From an uncultured delta proteobacterium (GTDB lineage Bacteria > Desulfobacterota > Desulfobacteria > Desulfobacterales > JAHEIW01), in the NCBI GenBank assembly GCA_963706575.1, contig CAVPNL010000006.1, forward strand, positions 704,001-768,000: a stretch of 64,000 bases of DNA, in the 5' to 3' direction. Shown here in pieces: positions 1 through 64,000 of the stretch. The notes below the pieces were generated by a model. The model was not told the DNA's origin. It searched no databases and saw only the letters and a program-made list of their open reading frames with translations. How positions within the stretch are numbered: the first letter of the stretch is position 1; every line of letters starts with the position of its first letter. Both the position numbers and the translations under genes were made by a program.

Positions 1-834
1 ATTGTTTTTGGCGACATACCGGGCGGCAGCTCATATATGATCGAACATCTGGCCAATTTCCCCGGACTTATGGAGGGGACTTCCGGCACCCAGTTCGGCA
101 CGATGGCATTCCAGCAGGCCCAGAAAGAAGGTACTAACTTCACATTGACCCGTTTGGAAAGCCTCAGCCATAATGAAAACCGCTTTGTCGGTGTCGATGT
201 CGATGGAAAAGAATATACGGCTCTCAGCGCCCTTGTTGCTACCGGGCGGGTGCCCAAAAGATTGGCGGTTGCCAATGCCAATATGAAAGGTGTTCATTTT
301 TGTTCAATTTGTGATGGCCCTTTATACAGAGGGAAAAATGCCACACTGGCGGTGGTCGGCAGCGATAATACCGCCGCCCAGCATGCGCTCACCCTGGCAC
401 GGACTGCCGATAAAGTTCTGCTCATCTGTCGCAGTGATACCCTTAAAATGGATGCCGTTCATAAAGACCAGATCCAGCAGCAAAACAATATTGCGTTGAT
501 GACAAACACGGAAGTATCCGGGTACAACGGCCAGGAGTTCGTCGAAAGTATTGCGGTTGCAGGTAAGGAAAAGGGGCGACAGGATCTGGCGGTTGATGGG
601 ATTTTCCTGGCAATCGGATGGCGACCCAACATATCGGCACTAAAATTGGAGGTTCAAAAAACGGCAGAGGGCTATTTGGAAACGAATGAAAAACTCATGA
701 CGTCGTTTCCCGGACTTTTCGCAGCGGGTGACATACGGGATACCGATATGTGGCAGGTGCTGACCGCCTGTGCCGACGGGGCCAGGGCGGCCAAATATGC
801 AGCCGAATATTTGGAAAAATTAACCCAAGTTTAG
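1..834 (+). CDS. trxB: Thioredoxin-disulfide reductase family FAD/NAD(P) oxidoreductase (5' end lies outside the window)
   Basis: Frame is open from base 1. Motifs: ATG, redox CSICDG, VVGSDNTA (degenerate NADPH-binding), GIFLAIG and GLFAAGD. Confidence 0.85.
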   Translation: MVFGDIPGGSSYMIEHLANFPGLMEGTSGTQFGTMAFQQAQKEGTNFTLTRLESLSHNENRFVGVDVDGKEYTALSALVATGRVPKRLAVANANMKGVHFCSICDGPLYRGKNATLAVVGSDNTAAQHALTLARTADKVLLICRSDTLKMDAVHKDQIQQQNNIALMTNTEVSGYNGQEFVESIAVAGKEKGRQDLAVDGIFLAIGWRPNISALKLEVQKTAEGYLETNEKLMTSFPGLFAAGDIRDTDMWQVLTACADGARAAKYAAEYLEKLTQV

Positions 835-1352
835 AATTTTTGTTCCCGGATGCCGGAGTAAACCGCCTTACAAATGCCCGATACGCCGCCTTGCAATCCT
901 TCCGGATTTTTAAATCCTTCTGTACCCTTTAGGCTCTCGATGTACGCGTGTGCATCAGCCAATACCTGCCAGGCCGCCTGCTTAGCGGCATCCATGTTTA
1001 TTCGGAACAACCACCCTTTTTCGTATGGATCTTCTGAAGCGAGTGAAGGGTTTTGTTTTACTTCTGGATTAAAAAAGGCAATCCCGCTAACCGGGGTTGC
1101 GATATATAAAATTTTGCCTGTAATCACAAACACCACATCCTGCCCCGCTTGAACGGACGCTTCATCCTGGACCAGCCAGTCCAGGTCATTGACGCCGCCG
1201 GCTAAAACCAGAGCGGGTTGCGTCAGGCCGAAAACAAGATCCTGATCTTGCGCTTTGGCCCATAAACCCTGTTTTGAATGATATCTTCGGTCTTCAGGGA
1301 TCTCAACGCGTTGACCTAAAAATTTTTCAATTACCGCCATTACTACCTCCAT
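831..1352 (-). CDS. Glycine cleavage H-like (lipoyl-domain) protein with a C-terminal extension
   Basis: PEDRRY...W, TPVSG and EDPYEKGWLF match the GcvH fold. The lipoyl-Lys context is atypical (VITGKI). Confidence 0.7.
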   Translation of the reverse strand: MEVVMAVIEKFLGQRVEIPEDRRYHSKQGLWAKAQDQDLVFGLTQPALVLAGGVNDLDWLVQDEASVQAGQDVVFVITGKILYIATPVSGIAFFNPEVKQNPSLASEDPYEKGWLFRINMDAAKQAAWQVLADAHAYIESLKGTEGFKNPEGLQGGVSGICKAVYSGIREQKF

Positions 1353-1459
1353 TCTAAGATTTCAGAAAATCGACACCGATAAATCCTACCTTCAGCTTTA
1401 ATACAAAAAATGTCAAGAAGTTGGGATCACAATTTTTTTAAAAATCATCTTTAGGTCTA

Positions 1460-1499
1460 TTGACCGCATCCCAAAATTAGTATTATACAATGTAAAATA
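1460..1499 (+). promoter_or_regulatory. Putative promoter with a palindromic operator upstream of padR
   Basis: TTGACC at 1460, followed by an imperfect inverted repeat TATTATACA-A-TGTAAAATA at 1481-1499 over the -10 region. Confidence 0.4.
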
Positions 1500-1520
1500 G
1501 TTTATCAATGAAAGGGATGG

Positions 1521-1946
1521 ATGATGCCGCGGATTGATCAGGATTGCCCCTGTACCGGAAAAAATATGAAGCATTTTGCCGCACCCTGGATTCTACTGAC
1601 ATTGGTCAATCATGAAGGTGCGCATGGCTACAAAATCAAAAAGATCATGAACCAGTTCACGCAAGATTTGGGAATTCCGTTGAACATCACCGGCCTTTAT
1701 CGGCACCTAAACGGCCTGGAGAAACGCGGCGTCCTTTACTCCAAATGGGATTCTCAGGGCAAAGGTCCGGCCAAGCGTAAATATTATTTGACCGAATCGG
1801 GTAAAGAATGTCTGCGCTACTGGATGCGCACCTTAAGCATGCAGTCGCTTCTTATCGGCAGATTTTTCGACCAGGCGAAAAAGGTTTTTCCTTCCATGCG
1901 GATGCCGACGATCCGGTTTGAAAGCCGGTCCAATTGCCTGGATTAA
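1521..1946 (+). CDS. PadR-family transcriptional regulator
   Basis: HGY, LYRHLNGLEKRG and GPAKRKYYLTESG winged-helix motifs. N-terminal DCPCTG. Confidence 0.85.
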   Translation: MMPRIDQDCPCTGKNMKHFAAPWILLTLVNHEGAHGYKIKKIMNQFTQDLGIPLNITGLYRHLNGLEKRGVLYSKWDSQGKGPAKRKYYLTESGKECLRYWMRTLSMQSLLIGRFFDQAKKVFPSMRMPTIRFESRSNCLD

Positions 1947-2006
1947 CAACACCAACGAATGTTTCAATCTAGCTTCACTCACGAATCAAAGGCAGGAGGT
2001 AACACC

Positions 2007-3152
2007 ATGTGTCCCGCTAAAGCGATTTCAGTCAACAAACCCGTAAAGCTCATCTTTGCCGGCGGTTTCTTGGGCTCCGGCAAAACAACGGCGCTGGCAT
2101 CCCTGGCAAAACGCTTGATTCAGCGCGACATGCGGGTCGGTTTCATCACCAACGATCAGAGTGAAAATCTGGTCGATACGGTTATCGTTCGACAGATGCT
2201 CACCGAGCTGGGGGTACCGGTAGAAGAAGTGGTCAAAGGCTGCTTTTGCTGCAAATTTGATGAATTGATCGAGCACGTTGAAAAAATTCTGGTCCATGAT
2301 CCCGATGTTCTCATGGGAGAACCGGTGGGCAGCTGTACCGATTTTGTGGCCGCGGTGGCCAATCCGATCAAAATTCAATACAAGGATGCCTTCCGTTTTG
2401 CGCCGTTTTCGATAATGGTGGACCCGGGCCGGGTGCGGGAACTCATGCTGCAAGAAAGCGAATCAGAATTCCCCGAGGATGTGGCCTATCTCTTCCGCAA
2501 GCAAATGGAAGAGGCAGACACCATTGTGCTCAACAAAATCGATCTTATTGCCCCGGGCGAATCGGATCGCCTGCTTTCTGCGATTGGGGAAACATTTAAA
2601 GATAAAAAATTGATGGCCGTCTCTGCCAAAGCAGGTACCGGGATGGAGGAGTGGCTTGACGACCTTCTTTCTGGACGGCCGGGCGCAAATACGGTGTTGC
2701 GGCAGATTGATTATGACCGTTATGCGCACGCGGAGGCCGTTTTGGGCTGGTTGAATGCCGCCGTATTCATGTCTGCGCCAGAATCGTTTGACGCTTCTAA
2801 TTTTGCGCGAAAATTGCTGATGGAATTGCGAGAGGCCTTTAAGCAAAGAAAGGGTGAAATTGGGCACCTGAAGATTGTTATTACCAGTGCCGGGAAATCT
2901 CTTTGGGCCAATCTGACCCATCTGGCAGCCGAGCCCAGCATCAGTGGTGAGACCCTGGATGCCTTGTCAAAGGCGGCACTCATTATCAATGCGCGGGTCA
3001 GGCTTGAACCCGAAGATTTAGAAGCGACGGTGCGTGATGTTCTTAACGCGGTTTCCGGGGGCATGGGTGTTAAATCTGAAATCGACGATCTTCAATGTTT
3101 CAGTCCGGCCTATCCTGACCCGCCGCATGTGATACGCGAATCACTTGAATAA
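2007..3152 (+). CDS. CobW/HypB/UreG (G3E)-type metallochaperone GTPase
   Basis: GFLGSGKTT, CFCC metal motif, EPVGSC and NKID. RBS AGGAGG precedes ATG 2007. Confidence 0.85.
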   Translation: MCPAKAISVNKPVKLIFAGGFLGSGKTTALASLAKRLIQRDMRVGFITNDQSENLVDTVIVRQMLTELGVPVEEVVKGCFCCKFDELIEHVEKILVHDPDVLMGEPVGSCTDFVAAVANPIKIQYKDAFRFAPFSIMVDPGRVRELMLQESESEFPEDVAYLFRKQMEEADTIVLNKIDLIAPGESDRLLSAIGETFKDKKLMAVSAKAGTGMEEWLDDLLSGRPGANTVLRQIDYDRYAHAEAVLGWLNAAVFMSAPESFDASNFARKLLMELREAFKQRKGEIGHLKIVITSAGKSLWANLTHLAAEPSISGETLDALSKAALIINARVRLEPEDLEATVRDVLNAVSGGMGVKSEIDDLQCFSPAYPDPPHVIRESLE

Positions 3153-3159
3153 CGAAGAT

Positions 3160-3362
3160 TAGAAGTGGTATCAAAACCCCATCTAAGGCCCAATGGCTGC
3201 GTTGCCCCGCTAAGCGGGATTCGCATCTGATTCTTAAAATTAAGGTGCAGCACAGGCCTCCGGTAAATGCTCACATACTCATGTATGCTGAGAACAACGA
3301 CTTTCCCGATCGGCCTGACGCCTTGCCCTTGAACCTGATCTGAGGTTTTGAAACCACTTCTA
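3160..3362. mobile_element. MITE family 1, copy 1 (carries an internal insertion of ~55 bp)
   Basis: Terminal inverted repeats TAGAAGTGGT(A)TCAAAAC...GTTTTGAAACCACTTCTA. Homologous to 28192-28337 and 53788-53933. Confidence 0.8.
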
Positions 3363-3384
3363 GTCATATGAATAGAGGTGGATC

Positions 3385-3636
3385 ATGTTGCGCATAGAAG
3401 TCATCGGACTCGAGCCTCCCTGCCAAAAATGCAATGAGCTTCTCGAAAATGCCAAAAAAGCGGCTAAGGATGCCGGGGTGGATGCCGAGGTGGTTAAGCT
3501 TTGGACCCTTTCAGAAGATGTTCGCCAAAAATATGGCTTGCTACTCAGTCCGGCGCTGGTCATTGAAGGTGTCGTCGTTGCCCAGGGAAAAGTATATAAA
3601 CCGGAGCGAATCGCCGGATTACTCCAAGGTGCGTGA
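3385..3636 (+). CDS. Small redox-active disulfide (thioredoxin-fold) protein
   Basis: PPCQKC motif and YGLLLSPALVIEG...GKV. RBS GAGGTG. Confidence 0.85.
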   Translation: MLRIEVIGLEPPCQKCNELLENAKKAAKDAGVDAEVVKLWTLSEDVRQKYGLLLSPALVIEGVVVAQGKVYKPERIAGLLQGA

Positions 3637-3686
3637 AAGTAATTCAAATTGGTGCTCACCTATCGATATTTCTTAAAGATTCTGTT

Positions 3687-4556
3687 ATGAAACAACGATT
3701 GGGAATATACTTTGGAGAATTTTTCGGGACATTCCTGCTGGTTTTTTTCGGAATTTCGGCGGTGGCTGTAGCCGTCTTGTTCGATGCCATATCCAGTATC
3801 GTTCAAATTTCCATTGTCTGGGGTATCGGGGTGACCCTCGCCATTTATGCGACACGCCATTTATCATGTGCCCATTTGAATCCGGCGGTGTCTCTGGGAA
3901 TGGTATTGGCTGGACGAATGCATCCACGTCTGTTAATCCCATATTGGATTTTCCAACTATGTGGGGCGATAGCAGCCGGAGCGTGTTTACTACTTGTCTT
4001 TCATACGTCTATTTCCAGTTATGAAACAGCAAACGCTATCAGCCGAGGCACGCTTTCATCCCTAAAAACGGCGATGCTGTTCGGTGAATATTTTCCTAAT
4101 CCCGGATTCTCCTTTCCCTGGTTTGGCGTGAGCAGGGGAACCGCGATGATTGTCGAAGGATTGGGAACTTTCATTCTGGTTACAATGATATTTTTGTTGA
4201 CCGAAGGCTGCAACGTTGGACGCCCAGGTGAAGTTTTAGCACCCATTTTTATAGGGGCCACCGTATCTGCGCTTATTGCCGTTACGGCACCGCTGACTCA
4301 AACCGGAATCAATCCGGCTAGAGATTTCGGGCCTCGGTTAGTCGCCTATTTTGCCGGCTGGGACAGAATTGCAATTCCAGGCCCTCAAAACGGTTTTTTT
4401 TGGGTTTATATTTTTGCACCGCTGATCGGCGGAAGCAGTGCCGCCGGTTTTTTTCGCTTTATTCTGGCTCCTTTGATGACTGCCAAAAACCGGGAACTGG
4501 AATGCAGTTGTGACAATTGTGGTGATGCGTCGGATAATCAGTCGGGAGCAAATTGA
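3687..4556 (+). CDS. MIP family channel (aquaglyceroporin-like) with a Cys-rich tail
   Basis: EFFGTF, HLNPAVS and INPARDFGPR motifs. C-terminal ECSCDNC. Confidence 0.9.
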   Translation: MKQRLGIYFGEFFGTFLLVFFGISAVAVAVLFDAISSIVQISIVWGIGVTLAIYATRHLSCAHLNPAVSLGMVLAGRMHPRLLIPYWIFQLCGAIAAGACLLLVFHTSISSYETANAISRGTLSSLKTAMLFGEYFPNPGFSFPWFGVSRGTAMIVEGLGTFILVTMIFLLTEGCNVGRPGEVLAPIFIGATVSALIAVTAPLTQTGINPARDFGPRLVAYFAGWDRIAIPGPQNGFFWVYIFAPLIGGSSAAGFFRFILAPLMTAKNRELECSCDNCGDASDNQSGAN

Positions 4557-4606
4557 ATGTATTCATTACAAGAACATAGGGAGCGGCAGTAAAACACTCA
4601 GAAATT

Positions 4607-4888
4607 ATGGCATTGACGGATAAAGACTGGTACCAGAAGGGTATAAAGCTGAAGCAAAAAGGCCATTATCAAAAAGCCATCCAAGCATTTGATCGGGTCA
4701 TTGATCATAAAATCAAATTGGCCGAAGCCTATTTCGAAAGGGGAGTATGTTTTTATAAACTGGGTAATAACCGACAGGCCACAGACGATCTGGCGGCCGC
4801 CGCCATGCTGGGTTGTGAGGCCGCCAAATTTTGGAGCAAGTACGATAGAAACAAGATTAAGAAATCAAATGAAGATAACGAATCCTAA
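4607..4888 (+). CDS. Small TPR-repeat protein
   Basis: Two TPR-like units (WYQKG...YQKAIQAFDRVI and AEAYFERG...A). Confidence 0.7.
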   Translation: MALTDKDWYQKGIKLKQKGHYQKAIQAFDRVIDHKIKLAEAYFERGVCFYKLGNNRQATDDLAAAAMLGCEAAKFWSKYDRNKIKKSNEDNES

Positions 4889-4890
4889 AT

Positions 4891-5355
4891 TTAAGACTCG
4901 AGGTTTTTTGCAGTTTTATCAAACAGATCGAGCATCCGATCAATCAGATTGATGTTCGATTTGTCAAAATTAACGATTAAATCCACTCCGGCACGATATA
5001 ATTCCCCATGATTTGGCTGTAAGCCGGCACCCCCGGCGACCAGTCGAATATCTGCACCGCCTTCGGTCTGAAGTGCCTCAGCCAGTTGAACAACCAACGA
5101 TTGATTGGTGATATCGACGATGGAGACACACATCATATGGACATCATTGTCAATTGCCAAGCGGGCGGTTTGCAAGGGCGCCTGATTGTTAGGGCCGATA
5201 TCAACGTCAAATCCGAATTCTGCCAGGGAAGCGGCTAACGATTTTGTCCAACGGTCGGACTGATCGCTTTCCAAATGAGCCAGAAGGATGCGCGGCCTTC
5301 TGCCTTCCCGCTGAGCAATTGTACTTATTCTTTTCTCTATTTGCTTGGTGTTCAT
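4891..5355 (-). CDS. Stand-alone cobalamin-binding domain protein resembling the methylmalonyl-CoA mutase C-terminus, degenerate
   Basis: EGRRPRILLA...GFDVDIGP...DNDVH...VAGG matches the MCM C-domain, but DxHxxG reads DQSDRW. Confidence 0.75.
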   Translation of the reverse strand: MNTKQIEKRISTIAQREGRRPRILLAHLESDQSDRWTKSLAASLAEFGFDVDIGPNNQAPLQTARLAIDNDVHMMCVSIVDITNQSLVVQLAEALQTEGGADIRLVAGGAGLQPNHGELYRAGVDLIVNFDKSNINLIDRMLDLFDKTAKNLES

Positions 5356-5523
5356 GTTCTCACCTGAATTTTCATGCAAGATTTAGGTTGCAATTTATTT
5401 AAAATACCTTCAGATGTCAAACGAATGCCAAGATCCGCAATCCATTCGATAGGGCCGCATTGAAAATCCATGGTGCCTATGATATCTTTCTAGAAATAAA
5501 CGAGGAGTTGAAGATTTTTTACC

Positions 5524-5595
5524 GTCATGCCCGCGAAGGCGGGCATCCATCATTTTCTGTAGGTATTTCTGGATTCCCGCCTTCGCGGGAATGAC
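5524..5595. repeat. REP-like palindrome doublet (GTCATTCCCGCG family)
   Basis: GTCATGCCCGCGAAGGCGGGCATCCA...TGGATTCCCGCCTTCGCGGGAATGAC. Related copies at 47746-47810 and 49635-50147. Confidence 0.8.
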
Positions 5596-5706
5596 AAGTA
5601 TGAAAAGAAAAAAATCCCCGACCTCTGAAATAAATAGAAGCGGCGAATTGATTGTTCGTTTTGAAACCACTTCCAGTAGGTATTGAATTGATATACAGGG
5701 ATCATT

Positions 5707-6063
5707 ATGCCATCGAAACGCAAAGCCAAAATTATCATTGAGGTGATGTACAAAGCAGATTACTGTCTGCCCTGTTTTTATATGGACGAAATGGTTCGAT
5801 CCGTGTTGCCAAACTATGCCGACCGGGTGGAATACCGTCGGGTTGACTTTTTGAAAGGGGATGGTAAAGCGCGCTTTTTGGAGCTCTCTCAGTTTCTTTT
5901 TGGTGAAGAAGGCGTTTACAAGCATTGTCGGCTTGCGCCGGTGCCCTCTCTTTGGATTAATGGAGAATTGTTCTTTGACGCGATTCCGCCCCAATTTGAA
6001 CTGGAAGAGGCCCTAGATGAGGTTCTCGCCGAACACAGAGATATTGAGAAAAAGGAAGAATAA
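5707..6063 (+). CDS. Thioredoxin-fold protein (CLPC)
   Basis: YCLPCFYM redox motif and APVPSLWINGE cis-Pro loop. Confidence 0.8.
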   Translation: MPSKRKAKIIIEVMYKADYCLPCFYMDEMVRSVLPNYADRVEYRRVDFLKGDGKARFLELSQFLFGEEGVYKHCRLAPVPSLWINGELFFDAIPPQFELEEALDEVLAEHRDIEKKEE

Positions 6064-6365
6064 TGAATTTGGAAACATCAAAAATTCATCTGGAAGTGTT
6101 TCACGAAGGTGAACACTGAATCCCCTGCGTTTACATGACCCGTGTGGTCGAAACGGTTGCGGCGGAATATGGCGACAGATTGAACTGGGAAAAAATTGTC
6201 ACCAAAGATTTAGCGGGTGCCAAGAGATACCAAAGTTTTTCAAAGTCCCTCGGCAGACCGGCGCCCGTCCCCTGCATTGTCATAGAGGGCGAGCTGGTTT
6301 TTGAAGCCACTCCCAGCACCGAGGAGCTAAAAGCCTGTATCGATCGATATTTAAAAACTTCTTAA
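6063..6365 (+). CDS. Thioredoxin-fold selenoprotein (UIPC; Sec at TGA 6117-6119), 100 aa
   Basis: ATG 6063 overlaps the upstream TAA (TAATG). Reads MNLETSKIHLEVFHEGEH-TGA-IPCVYMTRVVE..., in frame with track ORF 6135..6365. The TGA aligns with the first Cys of the paralog's CLPCFYM. Confidence 0.85.
6128..6155 (+). promoter_or_regulatory. Putative bacterial SECIS hairpin
   Basis: CGTTT-ACAT-GACC-[CGTGT]-GGTC-G-AAACG: a two-part stem with a G-containing apical loop, starting 8 nt after the in-frame TGA. Confidence 0.6.
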
Positions 6366-6380
6366 TCCACCTTTGCGGCT

Positions 6381-7679
6381 TTATTTTTTAGTGGTGCCGG
6401 CCGGGTATTCTTCCAAAAGTTCAGATATGGCCTTATTCACGTTTTGGTGATCTATTGAACCCAGCGGAAAAGACGGGCCACGATCCAAAATATTTCCTTT
6501 ATAAACCATTTGAATCTTTGCCACCGGAATAAAGCCGGAATCCCATTGTTCCAGGCCGATTGATATTTGATAGCCTGTTTCTGGTGGATGTGGCGGGCTG
6601 GCCGGGACCGTTTTTGATATCTGTGGAAAAAATGATTCAACCGGTTCTGGCGTTAGTGGCACACAGGATACCCCCTTGCCCTGCTTGATTTGTTCAAAGC
6701 AGTTATTGCATGAAATGCATTCGGCCTCGATCAGATCGCCGGCCTGCCACCGATTAATCAGATCGGGATCCCGGATAAAAGGGCGTGACATGGAGATATA
6801 ATCGGCCACACCTTCGTCCACAAGCCGCTTGGCAACCTCTAAAGATCTTATGCCACCGACCAGGATCAATGGAACCGCGATTTTTTCCTTAAAGGCCCGG
6901 GCCTCATTCTGAAAATGGGCTTCGACCGCTGCCGTATCTATTTTACTCTGCATGATATTCGGATTGTTTAAAAGCCCGCCGCTTAATTCAATGGCATCAA
7001 TTCCTTCTTCGTCGAGCATCATCCCGACCTGCAGGGAATCTTCCAAGCTAAGGCCGTTTTCCACGAAATCCTGGCAATTGAGTTTGACCAAAACCGGATA
7101 GCCGTCACCGGTGTGATGGCGGACGGACTGAAGCACTTCCAAAAGCGCCCTGGCGCGATTTCGGATATTTCCACCGTATGCATCGGTGCGGTCGTTATAC
7201 CGGGGGCAGAGGAGCTGGCTGAGAAAAAATCCGTGGGCGGCAAAAATTTGCACACCGTCGAACCCCGCTGTTTTAGCTCTCATCGCGGCTATGCCATAGG
7301 CTGTAACCAGCTTCTGAATATCCTGCACGGTCATTTTCCCGACTCGCGATTTCGACAGGTAGGCGCCGCCATACCCCAGCTGTAAAACGATCTTAGCGCC
7401 GTTTTTATGGACCACTTGCGTTATGGCCTTTAAGCCGGGAATCATCTCATCATTGTGAATACCAAGCTGCCAAGGAGAGTGCTGCCCATCGGGGCGAACA
7501 TAGGTATGGCCGGTGATGATCAGCCCGACACCGCCGGCCGCCAGCCTTGCCATTAAATCAACTAATTTGGAAGTGCTGGCGCCATCATCCGTTGCCAGCC
7601 CTTCCCAGGTTGCCGAACGCACAAATCGGTTGGATAGCACCATCCCATTAATTTCGCTTTGCTCAAACAATCGCGACAT
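6381..7679 (-). CDS. NADH:flavin oxidoreductase (Old Yellow Enzyme family) with an Fe-S motif and a C-terminal extension
   Basis: NRFVRSATWE, GFDGVQIFAAHGFFLSQ, NDRTDAYGG, SRPFIRDP and CISCNNC...C. Confidence 0.85.
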   Translation of the reverse strand: MSRLFEQSEINGMVLSNRFVRSATWEGLATDDGASTSKLVDLMARLAAGGVGLIITGHTYVRPDGQHSPWQLGIHNDEMIPGLKAITQVVHKNGAKIVLQLGYGGAYLSKSRVGKMTVQDIQKLVTAYGIAAMRAKTAGFDGVQIFAAHGFFLSQLLCPRYNDRTDAYGGNIRNRARALLEVLQSVRHHTGDGYPVLVKLNCQDFVENGLSLEDSLQVGMMLDEEGIDAIELSGGLLNNPNIMQSKIDTAAVEAHFQNEARAFKEKIAVPLILVGGIRSLEVAKRLVDEGVADYISMSRPFIRDPDLINRWQAGDLIEAECISCNNCFEQIKQGKGVSCVPLTPEPVESFFPQISKTVPASPPHPPETGYQISIGLEQWDSGFIPVAKIQMVYKGNILDRGPSFPLGSIDHQNVNKAISELLEEYPAGTTKK

Positions 7680-8209
7680 TACTTTTCAATCCCCACTCTG
7701 GCCGGCACGCCTTTTTCGAAATAGTGCTTTATGGGCACCATCTCGGTAACCAGATCGGCGTTTTCAATCACTCGCGAAGAAGCATGCCTTCCCGTGATCA
7801 CCAACTCTGTATCGTAAGGTTTATTGATAATAAGGCCGAGAAGGTCCTGTTCCCGGATGAGTCCAAACTTGGCGGCCACATTGGCCTCTTCCAAAATGAT
7901 GACTTTATACTCTTCCGAAGCCATGATGGATTTGACTTGCTTAAGACCTTTTTGAGCCGCGGCAATATCCGCGGGCAAGGGCTTGCCGTCCGTAAAACGG
8001 CCGAGTCCGAATTGTTCGACGGTAATCAGATCGGAATACCGCTTGAGGCCCTTGATCTCACTGTAGTCACCCATTTTGATAAACTGCGCGATATAAACCT
8101 TTAATCCGGCACCTGCAGCCCGAATGGCCAGGCCGATGGCAGCCGTTGTTTTACCTTTGCCATTGCCGGTGTAAACCTGAATATATCCTCTCGTTTCGTT
8201 TTTATCCAT
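7679..8209 (-). CDS. cobO: Cob(I)yrinic acid a,c-diamide adenosyltransferase
   Basis: YTGNGKGKTTAA, QFIK, ELVITGR and ADLVTEM...KHYF...GIE. Confidence 0.92.
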   Translation of the reverse strand: MDKNETRGYIQVYTGNGKGKTTAAIGLAIRAAGAGLKVYIAQFIKMGDYSEIKGLKRYSDLITVEQFGLGRFTDGKPLPADIAAAQKGLKQVKSIMASEEYKVIILEEANVAAKFGLIREQDLLGLIINKPYDTELVITGRHASSRVIENADLVTEMVPIKHYFEKGVPARVGIEK

Positions 8210-8290
8210 TTGGGTTTCCTATGCTCCAAGGATTAAAGATAAATAAACATTTCATCAGAAACATGCAACCTCAGCGGCAGAAATTGTTGC

Positions 8291-9103
8291 TCAACTTTCC
8301 TTTTGCCGATGATTCCAACATTTTTCCATAAATTTTAATGATGCGTCTAAATGCGCATAAGAGAATACTTCCAGTGAAACAATTCCATTAAATTTTTCCA
8401 ATAATCTCGTTGTGGGAATAATTAATTTTTCGGGGAGCTGATCCAGCGCGCCGTGAAAGTGGTTTTCTGCAACACCGTAAAGATGGATGATAGCGGTTTT
8501 CCCTGAATAGGTGTCGAAAAATTTTTCAATATCATCTCCGTGAAGGATAAGATGCCCGCAATCAAAGCAGATGCTAAGATCCAGCTCAGAGATGATCGGA
8601 ACCAGGATCTCGAAGGGATAATCCAGGTTTTCAATGGAAATAAGGTGACCCGGTGTCCCGTTGTCCAGTATTTTGGCTATATTTTTGATCACCCGATCCT
8701 GCCAGCTTTTAACGTCATCTTCATCATGTGAAGTTTCATTATATGGAACGTGCAGCGTTAGCGTCGTGGGACTCAGGGGTGCCACCCGTTCACCCACCCT
8801 GCTAATCGTTTCGACTGCAATACTTTGCTGCTCTGGATCCCGGCTGCTGATGGATATATCGGTGGGCAGGTGAACATTGTAGGTCAGATTGAAAATTTTT
8901 GCCAGGCCGGCCAGCTCCCCGATGACTTGTTTTGACGGTAGCGCATCGGTCTTATTGCTTTCAAACAACAACAGCTCAATGTTTTCCAGATAGGGCCCCA
9001 GCATTTTTACGTTGGGCACATAATCATCCGGATAGATAAACGAGGTCGTTCCGATATTAAACGGAAATACGCCTTTGTAAGATTTGCTTAATAAAGGATA
9101 CAT
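8291..9103 (-). CDS. cbiR: Cobamide-remodelling phosphodiesterase CbiR-like (TIM barrel)
   Basis: GTTSFIYP, ELLLFES, VHLPTD, IENL, CFDCGH and LEVFS motifs. Adjacent to cobS. Confidence 0.7.
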   Translation of the reverse strand: MYPLLSKSYKGVFPFNIGTTSFIYPDDYVPNVKMLGPYLENIELLLFESNKTDALPSKQVIGELAGLAKIFNLTYNVHLPTDISISSRDPEQQSIAVETISRVGERVAPLSPTTLTLHVPYNETSHDEDDVKSWQDRVIKNIAKILDNGTPGHLISIENLDYPFEILVPIISELDLSICFDCGHLILHGDDIEKFFDTYSGKTAIIHLYGVAENHFHGALDQLPEKLIIPTTRLLEKFNGIVSLEVFSYAHLDASLKFMEKCWNHRQKES

Positions 9104-9107
9104 ACAA

Positions 9108-9833
9108 TCACAAAGCGTCTGCTAACGAAATCATTAAAAATAGCCCTGCTTCCGTAATTTCAACCAATGCTCCCAGCATGTCCCCGGTAATACATCCCAT
9201 CCGCTTTTTATAAAATAGAAGAATCATGGCTATGATGATTACAAAGGCCAGGTTCAGCCATATGGCTTTGAGGCCTAAAATCAAAGAAAGGCCGATCGGG
9301 AAAATGAGCCCCCAGAAATGCCTCAATGATATTTTATCGCTGAAAAATGGCTTGCCGGTGCCGTCGGGGCGGCCGTATGGCAAATACCGCATGCCAAACA
9401 GGATTGCGGTCCGGGCATAGGTGGGGATGATGATCAATAGGATACTGCGATGCGCGTCCAGATTTGCAATACCACCCCATTTTAAAGCCAGGCCAAACAA
9501 AATCGCAACCAGGCCCATGGTTCCGAGCCGGCTGTCTTTCATGATTTCGAGCGCTTTATCCCGGGACCGTGGTCCCAACAGGCCGTCGGCCGTATCGCCC
9601 AATCCGTCCAGGTGAAATGCTGCGGTTAAAACCGCAAGCAAAATAACATCCAGCAGGGCGGCCACCGGCGGTGTCCACAACCGTATGACAACCGAATCGA
9701 AAAGCGCCACCATCAATCCCAACAGAATGCCCACCAGCGGGAAATAGGGGACCATCTTCGGCGGATCAAACGATTTCGCCTTTCCCAGCGGGAGGATGGT
9801 GATGAATTGCAGGGCTGATATCAGGTTCTTCAT
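9108..9833 (-). CDS. cobS: Adenosylcobinamide-GDP ribazoletransferase
   Basis: HLDGLGDTADG, IMKDSRLG and GCITGDMLGA; polytopic membrane protein. Confidence 0.95.
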   Translation of the reverse strand: MKNLISALQFITILPLGKAKSFDPPKMVPYFPLVGILLGLMVALFDSVVIRLWTPPVAALLDVILLAVLTAAFHLDGLGDTADGLLGPRSRDKALEIMKDSRLGTMGLVAILFGLALKWGGIANLDAHRSILLIIIPTYARTAILFGMRYLPYGRPDGTGKPFFSDKISLRHFWGLIFPIGLSLILGLKAIWLNLAFVIIIAMILLFYKKRMGCITGDMLGALVEITEAGLFLMISLADAL

Positions 9834-9898
9834 TATTTCTTATTTAAATCTTTCAATTGCAGTCATATTTGGGTCATAGGAGTAATGGAAAACTTAAA

Positions 9899-9988
9899 AT
9901 TTCGGAATGCAGATTTCGGATTTCGGATTTTGAATATGCGACATGTTTGATACTTCAATCTGCAATCCGCAATCTAAAATCTGCAATT
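9899..9988. repeat. Inverted 7-mer cassette, family B (GATTTCG / AATCCGC arms)
   Basis: ATTTCGGAATGCAGATTTCGGATTTCGGATTTTG - spacer - CAATCTGCAATCCGCAATCTAAAATCTGCAATT. Confidence 0.8.
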
Positions 9989-10053
9989 ATTTTTGCTTCA
10001 TTAATCCACACTCCAATTTTCTTTACTCGTATTAAATTAATCTGTAGCCTAAA

Positions 10054-10578
10054 TTACGACTTGACCGTTACCGGAATTCCGGCGACCATCCAAACTACCT
10101 TATTCGCGCATTTGGCAACCGCTTGATTCACCCAACCCGTGATGTCTCTAAACTGTCTGGCCAGCTGGTTTTCCGGAACGATGCCGGTTCCGACCTCATT
10201 GGAGACGAGAACAATGGGGCCCGCGGCTTTTTCAAGGGCTTTTATTAATTGGGAAGTCGTATCCGCTATTTTTTTTTCATCGCCGGCTTCCATCAAAAGA
10301 TTACTTACCCACAGGGTGAGGCAGTCTACCAGTATAACATTTCCCCTGCGGCTGTTTTGAAGAATGGCCTCCGGCAAGTCCAGCGGCGCTTCAAGCGTTA
10401 CCCAGTTTTGACTGCGCTCTTTTTGATGTCTTGCAACCCGCCGCTTCATTTCATCATCCTGTGGCACACAGGTTGCGATGAAAATCTTTTGTTCTGCAGG
10501 CACTTTTTCAGCGGTTTGCATCGCGTATGTGCTTTTACCGCTCCTGCAGCCGCCGATAATAAAACTGATTTTGTTCAC
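10054..10578 (-). CDS. cobU: Adenosylcobinamide kinase / guanylyltransferase
   Basis: GGCRSGKS, DDEMKRRVARHQ, VDCLTLW and VSNEVG. Confidence 0.95.
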   Translation of the reverse strand: MNKISFIIGGCRSGKSTYAMQTAEKVPAEQKIFIATCVPQDDEMKRRVARHQKERSQNWVTLEAPLDLPEAILQNSRRGNVILVDCLTLWVSNLLMEAGDEKKIADTTSQLIKALEKAAGPIVLVSNEVGTGIVPENQLARQFRDITGWVNQAVAKCANKVVWMVAGIPVTVKS

Positions 10579-10656
10579 CGTTCAATTCCTATTCAGATTT
10601 TCATTTTTTTTAAGCGCTTAGTAACTAAAAAGCAGATGGAGTCGTGGAACAAAATC

Positions 10657-10746
10657 AATTGCGGATTTTAGATTGCGGATTGCAGATTGAAATATCAAGC
10701 GCGTCGCGAATTAAAAATCCGAAATCCGCAATCTGCATTCCGAAAT
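10657..10746. repeat. Inverted 7-mer cassette, family B (reverse orientation to 9899-9988)
   Basis: Near-exact reverse complement of 9899-9988, including the spacer. Confidence 0.8.
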
Positions 10747-10795
10747 CTTATTTGCTCCAACACACCGGCTATTTGCTTGAATAGAATAAAAACGA

Positions 10796-12316
10796 CTACC
10801 GCTGTCTGCTAAGAGCTGCCAATTTGACGATCCTTTCCACATCCACATGTTTTTCGAAATGCTCGGCCAGCAGGTCATATTGGCCGTTGCGGGCTTCGAT
10901 TCCGCCGACAGCGGACACATCGACATCGGGTAAACCGATATGGTTTAACCAGCATTTCAAGATCTCCGGGTTATCAAACAGACCATGAATATAGGTGCCC
11001 ATGATTTTCGCAGCAGTGGATATGCAACCCTCTTCGTCCCGGCACGGTTTATGGTTGCGCTCCGTAATCTTAAACAGGGGGGCTCCGCCCATTCTGGTGG
11101 TTTGCCCCATGTGAATTTCGTAACCTGCACCCATGTGGCCGTTCCAAAAAAACGTTGTCAGGGTGGTGGTTTTGGGCGCTTTCAATACGGTTTCAATTGG
11201 CAGCAAACCCAGCCCTTCGCTGGAGCCGGGCGGGCCTTCCAGGCCGGTCGAATCATGCACGGCCTTGCCCATCATTTGATATCCGCCGCAAATACCCAAC
11301 ACATGACCGCTGGAATTCAAATATTCGGACAGCGCTTTGGACCAGCCTGACGTTTGAATCCAGTTTAGATCAAAGCGGGTGTTTTTCGAACCGGGCAGGA
11401 TAACGGCTTTAAAAGCCGCGAGGGATTGAGCTTTTTCCAAAAAATACACATCCAGATTATGAATCGTCAGCAGCGGACCAAAATCCGTAAAGTTTGAAAT
11501 ATGCGGCAGGCGGATGACGGCAACCGCCGGGTATCGGCTGTTTTTAACGGCGACTTTTTGGGGGCTTTCAATGACGACTGAATCTTCGGGTTCAATCTGG
11601 ATATGATTATACCAGGGAAGGACGCCCAAAACCGGTTTTTCGGTTTTTTCCTCGATCCAGCGGACACCCTCTTTAAAAAGATGGAGATCACCCCTGAAAC
11701 GATTGATGATAAATCCCTCAATTTGAGCACGCTGTTCAGGCTCAAGACATTCAAGGGTGCCGATGATCTGGGCAAACACACCGCCACGATCAATATCGGC
11801 CACCAGCAGAATCGGCGCATTCGCATAGGCAGCCATCCGGAAATTAACGATATCGCGGGTCATCAGATTAACTTCGGCACAGGAGCCGGCACCCTCCAGT
11901 ATAATCAACTCATATTCCTGACGTAACCGATCCAGTGCGCCGCAGGCTTCTTTAAAAAGCCGCTGATTGTCACCGTGAACAGCCCCCGTCTTGCCGGTTT
12001 CAATTGCCGATCCCAGCAACACGACCTGGGATCCGATTTCAGCTGTGGGTTTTAGCAGGACCGGATTCATGTCCACATGGGGAGGAATACCGGCTGCTTC
12101 AGCCTGAACGATTTGGGCCCGGCCCATTTCAAGCCCTTCGGGTGTGACCCCCGAGTTGTTGGACATATTTTGCGCTTTAAAAGGTGCAACCCGGATACCT
12201 CGGTTTGAAAATATACGACACAGCGCTGTTGTAATGACACTTTTGCCGACCTCAGAACCGGTTCCGAGGACAGCGATGCAGGGTGTTTTTGTCCGATGTT
12301 TATTTTTTGATGCCAA
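10796..12316 (-). CDS. cobQ: Cobyric acid synthase
   Basis: GTGSEVGKS, PFKAQNMSNNS, EGAGS, DIDRGGVFA, GICGGYQM and GTYIHG. Confidence 0.95.
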   Translation of the reverse strand: MASKNKHRTKTPCIAVLGTGSEVGKSVITTALCRIFSNRGIRVAPFKAQNMSNNSGVTPEGLEMGRAQIVQAEAAGIPPHVDMNPVLLKPTAEIGSQVVLLGSAIETGKTGAVHGDNQRLFKEACGALDRLRQEYELIILEGAGSCAEVNLMTRDIVNFRMAAYANAPILLVADIDRGGVFAQIIGTLECLEPEQRAQIEGFIINRFRGDLHLFKEGVRWIEEKTEKPVLGVLPWYNHIQIEPEDSVVIESPQKVAVKNSRYPAVAVIRLPHISNFTDFGPLLTIHNLDVYFLEKAQSLAAFKAVILPGSKNTRFDLNWIQTSGWSKALSEYLNSSGHVLGICGGYQMMGKAVHDSTGLEGPPGSSEGLGLLPIETVLKAPKTTTLTTFFWNGHMGAGYEIHMGQTTRMGGAPLFKITERNHKPCRDEEGCISTAAKIMGTYIHGLFDNPEILKCWLNHIGLPDVDVSAVGGIEARNGQYDLLAEHFEKHVDVERIVKLAALSRQR

Positions 12317-12415
12317 AAGCTGCTTGAACTCCGTTAAAATACGGTTTCGGTAATAAGGACCTTTATTCGCCTTCGCCTGAATACCCTGTCCGCTTCAACC
12401 GGACTGCGGGGAATT

Positions 12416-13303
12416 TCATTTTAAGTCAAACCGGACGGGTATTTTGACCCACATTTTTTTCTTTATGCCGCCTTCGGTTCCCGGCTCGAACAGCCATTTT
12501 CTTACGGCTGACGACGCCGCACGGTCTAAAATTGTGTGCCCGCTGGATTGGAGCACTGTTAAATCATCCACCCGGCCGTTCTCATCGATCAACACCTTCA
12601 ACATAACAATGCCTTCATATCCCAACCGGCGGGCCTTTCGCGGATATGGGGGCGACGTATTTTGCTTGTAGAGGGGCCGGGCAAGTTTGAGGATTGATCC
12701 GGACAGGGTATCGTCGCTTTGGGTGCCGGGCAGCATCGCCGCGGTGGTTGTCGGTTCTGAGGATCTGTCCGGCACGCGCTGGGTTTTTCTTATGGAGGTT
12801 GTATCCGCAGGAAGCGTTTTGCGGACCGGTTTTTTGTCGGAACTTGCTGCCGTGAAAATTTTTGTTTCAGCTTTGAGGGCAACATGAGGTTCGGTACGCG
12901 CCGTCGCCGGTCTAGCGTCGATTGTTTTTATGCGCTGTTTTTTAAATGTCAGCGCTTTCATATTTTTCTTGAGCCGAGCCTTTTTGACAATATTTTTTGG
13001 CGGTGTGGCCGGCAGCGGTTTTTGGAGTTGCGCGGTGTGCTCGACCCGCGCGGGTGTCGGTATGGCGTCGGGATTTTCGCTGGGTTTCTGAGTAAAACTG
13101 GGGTCGCGCTGCCTTTGAGGGACCTTGTTGGAGACCGTGGCTTGCGCCTTGCGCTTTTGGGACGTGTCGGCTGACAGGGTAATCGACAGGGATTTTGCCG
13201 CCGGGGTCAGACCGGGAGTAAGCTGCAACCAGCTAAAGTCGGTGCTCAAGATAATGGCATGAAATGCAAGTGCCAATATGACATAGGGCAACAGACGTTT
13301 CAC
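12416..13303 (-). CDS. tonB: Energy transducer TonB
   Basis: N-terminal TM helix with His, Pro/Lys-rich linker, and C-terminal PYPRKARRLGYEG...SSG...W.F.P. Confidence 0.9.
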   Translation of the reverse strand: MKRLLPYVILALAFHAIILSTDFSWLQLTPGLTPAAKSLSITLSADTSQKRKAQATVSNKVPQRQRDPSFTQKPSENPDAIPTPARVEHTAQLQKPLPATPPKNIVKKARLKKNMKALTFKKQRIKTIDARPATARTEPHVALKAETKIFTAASSDKKPVRKTLPADTTSIRKTQRVPDRSSEPTTTAAMLPGTQSDDTLSGSILKLARPLYKQNTSPPYPRKARRLGYEGIVMLKVLIDENGRVDDLTVLQSSGHTILDRAASSAVRKWLFEPGTEGGIKKKMWVKIPVRFDLK

Positions 13304-13305
13304 AT

Positions 13306-13710
13306 CTATTCCTCAAAGTCAGCCTGCAGGGATATGCGACTCAATCCTGCCTGGCGAATTTTATCGAGAATATTATATATCATCTGGTACGGCAACGCGC
13401 GGTCGGCAAAAACCAGCACCCCGGGTTCCCGGATGCCGCCGGCTTTGCTTTGCAGGACCTGAGTTAGATCCGCAAGGGCAACGGGCTCTTTGTCCACATA
13501 AATCGCTTGGTCCGCTTTTACGGTGACCGACAGGATCAATTTTTTATCGATTTCTGCTGTGGTGGAGAGCGGCAGCTCGACCGGCAGTCCGCGGTGAACC
13601 GCCATGGACAGCATAGCGTAAATAAAAAATACCAGCAGCAGAAAGACAATGTCAATCAAAGGAAGCATTTCGATTCGTGCTTTTTTAGATGCGGGCAGAT
13701 GGATTTTCAT
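13306..13710 (-). CDS. exbD: Biopolymer transport protein ExbD
   Basis: PLIDIVFLLLVFF and FADR motifs. Confidence 0.9.
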   Translation of the reverse strand: MKIHLPASKKARIEMLPLIDIVFLLLVFFIYAMLSMAVHRGLPVELPLSTTAEIDKKLILSVTVKADQAIYVDKEPVALADLTQVLQSKAGGIREPGVLVFADRALPYQMIYNILDKIRQAGLSRISLQADFEE

Positions 13711-14342
13711 GTTCCGGCTCCGCTTAATTTTTTGCCGCCGGGCTGGGTGAGCTTTTCGAATACGATTTCCAGGCTGGTGGCGTATTTTTCGATGAGCACG
13801 GCCGCATTTTCGACGCGCGAATTAAAATAGTTATAGGGGAAAACCGATAAAATGGCGATTCCAAGACCGGCCGCGGTTGTTATCAGCGCCTGTGCGATTC
13901 CGCTGGTCACCTCCTGAGGATGCTCGATGCCCGCTGCACCTAAAACTTCAAAGGATGAAATGATGCCGAGAACGGTTCCAAAAATTCCCAGCAGCGGGGC
14001 GACCGTGATCATGGTGTCTAAAACGCCCATAAACCGCCGCATATGTTTGATCTCATCTGCTGCCGCCGCTTCCATGGCCTTTATCATGGAAAATTCCTTG
14101 TGCAGAATGCCGCTGACCAGAATTTTGATAATATAATCTTTTGTATTCGCTGTTTTGTTCTTGATTGATTCCCAGTCTCCCTGACGCGCGAGTTCCAGGA
14201 TCTCATCAACAAGTGACGGTTGGCTTTTGATTGCAAGCCTCAACCAGAAAATAGCCCGTTCGATGACCACACTCAACGCAATAATCGAACAGGCCAGCAA
14301 GGGGTACATGACGGGACCCCCTTTGTCAAAAATATGCCACAT
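13707..14342 (-). CDS. exbB: MotA/TolQ/ExbB proton channel protein
   Basis: APLLGIFGTVLG and GIAQALITTAAGL. Confidence 0.9.
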   Translation of the reverse strand: MWHIFDKGGPVMYPLLACSIIALSVVIERAIFWLRLAIKSQPSLVDEILELARQGDWESIKNKTANTKDYIIKILVSGILHKEFSMIKAMEAAAADEIKHMRRFMGVLDTMITVAPLLGIFGTVLGIISSFEVLGAAGIEHPQEVTSGIAQALITTAAGLGIAILSVFPYNYFNSRVENAAVLIEKYATSLEIVFEKLTQPGGKKLSGAGT

Positions 14343-14400
14343 CGTTCCTACTCCTTGTTTCGTTTGGTTTCAAACAGGGTAGCCTCCCCCATAGTTGAAT

Positions 14401-16401
14401 TTACATTTTAAATGCCAGCCCGATTTGAAAACTTGGATCCGGCGGGCTGAAACCGAATGTTTCCTCATAGTGCTCGTCAAAAAGGTTTTCAACCTTTCCG
14501 AAAATTTTAAAATCCTGAATATACCGGTGATCCAGATTAAACGTATATGAGGTCGCCAGATTGACAATAAAATATTCATCCAGGGTTACCCGGTTCGCCG
14601 GAAAGGTCCGAAAATCGAGATCATCACGCTCATCCACATAAAGGCCGTCGAACCGAATCTGAAATCCCTTCCGGGCCCAATTGATAAAACCGGAAGCCGT
14701 ATGATTCGGCCGGCGCAAAAGATCTTTGCCTTCCTCAAAAGGCGAACTCGGCCCCCCGATGCCACCGTCATCGGTGACCTCGGTATTCAGATAGGTGTAA
14801 TTGCCGCCAACGGTAAAGCCATAGCCGGGCTTGCATAACGCCATCAGCTCGATACCCTTGCTTTCTGCTCCTTGAATGTTTTCAAAATCCGGCTGCGGAT
14901 CCGGCCGGTTAATATATGAAATTAAATCATCAAATTCTTGATAAAAGTAAGTGGCACCCAAAACGAGCTTATTTTTCCATAGCGCCTGATCGACCCCCAC
15001 TTCCCACGAATACGATTTTTCCGGGTCCAGGTCCGGGTTGCCGGTGGCAAATCCCTGGGAGAACTGTTCGGTAAAGGTCGGCGCCTTAAAACCTTTTCCA
15101 GCCGCGCCACGAAGTGTTGTGCCCGTTTTGGTTAAATCGTATGCAACCGAACCGCGCGGAACAAATTCATTGCCGAACTCGCTATTGTCTTCATAACGTG
15201 CCCCGGCAGTCAAATGCAAACGGTTAAAAAAAGACAATTGTTCCTGGGCATACCATCCCCGGTTGTCCCGACCCTTGCTCAAACTGTCTTTTGTTTCAAC
15301 TCCCAGGAAGATCGATCGGGTTTGTTGATCATAATCTTCATCCAGATATTCGAATCCGGCCGTAAATGTCGAACGAATCGTTTCCGTTGACGGATATCGA
15401 ATATTAAAATGATAATCAATCGAGTAACGAGACTCATTGGTTTCCGAGAAAAAAGCGCCAAAGTCCGCCACCGGATCTTCCGGGTCATTATAATCTTGTT
15501 CATTCTTATGATAGCCAAACAGCACCGCATGCTCCAGCCATGACAGCATCCGGTATTGAGCGTTTATGCCGCCCACCCAATCATCGTTTTTCAGATCCTG
15601 ATTGGGGTCCAGAGGGGAATATTTGTCACCGGCATCGCCGGTCGGGAACTTAAGTTTTGAATCTTCGTAACGCCCGGTGAAAGTCAGATCCAGATTACCC
15701 AGGGGATACATATCCATGCGGCCACTGAGGGTATTGTTCCAGTAATCCTGGTTGATATCCAGGTAGCCGTTATCATCGACCCGGGCATATGCCAGACTGG
15801 CGCCGATCGATTCATTTCCCCCCGTAAAGCCGATACTCTGCTCACCGACGTAATTCTTATCCCCCTTTAAATAGGTTCCATTTGAAGTCGAGGCTCGCAG
15901 CGACGGCTTGCCCTCCCCCGGTTTGGTAATAAAATTGATCACCCCGCCGATGGCATCCGATCCGTACAAAGCACTCTGGGGTCCGCGCACAATTTCAACC
16001 CGTTCAAAATTTTCGGTCAGCAAAGAGCCGAAGTCAAAGCCGCCGCCCCCGAGGTTGACACTGACACCGTCGATCAAAACTTTTGTAAAGTTATCTTCGC
16101 CACCACGCGGATAAAGTGCCGTTACGCCGCCCCGGCCGCCGCTGCGCGAAATATTAAACCCGGGAACCGTTCGTAAAACATCCAGCACATCGGCCGCTTG
16201 ACGTTCTTTAATTTCTTCTTCGGTAACCACCGTTGTTGAAACCCCCAATTCTCTCACCGGGGTTTCGGTTCGTGTGGCCGTCACCAGGGTTTCATCCATT
16301 ATGGGGACCGAATCTTCCTTTTCAGAATCTGCTAAAGCCGGGTTAGCTGCGATCACCCAAAGTAAAAAGCCGATCAGAATGCTCCAGACGTGTTGTTTCA
16401 T
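14401..16401 (-). CDS. btuB: TonB-dependent corrinoid receptor
   Basis: Signal peptide, TonB box ETLVTATR, and ERVEIVRGPQSALYGSDAIGGVINFIT. Lies directly downstream of a cobalamin riboswitch. Confidence 0.88.
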   Translation of the reverse strand: MKQHVWSILIGFLLWVIAANPALADSEKEDSVPIMDETLVTATRTETPVRELGVSTTVVTEEEIKERQAADVLDVLRTVPGFNISRSGGRGGVTALYPRGGEDNFTKVLIDGVSVNLGGGGFDFGSLLTENFERVEIVRGPQSALYGSDAIGGVINFITKPGEGKPSLRASTSNGTYLKGDKNYVGEQSIGFTGGNESIGASLAYARVDDNGYLDINQDYWNNTLSGRMDMYPLGNLDLTFTGRYEDSKLKFPTGDAGDKYSPLDPNQDLKNDDWVGGINAQYRMLSWLEHAVLFGYHKNEQDYNDPEDPVADFGAFFSETNESRYSIDYHFNIRYPSTETIRSTFTAGFEYLDEDYDQQTRSIFLGVETKDSLSKGRDNRGWYAQEQLSFFNRLHLTAGARYEDNSEFGNEFVPRGSVAYDLTKTGTTLRGAAGKGFKAPTFTEQFSQGFATGNPDLDPEKSYSWEVGVDQALWKNKLVLGATYFYQEFDDLISYINRPDPQPDFENIQGAESKGIELMALCKPGYGFTVGGNYTYLNTEVTDDGGIGGPSSPFEEGKDLLRRPNHTASGFINWARKGFQIRFDGLYVDERDDLDFRTFPANRVTLDEYFIVNLATSYTFNLDHRYIQDFKIFGKVENLFDEHYEETFGFSPPDPSFQIGLAFKM

Positions 16402-16453
16402 TGTTTTTCCTCCTCATAGCCTAAAGATTAATTTGTCGGTGACCGCTGTAAAT

Positions 16454-16488
16454 AAAAAAGCCCTTCAAGCGATAATGCTTGAAGGGCT
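16454..16488 (-). terminator. Intrinsic terminator in the btuB riboswitch expression platform
   Basis: Minus strand AGCCCTTCAAGC-attatc-GCTTGAAGGGCT followed by a T-run. Confidence 0.75.
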
Positions 16489-16560
16489 GCACCCAGTTTT
16501 CTTAACCCTTTTTATATGATGCTCTGTCTCTGTCGTCCGCAGAGCTCCGGCAATTTGCAA

Positions 16561-16720
16561 GGCAGGTCTTCTGGCTTTCGGATCCGTCTACTAACTGCGC
16601 CTTCCCACCTGGCTTTAACCAGACAGTGGCATGGTGCAGCATTCGTCCCCGATTACAGCGGCGGGACCACTCCCGATTTTAACGGGATTCCCTTTTAAGC
16701 CCAACAGGCACCTTGATTGC
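16561..16720 (-). ncRNA. Cobalamin riboswitch upstream of btuB
   Basis: Minus strand AGGTG...AAAAGGGAA...CCCGCCGCTGTAA...GCCACTG...GGGAAGG...AGCCAGAAGACCTGCC (B12 box). Confidence 0.93.
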
Positions 16721-16761
16721 CTAATATGTAAACTTAAAATGTTTGTCAAGGACAAACATTC

Positions 16762-16866
16762 AGTGTTTAGTATTTGGTGTTTAGTGTTTAGTAGAACGGC
16801 TATGACGTTATTTCAATTTGTCAGCATCCTAAACACCAAACACCAAACACTAAACACCAAACACTA
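16762..16866. repeat. Inverted 7-mer cassette, family A (TGTTTAG / CTAAACA arms), no cargo gene
   Basis: (GTGTTTA)n - 35-nt spacer - (CAAACAC)n. Its right end includes the btuD stop codon. Confidence 0.85.
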
Positions 16867-17664
16867 TTTACTATTTAAAAATTTCTGCGGCACCACCGTA
16901 ACGCGCGGTAAATCCCCCAGCGGACTTGCGTCGACCAGCAACTTGCAGCCATAGGTTTCTTCCAGGGTTTTGAAATTCAAAACCTCATTGGGCGAGCCCA
17001 TACATACGATTTCACCGGCTTTGAGCAATAGCAACTGATCACCATACATGGCCGCCAGGTTTACATCATGTGAGACCATGACGACGGTCACCCCTCTTTC
17101 AGCCTTAAGTTTCTCCATCAGATCCATTATTCGTATCTGATGGGATAAATCCAGAGAGGCGGTGGGCTCATCCAGCAGTATCACCTGCGGCTGCTGGCAG
17201 AGCGCCCGGGCAATTAATACACGCTGCTGCTCTCCGCCGCTGAGCTGATCCAGTTTGCGCCGGGCTAGATGGGCGACTTCGGTAAACGCCATGGCCTGCT
17301 GCGCAATATCCAAATCGTCTTGCGAGGCAAGACCCAGCACTTTTTGATGGGGGGCGCGCCCCAGCAAAACCGTCTCTTCTACCGTAAACGGAAAGCCGAC
17401 CGGTAATCCCTGGGGCACATAGGCCAACGCTTTTGCCAATTTTTTCTGCGAGTATTTGCCAATCGGTGCCTGCAATATTTCAATTTGACCCGTCTGGATC
17501 TTTAATATACCGACCATTAACTTGATCAAGGTAGTTTTTCCGGCTCCATTCGGCCCGATAATGATAAACACATCACTTTGCGGAACTGAAAAGGACAGAT
17601 CCTTTAAGACAGATTGAGTGCCGAAGGCGTAGCTTAAATTTTCAACAGCAAAAGCAGGTTTCAT
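16864..17664 (-). CDS. btuD: Corrinoid ABC transporter ATPase (BtuD/FepC-like)
   Basis: GPNGAGKT, LSGGEQQR and LLDEPT. Confidence 0.85.
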   Translation of the reverse strand: MKPAFAVENLSYAFGTQSVLKDLSFSVPQSDVFIIIGPNGAGKTTLIKLMVGILKIQTGQIEILQAPIGKYSQKKLAKALAYVPQGLPVGFPFTVEETVLLGRAPHQKVLGLASQDDLDIAQQAMAFTEVAHLARRKLDQLSGGEQQRVLIARALCQQPQVILLDEPTASLDLSHQIRIMDLMEKLKAERGVTVVMVSHDVNLAAMYGDQLLLLKAGEIVCMGSPNEVLNFKTLEETYGCKLLVDASPLGDLPRVTVVPQKFLNSK

Positions 17665-18671
17665 TTTCGCGACTTTTTTAAAAGAATGATAAAAAGCGGC
17701 GCACCGATCAGGGCCGTGACCACGCCGGCAGGCATCTCTCCCTGCTGCGGCAGCGTTCTTGCTAAAAGATCACAAAGCACCAGGTAGGCAGCCCCGCCAA
17801 AAAGACACGCCGGTACCAAAGACCGATGATCCGGGCCCAAAACGAGCCGTAATAGATGGGGGATGACCAGACCGACAAATCCTACCAGACCACTGAAACT
17901 GACCGTTGCGCTGACCATAAATGAGGTGACAATCAGCAGGGTAAGGGTCACCGCCTTAATGTTGATTCCCATGGTTCGTGCCATATCTTTGCCCATCATG
18001 AGTAAGTTCATTGCATGGGAAAACACAAAAACCATAATAAAACAGGGCATAAGGATTGAACCGAGTATGACAACCTGCGGCAGGTCGGCCGCTGATAAAT
18101 CCCCCATTAGCCAAAAAATGATGTTATGGAGTCGGGCGTCCTGGGTGATTGAAACCAGGAACATGATAATGGCCGAACAAAAGGCATTGACCATTACCCC
18201 GGACAGCAGCAGGGCATCCTTTCTTAATATTGATTTGCCGGTCGACATGACCAGTATCAGCGCCAGGGTACCCAGGCTCCCCAGAAAAGATGTGAAGCAA
18301 ATTCCCGGAAATCGGGATAATCCCAATAATATTCCGATAATGGCGCCGATGGCCGAGCCCCCGGAAATCCCCAGTATGAAAGGCTCGGCCAGGGGATTTC
18401 GCAGCAGCGCCTGAAATACGAGCCCCCCCAGAGATAGGGTGGCGCCGACAATCGCTGCCAAAAGCACCCGGGGAAAGCGGATGCGCCAGACGATGCTATA
18501 TAATATGGAATCAGATTCAGCGGTTGTAAAAAGGGCCGAAAAGGCGGATCGAATTCCGCTTTGGGTGGGACCAATGGAAAGTCCCAGTGCAAATGCGATG
18601 AACAGGACCACCAGCAAAATAATTGAAATCCAGATGAGTCGGGTGATATGATGCTGCGAATTTAGCGTCAC
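17661..18671 (-). CDS. btuC: Corrinoid ABC transporter permease (FecCD/BtuC)
   Basis: IRFPR, QALLRNPLAEP and GFVGLVIPH. Confidence 0.85.
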   Translation of the reverse strand: MTLNSQHHITRLIWISIILLVVLFIAFALGLSIGPTQSGIRSAFSALFTTAESDSILYSIVWRIRFPRVLLAAIVGATLSLGGLVFQALLRNPLAEPFILGISGGSAIGAIIGILLGLSRFPGICFTSFLGSLGTLALILVMSTGKSILRKDALLLSGVMVNAFCSAIIMFLVSITQDARLHNIIFWLMGDLSAADLPQVVILGSILMPCFIMVFVFSHAMNLLMMGKDMARTMGINIKAVTLTLLIVTSFMVSATVSFSGLVGFVGLVIPHLLRLVLGPDHRSLVPACLFGGAAYLVLCDLLARTLPQQGEMPAGVVTALIGAPLFIILLKKSRK

Positions 18672-19582
18672 GATCCATCCTCAAATAGTTTCGGATGAAG
18701 TAACCGGGTTAATATTTCAAGCGCATCGAATAATCGCGGAGAAGGACGATCAAACACATCCGAGTCGACCATATAAATTCGCTTTTTGCGCACAGCCGGC
18801 ATATGCGCTAGACGATTCCAATCTGCTTTGGCCTTTTCAAAAGCCCCCGATCTTGCCATCGTTGTAACAATCAGAACATCCGGCGCAAGGGCCAATACCT
18901 GCTCCCGGCTGAAATGCGGATAGGCGCTGTTGCCGGCCGCAACATTGATGCCGCCGGCCCGAACAATGAGCTCGTGGATAAAGGTGTTCGAACCCGCCGA
19001 TATAATAGGGGAGATCCCAATCTGGATAAATACGCGCGGCCGGCGATCTATCCTCGAAACGAGGTCATCCACCTGCTGCATCCGGCTGCGCATATCCTCA
19101 ACCAGTGTTTTTGCTATTGCCGAAGCATTGAGGACCCCGCCGATTCTTTGGATGGTCTGCAGCAATGATTCGAGATCGCGCGGATTTACTGCAAAAACAG
19201 GGATATTGAGAGATTGCAGCCGATCGATAATTGCTTTTGGATTGCCATCTTTAATCGCAATGCAAAGATCCGGATTCAAGGCAACGATGCGCTCAAGATC
19301 CAGGCGCACATAGGAGCCGACTTTAGGCAATTGTGCTGCTGCAGCTGGATAATTACTGAATTGGGTGGTGCCTTTTAGGCGGCCCTGCTGCCCGAGCGCA
19401 AATATTATTTCTGTAATACTCGGTGCCAACGCGACAACTCGCTTCGGATCATCGGGCACACGAATTTCTCGTCCTAATTGATCTTCAGCGGTTTTTGCTG
19501 TAAGCGGCAGGCCACTTGCCAGCAAAATGGTGATCGCTGATATTGATGTTGCTAATATTTTAGGGATCATCTTCTTCTTCAT
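18668..19582 (-). CDS. btuF: Periplasmic cobalamin-binding protein
   Basis: RVVALAPSITE, ERIVALNPDL and RPSPR. The likely start is MKKKMIP at 19582, because the longer ORF start lies inside a repeat. Confidence 0.85.
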   Translation of the reverse strand: MKKKMIPKILATSISAITILLASGLPLTAKTAEDQLGREIRVPDDPKRVVALAPSITEIIFALGQQGRLKGTTQFSNYPAAAAQLPKVGSYVRLDLERIVALNPDLCIAIKDGNPKAIIDRLQSLNIPVFAVNPRDLESLLQTIQRIGGVLNASAIAKTLVEDMRSRMQQVDDLVSRIDRRPRVFIQIGISPIISAGSNTFIHELIVRAGGINVAAGNSAYPHFSREQVLALAPDVLIVTTMARSGAFEKAKADWNRLAHMPAVRKKRIYMVDSDVFDRPSPRLFDALEILTRLLHPKLFEDGS

Positions 19583-19602
19583 AAAAGCAAACTGTTGGCT
19601 AG

Positions 19603-19687
19603 AGTGTTTAGTGTTTAGTATTCTAACAAATTGATATAATGTCACTCACGTTATACTAAACACCAAACACGAAACACTAAAACACTA
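19603..19687. repeat. Inverted 7-mer cassette, family A, no cargo gene
   Basis: AGTGTTTAGTGTTTAGTA - spacer - TACTAAACACCAAACACGAAACACTAAAACACTA. The spacer is homologous to the reverse complement of the 16762 copy's spacer. Confidence 0.85.
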
Positions 19688-19696
19688 GGGTAAAAC

Positions 19697-19730
19697 AAAA
19701 AAACCCTTCAAGCGATTATGGCTTGAAGGG
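19697..19730 (-). terminator. Intrinsic terminator in the btuF riboswitch expression platform
   Basis: Minus strand CCCTTCAAGC-cataatc-GCTTGAAGGG-TTTTTTT. Confidence 0.75.
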
Positions 19731-19883
19731 CTGCACCCAGTTTGCTTGACCCTTTTTTATGTAATGCCAGTCCTCTGTCTTTCGCAGAGTGAGACCGCTG
19801 CCAAACACCCTTTTTTGCCCCATTTCATCTTGCGGCAAAAATGCGCATTTTTCAAAGGTCTCAAAACGATGGCAATCTGGCAA

Positions 19884-20068
19884 GGCAGGTCTTCTGACTC
19901 CCCCGCCCTTTTAGCAACCTTCCCATCCCGATTGGTCGAAACAGTGGCATTCGCGGCTAAAAGGGTTCTCTCTTTGTCCATAGCACACAACAAAAAGAGC
20001 AGGGTTACAGCGGCGGGACCGCTCCCGGCTTTAACGGGATTCCCTATTAAGCATACGCACCTTATTCC
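19884..20068 (-). ncRNA. Cobalamin riboswitch upstream of btuFCD
   Basis: Minus strand AGGTG...AATAGGGAA...CCCGCCGCTGTAA...GCCACTG...GGGAAGG...AGTCAGAAGACCTGCC. Confidence 0.93.
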
Positions 20069-20266
20069 CTGAAAATATCTTTTAAGGGAAAATCGGTTTC
20101 AAGTCAACAAAATTAAGTTGACAAAGGTTTGAGGTTTATTTAATTGGGTTTTAAAAATACAAATCAAAAATCTGGTGGTTCCTTTTTTTTAAATAAAACT
20201 GCTTTGAAATTGCCAGATTTTGTTCGTGAGCTCGACGCAATTCGCTTCATAAGCGGAGCATACACC

Positions 20267-20361
20267 TCGTGGCTGGAAGCCACTCCCACTGTTTTTACAC
20301 TCATAACAGTGTATTTATCGAACCTCCTAAGCAATAAGTGGGAGCGGCATCTTGCCGCGAT
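20267..20361. repeat. REP-like doublet (GTGGGAGCGGC family)
   Basis: TCGTGGCTGGAAGCCACTCCCAC...GTGGGAGCGGCATCTTGCCGCGAT. Related to 25996-26059 and 40308-40369. Confidence 0.7.
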
Positions 20362-20392
20362 ATTCGAGCATTTTGAAGCGGTTCGCAACGCA

Positions 20393-20580
20393 GCTGTCGG
20401 GCAAAAGATGGTAATTTATAAACAGTTTTAGGGATAATAGGGAAACCGGTGTAAAACCGGTACGGACCCGCCGCTGTGTTCGGGGACAAAACCCGCAGGT
20501 TGCCACTGGCTCGTTGCCAAGCGAACCGGGAAGGTGCGGGGAGTAGGTCGATCCGAAAGTCAGAAGACCTGCCAACAGAT
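20393..20580 (+). ncRNA. Cobalamin riboswitch upstream of cobT
   Basis: AATAGGGAAACCGGTGTAAAACCGG...CCCGCCGCTGTG...GCCACTG...GGGAAGG...AGTCAGAAGACCTGCC. Confidence 0.93.
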
Positions 20581-20602
20581 TTGGGTTTGGGGAGATGGTA
20601 AA

Positions 20603-20649
20603 TCCTCAAGCGTGGTTATGATTGTTGAACCACACTTGGGGTTTTTTTT
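20603..20649 (+). terminator. Riboswitch-linked intrinsic terminator
   Basis: CCTCAAGCGTGGTT...AACCACACTTGGGG followed by T8. Confidence 0.65.
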
Positions 20650-20658
20650 GGAATTAAG

Positions 20659-20756
20659 CCACGAAAGCACGAAAACTAAAAAAGGCACGAAATTTTAAAA
20701 ATTTTGTTTTCTGCAAGCGTTTTTTTTCGTGTTTTTATCCTTTCGTGATTTCGTGG
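20659..20756. repeat. Inverted short-repeat cassette, family C (CACGAA / TTCGTG arms)
   Basis: CCACGAAAGCACGAAA...CACGAAA - spacer - TTTCGTG...TTTCGTGATTTCGTGG. Relatives at ~27257-27320, 45931-45980 and 53756-53972. Confidence 0.7.
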
Positions 20757-20776
20757 TAAAAATGGAAAGGAGAAAT

Positions 20777-21848
20777 ATGGGAATGAATTTAGCTGAAATT
20801 ATTGAAGGAATTAAGCCTGTAGATCAGCAATGGATTCAAAAAGCGCAGGAACGAACCGCCCAGCTGGTGATGCCCACCCGGGCTCTGGGCCGGCTGCATG
20901 AGATATCTGAACGGCTATGCGGCATCCAGCAGACGCTTGCGCCCGTTATCGATCAAAAAGCCATCCTGGTTATGGCCGGGGACCACGGGGTTGTTGCAGA
21001 AGGGGTCAGCGCTTACCCCCAGGAGGTTACCCCGGCGATGGTGCAGACCTTTCTTGTCGGCGGGGCCGGCATTAATGCCATCTCGCGCCAGGTGGGCGCC
21101 GATGTATGGGTGGTGGATATGGGGATCATTCCGGAGCTGGATGCCACCGGTCTCAAAGGCGCAGAGCGCCTGGTGGTTGAAAAAATCGGAAATGGAACCG
21201 CCAGTTTCACGAAAGGACCCGCCATGTCGCGCCAGGACGCGGAAAAAGCATTGCAGGTCGGGTTCGAACAGGCCTCAAGACGCGTGGAAAATGGGGCGGA
21301 GATTCTGGGTACCGGCGACATGGGGATCGGCAACACCACGCCTTCGGCTGCCATCGGTGCTGTGATTACCGGGGCCAGCCTGGATGAGATGGTGGGGCGC
21401 GGGACCGGAGTTGATGATGCCGGGCTGGCGCACAAACGCGACATCGTGCGCCGCGGTATCGAAGTCAATACACCACAGCCCGAAGATGGGCTGGAAGTTC
21501 TGGCGAAAGTCGGGGGATTTGAAATCGGCGGGATCGCCGGCACCATACTTGCCGGCTGCTTTTCATCGGCGGGCGGTGGTTATGGACGGATTTATCTCAA
21601 CCGCCGGTGCCCTGATTGCCCACACGCTGTGCCCGACCGTTAAAGACTATTTATTTGCGGGACACTGCTCCGAAGAGGCCGGCCACCGCATCATGCTAAA
21701 CCATTTAGGGCTGGAGCCCATTCTCGATCTGGGCATGCGTCTGGGGGAGGGGACCGGAGCTGCTCTGGCGATGGGTGTTATGGATGGCGCTGTTCGTATG
21801 TTTAAGGAGGTCTTGACCTTTGAGGAAGCCGGCGTTGCGAATAAGTAG
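20777..21848 (+). CDS. cobT: Nicotinate-nucleotide--dimethylbenzimidazole phosphoribosyltransferase, with one frameshift near 21555
   Basis: AGDHGV, GDMGIGNTT and GGFEI lie in ORF 20729..21643. MDGFIST and LGMRLGEGTGA lie in ORF 21384..21848. Confidence 0.92.
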
Positions 21849-21914
21849 TAAACACAGATGACAGAGGCTATATTTCGGTAATCAAATATCATACGCGATG
21901 AGCGCGCGATATCA

Positions 21915-21956
21915 AAATTAAACGACAGAGTCATTGCTGACCCTGTCGTTAATTTG
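21915..21956. terminator. Hairpin between convergent genes (possible bidirectional terminator)
   Basis: AAATTAAACGACAGAGTCA-ttgc-TGACCCTGTCGTTAATTT. Confidence 0.5.
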
Positions 21957-21962
21957 TTTCTA

Positions 21963-22394
21963 TTATTTACGGGTATATTTCCGATACCAGACATTCGCTG
22001 CGTCAATGTTTCTTGGGGGTTCATCATAGCCCAATACAAACTCCAAAGTTTTTCCAGAATTACTAATTTTTGTAATCTGATAGGCTTCTTCTCCCCAATC
22101 TCCTACCCAATTGCATTTGTAAAAAATATTGCCCTCTAAATCAGACCATTTGCCGGTTATAAGGTATCTGCCACCATCACAGGGAACTTTAGAATTGGCG
22201 TCTTTGAAGCAGTTAAACGTCCCGGCAGGTTTATAAATTATCTTTTGTGGAATGCCACTGCCATATTTAATGTTGATCCACGTGCCGTATAGTTCTTCCT
22301 GGTTTTTCGCAAAATATCCCCATTCTCCAGCTATGACCTGAGTAGCGAAAGCAAAAATAACTATACTCAAAACCAAAGCTAAGATTGATTTCAT
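21963..22394 (-). CDS. Exported hypothetical protein
   Basis: Signal peptide (MKSILALVL...VIA) and RBS AGGAG. No recognised family. Confidence 0.65.
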   Translation of the reverse strand: MKSILALVLSIVIFAFATQVIAGEWGYFAKNQEELYGTWINIKYGSGIPQKIIYKPAGTFNCFKDANSKVPCDGGRYLITGKWSDLEGNIFYKCNWVGDWGEEAYQITKISNSGKTLEFVLGYDEPPRNIDAANVWYRKYTRK

Positions 22395-22505
22395 GACGAT
22401 TCTCCTATTTAAAATTAGATGGATAATTATTCAAAGGAATGAATTAAGCTCCCAACGCAGTTGCGTTAGGAGAAAGGTAGGCACAATTTAAGCGGCTTTT
22501 CCATC

Positions 22506-23552
22506 TTACTTCTCTATTGGAAGGGAATCCCCTCCGGGATACTGATGGAACATATACAGCAAACGATCCATACCGATCGCCGGGTCTTTCAATTTAGCAG
22601 CAAAAGCCTCCGGATCAAAAAATTCTTTTGGTTGTTTTTTTGAATAGGTAAATATCATATCCCAAATTGGAGATCGGATCAGCCGGTAGTCGCGGTCGTC
22701 GTAGTCCCTCAACCAAATGGCAACTCGAATCGGGAGCCTGCTCTCCCGCAACGCCCAGACCCGTGCCTTTAAAATTTTCTCTCCAGCATAACCGAACTCA
22801 TGATCGAAAACTACAAGCTCCTTAGAAACCACCGGATCAGAGATCACAAGCGGCGTGGTATCATTCTTGGAGCTCCATACTCTGGAAAAAAATCCTTTGG
22901 GAAACCATTCTGGAATTTCATCGGGTGATAGGGGGTTTTCCACTCTCAGCATTACATCAAGGGAAATTGTATCCGATTTCCCAAATTTATTTACCATAAA
23001 ATAAGTGACGCTATCTGTATTAGCTTCGCTACGGGTAACTAGATCAAATGTATTTAAAATCTGACCCTTATCTGCGAAGGTCACTGTTTTACCGCTCCGT
23101 ATCCGCATGCGATTCCCATATCCGGCCCAAATTTCAACTAATTTAGGTTCAACCAGGGGATTTAGGGGATAACCGTCTATTTTTATATCTCTTATATAGA
23201 TTTTAACAGCAATAAAAGGCATGGTGCCAAAACGCTCCTGCACCTGCGCCCATGTTGGCGGCTTGTTTGCCAAAATTACGAAGCTTACGACGAGGACAAA
23301 TGCCAATCCCATGCCAACCAATAGCAAATGCCGGGCCCAGGGCCGAGAGAAAAAGACCAGATTCCGTCTCAGCGGAAATCCATGTCTTTCCAACCTCCGA
23401 ACATAAGGATGTTCCCGCAAGTCCTGGCGGAAGGCATTAAGCGAGTTCTGCAATTGGTTTTCGAGGTGCTCCGGAACCTCTGTATTGAAGGCCTCATGCA
23501 CCGCTTTCCATGCACCATCTGTTTTCATACGATCTTTTTTTTCAGCATTCAT
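22506..23552 (-). CDS. Putative anti-sigma factor (single TM helix, periplasmic domain)
   Basis: Overlaps the 3' end of the ECF sigma gene; one TM helix follows a short cytoplasmic domain. Confidence 0.6.
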   Translation of the reverse strand: MNAEKKDRMKTDGAWKAVHEAFNTEVPEHLENQLQNSLNAFRQDLREHPYVRRLERHGFPLRRNLVFFSRPWARHLLLVGMGLAFVLVVSFVILANKPPTWAQVQERFGTMPFIAVKIYIRDIKIDGYPLNPLVEPKLVEIWAGYGNRMRIRSGKTVTFADKGQILNTFDLVTRSEANTDSVTYFMVNKFGKSDTISLDVMLRVENPLSPDEIPEWFPKGFFSRVWSSKNDTTPLVISDPVVSKELVVFDHEFGYAGEKILKARVWALRESRLPIRVAIWLRDYDDRDYRLIRSPIWDMIFTYSKKQPKEFFDPEAFAAKLKDPAIGMDRLLYMFHQYPGGDSLPIEK

Positions 23553-24099
23553 TGTACGTCTCTTCTTTGTAGGATGAGATACCAATTTCATTCAGGAGTT
23601 TTACCAGTCGAGCCTTGCCTTTGGAAAAATGTGAACGTGCCGTAGCTTCGGAACATCCCAAAACGCCGGCGATCATAGGATAGGGGGAGTCCTCCATGAT
23701 CCGCAACAGCACCGCTTGGCCCTGGTTTGGCGGAAGCATTGCAATGGCTTCGCGAATCACCGCTACCCTGTCTCCCTCTTCTTTTAAATAACCGAGCGAG
23801 CGGGCCGGCCACATCTTCGCCTGGATGCTCTCAAGACGGATTTCACGACGCCGTCGCCGGGCCCGTTTTCGTAAGGCGTCATAGGAACGAGTGATACAGA
23901 TGCGGATAATATAGGCATGCGGATTCGGATGCCGATCAATTCGCTCAAGCTTAGCCCAGATCAACGCCAGCACCTCTTGAAACACATCTGCCGCCTCCTC
24001 CGGATCGCGCACAATCCTCGCTACAATGCCTATCATGCGCTTTTCTATCGGGCCGATCAGTTTTTCATACAAATCATCGCTTTTTCCCATCTTAACCAC
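23542..24099 (-). CDS. ECF sigma-70 factor
   Basis: EEAADVFQE (region 2) and LPPNQ...Y..IAGVLGCSEATARS (region 4). Confidence 0.88.
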   Translation of the reverse strand: MVKMGKSDDLYEKLIGPIEKRMIGIVARIVRDPEEAADVFQEVLALIWAKLERIDRHPNPHAYIIRICITRSYDALRKRARRRRREIRLESIQAKMWPARSLGYLKEEGDRVAVIREAIAMLPPNQGQAVLLRIMEDSPYPMIAGVLGCSEATARSHFSKGKARLVKLLNEIGISSYKEETYNEC

Positions 24100-24347
24100 C
24101 CGATTGTCGCAAAACGATTGATAAATCTCGCCCCTACTTATTATAACGTCTGAGAGTACGAAAATGTGTAAAGAGAAACAAAGGAAGTAAAAAAATAGAA
24201 GCTTGGATTTCTACTTTTGGCCTTTTAAGTAGATTTGTCTGGGTCAAATCTGAGCAGAAAGAGATGAATAGAGATTTAATGATGCCAGGGGAATCTTAGC
24301 TAAGCTAATATTTTCGCTTTATTGTAGATTAGGCCGTTATTTATCAT

Positions 24348-25205
24348 TTATCTGACTTCTGATTTCTGACCTCGGTTATCTGTCCTCCGACCCCTGTCTT
24401 CTGTCTTCTGACCGCTGCCTTCGTCCTCGGTTCTCTTTCTTCTGTCCTCTGGCCCCTGTTTTCTGTCGTCTGTCATCTCATGGCGATGAGGATAGACACC
24501 ATGTTCGTGGGCATGGACATGCTCGTGGAGGTGTAATTCTTTGTCCAGAAGAATTTTGCCGTCCGCCATCGTGTAAATGGCGCCAACAGTTTCGGCCAGA
24601 AAGTCAAAATCATGGGAAATGAGTAAATACGAGAGATCTAGGCCGGACATAATTTCATTTGAGTTTGGTCTTGGTCTTTGTGTCCAGGCCGTTGACGGGT
24701 TCGTCTAGAAGCAGAATTTCGGGTTCCATGGCCAGAGACCGTTGCCAGAGATACCAATCGTTTTTCGCCACCGGACAACTTAAAGGTTATGCGGTCTTCA
24801 AATCCGTTCTAGACCAAGAAAATCCAGGGTTTCTTGAGCGATTCGCATGGCTTCATTTTTGGGTTTGCCCAGATTCAAGGGACCAAAGGCCACGTCTTCC
24901 AGCACGGTCGGGCTGAAAAGCTGATCGTCGGCGTCCTGAAAGAGAAGGCCGATCTTGCGGCGAACATTTGCAAAGTCTCTTTCGTCTCTGGTGCGCTTTC
25001 CGAAGATTTCGATGCGGCCGGCTGTCGGCTTTAGCAATCCCATAATCAGGTGCAAAAGGGTGGTTTTGCCGCTGCCGTTAGGTGCGATTAAACCGATCCG
25101 GTCCCCCCGCTTAAATTGAAAATCAAGTTGATTAAGTACCGGGGGACCTCCAGGGTAGTTAAAAGACACACCTTCAAGATTTATTATCGGATTATTTTCG
25201 TTCAT
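24348..25205 (-). CDS. cbiO: Co/Ni ECF transporter ATPase with a His-rich tail (frameshifted ~24650-24810)
   Basis: APNGSGKT and FQDADDQLFSPTV in 24798..25205. LSGGEK and LLLDEP are visible in the intervening DNA. ISHD and LHLHEHVHAHEH lie in 24348..24650. Confidence 0.85.
24350..24476. repeat. Degenerate 7-mer tract (ACAGAGG/ACAGAAG on the minus strand), translated as the CbiO tail
   Basis: TCTGACTTCTGATTTCTGACC...TCTGTCCTC...TCTGTCTTC. Encodes the periodic peptide EDRRKRTEDEGSGQKTEDRGRRTDNRGQKSEVR. Confidence 0.65.
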
Positions 25206-25211
25206 GATATT

Positions 25212-25971
25212 TTATAATGATTTCGACAACTCTATGACGACGAGGCCGACAATGATGGTCGTCATCATAATCGCAAATACCCAGCTTGTCGCATTGGTTT
25301 GAAATTCCTGCAGACTGTAGAATTTTCCTTTAAACCCCCGGCACCGCATGGCCTGATGAACCCGTTCAGCCCGGGCGGCTGCACGCACGAAGAGCATGCC
25401 GATAACAAAGGAATAGGTTCGATACGTATTTGCATTGGTACCCGGTCGGAACCCCCTGATTTTGGCCGCGCGCATCAGTCTCAGGTATTCCTCTTCGATA
25501 ACAAATATATACCGATAGGTCATCAACAACAGATAAACTATTTTTTCAGGGACCCGCAGCCGGTACATCGCATGACCCAATGTAGAAAATGGCATGGTTG
25601 CAATCAGGGCGATAAACGCGAGTAAAATAGCATTTGATTTTAACGTTATCTGGGCCGCCAGAATGACGCCCGGGCGATAAATGGCAAAAGAACCGATGCG
25701 GGTCAGCGCTTCCCCTTTGAAGGTAAACGGCAATACCAGCCATAAAAACAAAATCAGCGCATTGACAATGACCAGTCTTTTAAGAACCTCCTGAATCCTT
25801 ATGCGTGAGATAAGGATTAAAATTGAAGAGAAGCCCAACGCCAGTATTAAAACGGAAAATTGGTATGATAATGCAACCACAAATGCATACAGGACGGTCA
25901 GGCATTAGCCGGATCCGGGGATCAAGCCTGTGAATCATCGACTCTCCGATGGCAAAGGGTTCACTGATCAT
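25212..25971 (-). CDS. cbiQ: Co/Ni ECF transporter T component (frameshift ~25890)
   Basis: HRLDPR at the N-terminus; MTYRYIF and RAERVHQAMRCRGF. Confidence 0.88.
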
Positions 25972-25995
25972 GTTTATGTATTTATTTCGTTTTGG

Positions 25996-26059
25996 ATCGC
26001 GGCTGGAAGCCGCTCCCACCGGATAGCTTTAACGAGTGGGAGCGGCTTCCAGCCGCGAT
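25996..26059. repeat. REP-like doublet with a perfect 24-bp inverted repeat
   Basis: ATCGCGGCTGGAAGCCGCTCCCAC-16 nt-GTGGGAGCGGCTTCCAGCCGCGAT. Confidence 0.85.
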
Positions 26060-26098
26060 ATAGTTAGTACAGAGCCCGGATCCAGTTCTTCTTAGTTA

Positions 26099-26581
26099 TT
26101 ATGCCTTCTTGCGACGCTTTCGGATGTAGGCCGCAATCCCTGCCAGGCTCAGGATGCAGCCAATACCGATAATGATCTCTTTGATGCCGGGGCTTTTTTC
26201 CGGAGTCGGCGTTTTTTTACCGGCGGGCATTTCAAACTCAGCGGCAGAAACAGTCCATTCCGCCCGGTGTGCCGCACCGGCGAGTAATACAATTTTCAGG
26301 TCGGTCTTTTTCGGCACCTTGAAGGAAAATTCGCCTTCTGCGTTGGTTGTCCCTTTTACGAGCTCAGTGCCCTGGGGATCTGTGACGATGATTTTGCCCG
26401 CCTTTACCCTTTTGCCGCCGCTGAATTTGCTTTCGACATGGACGGTGTCCCCCTCAACCCACGCAAACAGACTGACTCCATGGGCATCCACTGTTTCGAT
26501 TGGCAAACTCAAAAGGCAGCCAGCTAAAAATAAGTAGAAAATGGGCTTTGCCAAGTTCGATGTGAGAATATGGTGTTTCAT
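26099..26581 (-). CDS. Auxiliary Co/Ni transporter component (CbiL/NikL-like)
   Basis: Signal peptide, then AHGVSLFAWVEG...FSGG and a C-terminal TM helix. Lies between cbiM and cbiQ. Confidence 0.7.
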   Translation of the reverse strand: MKHHILTSNLAKPIFYLFLAGCLLSLPIETVDAHGVSLFAWVEGDTVHVESKFSGGKRVKAGKIIVTDPQGTELVKGTTNAEGEFSFKVPKKTDLKIVLLAGAAHRAEWTVSAAEFEMPAGKKTPTPEKSPGIKEIIIGIGCILSLAGIAAYIRKRRKKA

Positions 26582-26584
26582 TGC

Positions 26585-27193
26585 TTATTCCTTTGACGGA
26601 CCGGACAGCATCGCCGGGTGTACTTTTTTCAAAAAGGACACACAAACAGCGGTAATCACCCCTTCTATAATCATTACCGGTACGTGGCCCGCCATGACGA
26701 TGACAGAAACTTCAAAAAAGTTCTCTTCAGTAAATATAAGTGCCAGACCTAAAATAACAACGCCCAGCAATACCGATAAAAAGCCGCAGGCAAAAGCCGC
26801 TGAAAGCGCCACCAGAGGTCTTTTGTGTAAAAAGGGACTGAAAACCAAATAGCAAATCACTGCCGGCAGGGCCATAATGACCGTGTTGACCCCCAGAGCC
26901 GTTATGCCGCCGAACTGAAACAGCATCGCCTGAAGCACCAGCGCCACCAGAATAGCGGGAAAGGCGGCCCATCCAAGCAGCAGTCCCACCAGTCCGTTAA
27001 GGATCAGGTGGGCATTGGCGGGTCCGATGGGGACATGGATCAGGGAGGCCACAAAAAAGACCGCCGAAAGAATTGCGGCCTGGGCGATGCGGTCATAATC
27101 GAGTTTTTTCAGACCTATGGCCGTTCCGGCAGCCGCCAATGCGCCCCCGGATATCAATACCGGACCGGATAGAATTCCTTCTGAAATATGCAT
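26585..27193 (-). CDS. cbiM: Co/Ni ECF transporter S component
   Basis: N-terminal MHISEG signature; QFGGITALG. Confidence 0.92.
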   Translation of the reverse strand: MHISEGILSGPVLISGGALAAAGTAIGLKKLDYDRIAQAAILSAVFFVASLIHVPIGPANAHLILNGLVGLLLGWAAFPAILVALVLQAMLFQFGGITALGVNTVIMALPAVICYLVFSPFLHKRPLVALSAAFACGFLSVLLGVVILGLALIFTEENFFEVSVIVMAGHVPVMIIEGVITAVCVSFLKKVHPAMLSGPSKE

Positions 27194-27337
27194 GTCCTAC
27201 CTTTCGTGGGACCTAACATGCGGTAAAAAATATTTACGGTTTCGCGTGAATTCTTCTCACCACGAAGGACACGAAGATCACAAAGTTTTAAAAAAGTATT
27301 AAAGATTCTTTCTTCGTGCTTAAATATTTATTTTTTC

Positions 27338-28108
27338 TTATTGCCATTCGTGAAACTCGACCCAGATGACGGCCCCGATTTCTACATCTTTTTTTTCACC
27401 CGCATGTTCCAGTGTAAAATCAGCCTGGCTTAAAGCCGCAAATCCCCACCAGCCGGCTGCAGGTGCAGCATAGGTAAAAACACCGTTCCGGTCGGCTTTA
27501 ATCGTCTGGGTGATCATGTACGTTGTCGGCGCCTTAATTCTGCTGTCCTTATTGTAGTACTCCACTTCAACTTCGGCGAAGGGCACCGGTTTGCCGTCGA
27601 GTTTGACAATGCCCTGGAATACATTACCGGCATACAGGCCGAACGGTTTGGACAATGGAATGATCTCGGTTTTTAAGCCGATTTCTTTATCCCAGCCCTC
27701 ATCGTCACCAAATGCGGTGACAACAGTCTTGGTGTAGTGAATGATAAAGGAATCTTCAGCCGGCTCCCAGTAGGGTTCGGGTTCCATGTAAAACATATAA
27801 ACCCCCGGGCGCCTGACCGGATATGCCGCCTTCCAGGCGTTGCGATCCATTACTTGCGTTTTTTTAAGTGAGCCGAGCAGGTCCTGGTTTTTACCAGCGG
27901 CAAATACATGAAATGTTTTCGGTTTAGCCATCTCCATGCCCACCATTTCAAAGGGGTGAGAAAAGGAGAGAGTGACGGTTATCGTGCGACTGTCTTCCTG
28001 CATCACCATGGTATCAGAGGGGATAACCATCCCGAAGTGAGCCAGACCCGGGCTTGCCATTATGTGAAAAATTAACACCATGACTGCTAAAATGATCGCT
28101 TTGGTCAT
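27338..28108 (-). CDS. Periplasmic DUF4198-type Co/Ni uptake protein
   Basis: Signal peptide, then [16 protein letters not shown] and [18 protein letters not shown] before 28108; heads the cbiM operon. Confidence 0.8.
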
Positions 28109-28191
28109 TGAACCTCCTTTATTTTCAGCGTTCAATTCCGGCATACCGAATAGCCACCCTATTTAATTTGATCTTCTTTTGGGGCAGTTTC

Positions 28192-28337
28192 TAGAAGTGG
28201 TTTCAAAACCTCAGATCAGGTTCAAGGGCAAGGCGCAGGCCGATCGATAACGCGCAGCATACATGGGTATGTGAGCATTTATCGGAGGTCTGCAACGCAG
28301 CCATTGGGCCTTAGATGGGGTTTTGAAATCACTTCTA
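28192..28337. mobile_element. MITE family 1, copy 2 (146 bp, opposite orientation)
   Basis: TIRs TAGAAGTGGTTTCAAAAC / GTTTTGAAATCACTTCTA. The terminal CTA is the stop codon of the adjacent TPR gene. Confidence 0.82.
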
Positions 28338-30533
28338 ATGACCTTTGACCAGCTCCTTGTAAGCATCAGCATCTCTGATGTTTTCCAGATCGCTGTCGCT
28401 TTTAATACTTTCCCAGTTCGAGTATCCTTTGTCTATCGCCGTTTGTAGCCATTCAATGGATTCCTCCTTCCGTTTCAACCTTGAATACATGCAGGCAACA
28501 TTGTAATAGGTTTCGGCCTTATCCGGCCAATGACCCAATACTTCCTTAAAACGAGACAACGCCTTGGTATAATTCTTTTGCAAGGCATACATTAAGGCCA
28601 GATTATTAATCGCGCGGGGGAAATCGGGTTGAATTGCGAGTGATTTTTCATAATGCCGGACGGCCTCATCGATTTTTTGCTGCCGGGCAAAAATGCTTGC
28701 GGCATTAAAGTGAGCCAGGGCATGGCCTGGATTTCTTTCCAGGGCCGCCAAATAATGATTGAGGGCCTCATCGTACCTTTGCTGTATTTCCAAGGCAATA
28801 GCCAGATTATAATGGGCCTCAGCATCGTTAGGATCGATATCCAGGGCTTGATGAAAATGGGAGATCGCCTGATCTGTTTCACCTAGCTCGGTTAAAGCAA
28901 CACCGATGTTTGAGTGCGCCTTAGCCTGGGCGGGATTAATTTTCAAGATTTCCAGATAGTGCTTGATGGCTTCTTTCCGCTGGCCCTGTTTTGCCAGTGC
29001 CAGACCTAAATTGTTGTGTGCTTCCATATAACCGGGTTCTATCTGAATCGCCGTATTATAATGCTTGATAGCCTCAGCATCCCTTCCTTGTTGCTGCAGA
29101 ACATTTGCCAGATTAAAATGAGCCTTTGCATAACGCGGATTGATGCGGAGGGCCTGTCGGTATTGTTGAGTGGCTTCAGCTACCCTTCCTTTGTTAGAAA
29201 GGTTTTCACCCAGATTAAGGTGGGGTCGGGCTTTATTGGGTGATTTTTTAACGATATCGCTCCACAAGCTGAGCTCGTTTTGCCACACAGCGTTGCGCTG
29301 ATAGGTCCACACCGAAAACACGATTACCAGCGCACACAGCAGCACTGTCACCAGCCAATTCGGCTTGATGTAGCGAAAACATATTATTACCGGAATTAAA
29401 CAAAAGAGCATTGAAGGCAGGTACAGGCGGTGTTCGAAAATAATGGCCAGAGGAATGACGGATGATTCGATGGCCAGATTTCCGAAAAACCACAACAGAC
29501 AAAACGAAATTAATCGCTGCCTTTTGGCCAGATATAAAGCCAGCCCGACCAGGCCGACGATGACAGCCACCGACGGCAGAGTTGTCAACGGGTTGATCAA
29601 AGAATTCGATAGCGGAAAATCATAATCCAGGTTGAGCCGAGAGGGATGGGGGAAAAATATCAGGCTGAAATAATGGACGACGACCCGAAACTGGGTCATG
29701 ATTCTTTCAGAAAGGGTAAATTCCTTGTTAGCAAAATCTTTAATCGACGATAGTTTTTCCAATGGATCCGGGCCTAAATATAAAAGAGAAATCAGACCGA
29801 AAACAAAAAAAATCAAAATGACGAATTTTAGTTTGCGCTTTAACCAGTCGGCGCTAAGATCCTGGAAAAAATACCACTCGTAAAGAAAAACAAAAAACGG
29901 CAAGGTGGCAGCGTTTTGTTTGCTCCCCAGTGCAAATAGCCATGCCAGTAAAGCGCCGCTGAACCAGCCCCATTTTTTGACCGGTTGCGCCGCAAGACGC
30001 CCTTTCACATAGAGCCAAAAAGCAAGAATATAAAACAGGGCTGCCAGACTGTTCATCCGCTGCACGATATAGGTAACCGATTGGGTTTGGATCGGATGAA
30101 CCAGCCAAAGCAAAGCCGCAAAAAAGGCAACCATGAAACTGTGATCAACTTCAGTTTTAAGTGAAGGAAGCTTTAAGGTGGTTTGGACAAAAATGAAGAG
30201 GAATATACCGGCTAAAATGTGTATAACGATATTGACAAGATGGTAGCCTTCCACGTTGTATTGATGGAAGTAATAATTTAAAGCAAACGTAACATTGCCA
30301 ATGGGTCGTGTCTTGGGAGTTTGTTTGCCAAATGCGGTATCAATCAGGTTTGCCGCGCTAAGCTCAGTTATTCGAATGCTCTCATTTTCTATAATTTTGC
30401 GGTTATCATCAAAAACAAATGGACCATCAAAGGTGTTGGAATAAAGGGCAAAGCCGACTACTGAAAATACCAAAACGATTCCCAGAGCCAACAGGCCAGA
30501 TGAGTTTATTTGATAACGGTTGGATGTTCTCAT
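28335..30533 (-). CDS. TMTC-like GT-C membrane glycosyltransferase with a C-terminal TPR array
   Basis: FVFDD luminal motif, YHLVNIVIH, HPIQTQSVTYIVQR and FEHRLYLP; multiple TPR units. Confidence 0.8.
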   Translation of the reverse strand: MRTSNRYQINSSGLLALGIVLVFSVVGFALYSNTFDGPFVFDDNRKIIENESIRITELSAANLIDTAFGKQTPKTRPIGNVTFALNYYFHQYNVEGYHLVNIVIHILAGIFLFIFVQTTLKLPSLKTEVDHSFMVAFFAALLWLVHPIQTQSVTYIVQRMNSLAALFYILAFWLYVKGRLAAQPVKKWGWFSGALLAWLFALGSKQNAATLPFFVFLYEWYFFQDLSADWLKRKLKFVILIFFVFGLISLLYLGPDPLEKLSSIKDFANKEFTLSERIMTQFRVVVHYFSLIFFPHPSRLNLDYDFPLSNSLINPLTTLPSVAVIVGLVGLALYLAKRQRLISFCLLWFFGNLAIESSVIPLAIIFEHRLYLPSMLFCLIPVIICFRYIKPNWLVTVLLCALVIVFSVWTYQRNAVWQNELSLWSDIVKKSPNKARPHLNLGENLSNKGRVAEATQQYRQALRINPRYAKAHFNLANVLQQQGRDAEAIKHYNTAIQIEPGYMEAHNNLGLALAKQGQRKEAIKHYLEILKINPAQAKAHSNIGVALTELGETDQAISHFHQALDIDPNDAEAHYNLAIALEIQQRYDEALNHYLAALERNPGHALAHFNAASIFARQQKIDEAVRHYEKSLAIQPDFPRAINNLALMYALQKNYTKALSRFKEVLGHWPDKAETYYNVACMYSRLKRKEESIEWLQTAIDKGYSNWESIKSDSDLENIRDADAYKELVKGH

Positions 30534-30543
30534 TATCCCTAAA

Positions 30544-32960
30544 TCAGTGATCCCTGATCAATTCCCGGTAAGCGGAAGAATTTCGAATATTTTCCAGGTC
30601 ACTGTCAGTTTTAATCTTCTCCCAATTCGTGTATCCTTTGTTTAGCGCTTTTTTTAGCCACTCGATCGAATCATCCACACGATTTAGCCGTGAATACATA
30701 CAGGCAACGTTGTAATAGGTTTCGGCATTATCCGGCCAATAATCTAAAATTTTATGAAATTCTGATAAGGCCTTGGCGTATTCTTTATTCTTTGCATACA
30801 CTAAAGCCAGATTGTTTAAAGCCTGAGGAAACCTCGGCTGAAGTGTAAGTGCTTCTTGATACTCACTTATAGCTTTGTTTAGGTCTCGCTTGGCGAGATA
30901 TAAATTCCCCATTTCATAATGTAGGAGCGGATCATTCGGTCTGTTTTTTAATGCCGCTTGAATACTCGCAGATTTTTCCTGGAATAATTTCTGAATGCTT
31001 AGCGCTTTTTTAAGGTTGTTGCGTGCCGAAATATAATCCGGTTTTATTCTTAACGCTTCTCGAAAGTGCGAGATCGCTGCTTCAATTTTCCCGTTCTTTA
31101 TCAGCAACGCCCCTAAACCATTATGAGCTTCAGCTCGATTGGGATCTGAGCGCAGGACCATTGTAAAGTGGTGAATGGCTTGATCTATTTCGCCTTGCTT
31201 TGCCAGTGCAGCGCCCAGGTTCAATTGGGCTTCTGCAAGATCAGGGCTTACCTCCAAGGCCAGACGGAAATGATCAATCGCTTCGTTAATGTTGCCTTGT
31301 TTTTCTAAAACAATACCTAAATTATTGTGAGCGTTAGCATGATGGGGATTATATCGGAGGGCTTGCTGAATTTGCTGAATGGCATCATTCGTCTTTCCCT
31401 GATTTAGGAAAACCATACCCAGGTTGTTGTGAGCTTCGACGTAGGCAGGCCTGATCTGGATGGCGGTTGTAAAATGTTTGACAGCCTCGGCATTTTTTCC
31501 TTGCTTCTGAAGAACACTTGCCAGATTAAAATGCGCTAAATCATAATTTGGATCTAGCCGCACGGCTTGCCTATATTGCTTCTCTGCTTCCAATATATCG
31601 CCTTTTTTAGAAATAGCTAAGCCTAGATTAAGATGGGGCCGGGCTTTATGCGGCGATTTTTTTACACAATCGGACCATATCGTCAAATCATTTTGCCACA
31701 CTTGGTTGCGTTGATAGGTCCAAGCCGAAAAGACGATGGCCACAGCACATAAAGCGCCGATCTTTAGCCAATTAATTTTGACATATCGAAATATTAAAAT
31801 TACCGGTATCAGGCAAAATAGCATTGACGGTAGATACAGGCGGTGTTCGAAAATAATGGCCAGCGGAATTATGGATGATTCGATTACCAGATTGCCGAAA
31901 AACCACAGGAGACAAAATGAAATTAGTCGCTGCTTTTTTAGCCAGATATATCGCCAGCCCGACTAAGCCCACGATGACAAGCAAAGAAGGCAGACGTTGT
32001 CAGCGGATTGATTAAAGAATGTCGATAAGCGGAAAATCATAATCGAGGTTGAGCCGTGAAGGATGCGGGAAAAATATCAGGCTGATATAATAAATGACCA
32101 CTCGGAACTGGGTCATAAGCCTTTCAGAAAGGGTAAATTCCTTGTTGGCAAAAGTCTTGAATTGACGATAATCTTTTCTAGGGATCCAGGCCCAAATATA
32201 AAAGGGCGATCACACCGAAAACAAAAACAACCAAACATGACAGATATTTCAGATTTCGCTTCAACCAGTCGACGCTAAGATCCTGGAAAGAAATACCACT
32301 CGTAAAGAAAAACAAAAAACGGCAAGGTGGCAGCGTTTTGTTTGCTCCCCAGTGCGAAATATCCATGCCAGTGCAGCGCCGCCGAACCAGCCCCATTTTT
32401 TGCCCGGTTGCGCCGCAAGGCGTCCTTTCACATAGAGCCAAAAAGCAAGAATATAAAACAGGGCTGCCATACTGTTCATTCGCTGCACAATATAGGTAAC
32501 CGATTGGGTTTGGATCGGATGAACCAACCAAAGCAAAGCCGCAAAAAAGGCAACCATGAAAGGTGTGATCAACTTCAGTTTTAAGTGAAGGAAGATTTAA
32601 GGTGGTTTGGATAAAAATGAAGAGGAATATACCGGCTAAAATGTGTATAACGATATTAACAAGATGGTAGCCTTCGACGTTGTACTGGTGAAGTAATAAT
32701 TTAAAGCAAACGTAACATTGCCAACTGGCTCGTGTCTTTGCAGATTGTTTGCCAAATGCGGCCTCAATCAGGTTTTCCGCGCTAAGCTCAGTTACTCGAA
32801 TGCTCTGATTTTCCTCAATTCTGAGTATATCATCAAAGATAAATGGACTTTCGAAGGTTTTGGAATATAGCAAAAAGCCCGAAACCGAAAAAACAGAAAG
32901 CACCGCCAATATCATTAAAATAGAACGATTTCTGCTTAACTCGTTTGTTTGCTGCATCAT
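30544..32960 (-). CDS. Second TMTC-like TPR membrane protein (several frameshifts at 31.8-32.75 kb)
   Basis: FIFDD, YHLVNIVIH and HPIQTQSVTYIVQR are spread across fragments. The DNA is highly similar to the neighbouring paralog. Confidence 0.75.
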
Positions 32961-33948
32961 AGCTCTGCGTTTTGGATTGATCGCATCTCGGACTTCTTTT
33001 ATTCAAAAAGTTCAAGAATTCCCCCCACAAAAGCAATGATCAGCATCTGGGAGAAAAATAGAGATTCCAATTAGAACACCTTTTTCGGGGGGCAAATTAA
33101 AAAAAGTAAACAAATAGGCATAAGCGCCTTCTCTTAATCCAATTCCCGCAAAAGAAATTGGAATCGTTTGCAGTAACAGCACCAATGAGCCGATCCACAT
33201 GATATCCATAAAGCCCAAAGGAACCGATGCGGCCTTAATGAGAACCAACAGCCTGCAGATAAAAAATATTTGCCAGAGAAGACTCAGTCCGAGAATAGAA
33301 GTAAACGTGTTGCCGTTTATTTTTTTGAGATTATGGTTTTCAAAATAGGCATCAACATTTAATTTTGGTCGTATTCGTTGCAGCGTTGAATTGTGTCATT
33401 GATTTAATCAGATCACGTATCGGCGAAAAAATATAAAATAAAATAAATACCGACACAAAACATATCCCGATGGCAGCGATTGGCAAAAGGCGCATCCTTA
33501 GAATCTCGATCTCGGGATTTGATTTATAGAAAAATAGCGGAATCATCCCGCAGAAAAGAAGCACCAAAAGAAAGGTTAACCGTTCGAATACGATAGACGC
33601 TAAAAATTGAGCCTTGCCATTTTTATTGCGGGTGACTTTAATCCATCGGACAACTTCCCTTCCAATGGCTGACGGCAGGAAAAGTGCATAAAATCTGGCA
33701 ATGAAATTTATTTTTACTAATGAAGCCAACGAATGATTAATAGCGCTTCCTTTTATGAGGAAATAATATTTTCCGGCGACGATGATCCCCGAAGATACCG
33801 CCAGAAGGGTAGAGATCACGTAAAGGCTTACATCGATGCTGCCCATCGTAGCGGCCAGTCTAGAAACATCGACCTTAAAAAAAAGATATCCGATAAAAAG
33901 GCAGGATATAACAATTTTTAAGATTATTTTTAGATACCGTTTATCCAT
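32957..33948 (-). CDS. Lysylphosphatidylglycerol-synthase TM / flippase-like protein (frameshifted)
   Basis: FLPSAIGRE.VRW, SIVFERL and IPISFAGIGLREG across ORFs 33352..33948 and 33012..33248. Confidence 0.7.
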
Positions 33949-34886
33949 TCTTCTGTCTCGGCATAACCGAACTTTTTGAGCTGCGGAATTAGAATAGGGC
34001 TAATTTTCTTTTAAATCCTCTTTTGAGAATTCTGTTTTCCATTTGTTATAGTTATCCGCCGTTAATTTAGGGAGTGGTTCGAAAAACGCTTTGCTGGCAT
34101 CTAAGCCTAAAAAGCCTAATATCTCTGTAATTTTTTGACAGGGCGTTTGGATGAGATCTTCATAGCGAACGATGAGGCGGTAGTTTTTTTGAATTAATTT
34201 CCAATGCGTTTCGATGCGTTTTACGCAATGTAACCATTGGTAGGCATTGAATTGCAGTAGTGACGATTGATCATAAATTCGCTCCCAGTGTTTAAACCTG
34301 GGGCCCCAACCGATGTCACCTCTCCAACGCAACCGATTTAAGTGTTTCTTTTTGTTTGTGAAATGTCCGTGCCTTTCAAATGACAATGCCTTAATTTATC
34401 ATTTAAGAAAGGCTGACGACCCAAAAACTTATGGATTACCTGATATGCCGCCCCATAATTAAAGCGACCTTTAGAGAGCGGATTTTTTATGATATTTTGC
34501 CTGCGCAACCATTCTTTGTTTATCGAAAGTGTGACATCTCTCCCATCGCGCAATAGATGTATAAACTTCGCTTGAGGAAATATTTTTAAAATAAAAGGTA
34601 TCTTGAGACTATTTCTAGGAGATTTATCGATCAGAACCACACATTTTTTCTTCGTTTTATATTTGGAAAAATTGCGGTAGATCCATTTTTTGACCTGCGG
34701 TGATGCATCTGCTTCTGTTCTTTCATCGTCAGGTGCCGTCCGGAAAAATCGGTCCCATACGAAATAGGGCTCATACCACTGGCTGATGTGATGATGTTTG
34801 TCCAGCAATTCTCCCAGTATTGTCGTACCTGATCTTGGTGAACCGACGATAAAAACAAACGCATCTCCCATTGTCTTTTCAGCCAT
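33941..34886 (-). CDS. Sulfotransferase family protein (frameshifted ~34380 and ~34000)
   Basis: GSPRSGTT (5'-PSB), DKSPRN, RDGRDV..S (3'-PB) and RYEDL. Confidence 0.8.
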
Positions 34887-34908
34887 AATTTACCCTGAAG
34901 AAAAGATC

Positions 34909-35952
34909 TTATCGCCACCATGTCTTGATGATGATGCGGGCGAAATGAATGCCATAGATTAGATCTTTTCCCTTTTTGCTTTTCCCGTATTTGCGTCTCA
35001 AAATGGTTATGGGTACTTCGCCGATGCGCAGACCCTGTTTGACGGCTTCAATTATAAGTTCACTGGTATGATATTGATCTTCGTGCAGCCGGATGGAGTT
35101 GACGGCATCCATGCGAAAAGCTCTGAAACCGCTGGAAGGATCGGTTATCTTTTTGCCCAAAAGTGTGGTGACAATTCGGCCGAAAACATAAACTCCGGCA
35201 ATTCTTAAACGGCTGGAGGCTTCTCTATTGCCAAGAATACGTGATCCGATCACACAATCATATTGTCCTTCAATAATGGGCAATATGAGATATGGGATAT
35301 CTTCCGGCCGATGCTGACCATCGGCATCCATTGTTATGCAATAGCGAACGCCCGCTTTTTGTAAAATATCGTATCCCAGTCTCAGTGCAGCCCCGCCGCC
35401 CCTGTTGATCAGATTTTTAACTGCGCAAGCACCACTGCTTTCCGCTACAGAAAAGGTTTCATCATCACTGCCATCGTCGACCACTAGGACTCCAACATCG
35501 ATGCCTTCGATTTGTTTCGGGATCTTTGGCAGCAAAGCCGCTAAATTTTCTGCCTCATTATAAGCAGGGATGAGGATCATAATCGGCTTGATTTTCCGGG
35601 CAAGGTCAGCGCTTTTTTCGATTTCTCTTGTTCCCAATGAGCGGACCAACCGGTCGAACTGAAAATGAATATTATCGACCTTTAGTTTTGTAAACAAAAT
35701 GTAGAACAGTAAGAAAATATTTGAAACAATCAACAGGGCAATTATTCTACCCCGGTAAGCCGTTTGTAAAGATAGGGCATCTCGTAATGCATTTAGAATG
35801 TTGGGATTAATGGTTACGGCAATCAGGCTGAAATTCAACAGCATAAAAAAGATAAAATTGAGCCGGTTCCAGCGAGCGCCGCGGTAGACATAAAACGTGG
35901 CAACCAATCCTAAAAAGCCGACCAGGCAGCCCAATATTCTTAATGTTGACAT
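34909..35952 (-). CDS. GT2 glycosyltransferase (DPM1-like) fused to an N-terminal 3-TM (DUF2304-like) domain
   Basis: IPAYNEA, VDDGSDD, MDADGQH, GSR and DPSSGFR. Confidence 0.85.
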   Translation of the reverse strand: MSTLRILGCLVGFLGLVATFYVYRGARWNRLNFIFFMLLNFSLIAVTINPNILNALRDALSLQTAYRGRIIALLIVSNIFLLFYILFTKLKVDNIHFQFDRLVRSLGTREIEKSADLARKIKPIMILIPAYNEAENLAALLPKIPKQIEGIDVGVLVVDDGSDDETFSVAESSGACAVKNLINRGGGAALRLGYDILQKAGVRYCITMDADGQHRPEDIPYLILPIIEGQYDCVIGSRILGNREASSRLRIAGVYVFGRIVTTLLGKKITDPSSGFRAFRMDAVNSIRLHEDQYHTSELIIEAVKQGLRIGEVPITILRRKYGKSKKGKDLIYGIHFARIIIKTWWR

Positions 35953-36039
35953 TTTCTTATTCCTAGATGGTAAAAAGCAGCACTTCTATAGTTGATTTGA
36001 GCGTACTTTGAAGTAGATCTCTTTCGTTTTGATTTTTTT

Positions 36040-37179
<1,140 letters not shown>

Positions 37180-38225
37180 AAATAACCCCAATATTCCGCG
37201 ATTCGAGATTCAAGGAGATTGTTTTTTTAGAAATGAAGCCAGCTGGGATTTCGAAAGGGGATTTCATTGCCGAATGATAGGTCGGGTGACTTCTTTGAAC
37301 GGATATCCGGGTATTCAAAGCGACGTTGCGATAAATTTCCGTAAGGCCGGCAAAATCACGAAATATCGTTCCAATTCCCATGATCTTCTGGTCTCTTCGG
37401 TGTTCATCAATTCTTCGTACATTTTTTCCCCGGTTGTTCCCCGATGATCTTTATGTCGATATCTTCAGGCCGGTGGCCGTAGACAGGCGCCAGTTCCTCG
37501 ATCATGACTTCGGCCAGATCCTGAATGCGAATGGCCGGCATTTTGGTGACGAAGACTTCTCCGCCGCGCACAGGAGGGCGGAGTCGATGACCAGCTGGAC
37601 GGCGTCTTCAATGCTCATGATAAAGCGGGTCATGTCCGGATCCGTCACGGTGACGGGTCCGCCCCGACGAATCTGTTCGCGAAAAATGGGGATTACCGAG
37701 CCACGGGAGCCCAGCACATTGCCAAAACGCGTGGAGGTGAAAACGGTCCGTCGTTCGAAGGTTGCTGTTGGCGGCCGTCATCAGCCGCTCGCCCATCAGT
37801 TTTGAGGTGCCCATAACATTGGTCGGGTTAACCGCCTTGTCCGAGCTGGTGAAAATAACCCGTTCGACCTTGTTTTCAATGGCGGCATAGATGATGTTTT
37901 GGACACCGAGGATGTTGGTTTGTACCGCTTCAAAAGGGGACCGCTCGCAGAGGACGACGTGCTTGAAGGCGGCCGTGTGGAAGACCACATCGATGCCTTT
38001 CATTTTGTCCTTTAGCCGGTCTCTGTCACGCACATCGGCCAAAAAGAAATTTGCGGGTGGCCGTATTTGGCATATTTCTGTTCGATGGAAAAAAGCTCAC
38101 TTTCATTGTTGTCAAGACCGATAAGCTCTTTCGCCTGGTACTGTTCCAAAAGCTGACGGATCAATTCTCTTCCGACGGTGCCGCAGGCGCCGGTGACCAG
38201 GATGCGTTTTTGTTAACGTCCAATT
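37180..38225 (-). CDS. UDP-GlcNAc 4,6-dehydratase-like polysaccharide biosynthesis protein (CapD/PseB family), multiple frameshifts; ends approximate
   Basis: [44 protein letters not shown] and MTRF. Confidence 0.8.
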
Positions 38226-38412
38226 GGTTTTCTCTTTCTTTTCTTTGGGTTATCGGTCCGCAAAAAATAATGTTCCCTGGCTTTTAAGGTGCTGAAACTT
38301 ATCATTTAAGTGCATATCAAGCAAATGAAATTTATGAATACCGCAATTTTAGGGCAACGCATACGGTTAAATGCCGTGTCCGGGTCGGAAATTTTCGATG
38401 AAATTAAGCAAA

Positions 38413-38491
38413 AGATTGCTTCGTCGCTTACGCTCCTCGCAATGACAGTGCGAGACATTTGCGGGTCATTGCGAGCGAAGCGAAGCAATCT
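38413..38491. repeat. Palindromic repeat doublet (GTCATTGCGAG family)
   Basis: AGATTGCTTCG...CTCGCAATGAC ... GTCATTGCGAGCGAAGCGAAGCAATCT. Confidence 0.7.
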
Positions 38492-38577
38492 TAACGCTCG
38501 GGCATCTCACCGAGAATTGCCATACCCGGGCAAAGCATCTTGACTTGGTCTGCAAAAGTCTTTATCTATCACGCAAT

Positions 38578-40243
38578 ATGAAACAGAAAATACGTGATCT
38601 AATTCTCAGTGCGGCTAAAAGCGCCTATGAAAAAAGGAGATTTGCCGTCAGCTGACATTTCCGAGGTTGAGGTTGAAGAGCCCGGGCTGATGCCCACGGA
38701 GATTTTTCTAGCAATATTGCCATGGTGATGGCATCGGCTCAAAAAATGGCGCCGCGTAAAATTGCGGAAGCCATCATTGCTCACATTCAAGATCCGCAGG
38801 AATTGATTGAAAAGACTGAAATCGCCGGTCCGGATTCATTAATTTTTTTGTCAAACCAGTCGGCCTGGCACCCGGTTTTGCGTGAGATTCACGAAGCCGA
38901 TACCGCCTACGGTGCAACCGATATCGGTAAAGGTCAAAAATTTCAGGTCGAATATGTCAGCTCCAACCCCACCGGACCGCTGCATGTCGGTCACGGCCGC
39001 GGTGCGGCCGTGGGTGACGCGGTGGCCAATATTCTTTCCTTTTGCGGCTATGATGTCCAAAAGGAATATTACATCAACGATTCGGGCCGGCAGATCCGGA
39101 CCCTGGGGCAATCGGTTTTTCTGCGCTATCAGGAGCTGTGGGGCCAAAAAGTCAAATTCCCGGATGAATGCTATCAGGGGGATTATATTCGTGATCTGGC
39201 TGCCGACATCAAAACCCGCAAAGGCGCTGGCCTTTTAAGCGAGCCGGAACAAGACGCCATTATGGAATGCGCGCGCTTTGCCGCCGGGAACATACTGGAC
39301 GGCATTCGGGACGATTTAAAATTATTCGGGGTCGAATTTGACTGCTGGTTCAGTGAACAGAGCTTATATGATTCCGGCCGCGTGGTTGAGATTCTTGATA
39401 ATTTTCGCAAACAGCAGATTATTTACGAAAAAGACGGGGCCCTGTGGTTTAAAACCAGCGATTTCGGTGATGAAAAGGATCGGGTGGTGGTTAAAGCCAA
39501 CGGCGAAACGACCTATTTCTGCATCCGACATCGCCTACCACCAGGACAAGTATGACCGTGGGTTTGAATGGGTGGTCGACGTCTGGGGAGCGGATCATCA
39601 TGGTTACATTCCCCGGATGAAAGCCGCCGTTGAAGCCTCCGGGCATCGGCGGGATCAGTTTGATGTCATTTTGGTGCAGCTGGTGAATTTGCTCAGAGCC
39701 GGGCAACCGGTTGCCATGTCGACACGGGCCGGCAAATTCGAGACCCTGCGCGAGGTTATCAACGAAGTGGGCCGGGACGCCGCGCGCTTCATCTTTTTGA
39801 CCCGCCATTATGAAAGCGCCCTTGATTTTGATCTGGAAGTCGCCAAGCAAAAAACCAATGATAATCCGGTTTATTATGTTCAATATGTGCATGCCCGCAT
39901 CTCGAGCATCGTGCGCAAGGGAAACGAACGGGGGACCTGCGAGGTTTCCTGGGATGACAAGGCCGTGGCTCGCCTGGAGGCACCTGAGGAAATTGATTTG
40001 ATTAAAGCCCTGGCGCGCTATCCGGATGTCCTGGCAGGCAGCGCCAGAAGCATGGAGCCGCATCGTGTGACCTATTATTTGATGGACCTTGCATCGGCCT
40101 TTCACACTTACTACAATAAGCACCGGGTTTTAGTCGATGATTCGTTGTTGCGCTGCGGTCGGCTCAATCTTGTTTTAGCGGTTCAAAAAGTAATCCGAAA
40201 CGGCCTGACGCTGCTGGGCGTTTCTGCCCCGGACAGTATGTAA
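38578..40243 (+). CDS. argS: Arginine--tRNA ligase (several apparent frameshifts)
   Basis: [42 protein letters not shown] and LGVSAP. The N-terminus MKQKIRDL starts at 38578. Confidence 0.92.
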
Positions 40244-40307
40244 AACCGGACTTTAAATTTCCATCTTTACCCGCAAGTCCGTCGGATGGCGTCAGCAATG
40301 ACTGTTT

Positions 40308-40369
40308 TCGCGGCAGGATGCCGCTCACACCGCTTGTTGATGGTTTGTGGAGTGGCTTCCCAGCCACGA
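40308..40369. repeat. Degenerate REP-like doublet (GTGGGAGCGGC family)
   Basis: TCGCGGCAGGATGCCGCTCACAC...GTGGAGTGGCTTCCCAGCCACGA. Confidence 0.6.
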
Positions 40370-40392
40370 GACCCAAAGCATAAAATTCAACA

Positions 40393-41172
40393 ATGAGAAA
40401 AAAGAATAAACGCAAAGAGCCGGAATTTAAAAAACCCTTTATTGTCCTGTCGCGCCGCAAAATTGCGGGGTGGATTTTTTTAATTTTTTTTCTGTGTGCC
40501 TGGATGTTCATACTGGGGATATTGGTCGGCAGAGGTACGGCCCCGGTCAAATTTGATATTGCTGCCCTTGAAAAAAAATTAGAAGCCTCGAAAGAGGGTG
40601 ACGGCGGCGATCAAAAAAAAGCGCCGGCACCGAAAAGGCCGGTTACCGTAAAGGATAAAACCAAGCTCGAGTTTTATGAAGCGCTTAAAGAAAACAAAGT
40701 AGATCCGGACGTTCCGGCGCTTCAAAAGCCGGAGGTTGTAAAAGATAAGATTGAAAAACCGGCCGAAAAAACCGTTCCCCAGGAGCCAATAAAGGAAACC
40801 GTTCCAAAAGCGGCATCTGAAAAATCGGCTTCTCAAAAAACAGGGACGCAAAAACCGGAACCTGCAGCAAGTTCTCAAATCAAAAAGCCGGCCAAGAAAA
40901 AGGGAAAAGTTCCTGCCGTTACTCCGACAAATGCTGCAGGCCCTGTATACACCATCCAGGCAGCTTCCGTTAAAGATCCAAAAGATGCGGATCGGCTGGT
41001 CCAGAAATTAAAAAAAAGTGGATATCCGGCCTATCGGGCGATCGGCAAGATACCCGGAAAAGGAATCTGGTATCGGGTCAGAATCGGAGAGTATCAGCGC
41101 AAATCTGAAGCGCTGAGCGTGATGAATAAATTGAAAAAAGAAGGTTTGAAACCGATCCTGGTAATGAAATGA
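40393..41172 (+). CDS. SPOR-domain cell-division protein (FtsN-like)
   Basis: N-terminal TM helix, Lys/Pro-rich linker, and YTIQAAS...WYRVRIG. Follows argS. Confidence 0.8.
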   Translation: MRKKNKRKEPEFKKPFIVLSRRKIAGWIFLIFFLCAWMFILGILVGRGTAPVKFDIAALEKKLEASKEGDGGDQKKAPAPKRPVTVKDKTKLEFYEALKENKVDPDVPALQKPEVVKDKIEKPAEKTVPQEPIKETVPKAASEKSASQKTGTQKPEPAASSQIKKPAKKKGKVPAVTPTNAAGPVYTIQAASVKDPKDADRLVQKLKKSGYPAYRAIGKIPGKGIWYRVRIGEYQRKSEALSVMNKLKKEGLKPILVMK

Positions 41173-41200
41173 CCTTCGTTACCTTCACTATGTCATATAG

Positions 41201-41343
41201 GTCCGAAAGCAGTCTTTTTACCAGTGTGTTTAGTATTTGGTGTTTAGTGTTTAGTAATCTAACATGCAGATATAGGATCATATATTTCATGCCAAACACC
41301 AAACACGAAACACAAAACACTTGTTGAATTCGACTTTTTACGA
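41201..41343. repeat. Family A 7-mer cassette inside a MITE-like shell
   Basis: (TGTTTAG)n - ATCTAACATGCAGATATAGGATCATATATTTCA - (CAAACAC)n - GAATTCGACTTTTTACGA. Near-identical to 57694-57846. Confidence 0.85.
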
Positions 41344-41393
41344 ACACTAAAGCAAGATATTAGAGGGCGAATGACAAAAGGCGGTTTAAGGAC

Positions 41394-41681
41394 ATGAAAA
41401 TAACCAAAGAAGAAGTGCTGTACGTTGCCCACCTCGCACGCCTGGATTTGGATGAGGAATCCATCGAGAAGTTCGCCGGCCAAATTGACGAAATCCTGGG
41501 ATACATTGAAAAATTGAACCGGGTCGATACCAAAGGCATAAAAGCGACTTCGCACGCCATTTCTCTGACCAATGCGTTTCGCGACGACGAGGAAAAGGAA
41601 CACATCGATCGTGAGCTGGCACTGGAAAATGCGCCTGAAAAAGAAGATGGTAGTTTTGTGGTTCCCAAGGTCGTCGGATGA
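41394..41681 (+). CDS. gatC: Asp/Glu-tRNA amidotransferase subunit C
   Basis: VAHLARL, FRDD and NAPE...FVVPKV. Confidence 0.95.
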   Translation: MKITKEEVLYVAHLARLDLDEESIEKFAGQIDEILGYIEKLNRVDTKGIKATSHAISLTNAFRDDEEKEHIDRELALENAPEKEDGSFVVPKVVG

Positions 41682-41823
41682 TGCATTTGAAAAAGGCCCC
41701 CTTTTGCCCAATTTCTGTGTCAAGCTCCGGTTTTAATCCTCGACATACAACCAAGTATGCCTGTGGTTAAAATCCTCGCTTTCCTTGAAATTGAACAAAA
41801 TTGAACCTTTTTCAAACGCATCA
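41679..41823. mobile_element. MITE family 2 (145 bp)
   Basis: 18-bp TIR TGATGCATTTGAAAAAGG / CCTTTTTCAAACGCATCA. Starts at the gatC stop codon; central CATAC...GTATG hairpin. Confidence 0.7.
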
Positions 41824-41861
41824 TACAAAATATTGTTAAAAGAAAAAAACGAAAAGGTATT

Positions 41862-43322
41862 ATGGAATTATTTGAGTTAACAATAGAAAAGGCTCACCGG
41901 TTATTAAAAACCAAAGAAATATCTTCGGTGGAGTTAACCCGCGCGGTATTGGATCGCATTGACACAGTGGAAGGAAAAGTTGATGCGTTTATTACGGTCT
42001 CGGAAAAAACTGCAATGGAACAGGCGAAAGAAGCAGATCAAAAGATTGCCAGCGGTCATTGTGAGTCGTTGACCGGAATTCCGCTTGCCATCAAAGATGT
42101 CATCTGCACCCGGGGCGTGCCAACGACATGCGGCTCTAAAATTCTTGAAAATTTTGTGCCGCCCTATAATGCCACGGTAATCGGCAAACTCAACAAAGCG
42201 GGGGCGGTAATTGCCGGTAAAGCAAACATGGATGAATTTGCCATGGGCTCGTCCACCGAAAACTCGGGTTACAAAATTACCCGCAACCCCTGGGATCTGG
42301 CCTATGTGCCGGGCGGATCCAGCGGTGGCTCGGCAGCTGCGGTTGCCGCCGATATGTGCCTGGGCGCTTTAGGCTCGGATACGGGAGGGTCCATCCGGCA
42401 GCCGGCGTCATATTGCAGCACGGTGGGCATGAAACCGACCTACGGACGGGTATCCCGATACGGACTGGTGGCGTTTGCATCCTCTCTGGATCAAATCGGG
42501 CCTCTGGCAAAGAATGTCTCGGATTGCGCCATAATGCTCAAGGCGATCGCCGGTTATGATTCTGCAGATTCTACGTCCGTTTCCCGGGAGGTGCCTGATT
42601 ATACCGCTGCTTTACAAAAGGGATTAAACGGCGTCCGGGTGGGTATCCCCAGAGAGTACAACGCCACTGAGGGAATCGATTCCGAAGTGTCGGCGGCAGT
42701 CGATAGCGCTGTCAAGGTGATCGAGGATCTGGGTGCTGAAAAAATGGAGGTGTCCCTGCCGCATACCGAATATGCTGTGGCCGTATACTATGTGATTGCG
42801 CCCTCAGAGGCAAGCTCAAATCTGGCGCGCTACGATGGCGTTAAATACGGCATGCGGGACAAAAATCAAACCGACATGATTAAAATGTACCGCAGCACGC
42901 GCTCTCATGGTTTCGGTCCCGAAGTTCAGCGGCGCATCGTTATCGGGACCTACTGCCTTTCGGCCGGCTATTACGATGCTTATTACGGCAAAGCCTCCCA
43001 GGTGCGGACTTTGATCATGGAGGATTTTGCCAAAGCGTTTGAAAAATGCGATGTGCTGTTATGCCCGGTGGCCCCGACACCGGCATTTAAAATCGGTGAG
43101 AAGGTTGATGACCCGCTGACAATGTACCTGTCGGACATTTTCACCATTTCGGCAAACCTGGCCGGGATCCCCGGTATGTCGATCCCCTGTGGATTTTCAA
43201 AACAGGGCCTTCCCATCGGGCTGCAATTAATGGGCAAGCATTTTAACGAAGAGATGCTTTTTAAAGTGGCCTATAATTTCGAACAGGCTACGGATTTTCA
43301 CAAAAAAAAACCCGACCTGTAG
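41862..43322 (+). CDS. gatA: Asp/Glu-tRNA amidotransferase subunit A
   Basis: Amidase signature GGSSGGS...[20 protein letters not shown]. Confidence 0.97.
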
Positions 43323-43418
43323 CAAAGCGCAAAGCGCATGAAACAAAGCGGCATAGCGTTTCTATTTGCCTATTTTTCTTTTTTTAACTCTTTGCGCTCT
43401 GCGCCATGCGCTATGCTT
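43320..43418. repeat. Inverted 7-mer cassette, family H (AAAGCGC / GCGCTAT arms)
   Basis: TAGCAAAGCGCAAAGCGCATG...GCATAGCG - spacer - TTTGCGCTCTGCGCCATGCGCTATGCT. Begins at the gatA stop codon. Confidence 0.7.
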
Positions 43419-43460
43419 TTATGTTCGGCCAATTGACCACTGACGAAGGAGACTGCCGTT

Positions 43461-43643
43461 ATGACCACCGTACAACCGGAAGGTGAAGATTTAAGAAGAG
43501 CCGTCAAATGGATTTCTGAAGAACGCAAATTTAATCCGGAGGCCCAAACATCCAAGCTTATCGAGGAAGCCTGTCTGAAATTCGATCTGTCGCCGATGGA
43601 TGCGGAGTATCTTTTAAAGTTGTTGAAGAAAGATCGTGTTTAG
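43461..43643 (+). CDS. Small hypothetical protein (60 aa)
   Basis: RBS AAGGAG; helical, protein-like sequence (GEDLRRAVKWIS...KFDLSP). Its stop codon lies within the repeat arm. Confidence 0.75.
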   Translation: MTTVQPEGEDLRRAVKWISEERKFNPEAQTSKLIEEACLKFDLSPMDAEYLLKLLKKDRV

Positions 43644-44089
43644 TGTTTTGTGTTTAGTGTTTAGGGAGGATAAAAAATGGCTTTTGTGCGATTTGAAGAT
43701 CTCAGAGTTTTCAAACTGGCTGAAAAATTATGTGATGATATTTGGGGTATCGCAATATCCTGGAAGTATTTTGAGAAAAACACAGTTGGTATGCAACTCG
43801 TAAAGGCTGCGGATAGCATCGGTGCTAATATTGCAGAAGGCGCCGGCAGAGGAACACCCAAAGATAACAAGCGATTTGTCAGAATTTCTAGAGGGTCTTT
43901 GAATGAAACAAAATATTGGCTTCGAAGGTGCATAAGGCGGGGTTTGATTAACGATAAGCAAAGCGATTTTTTGCGGGAAATGATCGACGAATTAGGTCCA
44001 AGCCTTAACGCATATTTGAAATCCATTGGAAGAGATAAGTAGATCCAAACACCAAACACCAAACACGAAACACCAAACACCAAACACTA
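43635..44089. mobile_element. Family A inverted 7-mer cassette carrying a four-helix-bundle gene
   Basis: Left arm CGTGTTTAGTGTTTTGTGTTTAGTGTTTAG (43635-43664). Right arm CCAAACACCAAACACCAAACACGAAACACCAAACACCAAACACTA (44045-44089). Confidence 0.7.
43677..44042 (+). CDS. Four-helix-bundle protein (23S rRNA IVP / Avd-like family)
   Basis: FEDLRVFK, QLVKAADSIGANIAEG.GR and F..ISRGSL.ET.YWL. RBS GGAGG. Confidence 0.9.
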   Translation: MAFVRFEDLRVFKLAEKLCDDIWGIAISWKYFEKNTVGMQLVKAADSIGANIAEGAGRGTPKDNKRFVRISRGSLNETKYWLRRCIRRGLINDKQSDFLREMIDELGPSLNAYLKSIGRDK

Positions 44090-44092
44090 TCC

Positions 44093-45847
44093 ATGCCCAA
44101 AATACAAATACTCCCCGAAACGTTATCCAACAAAATTGCGGCCGGTGAGGTGGTTGAACGGCCGGCTTCAGTGGTCAAAGAATTGCTGGAAAATGCGCTG
44201 GATGCCGAAAGCACCCGCATTATCGTAGAAGTCGAAAAAGGCGGCCAGTCCCTGATTCAGGTCTCCGACAATGGCGTCGGCATGAATCACGCGGATGCGC
44301 TTTTAGCCATCGAGCGTTACGCCACCAGCAAAATATCCAGCGATGATGATTTGTTTGCCATCCGCACCCTGGGCTTCAGGGGTGAAGCCCTGCCCAGTAT
44401 TGCCTCGGTATCGCGCTTTCTACTGATTACCCGCGATAAGTCATCAGATGCCGGCACGGAGATCATTGTTGACGGCGGCAAAACAAAAAGTGTCTCTGAG
44501 GTCGGGGCCCCGGTGGGAACCATGATTTCGGTCAAGCAGCTATTTTTTAATACACCGGCCCGCAAAAAATTTTTGAAAACGGTCGGCACCGAGATGAGCC
44601 ACATTGCCGATACCGTTGCCCGCATGGCCCTGGGCCGTCCCGGGGTGCAGTTTCGCCTGAGCCACAACAATAAAACCGTTAAAAGCTGGCCGGCGGTTTC
44701 ACAGCATCTCGACCGGGTGGCGGATGTGCTTGGCAAAGATTCCCGGCCGGATCTGCATGCCATCGAATTTAACCGCAACGGCCTTTCGATATCCGGCTGG
44801 ATCTGTTCTCCGCGGGTGACGCGCCGCACCTCCCGGGGGCTCTATATCTTTGTCAACGGCAGGTTCGTACGCGACCGGACGATCCAGCACGGTATCTTTA
44901 AGGGATTTGCGCAGCGCCTGGTCAAGGGGCAATTCCCCATCGCCGTTGTTTTTATCAAAATTCCCTTTGATCAGGTGGATGTCAACGTGCATCCGACCAA
45001 AAATGAAGTTCGCTTTGTAAACCCGCACGCGGTGCATGAAGCCGTAAAAAGCGCCATCGCCCAGAGGCTGTATGAAGTCGATCGCCTACAATGGGGCCGA
45101 TCAAATTATCCGGCGGCCAATACGACACCCAAATTCGGACAGGTTTCAGAGGCGGTCAAAGGCGATTTCGGATTTCGGATTTCGGATTTCGGAATTAAAA
45201 ACAGAGGACCGAGAACAGCAGCCAGCAGCCAGAGGAACCAGGAGCCGATCTTTGACACCAAAGGCTTTAGCGCTTTAAGGGTGGTCGGCCAGCTGCACAA
45301 CACCTATATTGTGTGTGAATCCGATGCCGGTCTGGTGCTCATCGACCACCACGCCGCCCATGAGCGCATTCTCTATGAACAGCTCCGGCGGCGTGCCGCC
45401 GATCAGCCTTCTGCCGCCCAGAAGCTTGTGGTGCCCGAAACCCTTGAGTTAAATTTCAGCGAAGCCGAGATCCTGGGACAGATGATGTCGGATTTAAAGA
45501 CCCTGGGATTGGAGATTGAACCGTTTGGCAAAAATACCTTTGTCGTCAAGGCGGTACCGCTATTGCTTGCCGGGCGGGACGTCAGACCCCTGATTTATGA
45601 AATCGTTGAGAAAACCGCGGCGGCGGGCGGTTCAGCGGGTTTGAAGGAGGTTCTGGATGAGTGCCGCAGGGTGATGGCCTGCCATGGGGCCATGCGGGCC
45701 AATCAGACGCTTGACGGCCAACAGATCCGGAAGCTGCTTGAGCAGTTGGATGACTGTGAAAACCCGTCCCATTGCCCCCACGGACGGCCCACCTGGGTCC
45801 GCTGGGACCTGGACACCCTGGAAAAATCGTTTAAGCGTGTTGTTTAA
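44093..45847 (+). CDS. mutL: DNA mismatch repair endonuclease MutL
   Basis: IAAGEVVERPASVVKEL, GFRGEAL, DVNVHPTK, DHHAAHERILYE, ACH and CPHGRP. Confidence 0.97.
   Translation: MPKIQILPETLSNKIAAGEVVERPASVVKELLENALDAESTRIIVEVEKGGQSLIQVSDNGVGMNHADALLAIERYATSKISSDDDLFAIRTLGFRGEALPSIASVSRFLLITRDKSSDAGTEIIVDGGKTKSVSEVGAPVGTMISVKQLFFNTPARKKFLKTVGTEMSHIADTVARMALGRPGVQFRLSHNNKTVKSWPAVSQHLDRVADVLGKDSRPDLHAIEFNRNGLSISGWICSPRVTRRTSRGLYIFVNGRFVRDRTIQHGIFKGFAQRLVKGQFPIAVVFIKIPFDQVDVNVHPTKNEVRFVNPHAVHEAVKSAIAQRLYEVDRLQWGRSNYPAANTTPKFGQVSEAVKGDFGFRISDFGIKNRGPRTAASSQRNQEPIFDTKGFSALRVVGQLHNTYIVCESDAGLVLIDHHAAHERILYEQLRRRAADQPSAAQKLVVPETLELNFSEAEILGQMMSDLKTLGLEIEPFGKNTFVVKAVPLLLAGRDVRPLIYEIVEKTAAAGGSAGLKEVLDECRRVMACHGAMRANQTLDGQQIRKLLEQLDDCENPSHCPHGRPTWVRWDLDTLEKSFKRVV
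45164..45191 (+). repeat. Perfect (GATTTCG)4 tandem repeat in the mutL linker
   Basis: GATTTCG GATTTCG GATTTCG GATTTCG, read as DFGFRISDFG. Confidence 0.9.
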
Positions 45848-46126
45848 ATCAAGGAGCTTGCATGGTTGTCGATGCTTTAAAATAAATTGTGGCAATAGGG
45901 TGCCGAACGTTAAAAGCGGTAAAAAAATTATCACGAAAGCACGAAATTTTGTTTTTTTCGTGTTTTAATTCTTTCGTGCTTAAAGATCACTTTTTATCGC
46001 CATATTTTATTCCAGCGGGACTTCACTTCGAAGGGATAATGCGCCGCTATCAGAGATTTTTATTTTGATGTTCATGATAAGTGGATTTTCAATAATTTAA
46101 AAGGCTTAAATAAATCGCAAAAAAGC

Positions 46127-46155
46127 TTGACAACGCCCCTGTATCATTCTATGAT
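46127..46155 (+). promoter_or_regulatory. Sigma-70 promoter of the porin gene
   Basis: TTGACA (46127) - 17 nt - TATGAT (46150). Confidence 0.7.
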
Positions 46156-46379
46156 TTATGGAATTTCCATGTTCGGCATCAGTATATCGTCAGGCTGCAA
46201 GGGGACCTATGGAAAACGGTTCATATAATCCCTCTGATGCCGGCCAAATATCGCGCGGGAAGGAGGTGAAACCGCACCGATTCAGCATTCAGCGCAGCAC
46301 AGGAAATTATTAGGCAATGTGATTTAATTATTAGGCAAAAGCGTTAAACTTTAATTATCCGTTAAGGAGGAAAATTAAG

Positions 46380-47519
46380 ATGAAGAAACTTATTTTGGCT
46401 ATTGCTGCATTGGCCCTGATTGCTTCACCGGCCATGGCATTGGAGTGGGACTTTTACGGCAGCGCCCGTGTTCAGACATCGTATCATACGTGGGACTCAA
46501 AAGATGCGACCGACAACACATTTCAAGATGGTGCCTGGAGAAGCCAGACTGGTACATCATGAACCAGATTTCAGTCAAGACGATGATGACTACGGGCTGT
46601 ACTGGGATATTGCTGGGAACCTCCCGTGTTGGCGCGAGAGTCAAGGGTGATCCCGTCCAGGGACGCTTCGAGTTCAACAACGGCGTCGGCACCCGGCTGC
46701 TCTGGGGCCAGTGGAAGATTAACTCGGGCCTCAGGCTGCGCGTCGGTCAGAGACTGGCGTCCGCTGAACTATTTTTACAGTGGTCAACAGGTTAACGATG
46801 CCGGCATGGCCGGTCCGGAAGGTGCGGGCGGTGTCATTTCCCACCGCGATGCGCAGCTCAAGCTGATCATCGGCGAGGGCCAAAACCTGCATATCGCCTT
46901 CGTTGAGCCTCAACTCAATGCAGATATTGGCAATGCAGACAGTCGATTACTACATGCCCATCATCGAGGCCAATTATCACTTTGCAGCCGATGCGTTCTT
47001 CTTCGATGTCGGCGGTGCTTTTGCGAGCTATGACATGGAAGGTGATGGAACTACCGCTTCACCCGACGACAAGCTTAACGCCTGGATAGTCACCGCCGGC
47101 GGCGGATTCAATATGGGTCCGGCATATATCAAAGCCAACGTCGGTTACGGTCTTAATATTAACGATCTGGGTATGGTTACCAACAGGGCTGAATGATAGG
47201 AACACCGGCGAAGGCCAATGCTGATGGCGAATGGGATGATAACGATACCCTACTTCTGTTAGGTGTTGTCGGCATGCGTTTTACCGATCAGCTGGCTGTC
47301 GAGGGCGGTGTCGGCTATGAAAACACCGAGGATGATGTCAAGGGCCCGTGGTAATAAAGACGACGAAACCATGGCTGTTTATGCGCACCTGAACTAGACC
47401 GCTGCACCGGGTGTCTCCATCATTCCGGAAATCGGCTATATCGATCTGATGGACAATGCCAACGGTACTGAGGAAGGTGATCGACCTATTTCAGTGTCAA
47501 ATGGCAGATCGACTTCTAA
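46380..47519 (+). CDS. Outer-membrane porin-like beta-barrel protein (multiple frameshifts)
   Basis: RBS AAGGAGG, signal peptide MKKLILAIAALALIASPAMA, WDFYGSAR, amphipathic strands and C-terminal KWQIDF. Confidence 0.75.
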
Positions 47520-47562
47520 AAAGCGTCTTTAGTTTCAGCGCTGTTTAGAAGGCAATGAGCAC

Positions 47563-47596
47563 AAAGCCCGGGGTATTTTTACCCCGGGCTTTTTTT
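47563..47596 (+). terminator. Intrinsic terminator after the porin gene
   Basis: AAAGCCCGGGGTA-tttt-TACCCCGGGC followed by T7. Confidence 0.85.
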
Positions 47597-47708
47597 GTGT
47601 ATTGTGTACGCTTGGCAGGGTGCCAGCATCCGTTTTTCTGTTAAGCCTTTTTGGTTTCCTCACGCCCCCGCTGACCCGGAACTCTGCAACATGAAAAAGG
47701 AAGATTTA

Positions 47709-47874
47709 CTAGTTTTGTGTCCTACAAATAGGTTACAAAATGATTGTCACTCCCGCGCAGGCGGGAGTCCAGTTCAAAGAAGTCTGGATTCCCGCCTGCG
47801 CGGGAATGACGGGCGGATAGCAAGCCTCAGTATTTAACAATATTTTAGACAATATTTCTGGGACACAATCCTAG
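47709..47874. repeat. GTCA.TCCCGCG doublet (47746-47810) nested in a CTAG-bounded inverted repeat
   Basis: Outer CTAGTTTTGTGTCC...GGACACAATCCTAG; inner GTCACTCCCGCGCAGGCGGGAGTCCA...TGGATTCCCGCCTGCGCGGGAATGAC. Confidence 0.7.
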
Positions 47875-47904
47875 AATTTTTATCCGGCGCACACTTGAGC
47901 GGTG

Positions 47905-49569
47905 TTAATCCGGCAGGCCGTAGGCGATGATACGGCTTTTCGCGTCGGTCAGGACGGTGGTTCCCTCACTCATGACCAGGGCCGCGATCAGTACCGGCTG
48001 CCCGTTGTTGTTAAAATCACCGACGGCGAAATCTCGGATGAATCCTGAAATTTGATGCGTCTTCCAGATCGGTCTCAGACCGAACCCATCCCAGGCCCAT
48101 GATTGGATGTGCGTTTTTGTGAATTTGCGGAACTTCTCCAGTTTTGCTGAAAGCAATATCATGATTTTTAACGGCAATGACCTCGCTGTCGTTTCCGGTC
48201 TTGTTTTTGCGGACAACGATCCGCATGGGATAATATTTCGGGTTGGTGATGCCTCCCAGATTGTCTCGCGGGAGCTGATAGTAAAGCGTGCTGCCCCCGA
48301 AACGCTCGGCTACCTTCCAGAGCACTTTGCCGCCGGATCGATAATCTGAAGATAGTCGGATTCGTTGTAAGCAACGGCTGTTTCCTCGCCGTCATTGGTG
48401 ACGTCACCGAGCGCAAGCCCCAGCACATTGACGGCGGCACGGACCTTTATCGTGTCCGAGGGAACGTATTCATGGCCCTGCCAGATCATTTCGTAAATGT
48501 CATCGGAAAACGCATTGTCGTATTTGTGTTTCTGCCCAAGCAAAATTTTGCCTCTCGACGACGGATCGGCTACGCGAAAATACCAGCGGGCATTCTCGAC
48601 GATTTTATCGAAACCCTTGCCGCTATATTCCAGCACAAAGGAAGTGAGCGTGTTTCGCTGAAGGTTGAGGCTGGTTACAAAAATCTCAGCAGGCCCGTTT
48701 CCATTGATGTCGGCGACATCCACCCCGATATGATAGTTACCCTTGTCTTCGTCGGCTTCATGGACCTTAAAAAATTTTCCGTCTTCGAAGCGGTAAACCA
48801 TCACCGAATGGGGCGTCACCACCACGGTTTCTGTTTTGCCGTCGCCGTCCACATCTCCCATGGCAAGGCCGTTGATGAGGTACTTAAAACTGGCGCTGCG
48901 CCAGAATCCTCGAGACTCTTTTTCCTCGCCCATCATGATAATGGGACCCCCTTCGCCTTCTGCGCCGCGCCCTTTCAAAAGCTTTTCAGGGTGAGCATGG
49001 GTATCATCTTTTGGAGTCGATTCAGATACTTTAGCCGGCGGTGCTGTTTTTGAGGCCGCTTCTGCCTGCCGGCCGAAAACATTGGCATTGATCTCTACCG
49101 CGATCTGGTTGATTTTGGTAATGACCCCGCCCAGGTCCTGGCTTTGTTCAAAAAAGCTCGTGGTGGGCGTATTTCCGGAAACATCCACCATTTTGCTATC
49201 AATGCTGATGCTGTCGCCAAAAACGGTTAAACTGCCAAACAGGGTGTAATCCGCATTTAATTGCGAACCGATTTTGCGGGCCAGAAGCTCATCAACGGCA
49301 GCGGGGCCACCCAGCGCCTCGACCGCGCTTTCGGCCTCCTGCCGGCCGATCACGACCACCTCGCCCTCTTTTGACAGGCGTGATGTGAGCATGTCAAAGA
49401 TGCCGTTTTGCAAAAATGTCATATCCTTTTCGGCATTGATCTTAAACGGCAGCAGGGCGATGCGTTTGGGTTCGGCGGCATCCGAAAAGCTGATGGTTAA
49501 CGTTGTTAATGCGATAAAACCGATTAACATAAAATAAATGATTTTAAATTTTTGTGACTCGCGTAGCAT
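47905..49569 (-). CDS. Exported FG-GAP/VCBS-repeat protein with a TolB-N/CsgG-like N-terminal domain (frameshifts ~48330 and ~48150)
   Basis: IALLPFKIN...ADYTLFGS; repeats GDVDGDG, ADINGNG, GDVTNDG and GDFNNNG. Confidence 0.75.
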
Positions 49570-49634
49570 ATTGCCTCTTAAGTTTTTGGGCTATTCGGTT
49601 GTCGTTTTAAATAGTTGCCGGCTGGCGTAATCGG

Positions 49635-50147
49635 GTCATTCCCGCGAAAGACTGTGTCATAATTCGAAAAGTATTCAATTGTTGTCATGCCGGGCTTGAT
49701 CCGGCATCCAGGACTGACCCTGAATCAATGGATTCCGGGTCAAGTCCGGAATGACAAAATAGAATATGATGTTTCATCAATTGGACACAGTCGGAAAGCG
49801 GGAATCCAGCTTATTGGCAAATTTCTTCAAATAAATCATTCCATTGAGGATTCATTTTTTCTATTAACTGTAATTTCCAAGCTCTTCGCCATTTTTTTAT
49901 TCGTTTTTCTCTGGCAATTGCACTTTCAACGTTGTCGTGGACTTCATAATATAAGAGCGTTTTTACATTCTATTTTTGAGTGAAGCCTTCGATTATATTG
50001 TTCTTATGCTGCCATACGCTTTGGATCAGATTGGAAGTTATCCCCGTGTATAATGTGCCATTGCGCTTGCTCGCCAATATATACACGTAAAATTGTTTAT
50101 TCACGCTTATCTTGTTCTTTCTGGATTCCCGCCTTCGCGGGAATGAC
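49635..50147. repeat. Nested palindromic repeat complex
   Basis: A GTCATTCCCGCGAAAG unit is interrupted by GACTGTGTC...GACACAGTC (49650-49792), which holds a GTCATGCCGG/CCGGAATGAC doublet (49684-49755). The partner arm is at 50121-50147. Confidence 0.7.
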
Positions 50148-50246
50148 AGAGTTTTTTATTATGGCTCACGAAAGCGTTTTGTTGATCTCGGTATATAATT
50201 TTCACCTCATCCTTCACAATTCTATAAAAGCAGCCGGCAGCGGCGA

Positions 50247-51677
50247 TTACGTCTCAAGCTTCTTTTTCAATATGTCATTCACCAATTTCGGGTTCGCTTT
50301 GCCGCGGGTTTCTTTCATCACCTGCCCGACGAAAAATCCCAGTAATTTTGTTTTGCCGTTGCGGTAGGCCTCGACTTCCTTTGAGCAGCCGGCAAGGACC
50401 TTCAAGATAATATCTTCGATGGCGCTTGAATCGGATATCTGTACCAGCCCTTTTTCTTCAACGATCTGCTGCGGCGGTTTACCCGATTCGGCCATTTCAT
50501 CAAACACGGTCTTGGCGATTTTACCACTGATGGTCCCATCGTCAATGAGCTTAAGGAGCCCGGCCAGGTCCGGGGCGGATATGGGCGATTGATCGATGGA
50601 TTTTCCGTTGGCATTTAGCAGGCCCAGCAATGATCCCATGATCCAGTTGCTGACCGGTTTGGGCTGATTAAAGCCCTGTAAACACTTCTCGAAATATTCC
50701 CCCAATTCCCGGTCAGAAGTTAAGATTTCGGCGTCATATGACGGCAGGCTGTATTCGATCATAAAGCGTTTCTTTTTTTCGGCCGGCATTTCGGGCAGAT
50801 TCTTTGCGACCGTTTCGATCCAACCCTTATCGATCACCAGCGGCAGAAGATCCGGATCCGGAAAGTATCGATAATCATGGGCTTCCTCTTTGCCGCGCAT
50901 AGAATCGGTTCGGCTTCTGTCGGGATCCCACAGACGTGTTTCCTGGACGACCGTGCCGCCGTCAACCACGATTTCCTTCTGGCGGTTGATTTCATACTGC
51001 AGCGCTTTTTCCACATGCTTAAAAGAGTTGAGGTTTTTTATTTCGGACCGCGTGCCGAAGGTTTCCGAGCCCTGCGGCCGAATGGACACATTGGCATCGC
51101 AGCGGAAACTGCCCTCCTCCAGGTTGCCGTCACAGATACCGAGATAACGGACGATGGATCGCAGCTGTCGCAGATAAGCCCCTGCCGCTTCCGGGGATCG
51201 AATATCGGGCTCACTGACGATTTCGATCAGCGGCACACCGGTGCGGTTAAAATCCACCATGCTGACGGGCCGGCCGGTGTCATGATCCAATTTGCCGGCA
51301 TCTTCCTCCATGTGGATGCGGGTAATGCCGATTCGGTGATGGCCTCCGTCGACCTCAATATCTACATATCCGTGCCGGGCAATGGGAAGTTCATATTGTG
51401 AGATCTGGTAGCCTTTCGGCAAATCCGGGTAAAAATAATTTTTGCGGGCAAAGCGACTTTCAGATTCTATTTTACACCCCGTGGCAAGGGCCATTCGCAT
51501 CGTATACTCCACCACTTTTTTGTTCAACACCGGCAACACACCCGGCATTCCCAGACACACCGGGCAGGTATGAGTATTGGGCGGGGCGCCAAATGCGGTC
51601 GAGCAGGAACAAAAAATCTTGCTTTTTGTTTTTAGCTGGGCATGGACTTCAAGCCCGATAACCGCTTCAAATTCCAT
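50247..51677 (-). CDS. gatB: Asp/Glu-tRNA amidotransferase subunit B
   Basis: [34 protein letters not shown] and [10 protein letters not shown]. Confidence 0.97.
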
Positions 51678-51747
51678 TGGCCGTCCCTGGTTAAGATTAT
51701 TCGCAATAACACACAGCCGCTAAATCTGTATGATTAGACCCTAATAG

Positions 51748-52710
51748 TCAAGCGATTTCCGCCGGAGAAAAAAACTTAAAAAAATGCTGCATGATAAATT
51801 TTACGGTCTGCTTATTGACGTGAAAATTCTGACGACCCTCGGAAAAATACGTCAGTCCGCTGAGGGGCTGGTAAATGGTAGCCATTTCAAAAGCCGGGAA
51901 ATAAAAAACATTTTCATGACGTACGGTAAATTCGTCGGCCACCGCCCGCAGGGTCGCTTTGGAATTGCAGCTGGCGCTGATAACATCGATGTCCTGGCGG
52001 AAAGTTGCCCAGAGGTTTACCGGCGATACGGTTATCAAAATTTTGCAATCCGGGTTTCTGGCGGCCATAATTTCATGGATGCGTTCCAGATTCTTGAGGT
52101 TATCCTCGTACCGGCTGACGCGGAAGCGGTAGCGGCTCATGTCTCCGCCTTCTTTTACATATGGTCCGGCCGGCAGACAAATCACCGCGCCGTCGATGGT
52201 GTCCTGCCAGATTTCGGTCAGACCCAGCGTTAAAATTAAAACTTCGGCTTTTTCAAGGGCCCTTCGAGAATGGATTCGATGTTGTTCAAAATCTTCTTCG
52301 GCTGCCCTGAGATTGTCGTACAATATGACCCTGCGGTAAGGGTCCTGGATTTTCTTTGATTCCGGGGCGAGCCACCATCTCAGATCCGGATTCCAGTGCT
52401 CAAAGGTGTACTCAAAAATTTGGCGCATGCAATGCGTGCTGTAAACCCGCTCCCAGGCTGCACTGGCGTGGAGGGATGCCGGATGATAGGTTTCTTCCGT
52501 GATGTAGTTGTAGTCGCGCTGAATGAGGCGGCGCTTGATTTCGCGCGCAAAACAGGAACCCATGGATGCGATGGGCGTTGACGGTGAAATCGTAAACCGG
52601 CCCGCTTCGGGTGCGGGGAAATTGCCGTCCACCGGTGGATTTTCAAAAGAGCCCGGCCAGACCTGCCACTTTTCAAACCGATGTCCGGGATGTGCATCTG
52701 AACGTGCCAT
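51748..52710 (-). CDS. GSCFA-domain (SGNH-like) protein
   Basis: MGSCFA, ILTLGLTEIW, ITVSPV, SKATLR and YFPAFE...FH. Confidence 0.85.
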   Translation of the reverse strand: MARSDAHPGHRFEKWQVWPGSFENPPVDGNFPAPEAGRFTISPSTPIASMGSCFAREIKRRLIQRDYNYITEETYHPASLHASAAWERVYSTHCMRQIFEYTFEHWNPDLRWWLAPESKKIQDPYRRVILYDNLRAAEEDFEQHRIHSRRALEKAEVLILTLGLTEIWQDTIDGAVICLPAGPYVKEGGDMSRYRFRVSRYEDNLKNLERIHEIMAARNPDCKILITVSPVNLWATFRQDIDVISASCNSKATLRAVADEFTVRHENVFYFPAFEMATIYQPLSGLTYFSEGRQNFHVNKQTVKFIMQHFFKFFSPAEIA

Positions 52711-52763
52711 TATTTTTTCCTTAATCTGGATATAATTGAGGTCAAAAGCGATAATCTAATAAT

Positions 52764-52900
52764 AAGTCAGAAAGCAGTCTTTTGCGAGAGTGTGTTTCGT
52801 ATTTAGTGTTTGGTGTTTAGTATTCCAACATGCCGATATAGCATCACCTATTTCATACCATAAACCAAACACCAAAAACCAAACACGAAACACCAATCAC
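52764..52900. repeat. Family A 7-mer cassette, no cargo gene
   Basis: AAGTCAGAAAGCAGTCTTTTGCGAGAG-(TGTTTRG)n-TTCCAACATGCCGATATAGCATCACCTATTTCA-(CAAACAC)n. Confidence 0.8.
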
Positions 52901-53118
52901 TTTATAACAAATTGATGGCATATATGAAAGCCCCCGGGGATCAGACTGGAGAAGGTGCCTTGCATCTTTAAGCGCCTTGAACCGGTATATTGAAATAAAT
53001 GTTGTAATTTCAGATTATTACATAATTTCCTGCCATTTTTACAAAATTATTCATCATCTCTTGCCGCGGTAAGGTTTCAAAATAATTTTGCGTTTTATGG
53101 TTCCCATCCAGCCATTTC

Positions 53119-53147
53119 TTGACAAGATCCACCGGGTTCTTTTATAT
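53119..53147 (+). promoter_or_regulatory. Putative sigma-70 promoter
   Basis: TTGACA - 17 nt - TATATT, upstream of 53186. Confidence 0.5.
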
Positions 53148-53185
53148 TTATACATTTATATGCTACCGTCTGGCGGGATAATTTT

Positions 53186-53734
53186 ATGGGACTTGAAAAC
53201 CATACGACAATGACAGCGGCCCAGCTGGAGGCGGGTATTGCCGAAGCCAGAAGATATCCGCATGCCCATGTGCATAAAGGTGATTTAATCATCTCCCCCG
53301 AGGCCTTTGAGTCACCGGGAAGAGAAACCAATTTGATTATCAGCCGATTTGCCATTATCGATTGTACCGGGTCTGTCCGTATCGGCCCCTGGTGCAATAT
53401 ATCGGCGCGTACCCGGGTTTATACCCATGACCACATTCATATGGGCAGAACACCGCTTTTCGAAACAGAGGCCAGGTACGGGGTTTTGTGGCAGGACAAA
53501 ACCATCGGTGCCGATGTCTGGTTGCATGACGGCTCGATCGTGCTTTATCAGGTAACCCATATACCGGACGGGGTCGTTTTAGGCGCAGGGTCTGTATTAA
53601 CCAAAAATCCGGGACCTTATGAAATTTGGGCCGGGGCACCGGCTAAAAAAATCGGTGTGAGAAATGACGTGGCCTCCGAAGCCATCGAAAACCTGCTTGA
53701 ACAAAACAGTCGCAGGTTGCCGGAGCAGCGTTAA
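53186..53734 (+). CDS. Hexapeptide-repeat (LbH) O-acyltransferase
   Basis: VRIGPWCNIS...YTHDH, IGADVWL and LGAGSVLTK...WAGAPAK. Confidence 0.85.
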   Translation: MGLENHTTMTAAQLEAGIAEARRYPHAHVHKGDLIISPEAFESPGRETNLIISRFAIIDCTGSVRIGPWCNISARTRVYTHDHIHMGRTPLFETEARYGVLWQDKTIGADVWLHDGSIVLYQVTHIPDGVVLGAGSVLTKNPGPYEIWAGAPAKKIGVRNDVASEAIENLLEQNSRRLPEQR

Positions 53735-53787
53735 TGCAGGCATATTCAGTATGTTTCACGACGAAGGGCAAAAAGTTCACAAAGTTT

Positions 53788-53933
53788 TAGAAGTGGTTTC
53801 AAAACCCCATCTAATGTCTGATAGCTGCGTTGCAGACCTCTTTAAAATGCTCACATACTATACGTATGCTGCGCTTTTTCATCGGTCTGCGCCTTGCTCT
53901 CAAACATGATCTGAGGTTTTGAAACCACTTCTA
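53788..53933. mobile_element. MITE family 1, copy 3 (146 bp), inserted into a family C cassette
   Basis: Perfect TIR TAGAAGTGGTTTCAAAACC / GGTTTTGAAACCACTTCTA, flanked by CACGACGAAG... and ...CTTCGCGTTCTTCGTGG. Confidence 0.85.
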
Positions 53934-54048
53934 ATAATATTGATTTATTGCTTTCTTCGCGTTCTTCGTGGTTTTATATTTATTTCGTACAGGGTTAAAG
54001 ACGACTTCGGGTTGGAATTTTAGACAACACTTTTGATTGGAAGCGTGG

Positions 54049-55245
54049 ATGGGTCGCAATTCGACATATAACATTATGATGTATTCCCACGATACTTACG
54101 GCCTCGGTCACATTCGCCGAACAATGGCGATTGCCGCACATCTCCTGGGACCCCGCATCAATATACTCATCCTGACCGGATCCCCCATCGCCGGCCGCTT
54201 TTCGTTTCCCGAGCAGATCGATTTTGTGCGAATCCCGGGAATGATTAAAAAAACCAATGATGAGTATCTCCCGCTTTCGATTAAAATTAATGCCAGGCAC
54301 GCGCTGGATATCCGCAAAAATATCATCACCGCCACCGCTAAAACCTTTCAGCCGCAGCTTTTCATCGTGGATAAAGAACCCCTCGGATTGCGCAAAGAGG
54401 TGCTGCCGACCCTCAAGTGGCTGCAGCGTTCCCGCCCCGGTACCCGGGCTATTTTAGGGCTCAGGGACATCATGGATGATGCCGCCACGGTTAAACAGGA
54501 TTGGCGCGAAAAAGGCGTGTATGAAATTTTGCAAAACCTGTACGCTGAGATATGGGTGTACGGCAACCGGGAGTTTTATAATCCGATTGAAGAATATGAT
54601 ATCGCGGAGTCGATCAGTCAAAAAATGTACTTTACGGGATATATCCCGCGCAAGACTCCCGGCCCGGAGGCGGTGCGAAATATCCGCAAAGAACTCGGCG
54701 TCAAGCCTGACGAAAAGCTCGTGGTGGTGACCACCGGCGGCGGTGGCGATGGATATGCCGTCATGCGCACTTATGTTTCCATGCTTGAATCTGCTGCAAA
54801 ACCGCTGCCGTTTAAAAGCGTATTGATCACCGGACCGTTTATGCCCAAAAACAAACGCCGCAAGATCTTTAAACGTGCCAGAAAGCAGGGTGTTCGTGGC
54901 TACCATTTCTACCGGCAAATGGAAAAAATCTTTGCAGCCGCCGATCTGGTCGTCTGCATGGGAGGATACAATTCGCTCTGTGAAATTTTGAGTCAGGGGA
55001 CTCCGAGCCTGGTAATCCCCCGTGAAACACCGCGCAAAGAGCAGCTGATCCGGGCCCAGACATTCAAACGCCACAACCTGGTGGATTACATCCCGTGGGC
55101 CGAATTAGGACCGGCCATTCTGCAGCAAAAAATTCTGTCCTTCCTGGAAGCTCCGGAACCCTATTTGAAGGCCATTTCACAATTTCGTTTTACCGGAATC
55201 GAAACCATGCAGCAGCGCCTTCGCGACTTCAGGCTTAAAAAGTGA
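54049..55245 (+). CDS. Predicted glycosyltransferase (COG4671 / GT28-C-like)
   Basis: YSHDTYGLGHIRR, GLRDI, TGGGGDG, MGGYN and EQLIRA. Confidence 0.82.
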   Translation: MGRNSTYNIMMYSHDTYGLGHIRRTMAIAAHLLGPRINILILTGSPIAGRFSFPEQIDFVRIPGMIKKTNDEYLPLSIKINARHALDIRKNIITATAKTFQPQLFIVDKEPLGLRKEVLPTLKWLQRSRPGTRAILGLRDIMDDAATVKQDWREKGVYEILQNLYAEIWVYGNREFYNPIEEYDIAESISQKMYFTGYIPRKTPGPEAVRNIRKELGVKPDEKLVVVTTGGGGDGYAVMRTYVSMLESAAKPLPFKSVLITGPFMPKNKRRKIFKRARKQGVRGYHFYRQMEKIFAAADLVVCMGGYNSLCEILSQGTPSLVIPRETPRKEQLIRAQTFKRHNLVDYIPWAELGPAILQQKILSFLEAPEPYLKAISQFRFTGIETMQQRLRDFRLKK

Positions 55246-56513
55246 TGAATCCCCTTCGCCGGCCTTTCCTGGGAATGATCCTGAAGGGATATCCCCGAAT
55301 TTCTGAAACATTTATCTCCAATGAAATCCTTTTGCTCGAAAAACTGGGTTTTCCCATCCACCTGTTTTCCATGCGCCGGCCCCGGGAAAACTTCACCCAC
55401 CAAAGTGTTAACCGGATTCAGGCAGCCGTCGATTACTTACCTGAAACTCTGTTGAAACCGCTGCCGCGCTTGATGTACCATAATTGCCTGCTGGCGGCTC
55501 AGCGGCCACGAGTCTATACCCGCGCTTTAAAAATGGCATTTCAACGCTTTTTAAGGACGCGCAAATCGGCCACGCTCAAGCATCTTTTTCAGGCGGGCTA
55601 TCTGGTGCAGCGTTTGATGCCCGGGCGGCGGATCATCCATCTGCATGCCCATTTTGCCCATTCTCCGGCATCGGTGGCCATGTTTGCGAGCATATTAAGC
55701 GGGCTGCCGTTCAGCTTTACCGCCCATGCCAAAGATATTTATACCTCGGATCCCCGGCAGCTGAGGGAAAAAGCCGCGCTGGCAAAATTTGTGGTCACCT
55801 GCACCGAATACAACCGGCGGCATCTATTGGCGCTTTGTGACGGTGAGCCGGGTGCGATTCATCGGGTTTACCACGGCATTGACACCCGGCTTTTTTCCCT
55901 GAGCCAGGATGGGATTTCGAAAGCTGAAAAGCCTTATCGGATTCTGACTGTCGCCCGCCTGATCGCCAAAAAAGGATTGCCCACCGTTTATCAGGCCCTG
56001 AAGGTCTTGCAGGATAAGGGGATTGCGTTCACGCATACGCTTATCGGTGATGGCGAAGATCGCCAAAAAATTCTAGCGCTGATAAAAGATCTGAATCTGG
56101 CCGATAACACCCGCTGGCTGGGCACTCAGCCCCATGAAGTGGTTCTGGATTATTACAAACGGGCGCATCTGTTTGTGCTGGGCTGTGAGGTGGCGCCCAA
56201 CGGTGACCGGGATGGAATTCCCAATGTTTTATTCGAAAGTATGGCCATGGGTGTCCCGGTGGTGGTAACCCGCTTATCGGCCATCCCCGAGCTGGTGGAA
56301 ACTGAAAAAACCGGATTGCTGGCGGCCCCCGGCCAACCGCGGCAACTGGCCGAAGCCATGCTGAAAATGCTGACAGATGAAGCGCTGAGAGCCCGTGTCA
56401 TAGCGGCTGCCCGGCAGCGCGTGATGCAGGACTTCGACAATAAGGTGCTCATTCGCAAATTGGCCACAATCTATCGGAAAGAAATAGCAGCATTTAAGGA
56501 TTTGGAAATTTAA
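55242..56513 (+). CDS. GT4 glycosyltransferase (WcaL-like)
   Basis: YPRISETFI, HLHAHFAH, TAHAKDIY and DRDGIPNVLFESMAMG. Confidence 0.88.
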   Translation: MMNPLRRPFLGMILKGYPRISETFISNEILLLEKLGFPIHLFSMRRPRENFTHQSVNRIQAAVDYLPETLLKPLPRLMYHNCLLAAQRPRVYTRALKMAFQRFLRTRKSATLKHLFQAGYLVQRLMPGRRIIHLHAHFAHSPASVAMFASILSGLPFSFTAHAKDIYTSDPRQLREKAALAKFVVTCTEYNRRHLLALCDGEPGAIHRVYHGIDTRLFSLSQDGISKAEKPYRILTVARLIAKKGLPTVYQALKVLQDKGIAFTHTLIGDGEDRQKILALIKDLNLADNTRWLGTQPHEVVLDYYKRAHLFVLGCEVAPNGDRDGIPNVLFESMAMGVPVVVTRLSAIPELVETEKTGLLAAPGQPRQLAEAMLKMLTDEALRARVIAAARQRVMQDFDNKVLIRKLATIYRKEIAAFKDLEI

Positions 56514-56573
56514 AAATTGATGGGTCATTTTTTTCCTGGTTAAATCCGCAATCTGCAATCTAAAATCTAAAAT

Positions 56574-57686
56574 ATGAAGATTTTATTCTACGCACCTTTT
56601 AAACCGCTGGGCCATGACCATCCCTCCGGCGATCTGGTGACGGCGACTGAAATCGTCAGCTATTTGGTCAAGCAGGGCCATGAGGTCATTCAGGCCAGCA
56701 CCCTGCGTTGCCGCTGGATTTACTGGAAACCGTGGCTGTGGCCGAAGCTGCTGGTTGAAAAAAGGCGCACGGTCCGCCGATTTTTTAAAAAAAATGTCGA
56801 CCTGTGGTTTACCTACCACACGTATTATAAGGCACCGGATTTGCTGGGGCCCTATGCATCGCGAAAATTGAACATACCCTATGTTATTTTTCAGGGCATG
56901 TATTCAACCAAGCACCGGCGCAAGCTCAAAACATGGCTCGGTTTTCATTTAAACAAAGGCGCCCTGTGCGCTGCCCGGCATGTTTTTGTCAATAAAACCG
57001 TTGATTGGATCAATCTCAAACGGCTTATACCGGCTGAACGTATCAGCTATATATCGCCCGGAATCCATCCTGCTGCTTTTTATTTTGAGGATGATGCCCG
57101 TCAAGCACTTCGCGGTCAATGGAATGTTGCTGATGAACCGGTGGTGTTTTCGGCGGCGATGTTCCGGGCGGACGTGAAAACCGAAGGATTGATCTGGGTG
57201 ATTCGCGCCTGCGCTGAATTGTTGCGCCGCGGCAGTCTTCTGCGGCTGGTAATTGCCGGCGATGGGAAACAGCGGGAGCGGCTCAAACGGCTGGCTGGCG
57301 AGCAACTGGGGGAGCGCGTGGTTTTTGTCGGGAAAGTCCCCAGAGATAACATGTACCGCTATTACAGCGCATGTGACCTGTTTGTTTTCCCGGGTATTCG
57401 GGAATCCCTCGGGATGGTATTTCTTGAAGCGCAGGCTTGCGGCCTGCCGGTGGTTGCTTTTGATAATGCCGGCGTGCCGGAAGCCGTTCAGGACGGCCGG
57501 ACAGGGTTTTTGGTGCCGATGTATGCGGCTAAACTTTTTGCGGATGCCATCGAACGGCTTCTGAAAAATAATGATCTACGTCAGCAAATGAGCCGGGCGG
57601 CTCAATCTTATGTTCGGCAGCAGCATGACCTGAATCACAACTATCAGAAAATGGAAGACATGCTTCAGGGAATTGTTAATAAATAA
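56574..57686 (+). CDS. GT4 glycosyltransferase
   Basis: FYAPFKP..H..PSGD, YHTYYKAPD and ESLGMVFLEAQACG. Confidence 0.88.
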   Translation: MKILFYAPFKPLGHDHPSGDLVTATEIVSYLVKQGHEVIQASTLRCRWIYWKPWLWPKLLVEKRRTVRRFFKKNVDLWFTYHTYYKAPDLLGPYASRKLNIPYVIFQGMYSTKHRRKLKTWLGFHLNKGALCAARHVFVNKTVDWINLKRLIPAERISYISPGIHPAAFYFEDDARQALRGQWNVADEPVVFSAAMFRADVKTEGLIWVIRACAELLRRGSLLRLVIAGDGKQRERLKRLAGEQLGERVVFVGKVPRDNMYRYYSACDLFVFPGIRESLGMVFLEAQACGLPVVAFDNAGVPEAVQDGRTGFLVPMYAAKLFADAIERLLKNNDLRQQMSRAAQSYVRQQHDLNHNYQKMEDMLQGIVNK

Positions 57687-57693
57687 TAAAATC

Positions 57694-57846
57694 TCGTAAA
57701 AAGTCAGAAAAGCGTCCTTTTTACGAGTGTGTTTTGTATTTGGTGTTTAGTGTTTAGTATTCTAACATGCAGATATAGTATCATATATTTCATACCAAAC
57801 ACCAAACACGAAACACCAAACACTAGATGAATTCGACTTTTTGCGA
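57694..57846. mobile_element. Family A 7-mer cassette inside a complete MITE-like shell (153 bp)
   Basis: Outer TIR TCGTAAAAAGTC / GACTTTTTGCGA encloses (TGTTTAG)n - spacer - (CAAACAC)n. Confidence 0.85.
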
Positions 57847-57943
57847 AATTATCAATCTTTTCCTTGACCATAGTTACAAATTCGGAATTAATCCCGATCT
57901 GGTATAATTTTTTAGAGTTTGTTCCGCAAATGAGGTGAAAGAA

Positions 57944-58564
57944 ATGCCTTCTGGAGAAACCATCACCCGCTTCGGCCTCATGCGACACGCCGAAACCTTA
58001 TGGAATCGGGAAAGCAGAATTCAGGGGCATCATGATTCTTCCCTGACGAACAGCGGGAAAAAGGATGCCGATGGCTGGGGCCGCCGTTTAAAACGGATTG
58101 CCTGGGATCGCATCTTTGGCAGTGATCTGGGGCGTGCGGTTGATACCGCCGCTATCATCAATCATCATTTGCAGGTTCCGTTTGAGACCGATCCACGGCT
58201 CAGAGAGCAGGACTGGGGCGAATGGACCGCTGAATTGATCGCCAAAATTGAATCGGAAGCGCTGCCCAAGCTGGATGAAACCAAAAGGACCGGCTGGCAA
58301 TTTTGCCCTCCGGGAGGAGAAGATCGCATCAGTGTGTGGCAAAGAAGCCATTGTGCGCTGGTGGCTGCCGCTAAACGATGGCCCGGTGAGACGATTTTAA
58401 TTGTCACCCACGAAGGGGTTATCAGAAGCCTGATTTACAGACTTTGTAACCGGAGATATTTACCGCAGGAACCGGCTTTGCTCAAATCCCGGCATCTGCA
58501 TTGGTTGATTTGCGACTCCGACAGGCTTCAGCTTAAACGTATAAATGCGGTGATGCTCGGATAA
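57944..58564 (+). CDS. Histidine phosphatase family protein
   Basis: RHAET, SDLGRA..T, LRE..WGEW, PGGE and VTHEG. Confidence 0.85.
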   Translation: MPSGETITRFGLMRHAETLWNRESRIQGHHDSSLTNSGKKDADGWGRRLKRIAWDRIFGSDLGRAVDTAAIINHHLQVPFETDPRLREQDWGEWTAELIAKIESEALPKLDETKRTGWQFCPPGGEDRISVWQRSHCALVAAAKRWPGETILIVTHEGVIRSLIYRLCNRRYLPQEPALLKSRHLHWLICDSDRLQLKRINAVMLG

Positions 58565-58648
58565 AATGACAGCCTTTCAATTGTGTAAATCTAAAATGCC
58601 GGCATTTTCAAATGCAACAATTCAGTATGGGGGGATGGTCCTTTCAGG

Positions 58649-59827
58649 ATGAAAATCGTCGTGTATTGTCAACATGTGCTTGGAGTCGGTCACCTGTTTC
58701 GAACTATCGAAATCTGCAAGGCAATGGCTGGACATGAAGTGATTCTGGCAATCGGCGGGCCCCGGATCGAAACAAAATTACCCGACCATGTCAGCATCGT
58801 TCAGTTGCCGTATTTGCAGATGGATGCGGAGTTTAAGGGACTGTTTGGTTCGGATAAAACCGCATCGCTGGATCAAATCAAAAAAGAACGGAAAAAAAAA
58901 CTGCTCGCCCTTATTAAAAAAGAAAGGCCGCACATATTTCTTCTTGAGCTGTATCCATTCGGGCGAAAGGCATTTCGATTCGAGCTCGATCCGGTGATTG
59001 AAGAGATCCGCAGCAGGCCATCACCGCGCTGCGGGGTGATCAGCAGCGTGCGTGACATCCTCGTTGAAAAGGATAACCAGCAAAAACACGAAGGGCGCGT
59101 GCTGGAAACGCTGAATCATTATTTTGACGCGGTGGTGATCCATTCGGATCCCAAGGTGATTACGTTCAATGAAACGTTTTTACGATTTGCCGAAATTAAT
59201 ATTCCTGTTGTGTATACAGGCTATATTGCCCCAAAGCCGCCTGATCGTATCAGGGGCAGCATTCGTAACCAGCTGGGGATCAAGGAAGAAGAAACACTGA
59301 TTGTGGCCAGTGCCGGCGGCGGTAGTGTGGGCAAACCACTTCTGGAGGCGGTGATCCAGGCTTTCAGCCTTTTAAAAATCAAAACAGGAGCCCATCTCCG
59401 TGTTTACACCGGGCCGTTTATTTCAGGAAACGATTTTGCGGCTCTAGAGCGTATGAAAAATATAGCTCGGAGCGTTCATATAGAAAAATTTACGGCCGAT
59501 TTTTTATCCTTTCTGGCAGCGGCAGACCTATCGATCAGCATGGGCGGGTACAATACGACCATGAACATTTTAACCTCCGGAGTGTCTGCTTTGGTGTGGC
59601 CCTTTGCGCAGAATCGCGAGCAGCGGTTGCGTGCCAAGCGACTTGCGGATTTAGGTGCCTTGAAACTTATCAACGACCAGGATCTTATTCCCGAGAATCT
59701 TGCCCGACTCATGCACAAAACTCTGGCAAACGCAGGGTTAAAGAAAATCGAAATTGATCTAAACGGAGCCGCCAATACCGTTAGGTGGCTGGAAAACTGG
59801 CTAAAAAGGAAATCTAAGCGTTGGTAA
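58649..59827 (+). CDS. Predicted glycosyltransferase (COG4671 / GT28-C-like)
   Basis: YCQHVLGVGHLFR, ELYPFGR, SVRDILV, SAGGG and GYNT. Confidence 0.82.
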   Translation: MKIVVYCQHVLGVGHLFRTIEICKAMAGHEVILAIGGPRIETKLPDHVSIVQLPYLQMDAEFKGLFGSDKTASLDQIKKERKKKLLALIKKERPHIFLLELYPFGRKAFRFELDPVIEEIRSRPSPRCGVISSVRDILVEKDNQQKHEGRVLETLNHYFDAVVIHSDPKVITFNETFLRFAEINIPVVYTGYIAPKPPDRIRGSIRNQLGIKEEETLIVASAGGGSVGKPLLEAVIQAFSLLKIKTGAHLRVYTGPFISGNDFAALERMKNIARSVHIEKFTADFLSFLAAADLSISMGGYNTTMNILTSGVSALVWPFAQNREQRLRAKRLADLGALKLINDQDLIPENLARLMHKTLANAGLKKIEIDLNGAANTVRWLENWLKRKSKRW

Positions 59828-60625
59828 AGCCCGACATCTCCTTCATATCGCTTCAGGCACCAGCAGATATTATTGCCCGAATTGAAAGTTGCATAAACAC
59901 TGCCTGTGACCGTTTAACCGCCGCAGAGACCGTGCTTATTTACTTTCGAGCAGATGATATCGCGGCGCCGGGAGCGAAATTTTTCCGGATGATGGAATTA
60001 TTTTCAAACTATCGGATTCCGTTATCCCTTGCCGTTGTGCCGGCCTGGCTTACTGCTCAGAGATGGGATGACCTTGCGAAGTCCGGGGAAAGGGTTTTCG
60101 TCGCTGTGGTGTTGGCATCAGCATGGGTGGCGCCATATCAACCATGAATACGCCGGCCGCAGCCAGGAGTTCGGTCCTGCACGGCTTCAAGCAGACATCA
60201 AAGACGACCTGTTAAAAGGCAAGTGCCGACTGGAAAATATTATAGGAGACAATTTCTATCCGGTGTTCACGCCACCATGGAACCGCTGTAATCTCAAAAC
60301 CCTCAAGTTGGTCAAGGACTGCGGATTTTTCGCAGTATCCCGAAACTGTGGGGCATTGCCACCGGCGCCGCATACCCTGCCCGATTTTTGTGTTGATGTT
60401 GATCTGCACACTCGCAGAGTGATTGACCCAGCAACAGAATGGAGCCGTCTTTTTGCAGAGTTAACAGAATATCTGTCCTCGGGCCGATGCGGAATTATGA
60501 TTCATCACCGTAAGATGAATACGGCGGCTTTTGATTTTCTTGAAATACTCTTGAAGATTTTAAAAAGACACAAACGCATCCGGCTCCTCAATTTTAAAAA
60601 TTTGGCTGAAACTCAAGGTGCTTAG
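59821..60625 (+). CDS. Polysaccharide deacetylase-like protein (frameshift ~60085)
   Basis: FRADD, LAVVP, HQHGWRH.NH, VFTPPWNR and MIHH. Confidence 0.8.
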
Positions 60626-60635
60626 CTGAATACTG

Positions 60636-61808
60636 ATGAAAATAATATTTTATTGCCAGTATGTTTGGGGAATGGGGCACTTATTTCGAAGTCTTGAACT
60701 GGTGCGAGCCCTTGCCGATCACGACGTTGTTCTGATTGCCGGGGGGCGCGAGGTTGATGTCAGGCTGCCCGATCATGTTACCCTTGTGCGCCTGCCCGGA
60801 CTGTACATGGATGAACAATTTACCACCTTAATACCGGAAGATGCCGCCAAAACGGTTGACGATATTCAGCGTGAACGCAAAGATATTTTATTTTCTTTAT
60901 TGGAAAAGCACCAGCCGGATGTTTTTATGATCGAACTCTATCCCTTCGGCCGCACCATTTTTGGCTTTGAGCTTCAACCGCTGCTGGACGGGATCCGGCA
61001 GGGCCGATTTGGTGAAATGAAGGTGGTGTGCAGCCTGCGAGATATTCTGGTTGAAAAAAAGGACCCGCCGGCCTATGAAGAGCGGGTTCTAAACATACTC
61101 AATACCTATTTTGATCTGTTGTTGATTCATTCGGATGAACACCTGCTGGCTCTTGATGAAACCTTCAGCCGGATGGATGATATTCGGATTCCGGCGGTTT
61201 ACACCGGCTTTGTCTCTCCAAAAGCCAACCCGGAAGCAGGCCGTAGATTGAGGTGTGAGCTGGGTGTCGGTTCGGAAGAAAAACTCATTGTGGCGAGCGC
61301 CGGCGGCGGGCGATCCGGCTATGCCCTTTTAACCGGTATTCTGGATGCATATCATTTGTTGGGAAATTCGGGCCGGATCCGAATAGAAATGTTTACCGGT
61401 CCATTTCGGGATCCTGCCGAATTTAAAAATCTGACGGCTAAATCGGTTGACGGTGTCCGCATACGGTATTTTACCAATCGGTTTCTGGACTATTTATCAG
61501 CCGCCGATCTTTCCGTTAGCCTGGCCGGGTACAATACCTGTATGAACCTTTTGGCGGCGCGGGTTCCTTCACTGGTTTTTCCTTATTCAAAACAACGTGA
61601 GCAACCGATTCGGGTCGAAAAAATTAAAAATTTTATACCGATGAAAATACTTCGGGACAAAGATATTGAACCCGAGCTGCTAAGCCGTTATATCCAAAAA
61701 ATGTTGCTTGAATCCCGGCCTTCCGGCGCCGTGCCGATTAATCTGAATGGCGCTGAAAATTCGGCGATGTATCTTGAAAACTGGATAGGCAGCCGAAAGG
61801 AATTCTAA
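60636..61808 (+). CDS. Predicted glycosyltransferase (COG4671 / GT28-C-like), paralog of 58649..59827
   Basis: YCQYVWGMGHLFR, ELYPFGR, SLRDILV, SAGGG and GYNT. Confidence 0.82.
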   Translation: MKIIFYCQYVWGMGHLFRSLELVRALADHDVVLIAGGREVDVRLPDHVTLVRLPGLYMDEQFTTLIPEDAAKTVDDIQRERKDILFSLLEKHQPDVFMIELYPFGRTIFGFELQPLLDGIRQGRFGEMKVVCSLRDILVEKKDPPAYEERVLNILNTYFDLLLIHSDEHLLALDETFSRMDDIRIPAVYTGFVSPKANPEAGRRLRCELGVGSEEKLIVASAGGGRSGYALLTGILDAYHLLGNSGRIRIEMFTGPFRDPAEFKNLTAKSVDGVRIRYFTNRFLDYLSAADLSVSLAGYNTCMNLLAARVPSLVFPYSKQREQPIRVEKIKNFIPMKILRDKDIEPELLSRYIQKMLLESRPSGAVPINLNGAENSAMYLENWIGSRKEF

Positions 61809-61826
61809 ATCAAAAGGAAAATTCGC

Positions 61827-62471
61827 GTGCAAAAAAACCCGGATCTTATTATCGAAAATTATATTGCGGAACATACCGATGACGTTTCTCCGCTTTTGCA
61901 GGATCTTCTAAAAGAAACTGAAGCAATTACCAAACGCTCACGCTGGAGTATCGGGCAAGTTGAAGGCAAATTGATGCAATTTCTGATCAAAATATCGGGT
62001 ACCCGCAATGCCGTTGAAATCGGAACATTTACCGGTTTCTCGGCTTTAATGATCGCCGAAGCTTTACCGGATGACGGCCTGCTGGTCACCTGCGAATCCC
62101 GTAAAAAATATGCTGAAATCGCTAATCGCTACATTAAAAAAAGTCCGCATGGCAGGAAAATTCGGCTGGAATTGAAGCCGGCTATGCAAACCTTGAAAGA
62201 GATTGCGGAAAACAGTGTTGATTTTGTTTTTATTGATGCCGACAAACCTTCTTACAGCCGTTACTTTGACGAAGCCCTGCGAATATTGCGTGCCGGCGGT
62301 TTCATTTTCGTGGATAACGTCTTCTGGCGAAATAAGATATTCAAACACAAAATGACCAATGAAAATGCGACTGCCATCGCCGCTTTTAACGCGAAGGTCA
62401 AGGCGGAAGACCGTGTTGAAAAGGTGATGTTGAGCGTGCGCGATGGTATTTATCTGATTCGTAAAATTTAG
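61827..62471 (+). CDS. SAM-dependent O-methyltransferase (CCoAOMT/COMT-like)
   Basis: EIGTFTGFS, FIDADK and VDNV.W. Confidence 0.88.
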   Translation: MQKNPDLIIENYIAEHTDDVSPLLQDLLKETEAITKRSRWSIGQVEGKLMQFLIKISGTRNAVEIGTFTGFSALMIAEALPDDGLLVTCESRKKYAEIANRYIKKSPHGRKIRLELKPAMQTLKEIAENSVDFVFIDADKPSYSRYFDEALRILRAGGFIFVDNVFWRNKIFKHKMTNENATAIAAFNAKVKAEDRVEKVMLSVRDGIYLIRKI

Positions 62472-62785
62472 ATGCATCCTGATCCTATTCCATTATTCCT
62501 TGAATAATTTGGGGACACATGCCTAAAAAGCACCCCGTCTTTTCATTCGAGGGGCAGAAGACTTTAAGTTTTAATAGGAACCGTTACTATTTACTATTTA
62601 AAATGATATGTGATACAGCTACACACCGTTAATTGTGGCGATAGAACGATTATACCTTCACTGAAAAATTAACCATTGCCAATTTACCGGCAAGGGGTTA
62701 AATGTGGTCATCAGCGTTTCATTGGTTTGAAATAGGTTCAAGCGATCATGTGCAGCGTGCTTTCCGGATAATAAGGATCCCAAAC

Positions 62786-63484
62786 ATGGCTGATCAACAA
62801 ATCCCGCCGACGAATCAAGTAGAATCTGCACATGTTAACCGCCAGATCGTCCTTCCGTTTGCGAAATCGGTTGAAATTGCACTTAAAAGCATAAAAGTCC
62901 GTTTTTTTCGCTCTTTGATTACGACCATGAGCCTGGTTCTGGCAGTGTCTTTTTTAAGTTTTGTCAGGGTCAGTAATGATATGGCCAATGGGTTGCTGGC
63001 AACTCAGGATCGTCATTTGCGTCAGGCCGTCATTCGATCAGGATATGATGTCGGACCCGAAGACACCAATGTGGGGGCCAATCCCAAACAGCGCTGGATC
63101 ATTATCCTATCGCTTTTAGTTTGTGTGGTGGGGATCGTCAATGCTCAGCTCATGGCGGTAACAGAGCGCTTTCGCGAAATTGGCACCATGAAATGTTTAG
63201 GCGCGCTGGATCGGTTCATCCTGAGGCTTTTTATTCTCGAATCCGGCATGCAGGGGCTGGCGGGCGCCGGGGCGGGTGCGCTGGCAGGCGCCGTATTCGC
63301 TCTGGTAGGTGCATTGTTGCGTTACGGATTCGTATCGATGACGACGGTTTCATGGGGCGCTGTGATCGCCTCGGTGGGTATTGCGATTGCGGTGGGGTGT
63401 CTCTTGAGTTTGATCGGTGTCCTGTATCCGGCCATTGTGGCTGCCAGAATGCAGCCCGTCGAGGCCATGCGGGTGGAGCAGTAA
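62786..63484 (+). CDS. FtsX/MacB-like ABC permease
   Basis: VGIVNAQLMAVTERFREIGTMKCLGA and YPA..AARMQPVEAMR. Confidence 0.85.
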   Translation: MADQQIPPTNQVESAHVNRQIVLPFAKSVEIALKSIKVRFFRSLITTMSLVLAVSFLSFVRVSNDMANGLLATQDRHLRQAVIRSGYDVGPEDTNVGANPKQRWIIILSLLVCVVGIVNAQLMAVTERFREIGTMKCLGALDRFILRLFILESGMQGLAGAGAGALAGAVFALVGALLRYGFVSMTTVSWGAVIASVGIAIAVGCLLSLIGVLYPAIVAARMQPVEAMRVEQ

Positions 63485-63689
63485 TTAGCAACAACCCTTA
63501 CGGGTTTTGCGATCGGCTCTTCGAGCCTTGAGGAGCGTTCCTTCGGAACTTTAGGTTGGAGGCGAGAAAAAACTCGAGCGAAGCGCTCCTCAAGCGAAGC
63601 GAAATTAATTTGCTGAGCGATCCTCAAGCCTCTCGCCGATACGGCGTGAGGCGGTCCTAAAACAACGCGCAGCGTTATCGGAGTTTACC

Positions 63690-64000
63690 ATGGCAGAATC
63701 CACTAATATTGTTCGTGTCAGCGAAGTTTACAAGACATTTCAACTCGGCAAGGTTGAGGTCGAGGCGCTCAAGGGGGTAAACCTCGCGATTGCCCGTGGC
63801 AATTATATTTCCATTATGGGACCCTCCGGCTCCGGCAAAAGTACGCTGTTTAATATGATCGGCGGCCTGGATAAGCCCAGTTCGGGGAAGGTGTTCATTG
63901 ATGAGGTTGACATCGCCCAGCTGGACGCCTATGAATTGGCCTGGCTGCGCTGCCGCAAGATTGGTTATATATTTCAAACGTTTAACATTATTCAGGTCAT
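63690..64000 (+). CDS. MacB/LolD-type ABC ATPase (3' end outside the window; not in the ORF track)
   Basis: MAESTNIVRV...VEALKGVNL...IMGPSGSGKSTLFNMIGGLD. Confidence 0.88.
   Translation, partial: MAESTNIVRVSEVYKTFQLGKVEVEALKGVNLAIARGNYISIMGPSGSGKSTLFNMIGGLDKPSSGKVFIDEVDIAQLDAYELAWLRCRKIGYIFQTFNIIQV

Follow-up and report, generated by a model that had tools for sequence, protein, structure and literature searches.

The 64,000-nucleotide stretch analysed here (the window; positions 704,001 to 768,000 of contig CAVPNL010000006.1, hereafter C6, of an uncultured delta proteobacterium) raises the question of whether a TGA within an apparent thioredoxin-like active site is a stop or a selenocysteine (Sec) codon, and what the protein read through it would do. 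The open reading frame under translation table 11 begins only at 6135 and misses the active site, as had been noticed in the original prediction. An ATG at 6063 overlaps the stop codon of an upstream 118-aa reading frame (TAATG at 6061-6065), and translation from it with TGA read as Sec gives a protein of 100 aa that contains FHEGEH-U-IPCVYM and ends at a TAA at 6363-6365. Direct reading of the sequence places AAAGGAAG at 6051-6058, upstream of this ATG, and positions 6051-6065 read AAAGGAAGAA-TAATG. By BLASTP, the protein and the upstream reading frame are 34% identical across 101 columns (E 5e-20); as originally described, U19 faces the first Cys of the YCLPC motif and the pattern APVP...I.GEL.F.A.P is common to both; the profile-profile probability of their relationship is 100%. 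The features of the locus are as follows.

1 to 834, plus strand: 3′ part of a thioredoxin-reductase-like gene that starts before the window (C6:703902); motif-based name
831 to 1352, minus strand: GcvH-related protein (NF045810, over cut-off)
1521 to 1946, plus strand: PadR-type regulator (below model cut-offs)
1959 to 3152, plus strand: CobW-family GTPase
3385 to 3636, plus strand: small MTH895/ArsE-like thioredoxin (51.6 bits, below the cut-off of 62; Pfam Thioredoxin_3 over cut-off)
3633 to 4556, plus strand: MIP-family channel
4891 to 5379, minus strand: stand-alone B12-binding domain protein, divergent from the YCLPC/HUIPC pair
5707 to 6063, plus strand: YCLPC-motif paralogue, 118 aa (NF047660 74.1 bits, below the cut-off of 105; no Pfam match)
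6051 to 6065, plus strand: purine-rich, RBS-like stretch and TAATG stop/start overlap (putative translational coupling)
6063 to 6365, plus strand: HUIPC-motif thioredoxin-like protein, 100 aa, with predicted Sec19-Ile-Pro-Cys22 and invariant Pro70 in APVP (NF047660 match)
6117 to 6119, plus strand: in-frame TGA, the predicted selenocysteine codon, aligned with Cys of orthologues
6136 to 6150, plus strand: upper stem and loop of the predicted bSECIS (UGACC-CGUGU-GGUCG), within a wider hairpin at 6128-6155

The in-frame TGA and the stem-loop behind it

The original prediction had named the Sec machinery, homologues with Cys or TGA at the site, other letters at 6117-6119 and conservation upstream of the TGA among the points to check. 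The genome contains selA, selB and two selD genes over cut-offs, together with tRNA-Sec (selC). The selD genes themselves (C5:349796-350719 and C3:438965-439886, the latter matched in two pieces) carry one in-frame TGA each. Homologues were examined at 43 loci, comprising the window's own, 7 from a 401-genome sample of the phylum and 35 from further genome contigs. The motif codon is present in 42 of them, as TGA in 18 and as Cys in 24 (16 TGC and 8 TGT); the row L065 (no motif match) was left out here, and L068 and L121 (contig ends) and L080 (frameshift) were left out of later comparisons. The L080 frameshift (L080:8001-8277) belongs to a metagenome-assembled genome that has another in its methyltransferase gene (G408:C11:16078-17104), both being probably assembly errors. 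The TGA genes reach down to about 57% identity, the TGA always lies at the position of the catalytic Cys, and the 18 codons before it are conserved. Sequencing error is ruled out because the TGA occurs at the site in 17 other genomes. In addition, three out of four runs have assembled contigs (as distinct from raw reads) over 6117-6119 that list no alternative letter, the fourth run being without coverage, and two contigs span the site with at least 31 letters on either side.

In a tree of 49 rows, built from 97 columns only and with the stem-constrained residues kept in, the 17 Sec rows form a single branch (98/95) among Cys rows. Thus, it is likely from this topology that Sec arose once in the HUIPC family, and the 18 TGA genes are not independent of one another. 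All four Cys-form genomes tested contain selA; therefore, Cys has been retained by organisms that are able to use Sec. Selenium is an upgrade in this family and not a requirement, most of the sampled relatives keeping Cys though they are capable of making selenoproteins.

A hairpin with a G-containing loop had also been predicted immediately after the TGA. The segment 6128-6155 folds as described, at -6.6 kcal/mol, with the upper stem UGACC/GGUCG and the loop CGUGU lying 21 nt after the UGA. In the consensus given in a recent review, a bSECIS has a loop of 3-9 nt, a stem of 4-16 bp, a G in the first two loop positions and a spacing of 16-37 nt (PMC13188914), and the geometry found here (5-nt loop with G second, 5-bp stem, 21-nt spacing) fits it. 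The free energy depends on the span that is folded, with -6.6 kcal/mol for 6128-6155, -8.0 for 6120-6160 and -11.3 for 6123-6165 against a bSECIS threshold of -7.5. Taken alone, the hairpin at 6128-6155 is no better than chance (z = -0.75), 291 of the 2269 TGA triplets in the window are followed by a consensus-type stem-loop of equal stability, and Rfam gave no match at the hairpin. Stability was dropped as evidence on account of the z score and the window count, and the hairpin counts as evidence because of its conservation. All 18 of 18 TGA genes can form a 4-bp stem at this same place, compared with only 1/24 Cys genes. Among the 17 full-length TGA genes, three of the 15 fourfold-degenerate codon sites are invariant, all three of them in the stem, and the loop base following the G is restricted to G or T. 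This pattern indicates that the downstream stem-loop is under selection in the TGA genes.

A genuine stop codon, damage in a pseudogene or an error of sequencing would suit both the 75-77 aa piece downstream of the TGA, which databases store as a protein, and the unexceptional stability of the hairpin, but is scarcely credible in view of the recurrence of the TGA at the catalytic Cys position in 18 genes with conserved upstream codons, the synonymous constraint in the stem, the full Sec machinery and the concordant contigs of three runs. From this comparative evidence, Sec is very likely inserted at the in-frame TGA of 6063-6365.

Family, fold and the upstream paralogue

The original prediction further suggested that the gene might represent an uncatalogued selenoprotein family. 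That idea is wrong because the protein scores 152.4 bits against NCBIfam NF047660 (cut-off 105; model positions 1-90 of 91), the family is already listed in Table 1 of a 2026 review, and RefSeq already applies the HUIPC name to Cys orthologues in Desulfofundulus. In that table, NF047660 is the HUIPC motif thioredoxin-like (seleno)protein with one Sec, credited to Haft and Tolstoy 2025, and no function is given (PMC13188914). The H-U/C-I-P-C motif of the model is present in the flagged protein. By profile match, the gene is a member of this catalogued family, and nothing distinguishes it at the protein level.

A thioredoxin fold with a UxxC active site, as originally proposed, agrees with the Sec machinery, the TGA and Cys orthologues and the conserved stem described above, and also with the structural model. 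The AlphaFold model of the HUIPC protein has a pLDDT of 93.7, and its best Foldseek matches are thioredoxins, at a TM score of about 0.66. C19, C22 and the conserved P70 show no variation across 36 aligned rows, and CxxC lies at the first helix; as modelled, the HUIPC protein has a thioredoxin fold. The closest solved sequences are archaeal thioredoxins of the MTH895/MJ0307 type (PDB 1NHO and 1FO5; E 0.0015 and 0.008), a weak similarity in which the CxxC position and the cis-Pro loop align, whereas the HUIPC protein falls far below the cut-offs of those families and its model has an extra helix at 50-63.

The notion of a Cys/Sec tandem pair stands only in part. The two genes are paralogues, and the YCLPC gene adjoins the HUIPC gene in 25 of 35 loci, lies within about 2 kb of it in 6 and was not seen in 4. 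However, the true Cys counterparts of the flagged protein are the HCIPC orthologues of other genomes, and the pair makes up two of four paralogues in the cluster described below. In 26 aligned rows, the YCLPC motif is CxxC in 16, CxxS in 4 and NxxC in 6, i.e., it has decayed in 10. From these variants, the upstream gene is taken to be an old, diverged paralogue or partner, not a Cys back-up copy. Complex prediction with the Cys orthologues of both proteins from one locus (L063) scored 0.00, which is evidence neither way. Contigs from RNA libraries cover both genes, although such contigs cannot show transcription, strand or level. A scan for promoters and terminators gave counts near those of shuffled sequences (3 versus 2.1 and 3 versus 1.4). 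The intergenic stretch at 5527-5600 upstream of the pair is rich in inverted repeats (e.g., 5527-5546).

The methyltransferase cluster and two further predicted selenoproteins

Most of the gene cluster to which the pair appears to belong lies upstream of the window, at about 677-704 kb of C6; as a whole, the module is rearranged over about 33 kb. The upstream part contains an MtrH-like gene, a two-component system with V4R proteins, a B12 radical SAM protein, two MtaA/URO-D methyltransferases, a corrinoid protein, a reductive activase, a DUF2284 protein, CobW GTPases, a TSCPD protein and an SMC-type ATPase. The MtrH-family gene is the only one in the genome, and one of the two MtaA enzymes has an intact His-x-Cys...Cys. 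Two further relatives of the HUIPC protein, with CAAC and FRQ-U-VAC motifs, are also encoded there. HUIPC, YCLPC, CAAC and FRQ-U-xAC are related to one another, and the genes for all four of these thioredoxin-like proteins belong to a conserved cluster for corrinoid methyltransferases; the NF047660 cut-off of 105 is not reached by the YCLPC (74.1 bits), FRQ-U-xAC (43.5) or CAAC (31.9) proteins. In distant genomes, the order is compact: methyltransferase, CAAC, YCLPC, HUIPC, TSCPD, FRQ-U-xAC, ATPase and CobW, often with the MIP channel and ArsE-like thioredoxins. The ATPase that accompanies the thioredoxin-like genes in those genomes is here a short SMC-type protein of 329 aa (L084:18152-19141; C6:682152-683141). 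In clusters of the Bacillota type, the FRQ-type paralogue is followed by another that has diverged further (L069:9199-9800, L070-L074, L078 and L079).

In the 401-genome phylum sample, HUIPC scores over cut-off in 8 genomes, and all 8 also contain an MtaA-like gene bearing one TGA. The MtaA-like gene occurs in 11 of the same genomes, with the TGA in 9; three of the 11 have no HUIPC over cut-off, so the enzyme is not always in need of the HUIPC protein. Of 35 HUIPC loci, 17 include the MtaA-like gene; a further 15 genomes were examined for a copy at another place, and 14 had one (3 loci are outside this count). In several genomes, the YCLPC/HUIPC pair lies away from the methyltransferase. In other bacteria, the MtaA-like enzyme is fused to a C-terminal thioredoxin-like CAAC domain, and in nearly all loci this domain is either fused to the enzyme or encoded directly after it. 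A profile of the fusion C-terminal domains matches all four paralogues (3e-18, 7e-18, 9e-7 and 3e-4, HUIPC being the weakest). Very probably, the HUIPC gene belongs to a B12 methyltransferase module.

The second MtaA-like methyltransferase gene (C6:700196-701230; L085:16196-17230), about 2.8 kb before the window, has an in-frame TGA. This TGA falls within APG-x-DMP and aligns with the last Cys of MtaA 4AY7, and the His of His-x-Cys is replaced by Phe. The aligned His, Cys and Cys of 4AY7 are, we presume from the structure, its zinc ligands. For the MtaA family, the zinc ligands are described as His-Cys-Cys (PMC10418091). At 40 of 42 distinct sites the codon is TGA, including sites in Bacillota and in one Spirochaetia bin, and the hairpin sequence TGTTCC-Gnn-GGAACA is kept at 38 of the 39 complete TGA sites while the loop codon varies among Val, Leu, Ser and Ala. 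Among the best 120 database relatives, 116 are 311 aa long and 117 stop at the APG that precedes the codon; the 3 full-length ones all have Cys. The RefSeq records of cultured Desulfofundulus also have 311 aa. MtmB-family genes lie directly upstream of the Sec-type methyltransferase at L094, L122 and L123; another (L104:13116-14555) is found in a cluster with the fused Cys form of the enzyme. Those MtmB genes whose full length was read are free of internal stops.

In the FRQ-U-xAC thioredoxin-like gene, all 24 distinct sites carry TGA, and the pair that closes its stem is A-T in 14, G-C in 4, G-T in 1 and unpaired in 5. The copy here, FRQ-U-VAC (L084:17857-18159; C6 about 681.9-682.2 kb), is annotated only from a downstream ATG, and RefSeq holds the gene as a 71-aa hypothetical protein. 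For the MtaA-like and FRQ-U-xAC selenoproteins, NCBIfam 20.0 has no model over cut-off, and a literature search, with most subscription papers and the HUIPC-defining paper outside its scope, gave no description; neither has a row among the 119 families in the table of PMC13188914, and a term search of the deep-Sep main text gave nothing. The MtaA-like and FRQ-U-xAC proteins are therefore predicted selenoproteins that are apparently unlisted. A scan of 37 cluster proteins across the loci for further TGA/Cys sites gave only the HUIPC, MtaA-like and FRQ-U-xAC sites and one single match near the end of a MIP gene in L070.

Downstream of the pair, three cobalamin riboswitches (16544-16730, minus strand; 19867-20079, minus strand; 20394-20590, plus strand) precede genes for B12 uptake and synthesis. 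Elsewhere, the genome has a tRNA-Pyl (C15:118432-118505) as well as a match to the MttB family that contains an in-frame TAG (C15:58740-60147, split in two matches), and it may use both pyrrolysine and selenocysteine.

Possible function and comparison with known systems

The reading that we favour, with some reservation, is that the HUIPC protein is a dedicated thiol-disulfide reductant of the neighbouring B12 methyltransferase module. SelB would read the stem-loop so that Sec19 is inserted; Sec19 would then act as the nucleophile on an oxidised sulfur or selenium centre of a cluster protein, and Cys22 would resolve the mixed bond. The likeliest target would be either the MtaA-like selenoenzyme, at its Cys/Sec site, or the CAAC partner of that enzyme. 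Re-reduction might be performed by the thioredoxin reductase of the cluster, a gene that we take to be such from its GAGPAG and CxxC motifs and that was observed at no more than 9 of 35 loci, those of Desulfofundulus not being among them. The module would pass methyl groups via the corrinoid protein and the single MtrH-like enzyme to tetrahydrofolate, for oxidation. Its substrate can only be guessed at, a methylated sulfur or selenium compound first and methylarsenic second. Counting against the reductant role, it is HUIPC, among the four paralogues, that stands farthest from the fused domain.

The four paralogues might instead be binding or delivery proteins for a trivalent metalloid (arsenite or methylarsenite), in which case the cluster would methylate or demethylate arsenic and the HUIPC protein would be a metalloid chaperone or reductase. 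The MIP channel, the ArsE-like thioredoxins, the PadR regulator and the DUF2284 protein would all suit such a role (DUF2284 is also fused to arsenite methyltransferase selenoproteins), as would the finding that the YCLPC paralogue can lack one Cys, which fits binding better than cycling; moreover, in one genome (G169), an ArsM/AhpD-type gene with in-frame TGAs (L103:7785-8910) lies about 10 kb from HUIPC and adjoins another relative of HUIPC, the fifth, whose motif is KKGCxxC. We nevertheless consider an arsenic function unlikely. The nearest ArsM-like gene in the present genome is more than 400 kb away, a literature search of titles and abstract openings gave nothing that links such a cluster to arsenic and, to our knowledge, the MIP, ArsE-like, DUF2284 and PadR accessory families are not specific to arsenic.

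It is also tempting to regard the thioredoxin-like proteins as methyl carriers, a protein stand-in for coenzyme M, with methyl groups moving from a substrate-specific corrinoid protein via the MtaA-like selenoenzyme to the exposed Cys or Sec of its partner, and then via the other MtaA to a hub corrinoid and tetrahydrofolate. We know of no precedent for a methylated Cys in a CxxC protein, and the genome has other pterin-binding proteins, one of them beside MttB genes. The position of the CAAC domain, fused to or directly behind the enzyme, is what such a carrier would lead one to expect, but this argument bears on CAAC more than on HUIPC. An MtmB-family gene immediately precedes the enzyme in 3 loci, matches in this genome number 12 for MttB and 3 for MtmB beside a single MtrH, and the replacement of the His ligand by Phe implies that the chemistry of the MtaA-like enzyme differs. 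On the other hand, the corresponding module of Desulfofundulus kuznetsovii TPOSR occupies the place of mtaB/mtaC in strain 17T (PMC10907483), which better fits a substrate-specific first step, and a carrier role for these proteins seems quite improbable. A broader speculation, rather unlikely as a whole, is that of an undescribed anaerobe system in which an MtaA-like enzyme has Sec in place of a zinc-binding Cys and four thioredoxin-like proteins, two of them with Sec, serve as a methyl or metalloid carrier that replaces coenzyme M and feeds tetrahydrofolate. That HUIPC is a general cytoplasmic thioredoxin with an incidental neighbourhood would agree with its ordinary fold and with pairs that sit apart from the cluster, but it is very hard to reconcile with the restriction of HUIPC to 8 of 401 phylum genomes, each with an MtaA-like TGA gene, and with its homology to the enzyme's own fused domain.

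With the dedicated reductant as the preferred reading, the HUIPC family gains a testable role from its neighbourhood. The module itself is a variant of the clusters known for corrinoid methyltransferases, and its selenoenzyme is apparently unlisted. The analysis also exposes two conserved predicted selenoproteins that database records truncate, including those of cultured Desulfofundulus; because published proteomes exist for a cultured strain, read-through and substrate are directly testable. The answers would bear on the turnover of methylated sulfur, selenium, arsenic or amines by sediment sulfate reducers.

Several features are shared with MtaA of Methanosarcina (PDB 4AY7) and with the type 1 mlp clusters, a related yet distinct cluster type in which Mlp2 methylates selenide from methylcobalamin (PMC10418091). 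URO-D-fold methyltransferases, a corrinoid protein and a reductive activase are found here as well, and the components required of type 1 mlp clusters (a corrinoid protein, a Ram/RACE activase and at least two MtaA-like genes) are all present. Both are tied to selenium-using anaerobes, and one enzyme here keeps His-x-Cys...Cys. By contrast, type 1 mlp clusters as described have no MtrH-like enzyme, whereas the present cluster has one, and the four thioredoxin-like paralogues are not mentioned in PMC10418091. The His-Cys-Cys zinc site of type 1 is kept by one enzyme here, the other reading Phe-x-Cys...TGA. Desulfofundulus and Desulfotomaculum are absent from the A-M part of the species table in PMC10418091. 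The mec cassette of dichloromethane degraders (MecC, MecE and MecI; 343, 337 and 288 aa) was rejected as a match from length and architecture alone, since Ca. Dichloromethanomonas has the relative as a 451-aa fusion.

The closest described counterpart is an insert reported in 2024 for D. kuznetsovii TPOSR, D. thermosubterraneus and D. australicus, which occupies the place of the central methanol methyltransferase genes (mtaB/mtaC) of strain 17T and for which no function could be proposed; the sections on the insert make no mention of selenocysteine (PMC10907483). On methanol or lactate, the TPOSR module was barely detected, with only NHM26675.1 of the insert found (PMC10907483), and so gives no substrate clue; by gene order, NHM26675.1 is probably the CAAC protein. 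In a later data set, the truncated methyltransferase was identified with 3 peptides (q 0.0027; PMC13541210). [quoted passage not shown] The HUIPC protein of TPOSR has Cys, whereas the gene in the present genome has TGA and its module is rearranged.

Follow-up and report, generated by a model that had tools for sequence, protein, structure and literature searches.

What kind of element is the small gene that lies directly upstream of mutL in an uncultured delta proteobacterium (Desulfobacterales; assembly GCA_963706575.1), enclosed by inverted arrays of a 7-nt unit? The locus is part of a stretch of 64,000 nt (contig CAVPNL010000006.1, positions 704,001 to 768,000), here called the window. A preliminary description, made from the sequence alone, regarded it as the loaded form of a mobile or mRNA-intervening element with five empty copies in the window.

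The cassette at the mutL slot

The gene order around the slot is gatC-gatA-small ORF-4HB-mutL, 4HB denoting the four-helix-bundle gene.

43461..43643, + strand: upstream host ORF, 60 codons, conserved, without Pfam or NCBIfam match
43636..43664, + strand: left arm, about 4 units (4.1) of GT[G/A]TTTN (array detection in the sequence)
43663..43669, + strand: clear SD-like sequence serving the 4HB gene (sequence)
43677..44042, + strand: 4HB gene, TIGR02436/PF05635, 121 aa (profiles, structure model)
44045..44087, + strand: right arm, about 6 units (6.1), inverse of the left arm (array detection)
44093..45847, + strand: mutL, the host gene that follows the slot (sequence, profiles)

The gene is held between inverted 7-mer arrays, as first described. 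The arm unit is GT[G/A]TTTN, its seventh base being free. The arms had been called complementary; their units are inverse, but position 7 is mostly mismatched and the complementarity is imperfect. When the loaded form is folded, a 29-nt stem encloses the gene (z -2.45). No SD-like sequence precedes the mutL ATG (44093) in the window allele. The right arm ends 3 nt before this ATG, as reported, if a partial complement is counted; from the last full unit the distance is 5 nt. The TAG stop of the upstream ORF does lie inside the left arm. The overlap is incidental, because the stop precedes the arm in relatives G004 and G006, and a functional meaning was rejected. A promoter and terminator scan remained at chance level.

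Several neighbouring features were observed besides. The unannotated 60-aa ORF (43461-43643) recurs throughout the order, being conserved in the gatA-mutL interval of 25/30 loci. Another heptamer doublet (43322-43416) lies between gatA and this ORF, and contig C20 carries a different one; the same slot holds cassettes of GxxExxY genes in relatives G004, G007 and G008. In-frame heptamer arrays occur within the mutL linker (45164-45232), where locus L002 has a different array, and directly after mutL lies a gene-less doublet with arms of the GxxExxY type (45930-45979). The arginyl-tRNA synthetase gene (38722-40243) is broken into two overlapping frames, and several further window genes look similarly fragmented, probably by assembly errors.

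Gene-less doublets in the window and the genome

The window holds five pairs of the same arms without a gene. None has an assigned strand.

16762..16864: gene-less doublet, 39-nt spacer (arm scan, folding)
19603..19687: gene-less doublet, 39-nt spacer (arm scan, folding)
41226..41320: gene-less doublet before gatC, 39-nt spacer (arm scan, slot comparison)
52792..52900: gene-less doublet, 46-nt spacer (arm scan, folding)
57695..57845: gene-less doublet (arms 57729-57823, 39-nt spacer) nested in an outer inverted repeat

The five empty copies of the preliminary description were recovered at 16762, 19603, 41226, 52792 and 57729; the spacers measure 39, 39, 39, 46 and 39 nt instead of about 35 nt, lengths that depend on the arm definition used. 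The pairs fold with z-scores of -3.0 to -8.9 on both strands. The doublet at 57695-57845 belongs to the youngest-looking subfamily.

The genome (5.67 Mb) contains 79 arms (40 left, 39 right), 64 of them paired; an order-4 Markov simulation of 3 Mb produced 3 arms by chance. Within 600 nt, 32 left-right pairs were counted, two with and 30 without a gene, and no right-left pair. One 39-nt spacer family is common to 18/32 empty cassettes at dispersed sites, and 12 of the 14 spacer families are singletons. The five window spacers bear no resemblance to the 4HB gene. The doublet itself has therefore been copied. The notion that the empty copies are scars left by excision of this gene was rejected on the same observations. 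Repeated de novo addition of units was also rejected, because unit variants follow one another in the same order in the copies.

Genome-wide, arrays of 7-mers (488) and 9-mers (154) outnumber those of 6-mers (72), 8-mers (63) and 10-mers (6). The two enriched lengths are the periods of the 4HB and GxxExxY arms. Part of an outer inverted repeat is present in 12/17 members of the main empty subfamily, and the outer repeat is absent from 11/15 cassettes outside it. All seven short outer-repeat pairs surround window-type arms; the outer motif taken singly shows no enrichment, so that the information comes from the short pairs alone. In the relative G019, a similar outer repeat surrounds a different palindrome. 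The outer repeat may be the unit that moved in the youngest subfamily.

Joints across the gene in reads (8 of 24 runs, shallow and too divergent) had arm-length support only and carried the spacers of other empty cassettes. No RNA contig from these shallow, divergent reads covered the 4HB gene.

Other heptamer arrays in the window lie at 9899-9987, 10658-10747, 24348-24478 and 56543-56573; the first two are array pairs that resemble the arms of a 4HB paralogue at C4:480473. Cobalamin riboswitches were located at 16544-16730, 19867-20079 and 20394-20590, and two of the empty doublets are nearby in this B12 uptake region. On contig C1 (80700-81250), heptamer doublets flank a short ORF that reads, by eye, like ribosomal protein S19.

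The four-helix-bundle protein

The protein matches TIGR02436 with 90.8 bits (cut-off 24) and PF05635 with 97.3 bits, above the curated cut-off. Its predicted structure (pLDDT 93.6) is closest to Xcc0516 (2GSC, TM 0.89) and also resembles BT_0352 and Avd. The TM-score of 0.75-0.79 to Avd bears out the Avd-like fold proposed before. The protein is basic (pI 9.6), and a basic homopentamer is predicted from the five-chain entries 2GSC and 2RLD and from Avd. Purifying selection acts on the gene (dN/dS 0.07-0.16 in six of ten pairs, the other four being saturated).

Profile and structure comparison yielded no nuclease or transposase family match, and the profile search no match to Y1_Tnp. The window had been said to lack a transposase. 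In agreement, none was matched among 81 ORF references, most of them from the window, in several profile scans, one of them at a strict E of 1e-20, and tblastn with a RAYT found none either. Elsewhere in the genome, Y1_Tnp has six matches; the whole genome has four of GxxExxY and eight of TIGR02436, the last with arms that differ by eye. A tblastn search with the 4HB protein matched none of 50,697 phage records; it matched 11 plasmid records.

Coupling of gene and arms across phyla

About 185 matches were obtained in 41 genomes. From these, 89 high-scoring loci of relatives were taken together with seven paralogues of the window genome; an ORF was recovered at 91 of the 96 loci, and complete flanks at 85. 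Flanks of 150 nt were scored for an inverted match (cut-off at least 24), with control ORFs drawn from 5057. Inverted flanks were found at 54/85 4HB loci, compared with 29/1500 control ORFs and 47/1262 cross-pairs; direct repeats between flanks occurred at 7/85. The 31 loci scoring below 24 include one whole clade in which either side of the gene has a palindrome of its own. This 138-aa clade without cross-gene arms comprises G000:C4:622300, L051, L072, L075, L085, L092 and L099.

A distant set comprised 160 loci with proteins 52-82% identical, 133 of them with full flanks. By title, they belong to Planctomycetota, Acidobacteriota, Cyanobacteria, Verrucomicrobiota, Chloroflexota and others. 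Scores of at least 24 were reached by 88/133 (52/78 genome loci, 36/55 metagenome loci). Period 7 was present in 86 of these 88, with a mostly related unit. The cross-pair count is high in this set (336/1319) because the unit is common to many loci. The enrichment of flanking inverted 7-mer arrays around homologues, a check set by the preliminary description, thus appeared in both sets, measured against the 29/1500 controls.

Arm sharing was compared among 157 dereplicated proteins after removal of 33 same-slot pairs. Arms were common to 76% of 160 pairs in different slots at 70-80% protein identity, to 51% of 985 pairs at 60-70% and to 22% of 210 pairs at 50-60%. Below 40% identity the share was 1-2%. 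In a tree of 78 rows and 129 columns (24/75 branches strongly supported, 18 distant rows chosen at random), the window protein falls within a 100/99 clade having GT-N-N-K-T-N arms. The window arm type accompanies close homologues at the mutL slot (L201, L202, L204-L206) and at other slots (L121, L123, L129, L187, L203), including one in a Planctomycetota genome. The neighbours of the homologues are unrelated ordinary host genes (85 families among 115), and 50/67 4HB cassettes lie between co-oriented genes.

The GxxExxY genes (TIGR04256; L313-L342) have inverted flanks in 23/28 loci, mostly of 9-nt units, and would represent a parallel system with a PD-(D/E)XK nuclease-family protein. Arms of another type, different from the 4HB arms, flank each of the RAYT and GxxExxY genes that were examined. 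The coupling of gene and repeat is widespread, with one arm type per protein branch, and is well supported.

Within 68 loaded loci, unit positions 3-5 co-vary between the arms (0.69, 0.68 and 0.85 versus 0.51, 0.45 and 0.42), a pattern that would fit base pairing and two binding sites of one protein alike and does not separate them. Position 7 is under-paired in the window genome (7/44 versus 0.32, spacer redundancy removed) and slightly over-paired in a distant clade (0.43 versus 0.34). An inner-register test in the window genome was marginal (10/44, P ~0.05). Arms most often have four units (40/62). No strand bias was detected in G-U pairs (149 versus 173) or in stem stability (33 versus 40 loci, P 0.48), and a sense-strand RNA stem was rejected. 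The proposal of an mRNA-intervening element is weakened, because the stems lack the sense-strand preference that such an element should show.

Occurrence of doublets and of the matching gene

Cyanobacterial heptamer arrays are named STRR. An empty-cassette pattern for Cyanobacteria was derived from the arms of the distant homologues and applied to 121 genomes from the phylum of a Nostoc genome. All 11 genomes with the 4HB clade carry 7-110 overlapping matches to it. With the centre genome dropped, empty cassettes occur in 10/10 genomes with the clade and 11/110 without, related genomes not being independent; among genomes of at least 3.5 Mb the counts are 10/10 and 11/46. The gene match contains a stop in three of the 11 clade-positive genomes. 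Two clade-negative genomes have 47 and 59 cassette matches. Five cassette-bearing, clade-negative cyanobacteria were checked and had other 4HB types only.

Doublets and matching gene, strongly associated in the cyanobacterial sample, correspond poorly among the relatives of the window genome. Of 41 genomes, 26 carry the empty pattern and three a close gene (at least 84%); most of these assemblies are fragmented and several lack mutL. Relatives G015 and G018 have cassettes, and something else occupies their mutL slot. The empty-cassette pattern family was found in two of five hand-picked distant genomes having the gene.

Turnover of the slots

The assembly holds three versions of the mutL locus, on contigs C6 (the window), C20 and C19. 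C6 and C20 have an identical 4HB coding sequence and right arms of 6 versus 5 units. C19 carries a Y1 transposase between REP-like palindromes in place of the 4HB cassette, and differs also in the last codons of the small ORF and the first codons of mutL. Contigs C10, C19, C20, C24 and C25 are alternative haplotypes, and at many intergenic gaps they differ because members of several palindrome families have been swapped.

For the mutL slot, 30 loci were fetched; 25 had both anchors, 24 of them from relatives. These 24 hold two intact 4HB cassettes, three 4HB remnants, two lone right arms, three RAYT-like genes accompanied by REPs (identified from their similarity to the C19 protein), two REPs alone, three other short-unit arrays and nine short spacers. 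Among the remnants, one shows an internal deletion with both arms kept and belongs to another family. Stable, repeat-free synteny of the 4HB gene with mutL is thus not found in these relatives. At the gatC slot (15 loci), the empty doublet occurs three times, a loaded GxxExxY cassette three times, its deletion forms four times and other sequence five times. The deletion series at both slots demonstrate, as far as sequence comparison reaches, that empty forms arise from loaded ones by internal deletion. By the same comparisons, 4HB, RAYT and GxxExxY cassettes evidently exchange at the same slots.

Among the comparisons listed, no clean insertion boundary or target duplication appeared at three slots across relatives or haplotype contigs. 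Precise empty sites at the orf-mutL junction, which had been suggested as a check, were likewise not found in relatives. An exchange of alleles by homologous recombination therefore contributes.

Comparison with known systems

REPIN-RAYT systems resemble the 4HB cassette most. In the passages that describe them, a small gene lies within its own inverted repeats, gene-less doublets are numerous and intergenic, several gene-repeat pairs occur per genome, and the same slots are used (PMC3116915, PMC3733652). Each 4HB cassette gene, like a RAYT, has its own repeat type. The RAYT protein is an HUH Y1 transposase, whereas the 4HB protein is all-helical with an Avd fold. REPs are self-palindromic, while each 4HB arm is a tandem 7-mer array whose only pairing partner is the opposite arm. 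REPtrons and TIRtrons, as treated in the relevant passages, comprise tyrosine transposases only (PMC3733652, PMC3116915).

In 23S rRNA intervening sequences with an S23p ORF, a homologous gene is looped out by a terminal stem. The passages on Coxiella describe a homologue, a terminal stem, tandem heptamers upstream of the ORF, and excision by RNase III, the arrangement not being generalised there (PMC4990558). The window cassette differs in lying between protein genes. No rRNA was matched in the window, where Rfam yields only the three cobalamin riboswitches.

Avd, the accessory protein of diversity-generating retroelements (DGRs), shares fold, basic surface and predicted pentamer with the 4HB protein. 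In the DGR complex, according to the sections describing it, all five Avd protomers contact an imperfect stem-loop RNA, with flipped bases in the clefts between protomers (10.1101/2023.10.23.563531). Identity to Avd is 13-16%, and no reverse transcriptase is adjacent here or was found among the neighbours of homologues (60/115 scanned). A 6.4-kb self-comparison gave arm matches and allelic copies only. DGR membership was rejected, the sole reverse transcriptase match of the genome lying on contig C4 (301693-302349) and not beside the 4HB gene. The flanks of that match look like a group II intron.

The heptamer arrays of Xanthomonas, Nostoc and Beggiatoaceae are likewise abundant, intergenic and of unexplained origin. 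In the parts concerned, Xanthomonas arrays often form convergent pairs and Beggiatoaceae arrays stand just before start codons without SD; those passages and supplement rows contain no link to 4HB or IVP genes (PMC4692102, PMC4679880). The Xanthomonas table includes an array at the start of XCC0516, a 4HB protein of solved structure, listed without inverted partner (PMC4692102). IVP genes inserted in cas operons are mentioned in a further source (PMC3936711). MITEs and insertion sequences share short, non-autonomous forms with inverted ends; unlike these, the 4HB cassette has no target duplication, no fixed ends and no transposase in its loaded form. The cassette fits no known family tested; it has the layout of RAYT-REPIN with an unrelated, Avd-fold protein. 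No publication tying the TIGR02436/PF05635 family to repeat doublets was found in a search that left most subscription journals outside, and a prior description is possible.

Interpretation

The dispersed gene-less doublets and the gene-arm coupling across phyla uphold the early distinction between a loaded and an empty element. The best explanation, with a probability of roughly 0.55, is that gene and arms form one cassette moved between unrelated sites, and that the Avd-like protein likely reads its own repeat and helps gene-less copies to spread, in the manner of RAYT and REPIN. The arms would form a hairpin in single-stranded DNA. The pentamer would bind it and read its 6-bp helices, with the unpaired seventh bases lodged between subunits in the manner of Avd on DGR RNA. 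The protein would then recruit a nuclease or polymerase of the host or of another element, or use an unrecognised active site, and the doublet would be copied at the DNA level. Homologous recombination within the host genes on either side would in addition carry whole slot alleles from strain to strain. Cassettes of this kind would have the 23S rRNA intervening sequences as one of their landing sites. A mobilising role of the 4HB protein is supported by analogy only, since RAYT and GxxExxY genes, with the same layout and slots, belong to nuclease families.

The protein could instead be an RNA-binding regulator. Arm stems in mRNA would then govern how the downstream gene is translated, how stable its transcript is or how RNase III processes it, and the arrays would be a regulon spread by recombination. 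Avd does bind an RNA stem-loop in the passages describing it (10.1101/2023.10.23.563531), and RNase III cuts out the homologue-encoding Coxiella sequence with heptamers in its stem region, as that part of the source states (PMC4990558). The location of 50/67 cassettes between co-oriented genes fits as well, as does the right arm that replaces the mutL SD, reminiscent of the SD-less start-codon arrays of Beggiatoaceae. Such regulation is nevertheless unlikely: stem stability has no sense-strand bias (33 versus 40 loci, P 0.48), the neighbours have no common function, and the slots turn over fast between close strains. Moreover, the distribution of empty cassettes over tandem, convergent and divergent gaps is close to background (19/4/4 versus 2024/456/520, crude ORF calls).

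The arms might also be moved in trans by a RAYT, a GxxExxY nuclease or a mover of the outer repeat, the 4HB gene being cargo or a modulator that only binds. Candidates exist in the genome (six Y1_Tnp and four GxxExxY matches). All 7/7 short outer-repeat pairs surround these arms, G019 has a similar repeat around a different palindrome, and cassettes also occur where the matching gene was not found. This account is a little harder to credit than an RNA regulator. The arm unit tracks the 4HB clade across phyla, the examined RAYT and GxxExxY genes have their own, different arms, and the outer repeat is absent from 11/15 cassettes outside the main subfamily.

Origin of the arrays in place by slippage and template switching, hitchhiking with the gene and involving no element, would agree with the unit number varying between near-identical copies (6 versus 5) and with the 12/14 singleton spacer families, but is very improbable and, on sequence grounds, appears largely refuted by the clade-specific units, given also the single arm order (32 versus 0), the 18 dispersed copies with a common spacer, a unit that persists next to proteins of 55-70% identity from different phyla, and enriched unit lengths (7 and 9) that match the 4HB and GxxExxY arm periods.

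The gene-repeat coupling is well supported, the mobilising role being inferred. A wider proposal, to be held tentatively, is that TIGR02436 proteins are the mobilisers of a large undescribed element class behind the heptamer excess and the ORF-bearing 23S intervening sequences. Their pentamers would read their own 7-mer stem and drive copying without known transposase chemistry, Avd would be a member recruited by DGRs, and GxxExxY would form a parallel 9-mer class. If true, this would join a very common protein family that still lacks a function to the puzzling abundance of bacterial 7-mers and to the way in which ORF-bearing rRNA intervening sequences arose. The table of protein clades and repeat units gives direct predictions for binding, and under the wider proposal the TIGR02436 family would constitute a natural set of programmable repeat readers.
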